From assembly GCA_964354495.1 (NCBI GenBank), contig CAYHAA010000001.1, forward strand, positions 427,049 to 459,048: a stretch of 32,000 nt of DNA, given 5' to 3'. Shown here one piece after another: positions 1 through 32,000 of the stretch. This stretch comes from an uncultured archaeon (GTDB lineage: Archaea > Asgardarchaeota > Thorarchaeia > Thorarchaeales > Thorarchaeaceae). The notes below the pieces were generated by a model. It was given only the letters and a program-made list of their open reading frames with translations, was not told where the DNA came from and did not search any database. Each line of letters starts with the position of its first letter. The first letter of the stretch is position 1. Both the position numbers and the translations under genes were made by a program.

Positions 1-3000
1 TTCACTTCATCATATGGCACTCAAATCAGAGATAGCTATAGCGTTGTTCTTTCCACAAGTGCATGGGCAATTGGATCTACGGACGTCACACTCTCAGCAG
101 TTATGGCAAGCTCGAACTACTATACTCCTGATCCTTACCAATACCAGATTAATATCCGGAAACATTACACTGCTATCAGTGTGACAGGGGGGTTGGTGAC
201 TCCATACGGAAATGTTACGCCTATCACTATTGTCATAACCGATCTTGACACGGGAACACTCCTCAGTGCGAGCGCAGTCAATGCCTTCCAATTCACTTCC
301 AGCTATGCTCCCTATTCTGAGAGCGATCCTATCTCAGACCTCTTCGTCGAACTGCCAACTGGAACCTGGCTTGTCGGAACCCATGCAGTGACCCTTCAGT
401 TGGCAATGAAGGGAACGTCGAACTACTACAATCCATCAAACTACGTATTCTCGATTATAGTCAGAAGCTTGAATACAGTTCTATACAACGCACCAAATGA
501 CCTTGTCTTCCCGAATGGCGATGATTTGATTGTTCTTCTCCAGTTTAATGTCAGCGAACCCGGATCTCACTATGGCGAAGCCATAACCGGTGTTCTCGAT
601 TCGGCCTTTTATGTGACGAATGCGACCCCATTTGTATATCCAAAGACAGTTGTTGGTCTCGGAAATGGCCTGTACCGCTTGACAATTTCGTCGATCTATT
701 TTGAAAGCGGGACATATACAATCATAATCACGGTATCACCTTCAAACCCGATTTATGCTCGGACAAGTATGTTGCTGACTTTCAGCTATCGCGCTGCGAG
801 AAGTGACTTGACCGCAAACCTGTACACTGTTTCAACACCATACAACCACAATGTGACCGTAACGCTCACGTACTATGACCTCGACAGAGCTATGGGAATA
901 GTCACTGGTGACATATTCTCACCCAGCACTTGGACTAGTTCCAGTCATACTGGCAACGGAGTCTATTCAGTTATCATCGGCCTCCATGGTTTCTCCGTAG
1001 GAACACATGTAATCAATCTAACAGCTCAGGAACCCAACTATGAAACAAAGAGTGTACTGATTACCGTCATTGTGACGAAAATCCATACAGACGCGGAACC
1101 AAGTGTCATCTCACTTGACATGCCAGTCGGAAACACAAAGGTGTTCTATATTGACCTCACGGATCTTGATAACGGCAAACCGATAGCAAGTGTGATTCCT
1201 ACGAATGATTGGCTTGGATCTGTCCCTATCTCTGTGATTTGGACCGGTACAAGATACGAGGTCACTTTTACAACTACCGGCTCTGATACGCTAGGTTTCT
1301 ATACCATTGCTTTCACTTTTGCCCCTGGTGCGAATTACTATAATGCCGTCTGTGAGATAGAGGTCGATGTACGAACACATGTCACAATATTCAGCCTTGT
1401 CAGTGCTGCGGAACCGACTCCCTTCAATGGAATCGTGAACATTTCCTTAAGGTACTATGACTGGGACAATAAGGCAGGCATTACAGATGATACGAACATA
1501 GAGGTACTTGTTTGGAACCAGACTAGTTGGATTTCGACCTTACTCGTAAATGGGGGAAGTGGATATTACACACTTCGAATCGATGCTAGCCTCTTTGGTA
1601 AGGGAATCCAGTATTTCGACATCTTCTTCAATTGGATTGGTCCAGTACAGCAGTTTGAGAACAAATCCATCGCTGCATCCGTCAACATCATAGGAGTATA
1701 TTCGCAGCTTGCGCTGCTTCTTGCCTCAGAACCAACACCCTACCTTGGTGTAATGAGCTATACCTTCCTCTATAGCGAGTTGAGCGGAATTGGAATCACA
1801 AACTCGACTGGAGATGTCCACATCTCCGTAAGCTTCGAGGGTGCGTCGGTGAACCTTGCACAAGTGACAATCGCTGAGGTCAATCCTGTGCTTCAGCCTG
1901 GCCGGTATACCGTTTCATTCAACACAACGATCTTCGGCAAGACCGGGCTCATCTACATGAATGTGTTCATCAATTGGACCTCTGGAGTAGCTCCATTCTA
2001 CATGAACAGGTTCGATGTGATATCTGTACGGGTTCTAGCTAGGGACACTCTACTCGCAGTGTTGCCCCCATCGACGACTTCCTATGGAGAAAATGCCACT
2101 TTCACCTTTTCCTTTGATGATGTCACAGGTGGGAGCAGTATCCCTGTCGGTGACGACCCTGCCCTTTCAGTAAGTCTGAACCTTGCTGACTACTCGCTGA
2201 CCTACAACGGAGTCACGCATTTATTCACAGTATCATTCAACACGAGCCAATTTGGAGCACCTCTTGGTCAGAAGTCCTTCACGCTTGGTGTGACTTGGTC
2301 CGGAGCGCCTTTCTACGCCAATCAGACGGGCCGAGTCATCTTCATAACAGTGACTGCGAGACAGACAGTCCTAGATTTTCAATCTCCCGCACCGACATCG
2401 TACTTGGATACTGTGACTATTACCCTAGAGTGGACTGATGTAACGAGCAATCCTACAACCGGTATATCGGGTGCAACACTTCAGCTCTATGATGTTACAG
2501 GTGCCGCATTCATTCCAGGTGCCTATTATACTGTTCAATGGATATCGGGAGGTCAGTATGAGGTAGTGTTCAACACCAGCTATTACTCGGCTCCGAGTAC
2601 ATACAGCCTGAGGGTCTACCTATCCACTCCCGAGTTCTACATTCCCGACGTCTCTGCAACACGATCCTTCAGTGTACGATACAGGCTCACTCTCTTGTCT
2701 GCTGAGCCGATAGGGCTTGTACCCTACAACTCAACACTCGTCTACACGCTCAACTTCCAAGACCTCGATACCCTCGAGACCATCTCCAGCAATAGTGACG
2801 AGGTGTCAATTACAGTGTTGGATGCAGGATGGATCTACAATGTTGTGTGGGTACCAGCATTCCAACACTATGTTCTTACAATAGAGACCTACAACCATCC
2901 TGAACTTCTCAAAGGTGTAAAATACTCTCTACACATACAAGCGAGCTTTGCCTATCAGTCCCCATTCTATGGTTCAGATGATGCATACATCACATTCGAA

Positions 3001-6000
3001 CTGAGATCGAGGCGTTCAAATCTTGTCGTGGATGACTCTCCGGATCCAGTCGCCTATCTGGAGAGCGCTGTCTTCAGAGTGTACTATATCGATGTCGACA
3101 GCTCGACAGGAATCACTGCAACCAGCCTAAATGTGCTCAAAGGTATCATTCCCTTGGTTCAAGGCACTGACTACGTTCTGACCTATCAAGGGAGTGGATA
3201 CTATCTGATATCAGTAAACTCAACCAAACTAGATGGGCTTGGGCTGACATCCCTCACTGTGCAGGCAATATGGAATCCTGCAACGTCTCCCTATCATGAT
3301 AGTGCCTCCGTTGAAGTTAGTGTATATGTAACCAGAAGAGAGGCAAATGTGGAGATTACCATTCCTCCGGTTCAGACCAAGTTCCTGGATGATGTTGTGT
3401 TCACTTTCGTTTACAGGGATCTTCGAAGCGGCATTGCAATTGGGACAATAAGCTCTGCGAATGTTGCCATATGGGCTGGTGGTCTGTTGCTGGCGCCATC
3501 GCAGTATGCTATTACCCAATTAGGGTCGAGTCTTACGGTCAGCGTGAACTCGTCTACCCTGAGTTCGACGTTGGTGACGAGCTTCAATGTCACTGTTCGT
3601 GTTGACTGGAACGATGGTCTTGCACCATATTATATTGATGACTCAACTATTGTGAGGGTCACAACGACCAATAGACGAATGTCCTATGCTGTTCTTCCAG
3701 CAGAAGAGGCTGCATACGGTGAGTTGTTGAACCTTTCGTTCAGCATTAAAGACGCTGACTCTGACAAGGCAGTTGTATTGATACCTGGAAATATCCTCTT
3801 CAATGGGAAGACTGTGATTTTAGTGGAAGGTGTTGACTTCTGGATCGACTTCTCACAGGCATCCCTAGGTCGGTACACAGTTACAATCGATACTATCTCT
3901 GTCGGTCTGCCAAACACCTATCTGTTCAATCTATACGTGAATTGGAATCCTGCCACCCAGCCTTACTACTTGAGTCTCACACCAGTTAGCCCTCTAGAGA
4001 TGACTGGAGTCATACTGAAGATCGATACCCTCCTCTTACATATGGGCTCCGATCCCGAGGAAGCAATATGGGGGGAGCAGATAGCTATTCAGGTGAACTA
4101 CACGAATCTAGTATTCGGAAACCTGACAACGGGTGCTAATGTCACTTGGGCATGGCCGGCAGCTGGGATTGAATTAGGTCCCACTGGCGATGTGATGGGC
4201 GATGGTGTGTATACCGCGAACATTGATACGAGTCTTGCCGATGCTGGAACCTACATTATCACATTCAGAGCATCTGGACTTGTAGCATACAAGGTTGCAT
4301 TTGCTTACGTCACTCTTGTTGTTAGAGCGGTCGACAGTGACATCGTTCCGATTAATCCTACTGACCCAGTAGTCCTCATCAACAGAGGAGCAGCTTTACC
4401 TATCACAATTATGCTTGAGGATGGAGCTGGTAGTCCCATATCCAATGTCTATGTGTACGAAGTGAGAGCTACCATTGAGGGAGCCACCTTCTTCTTCTCA
4501 TACACCGGTACTCCCGGTCAGTATTCAGTCACGCTGCCGGAGAATAGTGAAGATGCTACGAAGAAAGCTCCAGGTCCTTACACCATCATTGTCACGGCGA
4601 GCATGCGAAACTACGATCCTGCTGCATATTCATTCAAGATACAGGTCCTGCAGACCTCTACCGCAGTTCTTCTCACGGGTGGGACGACCTCAGATATCAC
4701 CCGGACGTACACTGAGAATGTGACTGTCTATGTGCAACTGGTTCTTCCAACTGAGGGTAACACGCCCTTCGAGAACGCAACTGTCGAATGGATTGTTGTA
4801 GACACTAGCATTCGTGGTAGTTTCACTCACCTCACGAATGGTAATTTCTCCGCAACCATCAGGACAATTACTGTCGGATTTGGCATATGGACAATCGTCT
4901 TCAGGGCTACACCGTTTGAGAATGCCTCTGTATATGCCAGTTCACAGACAGCAGTCTCGTTTGCCATACGACGTATTCAAACAAGTTCTATTCCGCCAGC
5001 GACTCGTGACTTCAAATGGGGCTGGGCTGGGAATCTTGAGTTCATCTACTGGGATGAGACCTTCGATGTCGGGATTGCTGGTGCAAACGTGGAAATTGAG
5101 CTACCCGGACTGGAGAGTGTGGTTGTTGACATAGGAAACGGAACCTATCTTGTCTTCTTCAATACCTCACTCCTTCGGGCGGGTAGTTCTTACATTCCGC
5201 TTCCTGTGTCATTTAGCAAAGCTAATTACCTGCCTTCCAGCTCCACTATCAATATCAGGGTCTTGGAGGTCCCCACAGACATCTATGTAGATGGTGTTGT
5301 TTATACACCGAGTTATGCAGGTGACCTTGAGATAGCACAAACAAAGGACTCATACGATTTCGAGATACCATTCGGTGACCTAATGGCTATTGATTTCTTC
5401 TACAATGATACAGACAACTCAGACGGATTCGTGGGAGGATTGCCTGGCGCCATAGCTTCCGCTAACAGCTATCTGCGGGGGCCCTCAATTGTGAGCTACC
5501 TGAACGTGACAGCCATCCATCTGGGCAACGGACTCTATAGAGTTGTCTTCGATACAGCAGATTCGTTTCTAGCTGCATTCATCAGTGCTGAGCCATATCG
5601 CCTGTATATCGAGATGAGTCTGGGCAACAGAAGTTCCACGTTCATCCTCTTCAGAATTGTAGTGATCAACGTCAGAACCTCACTCACAATTGTCAGTTTG
5701 CCCAGTAATGGGAATGTGACTAATGGAGAAGCCTATGTAATCGAACTCCTCTACTTTGATACATGGCATGAGATTGGAATCAATGGTGCGACCGTAAGTG
5801 CAAATGTGAGCGCTGGTGCTTCATTTACAGCAACGATTTATGAAGGGTCAGTTCTTGGTCAATACTTCATTAGTATCGGCTCTCGTGGCATCATGCTCGG
5901 CCCAAGTTCTGGAGCACTGTCTGTTCGTATTGACCAAGAGTATTGCGACTTTGGTGTTCAGCTAATGGTGTTGAATGTAAAGCAGAATGGAATCGATGAA

Positions 6001-6807
6001 ACAGTGGAGATGGTCGTAACCTTTGGGGTTCCATCTATCTTCATTGTGATGTTGCTTCTTGGCGCTTATGTCAAAGTCTGGAGCGTTCCCAAACGAATCC
6101 GTCAGATTAGTCGCCAAATCAAGACTGTCCACAAGGGAAAGGTACCCAAACCAGTCGCAGATGTGAAGAGTAGACAGGAACTGCTGCTGACCCTCTTCAA
6201 CGATACCTTTAGTGAAACTGGTATCGTTCGTACATCGGACGAGATGCCTGAAGAATCGGTTCCTGTCGCAGTGCCTGAGCTCGGTGAATTGCTCATACAA
6301 CTCGCAATTCTGACAAAGCTGAATGCAAAAGAACTTGATGACTTCAAGGCGGACATCTCGAAGATGAAGATGAGTGAACAGGCTGCATTCGTCAAAGAAG
6401 TGATCATGCAAGAGGCTATTCGAGCCGCACGAAGGGACAACAAGACCATCGAGCAAGTTCTTGCAGATCTCCATGCTCAAGCCTCTAAACGAGTTGCCGG
6501 TGAAGCAGTCACTGAGGTAGAAGCAGCAGAAGCTGAGGAGCCGGAAGTCGAGAGGGTCATTCTCGGATCTGAGGAACCTCCGATTGCCACCAAGCCACAC
6601 ATCCTCTTTGAAGAGCCTCAATCCGTCAAAGGGGGAGACTTCGAGTTCCCGAGTGATCGTCTCAGTTCGTTCGAGATTGATGAGCTGAAGAAGAACTTGA
6701 TAGCAAAAGGAGTACCCCGCACTGAGATCGATACGATCATCCAGCAAGCAAAAGAGCTACCGCGTGATTTGGTTGAGGAACTTATAAGTAGCATCACGAG
6801 GGACTGA
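1..6807 (+). CDS. Giant single-pass surface (glyco)protein with tandem Ig-like beta-sandwich repeats, a C-terminal TM helix and a ~244-aa cytoplasmic tail; 5'-truncated by the window edge
   Basis: Frame 1 has no stop from base 1 (FTSSYGTQIRDS...) to TGA at 6805-6807, so ATG 103 is internal. About 17 repeats of the pattern R/T-x-x-T-x-L...P...Y/F-G...F-x-Y-x-D...G-I...GNG-x-Y. Many N-x-S/T sequons. TM helix VVTFGVPSIFIVMLLLGAYV at ~6013-6072, followed by a basic stop-transfer segment. Confidence 0.9.
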   Translation, partial: FTSSYGTQIRDSYSVVLSTSAWAIGSTDVTLSAVMASSNYYTPDPYQYQINIRKHYTAISVTGGLVTPYGNVTPITIVITDLDTGTLLSASAVNAFQFTSSYAPYSESDPISDLFVELPTGTWLVGTHAVTLQLAMKGTSNYYNPSNYVFSIIVRSLNTVLYNAPNDLVFPNGDDLIVLLQFNVSEPGSHYGEAITGVLDSAFYVTNATPFVYPKTVVGLGNGLYRLTISSIYFESGTYTIIITVSPSNPIYARTSMLLTFSYRAARSDLTANLYTVSTPYNHNVTVTLTYYDLDRAMGIVTGDIFSPSTWTSSSHTGNGVYSVIIGLHGFSVGTHVINLTAQEPNYETKSVLITVIVTKIHTDAEPSVISLDMPVGNTKVFYIDLTDLDNGKPIASVIPTNDWLGSVPISVIWTGTRYEVTFTTTGSDTLGFYTIAFTFAPGANYYNAVCEIEVDVRTHVTIFSLVSAAEPTPFNGIVNISLRYYDWDNKAGITDDTNIEVLVWNQTSWISTLLVNGGSGYYTLRIDASLFGKGIQYFDIFFNWIGPVQQFENKSIAASVNIIGVYSQLALLLASEPTPYLGVMSYTFLYSELSGIGITNSTGDVHISVSFEGASVNLAQVTIAEVNPVLQPGRYTVSFNTTIFGKTGLIYMNVFINWTSGVAPFYMNRFDVISVRVLARDTLLAVLPPSTTSYGENATFTFSFDDVTGGSSIPVGDDPALSVSLNLADYSLTYNGVTHLFTVSFNTSQFGAPLGQKSFTLGVTWSGAPFYANQTGRVIFITVTARQTVLDFQSPAPTSYLDTVTITLEWTDVTSNPTTGISGATLQLYDVTGAAFIPGAYYTVQWISGGQYEVVFNTSYYSAPSTYSLRVYLSTPEFYIPDVSATRSFSVRYRLTLLSAEPIGLVPYNSTLVYTLNFQDLDTLETISSNSDEVSITVLDAGWIYNVVWVPAFQHYVLTIETYNHPELLKGVKYSLHIQASFAYQSPFYGSDDAYITFELRSRRSNLVVDDSPDPVAYLESAVFRVYYIDVDSSTGITATSLNVLKGIIPLVQGTDYVLTYQGSGYYLISVNSTKLDGLGLTSLTVQAIWNPATSPYHDSASVEVSVYVTRREANVEITIPPVQTKFLDDVVFTFVYRDLRSGIAIGTISSANVAIWAGGLLLAPSQYAITQLGSSLTVSVNSSTLSSTLVTSFNVTVRVDWNDGLAPYYIDDSTIVRVTTTNRRMSYAVLPAEEAAYGELLNLSFSIKDADSDKAVVLIPGNILFNGKTVILVEGVDFWIDFSQASLGRYTVTIDTISVGLPNTYLFNLYVNWNPATQPYYLSLTPVSPLEMTGVILKIDTLLLHMGSDPEEAIWGEQIAIQVNYTNLVFGNLTTGANVTWAWPAAGIELGPTGDVMGDGVYTANIDTSLADAGTYIITFRASGLVAYKVAFAYVTLVVRAVDSDIVPINPTDPVVLINRGAALPITIMLEDGAGSPISNVYVYEVRATIEGATFFFSYTGTPGQYSVTLPENSEDATKKAPGPYTIIVTASMRNYDPAAYSFKIQVLQTSTAVLLTGGTTSDITRTYTENVTVYVQLVLPTEGNTPFENATVEWIVVDTSIRGSFTHLTNGNFSATIRTITVGFGIWTIVFRATPFENASVYASSQTAVSFAIRRIQTSSIPPATRDFKWGWAGNLEFIYWDETFDVGIAGANVEIELPGLESVVVDIGNGTYLVFFNTSLLRAGSSYIPLPVSFSKANYLPSSSTINIRVLEVPTDIYVDGVVYTPSYAGDLEIAQTKDSYDFEIPFGDLMAIDFFYNDTDNSDGFVGGLPGAIASANSYLRGPSIVSYLNVTAIHLGNGLYRVVFDTADSFLAAFISAEPYRLYIEMSLGNRSSTFILFRIVVINVRTSLTIVSLPSNGNVTNGEAYVIELLYFDTWHEIGINGATVSANVSAGASFTATIYEGSVLGQYFISIGSRGIMLGPSSGALSVRIDQEYCDFGVQLMVLNVKQNGIDETVEMVVTFGVPSIFIVMLLLGAYVKVWSVPKRIRQISRQIKTVHKGKVPKPVADVKSRQELLLTLFNDTFSETGIVRTSDEMPEESVPVAVPELGELLIQLAILTKLNAKELDDFKADISKMKMSEQAAFVKEVIMQEAIRAARRDNKTIEQVLADLHAQASKRVAGEAVTEVEAAEAEEPEVERVILGSEEPPIATKPHILFEEPQSVKGGDFEFPSDRLSSFEIDELKKNLIAKGVPRTEIDTIIQQAKELPRDLVEELISSITRD

Positions 6808-6818
6808 GCCGCAAAGTA

Positions 6819-7586
6819 CTAAGTCCAGGACTCATCACCACTCCCTCCTAGAAAACAGGAGAGAGGAAGAGTACCACTCCTGCTCCTCGGTACGGCTCGC
6901 GAGGCGCTCCTGACTGGGAACTGGGGATGCTTAGTGAGGGTGTACCTCACATACGACTTGGTTCCTTTAACATAGATATGCACTTGGCAACTGCTAGCAA
7001 GAGACCTTCCCCCTGCAGGTGAATTCTTGCTTCTCTGTGAGGCTGGAGCTGAGATGAATGTGAAGAGGTCTCTCTGGAGTGTGAAGGTCATAAGCCGCGA
7101 GGCCATGTGGGACATCTGCTGAAGTCCCTCGTTATTGAGACCCTCCTCAATGTAGAGGTTGGGCAAACCGGTCACCATGAGGGTCCTTGCGGGTATTCTC
7201 TTGAAGAAGCTGTCAAGCTGATTCATGACGAGGTCATAGGTCTGTGACGAGTTGAATGCTCTCGATATGTATATTCGATCCATCACATCCTCGGGATCCA
7301 GCTCCAGCTCATAAGAGATCTCAGTCAGCCGCTCTATTCTGATTATGTTTGCACTATCGATGATTATTACCGGGGCTCCTGTTCCACCCCTCTCCTGAGA
7401 CATCTGCACTGTCACTGCACACCTGAGAAGGTCATCGTGGGGACAGTGATCTCCGTAGTATAAATGGGTAAGACCTGCTTCGGCGCCTCCTTCCAGCAGA
7501 CTGTCCAATGCAGTGGTACCCAATGATGTCTTCACTCGTCTGACCGCATCTGCGGTGAAGAATTCTGGTCTGATTCGTGCTTCCAT
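6819..7586 (-). CDS. RadA/RecA-fold protein, probably catalytically inactive, without the N-terminal HhH domain
   Basis: GTTALDSLLEGG, IIIDSAN...ERL and LDPEDVMDRIYISRAFNS match the RadA core. Walker A is replaced by YGDHCPHDD and Walker B by LMVTG. Start is ATG 7586 (TTG 7595 is an alternative), with a TATA-like TTATAA ~25 nt upstream. Confidence 0.85.
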   Translation of the reverse strand: MEARIRPEFFTADAVRRVKTSLGTTALDSLLEGGAEAGLTHLYYGDHCPHDDLLRCAVTVQMSQERGGTGAPVIIIDSANIIRIERLTEISYELELDPEDVMDRIYISRAFNSSQTYDLVMNQLDSFFKRIPARTLMVTGLPNLYIEEGLNNEGLQQMSHMASRLMTFTLQRDLFTFISAPASQRSKNSPAGGRSLASSCQVHIYVKGTKSYVRYTLTKHPQFPVRSASRAVPRSRSGTLPLSCFLGGSGDESWT

Positions 7587-7712
7587 CTCACACAATATTC
7601 CGGTCGAGGTTATAAGAAGACCACAGAATACGGCAGGAATCCCCTTCTCCCCGCAAGCAATGGTTTTAAGCGGCTTACAGAAAGTAATAGCATAACGCCG
7701 GGAGAATACAAG

Positions 7713-7925
7713 TTGGGTGCAAGGAAGGTCAGGGTCTGCCCGAGGTGTGGCTCACCTAATATCAAAGAGAACAAGACTTCTGTCAACGGCTGGTTGGTTC
7801 CGACAACCTACTACTGTGGAGAATCGGGTTGTGGTTACTCTGGACCCGGTCTTATAGAGGTCGATGCTGAAGAGGTTGAGACTCTCAGGCGGGTAATGAA
7901 TGGCAAGTCTTCCGCTAATAATTGA
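7713..7925 (+). CDS. Small Zn-ribbon protein (CPRC...CGESGC)
   Basis: 70 aa with a TTG start, two Cys pairs and a layout typical of archaeal small zinc-finger proteins; a TTTTAA box lies upstream. Confidence 0.7.
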   Translation: MGARKVRVCPRCGSPNIKENKTSVNGWLVPTTYYCGESGCGYSGPGLIEVDAEEVETLRRVMNGKSSANN

Positions 7926-8004
7926 TGACGGCAAGAGCGGCATTCACCACAGAGCAAAGGCCTTAAGTAGTACATCATACGATTGGCTATTTGGTGACTA
8001 TACC

Positions 8005-8430
8005 ATGGTAAAACACGACGGTTTCGATTTTCCTGATAATCTGTTCTACACCACAGACCAGATCTGGACTAAGAAGGAGGGCGACAAGGTTCGCATCGGC
8101 TTCACTACGTTTGGAATGGACCTCGCTGGCAAGATTAAGTTTGTAAGGCTTCGCCCAGCTGGCAAGGACATTGAGGCTGGACGTAGTATTGGTACGTTAG
8201 AGAGTGGCAAGTGGACCGGTCCTGTCAAGGCTCCCGTGAGCGGCACCATCACAGAAGTGAACGAAGCACTGAAGGATAATCCCGGCCTTCTAAACCAAGA
8301 CCCATATGGCAAGGGGTGGGTTGCAGTTCTCAAGCCATCAAACCTCGCCGCAGAAATTGGCAAACTCCAAGGTGCTGCTGGATTAGATACTTGGATCAAG
8401 AAGGAATTTGCTGAGAAGCGCCCCAAATAG
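8005..8430 (+). CDS. gcvH: Glycine cleavage H-protein-like lipoyl carrier
   Basis: FPDNLFYTTDQIW, GTLESGKWTGPVKAPVSG (lipoyl Lys), NQDPYGKGW. Start is ATG 8005 with a GGTGA SD at 7993-7997, not 7900. Confidence 0.93.
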   Translation: MVKHDGFDFPDNLFYTTDQIWTKKEGDKVRIGFTTFGMDLAGKIKFVRLRPAGKDIEAGRSIGTLESGKWTGPVKAPVSGTITEVNEALKDNPGLLNQDPYGKGWVAVLKPSNLAAEIGKLQGAAGLDTWIKKEFAEKRPK

Positions 8431-8451
8431 ATAGCGGATTAATAAGAGAAT

Positions 8452-8468
8452 GGCCGGTCGTTCCGGCC
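8452..8468. terminator. GC hairpin between the convergent gcvH and cdc6-like genes
   Basis: GGCCGG-TCGTT-CCGGCC followed by a pyrimidine-rich tract on + and an A-rich tract on the other side. Confidence 0.55.
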
Positions 8469-8484
8469 TTCCTTCATTCTATTC

Positions 8485-9621
8485 TTATTTTCCTTTGGCT
8501 AGCTCGCGTCTTAGACTGACTGCTGCCTCATAGAGTATGTCTGGAGGCGCAAGAACATAGAGAAGGTTTCTAGAGTATCCCGACTCGAAGATTATGCTCT
8601 GAAAAATCAGTGTCTGGAGGCTCCTATCGACGTCCTCTGCCACATACTTGACGCCCAGTTCCTCACACTTGATGACAATCAGTTCGTTGAGTGTGGCCCT
8701 ATCAATGTAGGTTTCTGTCTTGTAATGCATTAAGTGCTCACAGAGCGCCTCGAGAACCAAGAGCGTCATGAAGTCATTCATGCTGATGGTATCAATGAGA
8801 TCCATGTAGTCACCGTCGTGAGCAAAGGTAGTGATGCTCGATGTTGCACTTCTCACAGCATCGGAATCTATCTCTTGACCTTGAGCGGCGAGCGGCCATA
8901 ATGCCTTCAGAGCTTCAATTGACGTCTTTGGCTTTGAAGCATCGAACTCCACGACAAGATCTGTGATGTACCGTATTACTTCCTCAGTAAGGCCAAGAGG
9001 AAAAGTATCCTCCACACGCGTTCTCACGATTTCATAGAGCTGTGACTGTGTGTAGGTGTCAAGTGGAATCTCGAAATCGTATGCCATTTGAGTTGCAGGA
9101 CCCTTTGTCAGCAATCTGTAATCATGGCTGTTGAGAACACCAATAGTGCTTGCATTAATCTCCTTTGACATCCTCGCGAGTCTCTTGTAGACCTCTTCGT
9201 TGGTTTCGTCAATGTTATCCAGAACAAATACTGTTCTCCTATCTGTCGTCGTGGCTGTTCTCTTAAATTGCATCCATAGCACGTCGAGATCAAAGGCGAC
9301 CGTGATAGGCTTGTTTGTTTCCTGATGGATCTTGTCGTTCAGCTCTGATACGATCTCCAGTATGTCTTTGTGTTTTGCATCCACATAGACCGTGTGAGCA
9401 TTGAACTGCTGTGGCACAAGTTTCGTCAGGAAGTATCTTGAGAAGACGGTCATTCCCACTCCGGTTATTCCATGTACAAGACAGTTGACACCGTACTCCT
9501 CTTCGAATGAGTCCTTGTAAACACCGTTGACAGTGTCCATCTCCCTGTCTCTATAGAGGAGTTTGTCAGGAACGTAATAGGGGTCGAATAGACCCTTGGG
9601 ACTACGATGTGTACGGACCAT
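8485..9621 (-). CDS. cdc6: Cdc6/Orc1-family AAA+/winged-helix protein with degenerate ATPase motifs
   Basis: LFDPYYVPDKLLYRDREM N-terminus; Walker A GITGVGMT; Walker B VLDNID; YTQSQLYEIVRTR; C-terminal winged-helix-like region. ATG 9621 is preferred because TTTATATA (minus strand, 9650-9657) lies ~30 nt upstream. Confidence 0.88.
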   Translation of the reverse strand: MVRTHRSPKGLFDPYYVPDKLLYRDREMDTVNGVYKDSFEEEYGVNCLVHGITGVGMTVFSRYFLTKLVPQQFNAHTVYVDAKHKDILEIVSELNDKIHQETNKPITVAFDLDVLWMQFKRTATTTDRRTVFVLDNIDETNEEVYKRLARMSKEINASTIGVLNSHDYRLLTKGPATQMAYDFEIPLDTYTQSQLYEIVRTRVEDTFPLGLTEEVIRYITDLVVEFDASKPKTSIEALKALWPLAAQGQEIDSDAVRSATSSITTFAHDGDYMDLIDTISMNDFMTLLVLEALCEHLMHYKTETYIDRATLNELIVIKCEELGVKYVAEDVDRSLQTLIFQSIIFESGYSRNLLYVLAPPDILYEAAVSLRRELAKGK

Positions 9622-9649
9622 TCCAATCAGACCCTCGTCTCTTCGTGTG

Positions 9650-9687
9650 TATATAAACACCTGTCTGAGATATCCGAAAGTACTTTC
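9650..9687 (-). promoter_or_regulatory. TATA box of the cdc6-like gene plus an upstream 12-bp palindrome
   Basis: Minus-strand TTTATATA at 9650-9657; perfect palindrome GAAAGTACTTTC at 9676-9687. Confidence 0.5.
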
Positions 9688-9730
9688 AGAATTCCACTGT
9701 CCGTCTCAGTTCTGCATTGTTAGATAGTCT

Positions 9731-11068
9731 TCAGACCATTGATTCCAGAATGTCATTGCACTCTAGAGAAAGAACGAATGGGTTGAAACTTCGCCCTATC
9801 ACTGCTCTGACTTCTTCGAGTCTTTTCTTCTTGACTTCGTCAGAGAACGGCCATTTGTGCTCGGGTTTGGGCGTCACTCCAAGTTCGGCGCATTTCTCCA
9901 CGATTGCAAGAACTACATCAAATACATCCTGACCAGCTTTTCCTTCCGGTTTGATCTCTCTCGAGTGAAGGATAAGCCCATAGGTTGGCGAGTTGTCTCC
10001 GCTGTACCACTTGCTAGGTCCGTGACCATACTTTGCGAATGGCGTCATTCCATGGTCGGTTAGGAGCGCATTGATTACATCGATGTTATCCTGCAATTCT
10101 ACGAGGCTCTTATCGTAGAACCCATAGTCCTCAAACAGAGCAACCTGAATCCCCACCTTTGGATTACGCTTTGGAAGTTTCACTCGGATATCTTTCATCT
10201 GTGCCAGTTCCTTGGAGTCCAGCTTTCTGAAGTCCATGATCTCTCTCACCTCAGTTTCCACCTCTGTAGGAAACTCAACGATATGTAGGGGTGGTCTAAG
10301 ATCTCCTCGAATATCGCCATGTGCTTCTGTTATGACCTCGCCGTAGTTGATTCTGATTCTAGTCCTGATCATCTCATGAAGGGCCTGGCCAAGGCTGTTG
10401 CATTCTGGAAACTCCGCGAGACCTCCCATCAGCTCTTCCTTGACAGCCGGCCTGATAAGAAGCCTCATCTCCGTAATTAGTCCGAGAGTCCCGTGGGAAT
10501 TAGCAACGTCATGTATTGTCATGCCCATTCTATTCAGTTGCTCCTCCAATTCTGAATCATTGCTCTTGACTCCCTTGGAATCAACAATGAGTGTTGTCCC
10601 ATCATACAGGACCATTTTCACGCGTAGTGTGTTATCTCTCATGGTTCCATTTATCCAGGTGTCATTTCCCCCTCCGTCGGTTGAGAGAATCCCTGCGACA
10701 GTGGCGACATCTTTACTACTTGGTGTCACAAAGAATCGTAGGCCTTTTGGAGCCAGGAACTCGTTGATCTTGTCCGGTGTAATTCCGGGCTGCACATCGA
10801 TATACTTCTTCGCTTTCGAGACCGAGAGAACTTCCTTCATCTGAAGAGTGCTTATCATCACTCTTTCATCGTTCCCGCCAGTGCAGGCTCCACTGAGACC
10901 CGACCCGCCCCCCTTAGGAGTTATGGTGAAGCCATTCTGTTGAGCGTGTGCAATTGCTGCGAAGACGTCTTGTTCTGTCCTTGGGTAGTAAACTCCCTTG
11001 ATGTTCTTGAAATTGAGTTTGTAGTAAATAGAAGCGTTCGCACCAATCGCGATATCTCTAAGCTTCAT
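9731..11068 (-). CDS. FAD-linked oxidoreductase, GlcD / D-2-hydroxyacid dehydrogenase-like
   Basis: TPKGGGSGLSG FAD-binding motif, SHGTLGLITE, LFED, YGH...ILH and PEH metal-ligand motifs of the FAD_binding_4/FAD-oxidase_C family. Confidence 0.88.
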   Translation of the reverse strand: MKLRDIAIGANASIYYKLNFKNIKGVYYPRTEQDVFAAIAHAQQNGFTITPKGGGSGLSGACTGGNDERVMISTLQMKEVLSVSKAKKYIDVQPGITPDKINEFLAPKGLRFFVTPSSKDVATVAGILSTDGGGNDTWINGTMRDNTLRVKMVLYDGTTLIVDSKGVKSNDSELEEQLNRMGMTIHDVANSHGTLGLITEMRLLIRPAVKEELMGGLAEFPECNSLGQALHEMIRTRIRINYGEVITEAHGDIRGDLRPPLHIVEFPTEVETEVREIMDFRKLDSKELAQMKDIRVKLPKRNPKVGIQVALFEDYGFYDKSLVELQDNIDVINALLTDHGMTPFAKYGHGPSKWYSGDNSPTYGLILHSREIKPEGKAGQDVFDVVLAIVEKCAELGVTPKPEHKWPFSDEVKKKRLEEVRAVIGRSFNPFVLSLECNDILESMV

Positions 11069-12175
11069 CTAATCAACGCCTCCGTCAAGGGTTTCTGCAA
11101 GTAGCTCAACGATATCTTTGGTCTTCAGTTCTTGACCGAGAAGTTGCTCCCTACATGCAGGACAGGCAGTGATCACAGTAGTGTTTTTGACGCCCTCCCG
11201 TGCAACCCTAAGTTGCATGATTTTATCGCTCAAGTTCGGGTCTGTCATCCTAAGAAGACCCCCGCCTCCGCAGCAGCTTAGATCCATCTCTTTGAAGTCT
11301 ATACCCATCTTCTTGATCAACGACCTTGGTTCGGTCTTTATTCCAAGAATTCTATGAAGTTCGCATGGGTCATGATACGAGAACTTCTCTTTCTGCCCGT
11401 ATTTCTTTGTTTCAGTCAGAAGCCTGTCAAGGAACTGAGTGTGATGAAGCACTTCAACTCCTTTGAGGTTGTGATGTTCTCTTAGTTGAATCACACAGCC
11501 TGGACAGCAACTGATGACATGTTTTGCACCAGCAGCAGTGATGACCTTCCTGTTGTGTTCTCTCAACTTCTGAGCACCCTTTTCATTACCTATGAGATAA
11601 AGCGGATGACCACAACAATTCTCCTCAGCACCCATCACCAAGTAGTCCACTTCTAGTTTCTCCAGAGTCTTGAATAGGGATCTCAACACATCAATCTGGC
11701 TTCCTCTGAATGACATAAGGCATCCCAGAAAGATGATGTTCTCTGCAGTCTTTCCTTTCTCGTAGACTCTATCCCCAAGCCCTGGAATATCGTCCTCCAG
11801 CTCATCGAGCCAATAGATTGCCCGATCCTCTGCTGCTAGCCCATAGATATTCTTGACATTGGCAAGTGCATCCCTAAGGGATTCCAAATATGCAAACTCC
11901 TCTGGGTGGGTTTCCATTGCTTTGGCCCTCTGTTCATGCCAGACTCTTAGAAGGTCCACACCAGACGAACAAGTTTCCTCGCAGCGACCACAGAGTGTGC
12001 ATTGAAAGAGTAGCTTTCGAAACTCCTTCCCTAATTCTTCATCGTCCTCGATTTGGTCCATTACCTGCAAAAGGTATGCCTTTCCTCTGGGCGAGAACTG
12101 CTCTTCTCCTGTTGCATCAAACATTGGACAAAACTGTAGACAGGAGCCGCAACGGACACACTTATCGTAGGACAT
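11069..12175 (-). CDS. (Fe-S)-binding protein, GlcF/HdrD-like (2x[4Fe-4S] plus two CCG domains)
   Basis: CVRCGSCLQFCP, CTLCGRCEETC, ENCCGHP, SCCPGC, YHDPC, SCCGGGG, TACPAC; GGAGG SD upstream. Confidence 0.92.
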   Translation of the reverse strand: MSYDKCVRCGSCLQFCPMFDATGEEQFSPRGKAYLLQVMDQIEDDEELGKEFRKLLFQCTLCGRCEETCSSGVDLLRVWHEQRAKAMETHPEEFAYLESLRDALANVKNIYGLAAEDRAIYWLDELEDDIPGLGDRVYEKGKTAENIIFLGCLMSFRGSQIDVLRSLFKTLEKLEVDYLVMGAEENCCGHPLYLIGNEKGAQKLREHNRKVITAAGAKHVISCCPGCVIQLREHHNLKGVEVLHHTQFLDRLLTETKKYGQKEKFSYHDPCELHRILGIKTEPRSLIKKMGIDFKEMDLSCCGGGGLLRMTDPNLSDKIMQLRVAREGVKNTTVITACPACREQLLGQELKTKDIVELLAETLDGGVD

Positions 12176-12346
12176 ACCATGCTTTCCTCCGCAAAGGCTT
12201 GTTTGTGACCATACTCATCGAAACTTGTTTTCAGAACTTAATAAGATATAGATAGATAGCATGAATTTGGTGTCTAGCCAATAGATTCTGTTTGATGTCC
12301 TCTGAAGCTCTAGTCCTCTTTCCAATTCAGAAAGAAGACAAATAGC

Positions 12347-12363
12347 GGCGGACTACCACCGCC
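12347..12363 (-). terminator. Hairpin downstream of the malic enzyme gene
   Basis: GGCGG-7nt-CCGCC followed on the minus strand by a T-rich tract (TATTTGTCTTCTTT). Confidence 0.5.
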
Positions 12364-12386
12364 ATGTTACGTCATCACCAGACACT

Positions 12387-13832
12387 CTATGTCTTGGGTG
12401 CCTTTGGAATGAAACCTTGCTTGTAGAGCAGTTCGGAAGAAGCACGCGCCACACGGATTATCTCCTCTGCATGCTTGTAGAGTTCTTTCTCCTCCCATTG
12501 CTTCCCAGCGATGCCCTGCTCAATAGCCTTCATACCTACTGCGGTCGCCTCTGCAGGATATAGCTCCCATTGGTCCATGGTTGGGATGATCTTCCGCACA
12601 TTGGCCTTCTTGGCTCCCAGATCCGCAAGCGCCTGAGCGGCTGCAATGCACATCTCATCAGTGATAGTGCGTGCTCTCACGTCAAGCGTCCCTCGGAAGA
12701 TACCTGGAAATCCGAGTGAATTGTTGATCTGGTTATCAAAATCGCTGCGGCCAGTACCGACTATCTTTGCACCTGCCTCTACGGCGTCCCATGGCCAGAT
12801 TTCAGGCAATGGATTGGCACAGGCGAAGACGATCGAGTCCTTGGCCATTTTGCCGACCCATTCTTTCTTAATAGTACCAGGAACAGGCGTCGATGCAGAT
12901 ATTAGAACATCCACCCCGCCAATGACTTCGCCAAGGTCTCCAGTCACTCTTTCCGGATTGGTCTTCTGGGCAAGATCATATTTGAAGGTGTCATAGTCCT
13001 TCTCTGCAACGATATCCTCACGGTCTGCAAAGATTGCTCCTGAGCTATCTACCATGATGATGTTCTTGGGATTCACACCGGCAGAAATGAGCAGGTATGC
13101 CGTACGTGTATTTGCCGCGCCAACTCCTAGGAGGGCAACTCTGATACTATGAATATCCTTCTTGACAACATTCAGGCCGCCAAGTACTCCTGCAAGCACG
13201 ACAGTGGCTGTACCCTGCGCATCATCATGCCATACTGGAATCTTGACGTCTGGGTCATTCCTGAGCTTCTCAAGGACCTTGTAGCACTTAGGCTTCGAAA
13301 TGTCCTCAAGGTTGATTCCTCCAAAAGAGGGCTGTAGGAGTTTGACAAAATCGATGATTCTGTCAGCGTCCTTTGTGTCAACGCATATGGGCCAGGCATC
13401 GACACCACCAAGATACTTGAACAGGATTGCCTTTCCTTCCATGACAGGTCCGGCTGCCAGTGGACCGATGTCACCCAGTCCGAGAACTCTTGTGCCATCG
13501 CTAACGACTGCAACCATGTTTCCCTTGTTCAGGTGGTCATAGGCCTTCTCCGGGTGGTCCTTAATATCCAGACATGGTTTGGCTACACCCGGCGTGTACC
13601 AGATCGCGAAATCTGAAAAGTCCCGAACTGGCACTTTTCCAATACATTGAATCTTACCCTTATAGAAGGGATGCAGAATCATCGCATCCTTTCCTGGCTT
13701 CTCAGCCTTTGCCTTCAGCTCTTCAGCAGTGAGATTCACTTCCTTCTTCTCAACTGCCTTCTTTGTCACTTCTTTCTTGGTCACTTTTGCCTTCTTCTTC
13801 GACTCTTTGACAGTGGACTTTCTTTCAGGCAT
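12387..13832 (-). CDS. maeA: NAD(P)-dependent malic enzyme with a Lys-rich N-terminal extension
   Basis: YTPGVA, VAVVSDGTRVLGLGDIG, GGINLEDI, WHDDAQGT, FACANP, GRSDFDNQINNSLGFPGIFRG. Confidence 0.96.
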   Translation of the reverse strand: MPERKSTVKESKKKAKVTKKEVTKKAVEKKEVNLTAEELKAKAEKPGKDAMILHPFYKGKIQCIGKVPVRDFSDFAIWYTPGVAKPCLDIKDHPEKAYDHLNKGNMVAVVSDGTRVLGLGDIGPLAAGPVMEGKAILFKYLGGVDAWPICVDTKDADRIIDFVKLLQPSFGGINLEDISKPKCYKVLEKLRNDPDVKIPVWHDDAQGTATVVLAGVLGGLNVVKKDIHSIRVALLGVGAANTRTAYLLISAGVNPKNIIMVDSSGAIFADREDIVAEKDYDTFKYDLAQKTNPERVTGDLGEVIGGVDVLISASTPVPGTIKKEWVGKMAKDSIVFACANPLPEIWPWDAVEAGAKIVGTGRSDFDNQINNSLGFPGIFRGTLDVRARTITDEMCIAAAQALADLGAKKANVRKIIPTMDQWELYPAEATAVGMKAIEQGIAGKQWEEKELYKHAEEIIRVARASSELLYKQGFIPKAPKT

Positions 13833-13876
13833 AATCAGAATGCTCCTGTTACATTGATTTGCAGGACAGGCTACAT

Positions 13877-13894
13877 AACCCGTCTCTCCGGGTT
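13877..13894. promoter_or_regulatory. Inverted repeat overlapping the probable malic enzyme transcription start
   Basis: AACCCG-TCTCTC-CGGGTT lies between the AT-rich TATA-like box (13911-13920) and ATG 13832. Confidence 0.4.
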
Positions 13895-14151
13895 GCAGAC
13901 CTCTGTGCCTTTATTAAAATGTATGTTCTTAGGACAAGAATCGAACACTGCTATCAGGAGTTGCCTCCGAGATTGTGAACAGTCAGTTGCTGAGGTGGCA
14001 CTCTTTAAGAGCGATGAGACTGCCAAGACCATAGAATCAATCTTGTTGGTTTAGCAGAAACCACAGATCATTTCGGGTATCCTTCTCCGTATATTACGCA
14101 GTTCCTATACTATTTAAACATACAAATGACTATTTTTGTGTAGTGAGCAGG

Positions 14152-14877
14152 ATGAAGAGATCAAAGCGTTTTCTTCTAGGCATCGGACTTTCAGCGATTG
14201 TGGTTTTCAGTGTGTTTGGTTTGTATATGTTTTACATTAGGCCGAGTCTTATCAGTGTCCACTTCATTCCCGAGCACGTTAATACTATTCCCGGACAGAT
14301 GGGGTGGTTTCTGGTTGAAATCATCAGTGGTCAGCAGATAGACGATTACGACGTTCAAATTCTGACCAATACTTCGATAGACACAGATTATGTCTACTGG
14401 CCCCAAGCACCGCTTCTGGAGGTGTTCCTCTATCCGAATTCCACTCATGTGGATACGTGTATTCAAGTCGAAATCACATTTGCCTCAGGATTTTCAGTCG
14501 CACATGATACCGCATTATTATACGTGCTAAACTGGGAAGGCTCCGAACTAGCAGAGGTCATTGAAAAAAGAGACGTATTCGTTGACTATCTGGCGGACAG
14601 TATTCCAGATTTCGGCATTAATGAAACTGTTTCGTGGACTCCCATCTACAACTGTGCAGGCATTCTAGTGGTTGGCCACTATCTCTTCATGTCCGACCTA
14701 TGGGAACTGGAAGTTTCATGGCATGTCATGATTCCGCCCTATGATTGGGTTCAGGTATACTTACGGCATCGCGGCTACGTGGAACCGGGCTGGGCTGGTA
14801 GAATTGATTCATGGAGCACTGATAATACAACAATACTTCTGACTGAGCCTCCTGAAGAGATCTACCGCGCAATATAA
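14152..14877 (+). CDS. Membrane-anchored hypothetical protein
   Basis: Basic N-terminus, then one TM helix (FLLGIGLSAIVVFSVFGLYMFYI) and a Trp-rich C-terminal domain (WHVMIPPYDW). TATTTAAA at 14111-14118. Start is ATG 14152 or GTG 14143. Confidence 0.8.
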   Translation: MKRSKRFLLGIGLSAIVVFSVFGLYMFYIRPSLISVHFIPEHVNTIPGQMGWFLVEIISGQQIDDYDVQILTNTSIDTDYVYWPQAPLLEVFLYPNSTHVDTCIQVEITFASGFSVAHDTALLYVLNWEGSELAEVIEKRDVFVDYLADSIPDFGINETVSWTPIYNCAGILVVGHYLFMSDLWELEVSWHVMIPPYDWVQVYLRHRGYVEPGWAGRIDSWSTDNTTILLTEPPEEIYRAI

Positions 14878-15024
14878 GATACTCTCTGCACAGCTACGTG
14901 TGAGCGATTTCGGTTTGTGGTTGTCCGATTCAGTAGTAGCCTGTCACAGTAGTTGAGTCCCATCTATCCACCTCGACACTAGGCATCGATAGAGCCAAAA
15001 CCGGAGTTGCCATCAGCGTTTGGC

Positions 15025-15774
15025 ATGAAGACCACTACTGGCGATGATTTTCTCAGAGATACGAAGTACGAACGCGGTCTGTTCCCCTGGCCTTGTCTTG
15101 ACTGGGCCTGTATGCCCCTGCAGTACAAGGCATATGATGATGCACCTCGTATTTCACTCCCTGATCCCGCGATTCACGGAGGTCCCCCGATTTGGGATGT
15201 TATCAGGTCACGCAGAAGTGTCAGAGCCTATACGCAAGACGAAATGTCCCTCAAGGACCTATCTCAAGTACTCTGGGCTACTCAAGGAGTACGGGAGGTC
15301 GTTTCGGGACCCAATCGTGACTTTAAGCTCCGCATTGCTCCGTCCGCTGGAGCACAATACCCTATAGAAACCTACCTGTATTCAAACAGGCTTGAGGGAT
15401 TAGAGAGAGGAATCTATCATTATGTGGTAGACAAGCATGCACTTGAATTCATCAAGAAAGGCGACTATGGAAATGATCTCCGAGCTGGCGCCCTAGATCA
15501 GCAAATTGCAAAACAAGCAGCAGTCGTCTTCATTTGGAGCGCAGTCTTTGAGCGGTCGAAGTGGAAGTACTTACAACGAGCATATCGCTATGTCTTCATG
15601 GAAGCAGGCCACATCGCTCAAAACCTTGCCCTTGCCGCTCAAGCACTGGACTATGGAAGCTGCCAGATAGGTGCCATCTATGATGATGAACTAAACGCTC
15701 TCCTTGGTCTTGATGGAGTCAATGAAAGTGTCATTTACCTGAGCACTTTGGCGAGACCCAGAAGAGCCCTGTAG
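15025..15774 (+). CDS. SagB/ThcOx-family nitroreductase-like FMN oxidoreductase
   Basis: RRSVRAY, RIAPSAGAQYPIETY, YRYVFMEAGHIAQNL, QIGAIYDD. Start is ATG 15025 rather than TTG 15007. Confidence 0.92.
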   Translation: MKTTTGDDFLRDTKYERGLFPWPCLDWACMPLQYKAYDDAPRISLPDPAIHGGPPIWDVIRSRRSVRAYTQDEMSLKDLSQVLWATQGVREVVSGPNRDFKLRIAPSAGAQYPIETYLYSNRLEGLERGIYHYVVDKHALEFIKKGDYGNDLRAGALDQQIAKQAAVVFIWSAVFERSKWKYLQRAYRYVFMEAGHIAQNLALAAQALDYGSCQIGAIYDDELNALLGLDGVNESVIYLSTLARPRRAL

Positions 15775-15781
15775 AGCACGT

Positions 15782-16264
15782 CTAGAGTTTCAAACCCCAG
15801 AAGTTCACTATCTGCTCTGCGTGCCTCGATGAATGAACCTTATCGATTCCTTCAGAACCACCAAAGATACCTTCTATCTTTCCGTCCTCATCTATGAGAA
15901 AAGTGATTCTTTGAACACCAAGAAGCTCCTTCCCTAGCAGCCTCATTGGCTTGTATACTCCAAACGACCTGGCAATGGCATAGTCCTCGTCCATCAGGAT
16001 TGAGAACGGCAATGTGTGTTTCTCTTTGAACTTCCTGTGCATTACAGCGTCTCCTCCAGAGATCCCGAATACTGGAATTCCTGAATTCTCAAACAATGTA
16101 TAGCTATCGCGAATAGAGCATGCCTCTGCTGTACATCCCGGTGTGAAATCCTTGGGATAGAAATAGAGCACTACCTTGTGTCCCCTGTGCCCAATGAGTG
16201 TGAATGATCTGCCAGATTCATCAGTTGTCTCAAAGTTGGGTGCCATCTCTCCTACTGCAAGCAT
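15782..16264 (-). CDS. bcp: Peroxiredoxin BCP/PrxQ, copy A
   Basis: LYFYPKDFTPGCTAEAC (PxxxTxxC plus CxxxxC resolving Cys); RITFLIDEDG. Confidence 0.95.
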   Translation of the reverse strand: MLAVGEMAPNFETTDESGRSFTLIGHRGHKVVLYFYPKDFTPGCTAEACSIRDSYTLFENSGIPVFGISGGDAVMHRKFKEKHTLPFSILMDEDYAIARSFGVYKPMRLLGKELLGVQRITFLIDEDGKIEGIFGGSEGIDKVHSSRHAEQIVNFWGLKL

Positions 16265-16274
16265 ACTCTTTCCC

Positions 16275-16757
16275 TCATATCTTCAAGTTCCAAAACTTGA
16301 TTACTTGATTGGCATGTTCCGCTGTATTGACCTTCTCGATGCCTTCCAGTCCTCCAAAGATGCCCTCTACCTTCCCCTTTTCATCAATGAGAAATGTTGT
16401 CCGCTCGATACCCATGTACTCCTTTCCATACATTGACTTCTTTTGGTAGACATCATAGAGTCTCGCGATTCGAAAGTCCTCATCCATAAGGAGGGGAAAT
16501 GGGAGGCTGTTCTTGCTCTTGAAGTTCTGATGCGACTTCGCATTGCCACCTGATATACCAAATACGGGAATGCTGGCTCTCTCAAAGACACTGTAATTGT
16601 CACGGATTGAGCATGCCTCCTGTTGACATCCGGGTGTGTCATCCTTTGGATAGAAATAGAGGAAGACCTTCTTCCCTCTAAGGGTGCTTAACTTGAACTT
16701 CTCTCCACTTTCTGTCGAAGTCCCGAAATCGGGTGCCTTGTCACCTACTTTTAGCAC
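16275..16757 (-). CDS. bcp: Peroxiredoxin BCP/PrxQ, copy B
   Basis: LYFYPKDDTPGCQQEAC; RTTFLIDEKG; GTG start with an AGGAG SD. Confidence 0.95.
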   Translation of the reverse strand: MLKVGDKAPDFGTSTESGEKFKLSTLRGKKVFLYFYPKDDTPGCQQEACSIRDNYSVFERASIPVFGISGGNAKSHQNFKSKNSLPFPLLMDEDFRIARLYDVYQKKSMYGKEYMGIERTTFLIDEKGKVEGIFGGLEGIEKVNTAEHANQVIKFWNLKI

Positions 16758-16896
16758 AAAGAAATCTCCTTGTTTGATTAACTATAATGAAACACCTCAG
16801 TCGCTGATTATAAGCCTAGTGATAATGCCAATCGTCGGTCCCTCAGCAATCCTTAAAGAGAGTGCAGGAATGCGAGTAACAACTAAGGGCGGGGCT

Positions 16897-17904
16897 ATGA
16901 TGACACAAGTGATTGCCTACAGATCTCTGACGACATTCTACGCTGCCTGTATGATAGGAACAGGTCTCAGTCTATTGGTTGGCTATTATCTGGCGATGTT
17001 GTTTCAACCGACCACCCAGCTCGATTGGCTATCCTTCCTCGGAGTATTCCTTGGCTTACCAGTCGTCGTAGCCTTCATCTCCTTCTACATCGGATGGCGC
17101 CAGAAGAAGGGTATTGTTAAATACAATGCTCCTGACTGGGATTTGAAGCCTGTTCAAATGACAATTGAAGACGCAAGGAGTCTGCCACGCAAGTACAACC
17201 GCAAGTACTCACGCCTAGTTGCGAACAGCAATTTCTGGTCATTCTTCATCCCAATTCTCCTCATCGTACTGATTATGGCTTTGCCGCTCTACTCCTTCTA
17301 TGAAGGCGATGGTCTGTCTGGGTACATTCCTCTTCTGAATGCAGTTCTTTTGGTCGTTCTCTTTTCGGTCACCCTAGTCGGAGCCTTTAGAGCTACATCG
17401 AATTCCGCATCTACTGATTTTACACTCCCATTGGTCCGAGAGGCTGTGAGATTAGCCGACTTACAGGGAAGGGTTGCTGGTGTCTGTCAGATTCGAGTCG
17501 TGCTTGATAAGGCTGGAGATGATGATCTTGAAGTATACGATAATCCTCGGGTCCTCATTAGAATCAAAGAGCTTGAGTCCGAAGCCTATGTAGAGTCTTG
17601 GTCTGATGATCTCAAAGCGGTGACCAAAGTTCTCTGCCGCTTGTTTGAGAAGGATGGCAATCCTCAGGTCGTCTGGTGGTGGATCTCAACGGATCGGAAC
17701 TTCCGCAAATTCGTCCGTCCCGACGATGAAGGATATTATGTAAAGAATCCCGTAAGGACGAATATGCGCAGCCCGGGAGTCCAAGATGTTGCTCTAGTCA
17801 CGGAAAATGCGGTTGCCTTGATTGTCAAGGAGTATCTTCGGACACGCGGAGAATCTGCAGGACTTCGATTGCTCCTGCAACAACTGAACGTAGAAAACCA
17901 TTAG
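16897..17904 (+). CDS. 4-TM membrane protein of unknown family, paralogue 1
   Basis: Two TM hairpins separated by a W...YNxxY loop, followed by a ~165-aa soluble domain. The ORF-track start at 16684 overlaps bcp; ATG 16897 (or 16870/16900) is preferred. Confidence 0.85.
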   Translation: MMTQVIAYRSLTTFYAACMIGTGLSLLVGYYLAMLFQPTTQLDWLSFLGVFLGLPVVVAFISFYIGWRQKKGIVKYNAPDWDLKPVQMTIEDARSLPRKYNRKYSRLVANSNFWSFFIPILLIVLIMALPLYSFYEGDGLSGYIPLLNAVLLVVLFSVTLVGAFRATSNSASTDFTLPLVREAVRLADLQGRVAGVCQIRVVLDKAGDDDLEVYDNPRVLIRIKELESEAYVESWSDDLKAVTKVLCRLFEKDGNPQVVWWWISTDRNFRKFVRPDDEGYYVKNPVRTNMRSPGVQDVALVTENAVALIVKEYLRTRGESAGLRLLLQQLNVENH

Positions 17905-17946
17905 TGCATGGTTGACTTCGTCTAGACCTGTCCAGAGAGGAACAAC

Positions 17947-18948
17947 ATGGGTTCAGCACCAGTCACTACCAGGTCCACAGGCTTCTACCAAGTGCTGCTC
18001 TTCATAGTTCTGCAGATTTGGGCCATCATGATCTATGATGTGGCTCAATACCAAATGGTGACACTGTACGAGACCCCTCTTGAATGGATTGGCTGGGCCT
18101 CTCTCCTCTTTCTTACGGTAGTACCAGCTACAAGCCTCATCTCATGGAAGCTGAAAGACCGGGTTCAACTGGGTACAATTCGCTGGGACTGCCGAACTAG
18201 AGAGGTTGGATTGAGCGAATTCACCCGAATGGTCAAAGACTACAATAAGAGATATCGGTACATGATAGCGGCTCTCGATACCAGAATACTACCGCTGTTG
18301 CCAGTGTTCTATTTTGGCGCTCTATTCCTCCCGCTTCTGCTCATGAGAACGAGTCTACTGGTAATACTGATGACTCCTGTCATCATTGCGCTCTTGCTTG
18401 TGATGTTCGGTTCATTCTATGCCTACCTAGTCTTCAAGCTAGTACCGAATTCGGCTAGCCATGAATTCCCTACTCATAGGCCGCGGGTGTTCCAATCGTC
18501 TATCAAGTTTCTGTCGCATATGCCAGGTATCTACTGGTCTGGAGTGAGAGTCACCATTGGCGAATCTGGCGGATTCTATACCCTGAGAGATCCTTGCCCT
18601 GTGGCACGAATTGAGGGTATTGAGGGAGTTGCAAGAATCGAATGTGTAGTCGATGATTCTGGTAGAATATCAAGCATGGCATCTCTTCTCGAGTCTGAGG
18701 AATCTGATTCTCCTGTGATCGTCGGAAAGGTAGATGCTCCCTTGACAGCCATGAATGCAGCGCGACTAATCAGAAAGACGCTCGAAGTCTACATTGAATC
18801 AAGGGGAGGCGAAGACATACTGGACGAAGTGCTGCAGGAAGTAGATAGATTCCTTGAAGGGATGAGTTTGCTGGAGGCTCGGAGGATTTCAAACGATGGT
18901 CTTATTTCCTCTGGTGACAAAGGTCCTCAAGCGGAGGAGAGAACATGA
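17947..18948 (+). CDS. 4-TM membrane protein of unknown family, paralogue 2
   Basis: Same layout; NSASHEF versus NSASTDF in paralogue 1; ATGA overlap with the next gene. Confidence 0.87.
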   Translation: MGSAPVTTRSTGFYQVLLFIVLQIWAIMIYDVAQYQMVTLYETPLEWIGWASLLFLTVVPATSLISWKLKDRVQLGTIRWDCRTREVGLSEFTRMVKDYNKRYRYMIAALDTRILPLLPVFYFGALFLPLLLMRTSLLVILMTPVIIALLLVMFGSFYAYLVFKLVPNSASHEFPTHRPRVFQSSIKFLSHMPGIYWSGVRVTIGESGGFYTLRDPCPVARIEGIEGVARIECVVDDSGRISSMASLLESEESDSPVIVGKVDAPLTAMNAARLIRKTLEVYIESRGGEDILDEVLQEVDRFLEGMSLLEARRISNDGLISSGDKGPQAEERT

Positions 18949-19919
18949 GCGAAGGTAAGATTATAGACTATAGCCGTCAGGGGAAAGTGAACAAGGTGTT
19001 CGCGCTGGTAGTCGTACTCTCTGCTATCGGTGGCATCCTAATCTACAATTTCTACGCTGGAGAATTAATGCTGCTCATTGTTGACATTGGGCTTCCGACC
19101 CTACTACTCCTGATATCGCTAGGCCTTGGCTATGGCTCAAAGAAGGCTATTGACTACATCCCGGGCGAATGGGAAAAACGCAAGACTTGGGTGAGTTTCT
19201 CCGAATATGATGTAATGTCTGATGAGTATGAAGATGCCTATGGCGATCTCTATGCTCATCCCAATGATACTATCTCTTGCTGCTGCATACTTCCTATTAC
19301 GGTGGCGATTGGCGGGCTGATCTTCCTCTTTCAGAGCTTTGGATCTGAATTGATCAACTCGTTCGTCGATTCAATTCTCCTCGTCGGAATCTTGTACAGT
19401 ATTGTATCTGTTGCTGGCTTTGTAGTTGGTTTTAGAATCCCCCTGATTGATGCTGAAGAATTCTTCAAGGCTCCAATAAGAGGGGATACATACAAGTTTG
19501 CCAGCGAACTCGAGGGGGTTCCAGGAATTCGTGCTGGGATGAGTGTAGAAATGGGCGTTCGGGCAGGAGTGCAGACAATCCTTGGTGCCGATGTGAAGTC
19601 GTACGTCCAAGGACTTCCCGATACAGTTCAAGTGAAAGTCCAGGTATCTCATTCCGGATTTGCCTATCCCTACCTTGTGGGAACAATCTACAAGGGATAT
19701 CCCGTCGCAGCAACGACTGAGAATCACAGGATTCGTACAAAGTACCCGGCGCTTCTCGAATACTCGATGGATGATGATGTTGTGGTGATTGTTGCTCGTT
19801 TTGATGTCCCTGAGAGGTCGAGCAATGTGCCGAACATCTCAACAAGCGATTTCAGAAAACTGGCGGCATTCTTGGCGGCCAAACTCAAAGAGAACTACGA
19901 CGCCGGCAATGCTCAATGA
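18945..19919 (+). CDS. 4-TM membrane protein of unknown family, paralogue 3
   Basis: Same layout (W...YEDAY loop, GFR after TM4, VPGI motif); CCC before TM3. Confidence 0.87.
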   Translation: MSEGKIIDYSRQGKVNKVFALVVVLSAIGGILIYNFYAGELMLLIVDIGLPTLLLLISLGLGYGSKKAIDYIPGEWEKRKTWVSFSEYDVMSDEYEDAYGDLYAHPNDTISCCCILPITVAIGGLIFLFQSFGSELINSFVDSILLVGILYSIVSVAGFVVGFRIPLIDAEEFFKAPIRGDTYKFASELEGVPGIRAGMSVEMGVRAGVQTILGADVKSYVQGLPDTVQVKVQVSHSGFAYPYLVGTIYKGYPVAATTENHRIRTKYPALLEYSMDDDVVVIVARFDVPERSSNVPNISTSDFRKLAAFLAAKLKENYDAGNAQ

Positions 19920-19984
19920 TATGACAGACATCTTTAATTATTGCATGTTTTTGGAGAGAAACCGTCGAACGTGGGTGTATCAAA

Positions 19985-20275
19985 GTGACTGGCGCGAACT
20001 GGCTTAACAAGTGGATCATGATGCTTCTGGCAGGCATAGTGATACAGGCGACTGTCTATCCCTTGGTTTGGTTTTTCGAGCATTTCTCGCATCCTTTCTT
20101 CAACGAGGTTTTCATCATAGGAGTCGGTTCTGTGGCGATACAACTGATAGGATTCTTTGTCATCATGGGAAAGACTCGTGAAGAAAACGCAGCAATCTAC
20201 GGTCAAGGTCGGCCGTTTCAGCACAAGCTTCGGGAAGAAGACGAGGATCTCGCGAGCCGTAAGCCCACCTTCTGA
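19985..20275 (+). CDS. Small 2-TM membrane protein with a charged tail
   Basis: GTG start, two hydrophobic helices and a charged C-terminus; follows the paralogue operon on the same strand. Confidence 0.7.
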   Translation: MTGANWLNKWIMMLLAGIVIQATVYPLVWFFEHFSHPFFNEVFIIGVGSVAIQLIGFFVIMGKTREENAAIYGQGRPFQHKLREEDEDLASRKPTF

Positions 20276-20352
20276 AGTGAAGAGCTAGATGCAGCTCCGC
20301 TTCAACGGAGCATTGGAGATATTCGAAACAGAATCTTGTTTCTAATCGCTTT

Positions 20353-21276
20353 TTATTTGCGGTATGCTAGGTAGGATGCAATGACGACGCCAATGCCAAT
20401 AATGCTCATAATGATGAGCACAATCGTTGAATCCAAGACGAGAGCTGGCCAAAGGCTCACCGGCGTATGATCCGGGATTGCTCCTGGATACCAGACATTC
20501 AGTAGTGGCAACATCGGACCAATGAAGACTATGGAAAGCACAAGAAGAGAAAACGTCAGGGTATGAATTGCTGTGACGTATGTGTAGTACGGACGAATGT
20601 AGCTGTAGAACGAAAAAGCTGGGATTGATAATGCGGCCATCGCCATAATCTCGATAGGGTCGAAGAACAAAGGTATGGTGATTGGCCATAGAAAGTAGAA
20701 GAGAGTGGTTATCTTCGCACTTGATGTTTCGTGATGTGCGACCTTGTGTATCCCGTCCACGCCCTGCGCGAGGAAGAATACGGGCAGGAGGAGCCACCAC
20801 TGGAGGCCGACAAAGAACATTGGACCGGCATAGAAGAGAAGGTCTCCAACGCTCTCGACACGCTCCCAGAAGGGATTCCTTGAGAAGAACTCGGTAGCCT
20901 CGGTCATGAAGTATCCAAGCATTTGCATGGCGACAAGAATCGGCAACAAGAGGAATGAGATGATAATCATGATTGTGGCAGCTTTCGGAAGCTCAGGGAT
21001 TTTCCCCTCGTTGTAGTTATCTAGCGGATAAATGCCATGGAGCATGATTGCTACAGCCAAGAGCAGTAGCCCGCTTGGCACAAAGAACAGCGGTTGAAAT
21101 AGATACATCCAGACCCCAAAGATCTCATAGGCATTTCCAGCGTAGAAAGTGACTCCCAATGTTGGCATGAAATACCATACGCCAAAGACAACGAGCAGCT
21201 CCGGAATGAGCATCTTCAATCTGTAGTCCTGAACGAACTTCATTACCAATCCAGGTTCTTTCTTAGTTTCGTTCAT
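20353..21276 (-). CDS. Polytopic membrane protein (about 8 TM), function unknown
   Basis: 307 aa dominated by hydrophobic helices; no recognisable motif. Confidence 0.8.
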   Translation of the reverse strand: MNETKKEPGLVMKFVQDYRLKMLIPELLVVFGVWYFMPTLGVTFYAGNAYEIFGVWMYLFQPLFFVPSGLLLLAVAIMLHGIYPLDNYNEGKIPELPKAATIMIIISFLLLPILVAMQMLGYFMTEATEFFSRNPFWERVESVGDLLFYAGPMFFVGLQWWLLLPVFFLAQGVDGIHKVAHHETSSAKITTLFYFLWPITIPLFFDPIEIMAMAALSIPAFSFYSYIRPYYTYVTAIHTLTFSLLVLSIVFIGPMLPLLNVWYPGAIPDHTPVSLWPALVLDSTIVLIIMSIIGIGVVIASYLAYRK

Positions 21277-21346
21277 TCCATCACAATCCAGGGCAACTGT
21301 CGGCTCTAGACTCTTTCTCTTAAGCGTATCTCCATCACATCGGCAA

Positions 21347-22369
21347 TTAACGAGTTAGTCTCTCAAGAACGTCTGTGAATTCTGATCTGAAGTAGGCGCT
21401 CTGCTCATGTATTTCCCGCGTCAAGGAAACGCTTGCTCCTGACAGACCGCATTGTGTTGAGAGCATTGTATTCCTCTCCACAAGGTCAATATCGATGCCG
21501 CTTCTAATCATCTTGCCCAAGGTTGTGGCAAGGCTGACTCTCAGCGTTTCTAACACTGAGCATGTGTACCCCTCATCTACATTTGGAAGCAGTCCCAGGG
21601 CGAGTCCGCCTCCTCTTTTCATGAAGTCGTTCACTTTCTCTGCCTGCTCCTCGTCTATGTCTGGGGGATATCTCAGCACATCAATGTGTGCCAACTTTGG
21701 CGAACTGTTCCACAGGAGAAACCAATCGTCCTTTCTCAGCTCACGCCAGTCACCGCAATAATGGAATGCAGGCACTACTCCAGAGGGGTAGATGGTATCC
21801 GTCTTTCCGAAAACCTGTTCAAGAGAGACATCGCTTGCCTGACCTGTTTCTATCATATTTCTGACGAACCCGAGGCTCGGATCATCTTGGCACAGAATAA
21901 TCGTTGTGCAGGACTTTTCGAGGTGCCTCAATTGACCCAGTGCTATTCTCGACATCAGGCGCACAAAAAAGTGGAACATACTTCTATTGAGCAGCTGCTT
22001 CCCATCTGAACCCCTGATACTGAAGCACATAGTGGCAGGCGCTGTCTGTTGTGTCTTGAAGTATCGATACTGCGTCCCATTCATCAACGAGTATAGGCTG
22101 GGCATGCATATGTCATCTGGCGCGAGAGGCTCATCCTCATTGGTGATATCCCTGTAGGTGTTGATATCAACGTCAAGAACGTACGCTCCCTCCTCCTCGT
22201 ACCCCTCGACAATAGCGCCGAACTGCCGAATCATGTCTTCCTCGCGAAACGCAGGCAGTTGAAATGCGTAGGGGAGTACTAGCTTCTTCATGTACTGCAT
22301 TGGCGAATCATGGTCCACTTCGCCTAGGCTGCCAACACCGAAGAAGTGACCTGCAAGTGCTTCAGGCAA
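21347..22369 (-). CDS. Core (catalytic-barrel-only) cobalamin-independent-type methionine synthase, MesB-like
   Basis: GVGSL, PYAFQLP, QDDPSL, FHYCG (HxC Zn ligands) and STQCGL; no folate-binding N-terminal barrel. TTG 22369 is preferred because the ORF-track start overlaps the upstream gene. Confidence 0.75.
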   Translation of the reverse strand: MPEALAGHFFGVGSLGEVDHDSPMQYMKKLVLPYAFQLPAFREEDMIRQFGAIVEGYEEEGAYVLDVDINTYRDITNEDEPLAPDDICMPSLYSLMNGTQYRYFKTQQTAPATMCFSIRGSDGKQLLNRSMFHFFVRLMSRIALGQLRHLEKSCTTIILCQDDPSLGFVRNMIETGQASDVSLEQVFGKTDTIYPSGVVPAFHYCGDWRELRKDDWFLLWNSSPKLAHIDVLRYPPDIDEEQAEKVNDFMKRGGGLALGLLPNVDEGYTCSVLETLRVSLATTLGKMIRSGIDIDLVERNTMLSTQCGLSGASVSLTREIHEQSAYFRSEFTDVLERLTR

Positions 22370-22383
22370 GATACTGGTCAGCG

Positions 22384-24108
22384 CTATGCACCTCTGGTTT
22401 CCCGGGCCTTTCGATGAATGACTTTGTTGCAGGACTGGGTGGCTGGGCAGCCCTCGCACAGATCAGGAACGTCTTCAATTGCCTGTTCACCTCCCCCAGA
22501 CAGCAAGACCTGCTCTGCAATCTCAGTTCCTGGAGATATTGCGGGCTCTTTCGCTGGTGATTCCCTCTTGACCATGCACTTCTGCCTTCGAAGGTATTCA
22601 CTGAATTGATTCATGTCCCCAGTGACGACTACCCCTGCTGGCCCCACTTTTCGGACGATGTAGGTGTTGAATTCTGGCAACAGCATTAGTTTCTCAAGGT
22701 CTCTTGCACTGTGAGTCTCAAATAACTGCACTTCACTGATACTGGTGAATGTTGTCTGAGAGGTCCAGTCGATGATTGACCTCTTGACGTTTTTCGGGAG
22801 TGGCTTGCTACTCTCCTTTTCAAGGAAACCAATCAGGTCTTCCTCTCGAGCACCTATTTCAATTGCTTCGAAGATCGATTTGTCAGTGATTCTGAAGGTG
22901 CTCACCACATCAGTTCGAACTGGTTCTGTCAGAAGCATGAGACGGTAGAGTTTCTGATATTCCATCTCGCTTGTGAATACTGTAATCTCAAAATTCGGCT
23001 GTACAAAGAAAGTTTCTCGGTTCTTTAAGACTGATGGCGAAGAGTAATCCTTGAGGACTCGGAGCCCTACATCAGTGAGTTTAATCCCGATGATCTTCTT
23101 TCCCTTATAGGCCGCTTCAACTAGACCAAGAAGCAATAGTGTTTCCAGAGCCATCTGCACCCTATCATTGTCCACTTGAATCCATTTCAGTGGCTGATTC
23201 TCTATGAACAACTCGCTTCTGATCCAATCACGTAGTTCCTCAATAGTGACCCAGTCCTCTTTTGCGTTCTCTCTGAGCCGGCATATCGCGAGATTCAGCG
23301 TGTATTCCGTTGGTTGATCGGGTGTTGCCCAGATTGCTCTTGTCCTACCCAGGATTGACTGGAGAAGTCGCCTCGCAACATGATGCTGCTCTCCACTGAA
23401 TAGGAGGTCGATTCTTGAGGCTAGCACCTTGTCTTCATCAACAATCGAGTAGGCCCCTAGCTTGCGAGCCAGTTTCTGAACCAGGTCGAACCTCTCATCG
23501 GTCTGTTTAGTCATTGACTCCCTGACCCGGTCCACGTCCCTCTTCGGAAACTCCCATGCAGATGTCATATGAACCTCGTTCTTTGCGACATAAGCAATGA
23601 GAAGGAGCATATCGACAATCAGAGCATCTCTCTCGTCTACGATGTTCTTTGCTTTGATGGTCTTCTCAGTCTGAGGAACTGGTTTGTCCTCAAAACACTC
23701 CTTCAGGTGTGGGATGAAGAAGTCAAGAACCTTGAACTCTGCCACTTCTCTGCCGTACTCTGTCAGTCTGCTCATCGTGCGTCTGACGATCACAGCCTTC
23801 TTGCGAAGGTCTCTCTCAGTCTGGTTGAGTTGACCGTAGCTGTAAATCTTTCTGAAGGGCTTAAGTCTGTCGTAGCTCATCGCACCTCCGCTAAGAGTCA
23901 GTATACCTAGGAGGTCCTTCTCCAAATCTGTGAATGTAGCAAAGACGCGATTTCTCTGACTACGATCTTTCATCCTTGCCGCGAGCATCTCAATCAAAGA
24001 AGAACCTGTGTCCTTGCCAGTGACATCGATTCCCCATAATTGACATGCAGAAAGCAAATCTTCTCTAAAGACATGCTCCAATTCCTTTTCTAGCGATTCT
24101 CTTGGCAT
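22384..24108 (-). CDS. XPB-partner protein with a helicase-associated (Helicase_C_3 / p52 clutch-like) domain; Tfb2/p52-like
   Basis: FFVQPNFEITVFT...FRITDKSIFEAIEIG...LIGFLEKES.KPLPKNVKRSIIDW is the helicase-associated domain. It is preceded by winged-helix-like segments and followed by a p8/HubA-like segment. Start is ATG 24108. Confidence 0.82.
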   Translation of the reverse strand: MPRESLEKELEHVFREDLLSACQLWGIDVTGKDTGSSLIEMLAARMKDRSQRNRVFATFTDLEKDLLGILTLSGGAMSYDRLKPFRKIYSYGQLNQTERDLRKKAVIVRRTMSRLTEYGREVAEFKVLDFFIPHLKECFEDKPVPQTEKTIKAKNIVDERDALIVDMLLLIAYVAKNEVHMTSAWEFPKRDVDRVRESMTKQTDERFDLVQKLARKLGAYSIVDEDKVLASRIDLLFSGEQHHVARRLLQSILGRTRAIWATPDQPTEYTLNLAICRLRENAKEDWVTIEELRDWIRSELFIENQPLKWIQVDNDRVQMALETLLLLGLVEAAYKGKKIIGIKLTDVGLRVLKDYSSPSVLKNRETFFVQPNFEITVFTSEMEYQKLYRLMLLTEPVRTDVVSTFRITDKSIFEAIEIGAREEDLIGFLEKESSKPLPKNVKRSIIDWTSQTTFTSISEVQLFETHSARDLEKLMLLPEFNTYIVRKVGPAGVVVTGDMNQFSEYLRRQKCMVKRESPAKEPAISPGTEIAEQVLLSGGGEQAIEDVPDLCEGCPATQSCNKVIHRKARETRGA

Positions 24109-24144
24109 TCTTACAACCCGAACCAGTAGTGCCCAATATGAGGC

Positions 24145-24262
24145 AAGCTCCGAACTTCTTATCATTTAAGGAGCTTTTGGTGTTGATGATTCTTATCCCA
24201 TGCATCTAGTTCCATTCAAGCAAGGGACTCGTTCCCTTGGAGAAACAAGCTTATCTTGTTTC
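24145..24262. promoter_or_regulatory. Divergent promoter region with three inverted repeats
   Basis: AAGCTCC-N18-GGAGCTT (24145-24176), CAAGGGA-N5-TCCCTTG (24221-24239) and GAAACAAG-N5-CTTGTTTC (24242-24262). Confidence 0.6.
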
Positions 24263-24288
24263 ATTGAAACGCTCTACCGGGTGTCAAC

Positions 24289-25401
24289 TTGGAGCCGCTC
24301 TTGTGGTGTATCAAATACCGGCCTAAATCGTGGGACGAGTTCGTGGGGCAGACATCGACCATCAATCATCTCAAGAACTTATCCAAGTCCGGGACATTGC
24401 CGAACATGATATTCTATGGCCCAACTGGAACAGGTAAGACATCTGCGGCCGAAGTGTTTTCGAGGGCAATTCTAGGTTCCAGCTTTGACGCTAACTTCAA
24501 GTCTCTGAATATACGGGACGTCTGGGACACCTCAATGACAGATGCAAAGAGAACAGTGCAAGACATTGCAAAACTCGATCGTGACAGACGTTCTGAGCTC
24601 GACGAATACATGTCCATAGTCTACAGAGAGGCTCAGTCTGCCTTGAAGCTGAGAGGGGAAACAAGTCCGCCAAACCGAAGCCAGCTTCTCCAAGAGGCCA
24701 TAAGATTCTTTGCCTCCACAAGTACAGTGGCCGATGAAAAGGTCAAGATTCTTGTTCTGGACGAGGCTGATGCTCTGAGTAATAGCATGCAACAAGCGCT
24801 TCGCCGCACGATGGAGCTCTACAGTGACGCGTGTCGTTTCATTCTACTGACTCCGACACTTTCAGGTTGGAGTCCGGCAGTCATCTCGAGATGCTCAGTG
24901 CTTAACTTTTCAGTGCCCGACAATGATGTCATTGCAGACTATGTACGCAGCATAGCGAAGAAGGAGGGCGTCACGATTGATATGGACGCGGCGTCAGCAA
25001 TTGCCCGGGAATGTTCGGGCGACCTGCGACGTGCACTCAACATACTGCAGATTGCCGCGGCAGCCAGTGATACCATAACTGAGGACACGGTATATGCACA
25101 CTCTCAGACACATCTCAGTCTTAGCATCCGCGAAGTAGTCACACTGACCATTGAAGGCTCCTTCGAGCCTGCACGCAAGAAGATGAGAAACCTCCTTGCC
25201 CTTGATGGCTACTCACCGCAGGACGTTCTTCTCGAGATTCAACGCGACCTTGTGAAACGTCCTTTTGATCAGAAAATGCTCAGCAAGGTTTTAGCAAGGG
25301 TGGCTGAAATTGATTACCGTATGACACAAGGCAAGAACTCGTTCATCCACCTGGAAGCCCTTCTTGCGTCCCTACGAGCATATGTGGCGGAAATTGCCTA
25401 G
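24289..25401 (+). CDS. rfcS: Replication factor C small subunit paralogue with a ~50-aa insertion
   Basis: W..KYRP, GPTGTGKT, ILVLDEADAL, QQALRRTME, SRC arginine finger, GDLRRALNILQ; TTG start. Confidence 0.93.
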   Translation: MEPLLWCIKYRPKSWDEFVGQTSTINHLKNLSKSGTLPNMIFYGPTGTGKTSAAEVFSRAILGSSFDANFKSLNIRDVWDTSMTDAKRTVQDIAKLDRDRRSELDEYMSIVYREAQSALKLRGETSPPNRSQLLQEAIRFFASTSTVADEKVKILVLDEADALSNSMQQALRRTMELYSDACRFILLTPTLSGWSPAVISRCSVLNFSVPDNDVIADYVRSIAKKEGVTIDMDAASAIARECSGDLRRALNILQIAAAASDTITEDTVYAHSQTHLSLSIREVVTLTIEGSFEPARKKMRNLLALDGYSPQDVLLEIQRDLVKRPFDQKMLSKVLARVAEIDYRMTQGKNSFIHLEALLASLRAYVAEIA

Positions 25402-25706
25402 CGGATTGGTTCAATATCATTTTTGAACTGAACTTTGTCCTCCAGCGCGCACAACAGATTCAGAGGAAGAGACTGTTTATCATATAAGAACTGCGCAAGA
25501 ATGCTATCCTCTTTGAGAGATACCATTCCGTTCTTGACAGCTGCAGTAAGCATCTTTCGTACATCTGTGGGAGCACCATACCTGCATTTGAAAGACAGGA
25601 AGTCAACAGCATCGATAACTGACACAGGACTGCCCCTCATTCTGAAAAGGTGTGCCAAGACCAAAAGCATGTCTCTCCCGTTCACAAATTTGGCATGTGT
25701 CGACAT
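25398..25706 (-). CDS. DUF2240-like small archaeal protein
   Basis: The pattern LAHLFRMRG...FLSFKCRYGAPTDVRKMLTAAVKNGMV...PLNL resembles DUF2240. Start is ATG 25706; the stop overlaps the rfcS stop. Confidence 0.65.
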   Translation of the reverse strand: MSTHAKFVNGRDMLLVLAHLFRMRGSPVSVIDAVDFLSFKCRYGAPTDVRKMLTAAVKNGMVSLKEDSILAQFLYDKQSLPLNLLCALEDKVQFKNDIEPIR

Positions 25707-25740
25707 CCTTTTAGTAGTTATTGTGAGATGTGAAACTGAG

Positions 25741-26697
25741 ATGATGAGGCATCCCATTGGATTGATTCATGGGCATACTACAGAGCAATTACAGCATCTG
25801 CTATACAACTCCTGTCCACTCATTGGGGCGGACGTCGTTCTCGACTCAACAATAATCGGTGGCTGGTCGAACATCAATATACGTGGCGTTTCTCATGAAT
25901 GTGAATTTGTTATCAAGTTGCCATGGTCAATAAGGCAATTCGCCGACAATCCATACTCACGCCTACACAACCTACTCACCTTTCTACACAAGTCCGCTAT
26001 CACAACATCACCTTTAGCTGTTGGGCGGCTGAACGACAAGAATGAAACTCCGTTCATGCTTCTCAAGTACTCGAGGGGCAAAGCGCGTTCCTCCATTAGC
26101 GATTTCTCTGCAGACGAACTGCTGTCTCTCAAAGACACTCTTCACAGACTGTCACTACAGAGACCGCCTGGTCTACGACAATATAAGACGCCACTTGACT
26201 ACTTGATGGAACTGCATGACAGAATTGCATATCATGAAACCCTCTCAGTCAGTCGGCCAAAAGTACCGAACCTATTGAGTGCTTTCTCGAAGCAATATGC
26301 TCGGCTTTGCCCTAGAGTCGAGACTCTTGATGAGTGGTCTGGAACAACAATGCATGGCGATCTCTGGGAGCCAAACATCCTACTTCAAGAGCGAAGAGCA
26401 ATACTGCTTGACATGGAGTCTTGCTCCTATGGTGATCCAATCTTTGATTTGGCCTATCTGTTAGAAGCATCAGACAATCTGCCTCTGAAAGAACCACCGC
26501 TTCTTCTCTATGGTGATACTATTGAGCGTGTGAATCCACTGAGAGATGTTGCACTGATGTCTGTCATCAGTTGGTCATTAGACAGGCTTCTCTTCATGGA
26601 CGCAGGTTTCGCTGAGCCATGTTTCAACTCTACTGCGATCAGGGCTGACATCATCGGTTATGTACGTACTAAACTCTCCCGTCTGGTTTCCACTTGA
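25741..26697 (+). CDS. Aminoglycoside phosphotransferase / choline kinase-like protein
   Basis: GGWSNIN glycine loop, FVIKLP, HGDLWEPNIL, LLDME, GDPIFDLAY. The ORF-track N-terminal 102 aa overlap DUF2240 on the opposite strand and are probably not translated. Confidence 0.85.
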   Translation: MMRHPIGLIHGHTTEQLQHLLYNSCPLIGADVVLDSTIIGGWSNINIRGVSHECEFVIKLPWSIRQFADNPYSRLHNLLTFLHKSAITTSPLAVGRLNDKNETPFMLLKYSRGKARSSISDFSADELLSLKDTLHRLSLQRPPGLRQYKTPLDYLMELHDRIAYHETLSVSRPKVPNLLSAFSKQYARLCPRVETLDEWSGTTMHGDLWEPNILLQERRAILLDMESCSYGDPIFDLAYLLEASDNLPLKEPPLLLYGDTIERVNPLRDVALMSVISWSLDRLLFMDAGFAEPCFNSTAIRADIIGYVRTKLSRLVST

Positions 26698-26698
26698 G

Positions 26699-28405
26699 CT
26701 AAACAAAGAAACTCTCAGGTGGCTTTTCCCACACGTTTTCATCGGCTGAAGCGATTACGTACTGATAGCCCTGCTCAGTGAGAAACAACTGACGCTTTGC
26801 TGCGAAATCCATGTCTCTAGTATCCTTCGTAACAAGCGAGTAGAATCTGGCAAAGCTGCCATCCGTCTTCGGTCGGAGGATTCTCCCCAGACGTTGTGCT
26901 TCCTCCTGCCGCGACCCGAACGTTCCTGAAACTTGGATTGCGACATTCGCATCTGGCAAGTCGATTGCGAAGTTGGCAACCTTTGATACAATGAGTATCT
27001 TCTCAACTCCCCTGCGGAAGTCGGCATAGAGTCGCTCTCTTTCTTCATTACTAGTCTTACCCGTGATCAAAGGAGCTTCAACGTCTTTGGCAATGATACC
27101 AAGCTGATCGAGATACATACCAATGACAAGGACATTGTCATTCCTGTGATGTGCAAGTATCTTCTGGATTATATCCAGCTTCTCTGGATTCTCTGCAGCA
27201 ATCCTGTACTTCTTCCGGTCTTCTGCAATCGCGTATTGTCTTCTCATACTATCTGGAAGGTCCAGTCTTATCTCGTAACAGATGGCTGTGGCGATCCATC
27301 CCTGGTCTTCCAACAATTTCCAAGGCATGTCAAATCGTTTTGGTCCAATGAGGCTAAAGACATCCTCTTCCTTTCCGTCCTCTCGTACCAGCGTCGCCGT
27401 GAGACCCAACCTTCTGGTTGCCTGGATCGAGGCTGTCGCTCTGAACACAGGTGCTGGAAGTAAGTGTACTTCATCATAGATCAAGAGACCCCAATTCCTT
27501 GCCTCGAAGATCTTGAAGTGTTCGAACTCCAAATCCCGGGATCTGCGCCAGGTCAAGATTTGATATGTTGCAACTGTGACAGGACGAACCTCTTTGATAT
27601 CACCAGTGTATTCGCCTATATCCTCGGGTCTGAGCGTCGTCTTATCCAAGAGTTCCTGAATCCACTGCCTTACAGCGACAACATTCGGACAGAGGATCAG
27701 TGTCGATGTCTGAAGTCTTTGCATGGCGCCAATTCCCACCATGGTCTTCCCAGCACCGCAAGGTAGGACGACAACACCGGATCCCCCTCGTTCGCCTCCT
27801 CCAGCATAGAATGTGGCCACTGAATCTTCTTGATAGGTTCTAAGCCTCCAAGGCCTACCACTAAGAGTGTTGGTGCGAAGTTCAAAGGTGAGTTGCTCGC
27901 CCTCAATGTAACCTGCTATATCTTCTACAGGATGACCAATCTCAATCAGAGCTTGTTTGACAAATCCTCTCTGTGTTTCATCTACTTTGAATGTGAGCTC
28001 ATTCACTCTATCGAGTATATACTGCGTAATCTTCGTGTTTGCCCAGATCTCTTCTGCCAGATCCTGGTTCTCGCACAGAAGCAGAAGGTCGGAGCCCTCC
28101 TTGTAGAGTGAGAGTTGTCCATACCTTGACATGTAGTCGACGATTTCTCTGGAGATGTTTGCCGGAATTGGGTACTTCGCGAACTGCTCTAGGGCTGCTA
28201 TGACCTCATCAGGTGTCATTCCCATAGCCGCAGCATTCCATAGACTCAGGGGAGATATCTTGTACGTGTGGACGTATTCCGGGCTTTTCACTAGTTCAGC
28301 AAAACGTGCTAGAGAGTCCCTTGCATCCGCGTAGAGAGGATTGTCTACTTCCAGCAGCACTGATTTATCTGACTGGACTATTAGCGGATTGCTTGTCTTT
28401 GCCAT
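26699..28405 (-). CDS. xpb: XPB/Rad25/Ssl2 SF2 DNA translocase, long form with an N-terminal helicase-associated domain
   Basis: NPLIVQSD...TYKISPLSLWNA N-terminal domain, LPCGAGKT, DEVH, TATLVREDG (RED motif), QRLGRILR, KRQLFLTEQGY. Confidence 0.96.
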   Translation of the reverse strand: MAKTSNPLIVQSDKSVLLEVDNPLYADARDSLARFAELVKSPEYVHTYKISPLSLWNAAAMGMTPDEVIAALEQFAKYPIPANISREIVDYMSRYGQLSLYKEGSDLLLLCENQDLAEEIWANTKITQYILDRVNELTFKVDETQRGFVKQALIEIGHPVEDIAGYIEGEQLTFELRTNTLSGRPWRLRTYQEDSVATFYAGGGERGGSGVVVLPCGAGKTMVGIGAMQRLQTSTLILCPNVVAVRQWIQELLDKTTLRPEDIGEYTGDIKEVRPVTVATYQILTWRRSRDLEFEHFKIFEARNWGLLIYDEVHLLPAPVFRATASIQATRRLGLTATLVREDGKEEDVFSLIGPKRFDMPWKLLEDQGWIATAICYEIRLDLPDSMRRQYAIAEDRKKYRIAAENPEKLDIIQKILAHHRNDNVLVIGMYLDQLGIIAKDVEAPLITGKTSNEERERLYADFRRGVEKILIVSKVANFAIDLPDANVAIQVSGTFGSRQEEAQRLGRILRPKTDGSFARFYSLVTKDTRDMDFAAKRQLFLTEQGYQYVIASADENVWEKPPESFFV

Positions 28406-28581
28406 GACTGCTCGACTTCCAGACTTTGCTATCTGCCTGCTAGTGGTTTCGAACTAGGCAGAAATCGAAGAACAGCGAATTTCAAACGTGATAAATCCTT
28501 CCCTCTGGCCTTTGTTTTGTGTCCTGACCTGTAGTTATATTAGCAGCATGTAGGCGACAAGGTGCTTACGAGGCCGAAAAC

Positions 28582-30015
28582 ATGTCATGTACTGCCGAGA
28601 CGGTAAGCTCGCAGAGTCTCTATCGCGACCCTCGGGTGCTAGTCTTGGGCATCAATGCATTGCTAGTGATGCTAGGTTTTGGCATCGTGGCCCCATCAAT
28701 GGCGTACTATCTCATCGCGCTCGAGGGGGGTCTCACAGAGCCTCCGGGACCCAGCTATATTGTGCCCGCTGAAGTTGTAGCAGAATTCTCCCTAATCCTT
28801 GGAGTAATGATGGCAGCTTTCATGGGGACAAGAACGCTATTAGCAAGGTATTGGGGCGGTCTTTCCGATACCTATGGGAGAAAGCCAATAATCCTTCTAG
28901 GATTAGTAGGTTATTTTTTCCTTCTGCTTTTCTTCGGCCTGGTGCAGGATTGGATTCAAATGCTTGCAGTACGAGCATTGCAGGGCGTAGTATCTGCAAT
29001 GGTCTGGCCGACTGCTCAAGCTGCATTGATGGACATCGTTGGTCCAATTAGGAGGGGTGAAGGGATGGGCATATACATGACCCTTTCAAACATTGGCTTT
29101 GTTCTTGGTCCTGGAGTTGGAGGATTACTCTACAACTATAGTCGCGACTTCCTAGCATTGCCCGTGCCCGATGTTTTCAGAGTACCATACTATGTTGGAG
29201 CTCTCATCATACTGCCCTCTGTTATTGCGACTGCGGTGGTTCTCAGAGAAACCGCGCCCCGGAAACTTGAGGCCGCCTCTCTAAGAAGAGATGAGAAACA
29301 CGGCCTGACCACGGATGATGAAGAAGTGACTCCTCCCCCAACTCTTTTAGACAGCGGAAGAATGACTCCAAGAAGGCAGAAGATGATATACGTGCTTTTC
29401 TTGATGTCCGCTCTCGATGGACTCGCCATGGGTCTGGGTCAACCGGTATTACAGCTCTTTCTCATGAGTCGTATCACCACAGATATTGGCCTCATAGGAC
29501 TTGTCCTCTCAGGAGCAGGAGCTGTGGGTTTCTTGGTTTCTATCCCTGCAGGACGGTATTCAGATCGCCGTGGAAGGAAGGGGCTAGCTATCTGGGGCGC
29601 AGTCGGGGCCAGAATGAGTCTTGCTGCTCTGCCTCTTGCTACCAACTTGGTACAGACAAGTGCGGTATGGATTGGGCAGAACGCCGCGATGGCTGCCTCC
29701 CAACCTGCAATGGCTGCAATCCAAGCTGATATTGTGCCATGGAACCTTCGGGGCAAGTTCTTCGGAACAATCCAAGCCTTCCTCAATGCTGGTGCCACCG
29801 TTGGACCTCTTGTGGGCGGCTCATTGTTTGCGTATTTCTCATTGACTCTCATTCCAATTGGATCATTGTTGATTGACGGTGTCGTTATTCCATTTTGGCT
29901 GGCGTCGAGCTTGGGAATGATTGGAGTCTTTCTGCTCTGGAGGTATCTTGATGAAACTAAACCAATAGAGATGGTCGGGGCAGAAGATCAAGAAGGCCCT
30001 ACAGACTCCACATAG
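28582..30015 (+). CDS. MFS transporter, DHA1/TetA-like
   Basis: Motif A occurs twice (GGLSDTYGRKP, GRYSDRRGRKG); RALQG; about 12 TM helices. Confidence 0.93.
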   Translation: MSCTAETVSSQSLYRDPRVLVLGINALLVMLGFGIVAPSMAYYLIALEGGLTEPPGPSYIVPAEVVAEFSLILGVMMAAFMGTRTLLARYWGGLSDTYGRKPIILLGLVGYFFLLLFFGLVQDWIQMLAVRALQGVVSAMVWPTAQAALMDIVGPIRRGEGMGIYMTLSNIGFVLGPGVGGLLYNYSRDFLALPVPDVFRVPYYVGALIILPSVIATAVVLRETAPRKLEAASLRRDEKHGLTTDDEEVTPPPTLLDSGRMTPRRQKMIYVLFLMSALDGLAMGLGQPVLQLFLMSRITTDIGLIGLVLSGAGAVGFLVSIPAGRYSDRRGRKGLAIWGAVGARMSLAALPLATNLVQTSAVWIGQNAAMAASQPAMAAIQADIVPWNLRGKFFGTIQAFLNAGATVGPLVGGSLFAYFSLTLIPIGSLLIDGVVIPFWLASSLGMIGVFLLWRYLDETKPIEMVGAEDQEGPTDST

Positions 30016-30030
30016 AGGCTCTCAACTCTC

Positions 30031-30039
30031 GCTTTGACC
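30031..30039 (+). repeat. Left target-site duplication GCTTTGACC
   Basis: Identical to 30182-30190. Confidence 0.88.
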
Positions 30040-30181
30040 GGCTCTGTAGAATAAGTCACCCAAGATGTCAGAGTGAGTCGTACCCTTACCTTGGAATGTC
30101 AGAATCCGAGCATTTGATCGGTGAATCGATGACTCCTCCGGTCTTCTCGACACCAATCCCACCGACTTTTTCTACAGAGCC
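30040..30181. mobile_element. 142-bp non-autonomous MITE, IS5 family (IS903 subgroup-like)
   Basis: 18-bp TIRs GGCTCTGTAGAATAAGTC (30040-30057) and GACTTTTTCTACAGAGCC (30164-30181), with one mismatch, flanked by the 9-bp direct repeat GCTTTGACC. No ORF inside. Confidence 0.88.
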
Positions 30182-30190
30182 GCTTTGACC
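30182..30190 (+). repeat. Right target-site duplication GCTTTGACC
   Basis: Identical to 30031-30039. Confidence 0.88.
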
Positions 30191-30650
30191 GCAACGCCTA
30201 TATACTTCAGGAGAGGGCAAACATATTAGTTCAATGAAAACGGAGGTGTACGTGTATCAATGATTGCTACTGTTCTTATTAGAGCGGATACCTGCACCAA
30301 CGTTGATGGTGTCTGAGCGACATCTACTGCTTCTGTGTGCCTTCATTCGTTTCACGCATCATGTGTGAGGATACTTTGGAGCGCAACGCATCCTGTGGGT
30401 TTCTGCTTTTCTGGTTGCCATGAGCCACTAACAAACGATGCGTGTAACTCGTCAATGAGATGAATAAGAAGCGATGCAAAAACACAGACTCGGCAACGAT
30501 AATTGCCTAAATGTTCGCACTACATTGAGTGCGAACGCAGAGGAAGACACCAGTCGGATGGAGGGCACATCTAGGCACAGACGGACCTATCAGCCTAACG
30601 CCCAACAAATCAGAGAGATCTATTCTCCTTGCTATTCGAGGGTGATCTAA

Positions 30651-31469
30651 GTGGCTGGCGTAGTGGAGAAGCTGAATCCCAAGAAGCCCAGCGCACTCTC
30701 CGTTAAGAGGGACACTCAACGAGGTGACCAACGTGGATGGACCGTTGAGATTAAGGAACTCACTTTGAGCGAGGTCAAGGAAGACGCGATTCGTTTCGCA
30801 CTGGCAACCGATGTCGCCTATCAAATAAACGCTGGAAAGGAGGCATCCATCTATGTCGCGTATCATAGAGAGCATCCGATAATTCTGAAGGCATTCAGAT
30901 TCTGGCAGACCTCTCAGGCGAAGAAGTCCAAGGGATTCTTTGCTCCGGGCAGAATGCAGGTCCTAGCAGCAAAGGAATATGACCTTCTGTTGTCGTGCTT
31001 CAAGGCAGGAATGCATGTTCCCACTCCAATAGGACGTGTCGGCAACTACTTGACCCAGAGATTCATTGGCGACAACTTGGAGCCGGCTCCTCAACTCAGA
31101 GCTGTTGATCTTGAAGATCCCGAGAGCGTGCTAGATCGAATCCTAGATGATTATCTTGTGATGTATCGAGATGTCCACTATGTCCATGGAGATTTGAGCG
31201 CGTTCAACATTCTCTGGTGGAGAAACACACCTTGGATTATTGATATGCCCCAAGCTTGCTCTGTCGACCCTTGGTCTGATATGAAACAGGTCGAGAGTCT
31301 GCTTCGTCGAGATATCAGCAATGTTCTCAACTACTTCAAGAGATATGGAATATCGAGAGACCTCGATTACATTGTTCGGGTGTTCCTATCCGAATATGTT
31401 CCGGACAACCTCAGGAACTACTCAGAGGAAATTGCCTCCATAGTTGAGGAAGGTGAGATCGATGAGTAG
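30651..31469 (+). CDS. rio1: RIO1-family atypical Ser/Thr kinase, copy 1
   Basis: INAGKEASIY, ILKAF, VPTPI, VHGDLSAFNIL, IIDMPQ; GTG start with a GAGGGTGA SD; no N-terminal winged helix. Confidence 0.9.
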   Translation: MAGVVEKLNPKKPSALSVKRDTQRGDQRGWTVEIKELTLSEVKEDAIRFALATDVAYQINAGKEASIYVAYHREHPIILKAFRFWQTSQAKKSKGFFAPGRMQVLAAKEYDLLLSCFKAGMHVPTPIGRVGNYLTQRFIGDNLEPAPQLRAVDLEDPESVLDRILDDYLVMYRDVHYVHGDLSAFNILWWRNTPWIIDMPQACSVDPWSDMKQVESLLRRDISNVLNYFKRYGISRDLDYIVRVFLSEYVPDNLRNYSEEIASIVEEGEIDE

Positions 31470-32000
31470 AGTTGACAAGTTCAATCCACTGGCAAAGGGG
31501 ACAGCGATAGACCAGAAGCGTGACGCTCTTCGAGGAGGCACTAGCGGCAAGGCTCTCATGCAAGAACCAAAATACGCTGCTATTCGGAGTGATGCCATCA
31601 GCTATGGGCTTGTCACAGATGTTGTATGCCCCATGAGCGCGGGGAAGGAAGCGACTATCTTCTTGGCGAAGTGGAACAGCCACCCAATAGTCCTGAAGTC
31701 TTACAGAATCTGGGCCACTCCCCACAAGTTGTCAATGGGTAAAGGGCATATTCGAGAAGCAAGCGGAAAGAAGACACGCTTTATACTCGGCCTGATAGAG
31801 GACATCGTAGTGAAGGAATACGATATCCTCCAGTCTTGTTTCAAGGCGGGTATCCGAGTACCAACTCCAATCGGAAGAGTTGCGAACTACCTCACAATGC
31901 GCTTCATAGGTGACGAAGAAACTCCAGCTCCACAACTCCGAGAAGTGCAACTAGAGAATCCCGAATCGGTACTGAATCAGGTTCTTGACCAATACCTCAT
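31462..32000 (+). CDS. RIO1-family kinase, copy 2 (3'-truncated by the window edge; absent from the ORF track)
   Basis: Manual translation from ATG 31462 is open to the end: MSRVDKFNPL...MSAGKEATIF...VLKSYRIW...KEYDILQSCFKAGIRVPTPIGRVANYLTMRFIG. GGTGA SD at 31452; 8-bp overlap with copy 1. Confidence 0.92.
   Translation, partial: MSRVDKFNPLAKGTAIDQKRDALRGGTSGKALMQEPKYAAIRSDAISYGLVTDVVCPMSAGKEATIFLAKWNSHPIVLKSYRIWATPHKLSMGKGHIREASGKKTRFILGLIEDIVVKEYDILQSCFKAGIRVPTPIGRVANYLTMRFIGDEETPAPQLREVQLENPESVLNQVLDQYL

Follow-up and report, generated by a model that had tools for sequence, protein, structure and literature searches.

A Thorarchaeial long-form XPB with a p52-like partner: a candidate two-protein DNA-translocase module shared with bacteria

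Does an XPB gene close to a p52-like gene in an Asgard archaeon represent a forerunner of the XPB-p52 lobe of eukaryotic TFIIH, or a module exchanged among prokaryotes? The locus that raises this question lies in a 32 000-nucleotide stretch of Thorarchaeaceae DNA (the window), which an earlier note had read as a proto-TFIIH cluster of XPB, a p52-like partner and a variant RFC subunit, with the caveat that similar bacterial pairs made horizontal acquisition possible. All three genes are located where that note put them (Table 1). Our analysis makes it likely that two of the proteins, a long-form XPB and a full-length p52 homologue, are the Thorarchaeial form of a two-protein DNA-translocase module found across prokaryotes and most likely exchanged horizontally.

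Table 1. Positions of the genes and protein domains in the window
Feature	Position	Strand	Remarks
p52/Tfb2-like XPB partner, 574 aa from M20, stop codon included	22384..24108	-	
Partner N-terminal helical segment and winged-helix array, aa 1-345	23074..24108	-	From secondary structure of the model
Partner clutch domain, aa 360-456	22741..23031	-	Motifs VQPNFEI, PLPKNV..DW; Pfam Helicase_C_3
Partner C-terminal beta-alpha-beta-beta-alpha domain, aa 457-512	22573..22740	-	Putative counterpart of p8-binding domain of p52
Thorarchaeia-specific low-confidence tail	22387..22572	-	Four cysteines: C511, C551, C554, C560
Extra diverged RFC small-subunit paralogue, 370 aa	24289..25401	+	Rep_fac_C, AAA and lid domains; divergent from partner gene
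Winged-helix protein, 95 aa, GTG start	25398..25685	-	Thorarchaeia-specific cluster member
APH/choline-kinase-like phosphotransferase, about 318 aa from MMRHP	25741..26697	+	Converging on XPB; Pfam APH E 1e-12
Long-form XPB translocase, 568 aa	26699..28405	-	N-terminal clutch-type domain, DRD-like linker, two RecA lobes
XPB N-terminal domain, aa 8-134	28004..28384	-	Pfam Helicase_C_3 E 1.9e-33

The XPB and p52-like proteins

The XPB matched NCBIfam NF045503 over its full length with 860.6 bits (cut-off 610) and TIGR00603 (rad25) with 364.5 bits (cut-off 328.7), and carries the Pfam domains ERCC3_RAD25_C, ResIII and Helicase_C. It is a long form, as the earlier note had claimed, with an N-terminal Helicase_C_3 domain and a KRQLFLTEQGY motif; bacterial and Methanosarcinales XPBs share the motif, so it is no eukaryote-specific mark. 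Among PDB sequences, yeast Rad25 scored 303 bits and human XPB 281 bits (over residues 4-552), versus 125-156 bits for the short XPBs of Archaeoglobus and Sulfurisphaera. Short Asgard XPBs lack the N-terminal domain and reached 97-166 bits against the window XPB. The combination of an N-terminal clutch-type domain with a RecA core is that of XPB in TFIIH (XPB-p52-p8, or Ssl2-Tfb2-Tfb5; PDB 6NMI, 7NVV, 6TRS and 8EBS), but the Thorarchaeial protein is shorter (568 versus 782 aa) and has neither the DRD insert of eukaryotic XPB nor its extensions at the N and C termini. It belongs to the same family as bacterial long-form XPB (M. tuberculosis Rv0861c), tested copies of which matched NF045503 over their full length with 774-880 bits.

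The mechanical open reading frame of the partner (22384-24165, minus strand) encodes 593 aa. Homologues have 572-575 aa and align from residue 18-20 of this frame, and in the closest relatives the first 19 codons are interrupted by stop codons; the start at M20, and hence the 574 aa given previously, is therefore correct. Helicase_C_3 matched residues 387-470 of the 593-aa frame above the cut-off (E 4.7e-11). BLASTP aligned 50 aa of this clutch domain with the N-terminal domain of XPB at 32% identity (E 2e-9); the two are paralogues.

The earlier note had also proposed a match to p52 extending beyond the shared clutch. An AF2 model of the partner (pLDDT 88, pTM 0.81) was compared with known structures. 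All of the top 20 chains from a Foldseek search of the PDB were p52/TFB2 (E 7e-12 to 4e-5), with residues 1-510 of the partner aligning to residues 14-459 of the 462 in human p52. The same 510 residues aligned to Swiss-Prot models of p52/TFB2 from animals, plants, fungi and Dictyostelium, the full-length matches in both databases having E values of 7e-12 to 1e-9. Using VIA, 366-387 residues were aligned to p52 with Z 13-14.6, and the full-length alignments reached p52 residues 458-461. Global superposition gave low TM-scores of 0.26-0.42 (rmsd about 20 Å), since the model and TFIIH differ in their domain arrangement. These comparisons support the predicted partner structure being a full-length homologue of p52/Tfb2 rather than a mere carrier of the clutch domain.

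The model predicts the p52 domain order for the partner, i.e. a winged-helix array, the clutch and a small C-terminal alpha/beta domain. Residues 1-345 are collinear with p52 residues about 26-300 in the VIA and Foldseek alignments, and the N-terminal part also gave MarR-like winged-helix matches (Z about 10-11, VIA). In structure the modelled clutch is the equivalent of the N-terminal domain of XPB in human and yeast TFIIH (VIA-align Z 15-16, rmsd 1.4-2.4 Å, 92-95 residues), and its motifs are kept across 79 homologues. The C-terminal domain was modelled with strands at 461-464 and 484-495 and helices at 468-481 and 499-508; weak Tfb5 matches (E about 0.6-0.8) fell on this part of the family profile. 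The last winged helix, clutch and C-terminal domain, where likeness to p52 had first been noticed, were the same three regions recovered in the structure-based alignment.

From sequence by itself, the case for p52 would be thin. A mixed family profile did match yeast TFB2 (E 4.5e-7) and Chaetomium p52 (E 1e-5), the matched segments being collinear, but similarity of the Thorarchaeial partner to Pfam Tfb2 was below threshold (14.7 bits, cut-off 34.5) and confined to the last third of the profile. With a Thorarchaeia-only profile, XPB N-terminal domains were retrieved from the PDB and p52 was not.

Pairing, distribution and origin of the module

Outside Thorarchaeia we confirmed 110 p52-like loci from 15 bacterial phyla and Methanobacteriota, in a bacterial sample biased by having been gathered via the single motif VQPNFE[IV]. 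XPB lay within the same 8-kb piece at 55 of these, rising to 13/14 where there was sufficient flank on both sides, and the two genes were co-oriented in 52 of the 55. Bacteria of at least 12 phyla, and archaea of a few lineages, have the pair as a conserved operon; in bacteria and several archaeal lineages the two genes have been inherited together. This adjacency and shared orientation in many bacterial phyla support the p52-like protein being a genuine XPB partner. The bacterial neighbour, annotated as a 'helicase-associated domain-containing protein', belongs to the same partner family (motifs VQPNFEI, PLPQNV..DW), and the top Swiss-Prot fold match of the Thorarchaeial partner is Treponema TP_0022. 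Bacterial partners differ in often having 650-900 aa, some with WYL domains; Pfam found no WYL domain in the Thorarchaeial protein. A 2012 paper on M. tuberculosis XPB had stated that p52 homologues were not found in bacteria (PMC3353954).

The usual archaeal XPB has the nuclease Bax1 as its dedicated protein partner, likewise for a presumed excision-type repair. The earlier note saw no Bax1 in the window, and this holds for the 97.7%-complete genome, in which PF05626 was not found; the Thorarchaeial system also differs in its long-form XPB and in a partner with no detected nuclease domain. Other TFIIH subunits were missing from the same genome, which gave no match to Tfb5 (p8) or Tfb4 (p34), no credible match to Ssl1 (p44) and no p62. 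In TFIIH, p34, p62 and p8 are bound by p52 through its N- and C-terminal parts; none of the three was found here.

Of about 400 Asgard genomes, only those of Thorarchaeia have the pair: Helicase_C_3 and the partner occur in 82-83 of 85 genomes of one family and in the single genome of a second, and in 0/314 non-Thorarchaeial genomes from 31 families. A profile search of 189 high-quality Asgard genomes found the clutch-bearing protein in Thorarchaeia only; other Asgard genomes have short XPB only. An XPB from Planctomycetaceae aligned to the Thorarchaeial one without gaps at 58% identity, and one from Methanosarcinales was 62% identical to it. Vertically inherited archaeal and bacterial orthologues usually fall far below 58% ungapped identity. 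TIGR00603 scores were 364 and 389 bits for Thorarchaeial XPBs and 328-371 bits for bacterial ones, while the yeast/human PDB sequences gave 303/281 bits with the Thorarchaeial, 273/277 with the planctomycete and 303/288 with the Methanosarcinales protein. Judged by these scores, the Thorarchaeial XPB is no nearer to eukaryotic XPB than the bacterial copies are. Pfam Tfb2 scored 38 bits in Thermoplasmata and 15 bits in Thorarchaeia, with some unplaced relatives also above the latter.

In trees of archaeal and bacterial sequences, XPB and partner were congruent, placing Thorarchaeia with Methanosarcinales/ANME-1 and near Chloroflexia, and the archaeal p52-like proteins formed one clade (99) in the partner tree. 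An XPB topology with all bacteria in one clade was not rejected by the AU test and was even slightly better (p 0.65). Horizontal acquisition, raised previously as a caveat, is the better-supported side, although nesting within bacteria was not demonstrated. Distribution and similarity suggest that the pair was most likely exchanged horizontally, in one direction or the other, among bacteria and a few archaeal lineages, rather than inherited toward eukaryotes. As the pair is common as a bacterial operon and absent from other Asgard lineages, XPB-p52 pairing is older than eukaryotes, and an Asgard source for the eukaryotic pair is not implied.

Genes between XPB and its partner

The usually adjacent, co-oriented bacterial genes contrast with those of Thorarchaeia, which lie ~2.5 kb apart and form no operon, three lineage-specific genes on alternating strands intervening. 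This order is shared by 14/14 Thorarchaeial genomes, the second family among them. At 120 non-Thorarchaeial loci, none of the neighbours was RFC-like, APH-like or a small winged-helix gene; these three genes are Thorarchaeia-specific and were probably inserted between the partners in the Thorarchaeial ancestor.

The RFC gene is, as the earlier note had it, a variant: a second small subunit beside the canonical RFC-S, which sits elsewhere in the genome (C6). It keeps the Walker A, DEAD and SRC motifs, has an insert of about 48 aa and falls below both NCBIfam cut-offs (NF001679, 269 bits, cut-off 303; NF009067, 250.7 bits, cut-off 317). Residues 5-363 align to positions 4-337 of the 340 in archaeal RFC small subunit 2 (NF009067/PRK12402), from which it differs in evolving fast, with 33% identity between the two Thorarchaeial families; second paralogues of other Asgards are only about 30% identical, which makes orthology doubtful. 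Its synteny, and that of the APH-like gene, extends to 14/14 Thorarchaeial genomes. The start of the latter at MMRHP is favoured because the opposite-strand small gene covers the 5' part of its frame. That small gene has orthologues at the same position in 12/14 sampled loci; its AF2 model (pLDDT 85.6; three helices and a hairpin) gave generic winged-helix matches only, with a weak match to DUF2240 (E 9e-4).

A 'TFIIH-like gene cluster' was described by Méheust et al. (2022, BMC Biol 20:154; PMC9258230), in which fam18955, annotated ERCC3 with distant RAD25 homology, lies beside the gene for an RFC small subunit in three Asgard genomes; Theionarchaea have the family as well, at 20-23% identity. 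It is probably the same locus type as ours. We infer that fam18955 is the p52-like gene, since 20-23% identity suits this gene and not XPB. In that work fam18955 was read as RAD25-like, not as a p52 homologue, and the separate XPB gene, the bacterial operons and the restriction to Thorarchaeia were unreported.

Alternative readings and a proposed mechanism

By descent, the pair, perhaps with the RFC paralogue, would be the remnant of a module in the archaeal ancestor of eukaryotes, the vertical source of the XPB-p52 lobe, lost in other Asgards. The Asgard host, the full-length p52 match, the single archaeal clade of p52-like proteins and the unrejected separate bacterial XPB clade fit this, as does a long-form XPB about twice as similar to eukaryotic XPB as to the short XPBs of Archaeoglobus and Sulfurisphaera, with low scores for short Asgard XPBs too. 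We nevertheless consider it very unlikely, given the absence of the pair from 314 genomes of 31 other Asgard families, the equal nearness of eukaryotic XPB to bacterial copies, an identity to bacterial XPB unusually high for vertically inherited orthologues, the higher Tfb2 scores outside Thorarchaeia and the lack of p8, p34 and p44. Of the proto-TFIIH proposal, the full-length p52-like partner of XPB is supported; a special tie to eukaryotes is not, nor is RFC as a module member, its linkage being limited to Thorarchaeia. That all five genes form a repair-synthesis unit, with the RFC variant, winged-helix protein and kinase working with the pair, e.g. coupling DNA opening to clamp loading, also seems unlikely. 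The order persists despite only 33-34% identity between families for both the RFC paralogue and the partner, the RFC copy is an extra one with intact ATPase motifs, and its adjacency was seen by Méheust et al. (PMC9258230). However, a single lineage amounts to one evolutionary event, none of the 120 other loci has such neighbours, the alternating strands mean that the genes are not co-transcribed, and second RFC-small paralogues occur in other Asgard families without XPB or a p52-like protein.

The partner might instead be mainly a DNA-binding regulator or sensor, recruiting or gating XPB at particular sites or upon a signal of damage, akin to PafBC-type WYL regulators, with no p52-like allosteric activation of the ATPase. 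Its N-terminal 345 residues have MarR/ArsR-type repressors as best single-domain matches, relatives carry C-terminal WYL domains (P0129), the mixed profile matches PafBC and WYL proteins, and p34 and p62, which the winged-helix domains of p52 bind, are absent. We give this little credence: the Thorarchaeial protein has no WYL domain, and the most conserved region of the family is made up of the clutch and C-terminal domain, through which p52 acts on XPB in TFIIH. A regulatory role would also be compatible with an activator role, the two not being mutually exclusive.

For the two-protein module, TFIIH structures suggest how it might work. The clutch beta-sheet of the partner would pair with the XPB N-terminal domain to give a pseudo-symmetric heterodimer, and the C-terminal domain would rest on RecA2 and tune ATPase and translocase activity; as p8 is not detectable, this domain may work by itself or homodimerize. 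Through its winged-helix array the partner could tether the motor to DNA or some other factor. By analogy, the likely role would be opening DNA during repair of bulky or stalling lesions, with the pair taking the place that XPB-Bax1 usually has in archaea.

Compared with p52, the partner has about 110 additional residues, and it ends in the cysteine-bearing tail. This was modelled with pLDDT 36-58, and its four cysteines are invariant in 21 Thorarchaeial sequences.

A long-form XPB and its p52-like partner

The region 22384-28405, in a genome of 3.3 Mb that is 97.7% complete, holds five genes on alternating strands, which the earlier note had read as a candidate proto-TFIIH/NER cluster of a long-form XPB, a full p52-like partner and a variant RFC subunit. 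The nearest homologues of the proteins encoded in the window are listed in public records as Thorarchaeota, a group of Asgard archaea. The genes and the smaller features discussed below are collected in the table.

Features of the XPB-partner region, with positions in the window
Feature	Position	Strand	Remark
Farther gene 3' of the partner	20353-21276	-	
Nearer gene 3' of the partner	21347-22459	-	
p52-like partner	22384-24108	-	574 aa
Cysteine-bearing tail of the partner	22387-22572	-	low confidence in the model
RFC-small-like AAA+ protein	24289-25401	+	
Insert in the RFC-like protein	24523-24690	+	about 48 aa
Winged-helix small gene	25398-25685	-	95 aa, GTG start
APH/choline-kinase-like phosphotransferase	about 25741-26697	+	
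XPB	26699-28405	-	568 aa

XPB is a member of the long-form family, N-terminal domain included, as had been proposed. It scored 860.6 bits against NF045503 (repair_heli_XPB; cut-off 610) over positions 1-547 of 548 and 364.5 bits against TIGR00603 rad25 (cut-off 328.7), both above the curated cut-offs, and residues 8-134 form the Helicase_C_3 N-terminal domain. Against the PDB, it matched yeast Rad25 with 303 bits and human XPB with 281 bits over residues 4-552, and the short XPBs of Archaeoglobus and Sulfurisphaera with only 125-156 bits. It is the sole long XPB of the genome. In a few other Thorarchaeial genomes, a short-form XPB occurs alongside the long one (genome and contig positions G313:C4:9765-10118, G319:C63:12986-13333 and G323:C202:105-500); in the XPB tree, the two of these that were included fall among the short forms from other Asgard families.

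The mechanical ORF of the partner starts 19 codons upstream of the 574-aa start. Since the homologues are 572-575 aa long, with alignments beginning at residue 18-20 of the ORF, and the closest relatives have stop codons within the extra upstream stretch, the start chosen in the earlier note is the right one. Taken from sequence alone, the case for p52 is thin: the partner scored 14.7 bits against Pfam Tfb2 (PF03849; cut-off 34.5), at profile positions 241-356 only (the last third); a single-sequence PDB search returned XPB N-terminal domains only, at E about 1; and a profile of Thorarchaeial partners retrieved XPB N-terminal domains and no p52 chain from the PDB at E ≤ 1. Exhaustive searching with HMMER brought up 1,135 relatives, most of them 500-900 aa long and matching chiefly residues 325-530. 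A mixed prokaryotic family profile built from 79 relatives matched yeast TFB2 in the PDB in three collinear segments (E 4.5e-7). It also reached Chaetomium p52 and XPB N-terminal domains, each at E 1e-5, and human p52 at E 1.5e-3; in Chaetomium p52, residues 144-328 were aligned with profile positions 259-436.

The AlphaFold model of the partner, computed from the 79-relative alignment, had a pLDDT of 88 and a pTM of 0.81. When this model was searched against the PDB with Foldseek, the top 20 matches were all p52/TFB2 chains of human and yeast TFIIH (E 7e-12 to 4e-5, about 520-560 columns). In Swiss-Prot, the models of p52/TFB2 from mammals, Arabidopsis, Dictyostelium and eight fungi spanned query 1-510, or about the whole of p52 (residues 14-459 in human); the only model to score above them was Treponema TP_0022, a bacterial relative. 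VIA-align of the partner with full p52 chains gave Z 13-14.6 with 366-387 aligned residues, and 269 of the 289 residues of 7nvv chain 2 were aligned to the model. Differences in domain orientation kept the global TM-scores against p52 low (0.26-0.42); the individual domains and their order correspond. By predicted structure and profile, the partner is thus a p52 homologue, modelled with the full-length p52 fold and domain order (N-terminal winged helices, clutch and C-terminal domain), and the match extends well beyond the clutch that p52 shares with XPB. The three regions in which the earlier note had aligned the protein with human p52 are those covered by the structural alignment.

The domain type common to the partner and XPB was also confirmed. 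The partner matched Helicase_C_3 above threshold (E 4.7e-11), its clutch (model residues 360-456) superposed on the human and yeast XPB N-terminal domains with VIA Z 15-16 and an rmsd of 1.4-2.4 Å over 92-95 residues, and BLASTP aligned it with the N-terminal domain of its own XPB at E 2e-9. By analogy with TFIIH, the clutch would dimerise with the XPB N-terminal domain and the partner would control the XPB ATPase. The last folded unit, residues 457-512, is modelled as beta-alpha-beta-beta-alpha, and the full-length alignments reach p52 residues 458-461; matches of the 79-sequence profile to Tfb5 at this domain were weak (E 0.6-0.8). This unit is likely the equivalent of the p8-binding domain of p52. 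In the tail, C511, C551-x2-C554 and C560 (574-aa numbering) are invariant in 21 Thorarchaeial sequences and may form a small zinc site; the p52 of TFIIH lacks such a cysteine tail.

Missing TFIIH components and neighbouring genes

According to a 2026 review (PMC13024598), archaea lack a TFIIH-like assembly and their XPB is paired with Bax1. Unlike that XPB-Bax1 system, which has a gene for the Bax1 nuclease, the genome studied here gave no match to Bax1 (DUF790, PF05626), while the controls Haloferax, Sulfolobus and Methanosarcina did; the absence of Bax1 that had been remarked in the window therefore extends to the whole genome. The wider search that the earlier note had suggested, for XPD, p8 and p44/p34-like vWA proteins, yielded two XPD-family genes elsewhere and no credible match to the others. 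Tfb5 (p8) had no Pfam match in the 97.7%-complete genome, and an HMM of the partner's C-terminal domain did not recover the domain as a protein of its own in any of the 39,367 six-frame ORFs. Tfb4 (p34) had no match in the genome either, and the best Ssl1 (p44) match (E 0.118) lay in a frame with three stop codons and is not credible. The locus is a two-protein XPB lobe and not a TFIIH core.

The RFC-like protein is an additional paralogue, the canonical RFC small subunit being encoded on another contig. Its Rep_fac_C, AAA and lid domains scored above the Pfam cut-offs and its ATPase motifs are intact (GPTGTGKT, DEAD and SRC); it fell below the cut-offs of NF001679 (269.4 bits, cut-off 303) and NF009067 (250.7 bits, cut-off 317), and its insert takes the place of the loop that follows the P-loop helix in canonical RFC small subunits. 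In all 14 sampled Thorarchaeial genomes, the sister family included, the order runs from the partner through the RFC paralogue, the small winged-helix gene, detected in 12 of the 14, and the kinase-like gene to XPB, and identity between the two families is as low as 33-34% for the RFC paralogue and the partner. This conservation is striking, yet it belongs to a single lineage and hence represents one event. At 120 loci outside Thorarchaeia there was no RFC-like, APH-like or small winged-helix neighbour, and membership of RFC in the module is not supported. Elsewhere in Asgard, second RFC-small paralogues occur without an XPB or p52-like protein (about 30% identity); those of Asgard family f22 align over their full length. 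Functional coupling of clamp loading to the XPB-p52-like module is possible, unsupported as it is by independent co-occurrence.

The 95-aa gene was detected at the same position in 12 of the 14 Thorarchaeial loci. Its AF2 model is a generic winged helix (pLDDT 85.6) with no PDB match at E ≤ 0.001, and its match to DUF2240/ARCD, the Rpa1 N-terminal domain, is marginal (E 9e-4); we rejected it both as a p8 analogue and as an Rpa1 ARCD domain. It overlaps the 5' part of a mechanical 420-aa APH-like ORF, so the APH-like gene probably starts at 25741. The latter gene converges on XPB, their stop codons being 2 nt apart, in a position kept in 14/14 Thorarchaeial genomes; no APH-like gene lay beside the XPB-p52-like pairs outside Thorarchaeia. 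The two genes 3' of the partner are syntenic in most Thorarchaeial genomes and have no Pfam match. Language-model similarity, which provides leads only, likened the nearer to MetE/URO-D-like barrels and gave weak matches (at most 0.84) for the farther, the best being a putative beta-carotene 15,15'-monooxygenase and a membrane-protein family. We considered both genes as a missing nuclease and dropped them; they look unrelated to DNA metabolism. A role in anti-phage defence was also rejected: PADLOC returned no match for the partner and, for XPB, just a generic resemblance to helicases (PbeA, 86 bits), and the locus, whose synteny extends through the entire order, is not part of a variable island.

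Distribution and origin of the pair

We scanned one genome per GTDB species for the ungapped motif VQPNFE[IV], a choice that biases the sample, and obtained 120 loci. A true p52-like ORF was present in 110 of these, from 15 bacterial phyla together with Methanophagales/ANME-1 and Methanosarcinales. XPB lay within the same 8-kb piece in 55 of the 110, and in 13 of the 14 loci flanked on each side by 2.2 kb or more of the piece; it was co-stranded with the partner in 52 of the 55, usually within a few hundred bases. This neighbourhood, conserved in at least 12 bacterial phyla, marks the protein as a partner of XPB and, as gene-neighbourhood evidence, speaks strongly for the two working together; it supports only indirectly that the partner would bind the XPB N-terminal domain and stimulate the XPB ATPase. 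Within 400 Asgard genomes, the partner with its Helicase_C_3 domain was found in 82-83 of 85 genomes from the family to which the window belongs, in the only genome of the sister family, and in none of the 314 genomes of 31 other families. Likewise, among 189 genomes at least 90% complete, the 79-sequence profile recovered a clutch-bearing protein in those two Thorarchaeial families only. In other Asgard families, XPB is short (about 440-480 aa), and the ones retrieved are without the N-terminal domain and reach 97-166 bits when scored against the Thorarchaeial XPB.

The Thorarchaeial XPB is 58% identical to one from Planctomycetaceae over 554 residues with zero gaps and 62% identical to one from Methanosarcinales, and all three carry the motif KRQLFL.EQGY. 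Trees of XPB and the partner were built from prokaryotic sequences, the XPB tree being rooted on short Asgard XPBs. In the XPB tree, Thorarchaeia are monophyletic (98), sister to the one Methanosarcinales sequence (85) and near Chloroflexia and Planctomycetota (88). The partner gives a congruent tree, in which a single clade (99) beside a Chloroflexia group (88) unites all the archaeal sequences, from Thorarchaeia, ANME-1, Methanosarcinales, a Thermoplasmata and a 'Euryarchaeota' MAG. Affinity to eukaryotes was gauged by proxy, from scores against eukaryote-derived models and PDB chains.

Scores of XPB proteins against eukaryotic references, in bits (PDB scores among the bacteria for the planctomycete only)
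XPB	TIGR00603	PDB yeast	PDB human
Thorarchaeia	364 and 389	303	281
Methanosarcinales	363	303	288
Seven bacteria	328-371		
Planctomycete	342	273	277

For the partner, Pfam Tfb2 gave 15-17 bits with Thorarchaeial sequences, 38 bits with a Thermoplasmata relative and 20-27 bits with some other relatives, one of them bacterial (Bacillota). Judged by these scores, neither Thorarchaeial protein shows a special affinity to eukaryotes.

The patchy archaeal and broad bacterial distribution, together with the high identity across domains, points to horizontal exchange of the pair. The earlier note had allowed for acquisition from bacteria; exchange as such is in keeping with our data, but we do not claim that the Thorarchaeial XPB nests inside bacteria, as the quick tree pointed to it with weak support (85-88) and the AU test gave no support (the tree with all bacterial XPBs as one clade was not rejected and was slightly better, p 0.65). 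A less likely reading, and in our view an improbable one, is that of a proto-TFIIH in the eukaryotic stem lineage: the pair would survive from the archaeal ancestor that gave rise to eukaryotes, TFIIH would owe its XPB-p52 lobe to Asgard descent, and the RFC paralogue would hint at an early coupling of DNA opening and clamp loading. The single clade of archaeal p52-like proteins and the bacterial XPB monophyly left standing by the AU test would both fit such a descent, but within Asgard the pair is confined to Thorarchaeia and its copies are close to bacterial ones. What survives of the proto-TFIIH proposal is thus a p52 homologue in the neighbourhood of XPB, and not the TFIIH core, with its p8, p34 and p44, or a special tie to eukaryotes.

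That a long-form XPB has a full-length p52 homologue next to it both in an Asgard archaeon and in many bacteria implies that the XPB-p52 partnership is older than TFIIH, into which it was probably recruited as a ready-made pair. Free of the other eight subunits of TFIIH, the two-protein system also provides a route to the control of the XPB motor by the clutch and C-terminal domain, a control that is disturbed in trichothiodystrophy and XP-B. The occurrence in Thorarchaeia only and the closeness to bacteria advise caution against calling every eukaryote-like Asgard gene ancestral. A 2012 paper (PMC3353954) reported that p52 homologues were not found in bacteria. In the searchable literature, which leaves most subscription journals outside its scope, no paper brings Asgard, XPB and p52 together, and the papers on Rv0862c or Helicase_C_3 describe no relationship to p52. 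A 'TFIIH-like gene cluster' was drawn by Méheust et al. (2022) for three genomes each of Asgard and Theionarchaea, containing a family annotated ERCC3 with distant RAD25 homology, which adjoins an RFC small-subunit gene and is not called p52. We infer that this family is the p52-like gene, as its 20-23% identity between lineages fits. The locus is an archaeal variant of a module barely described in the literature.

A further, diverged p52-like paralogue lies outside the main locus in two Thorarchaeial genomes (G353:C33:1186-2541 and G326:C528:1194-2498), with about 117 bits to the family profile at positions 146-533. A few Asgard proteins outside Thorarchaeia (G006:C137:624-1046, G308:C4:950374-950799, G158:C222:42491-42892 and G001:C29:2977-3387) share only the N-terminal 140 or so residues, a helical segment and the first winged helix, in otherwise different proteins (profile positions 1 to 135-145, E 2e-15 to 2.5e-10), and this segment looks like a mobile module. 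Some relatives end in a WYL domain, such as P0129 (Euryarchaeota archaeon ADurb.Bin023) and others in the family alignment A1, and the family profile matches PafBC/WYL and BrxR proteins in the PDB; together these suggest a variant of the partner that senses a ligand or damage.
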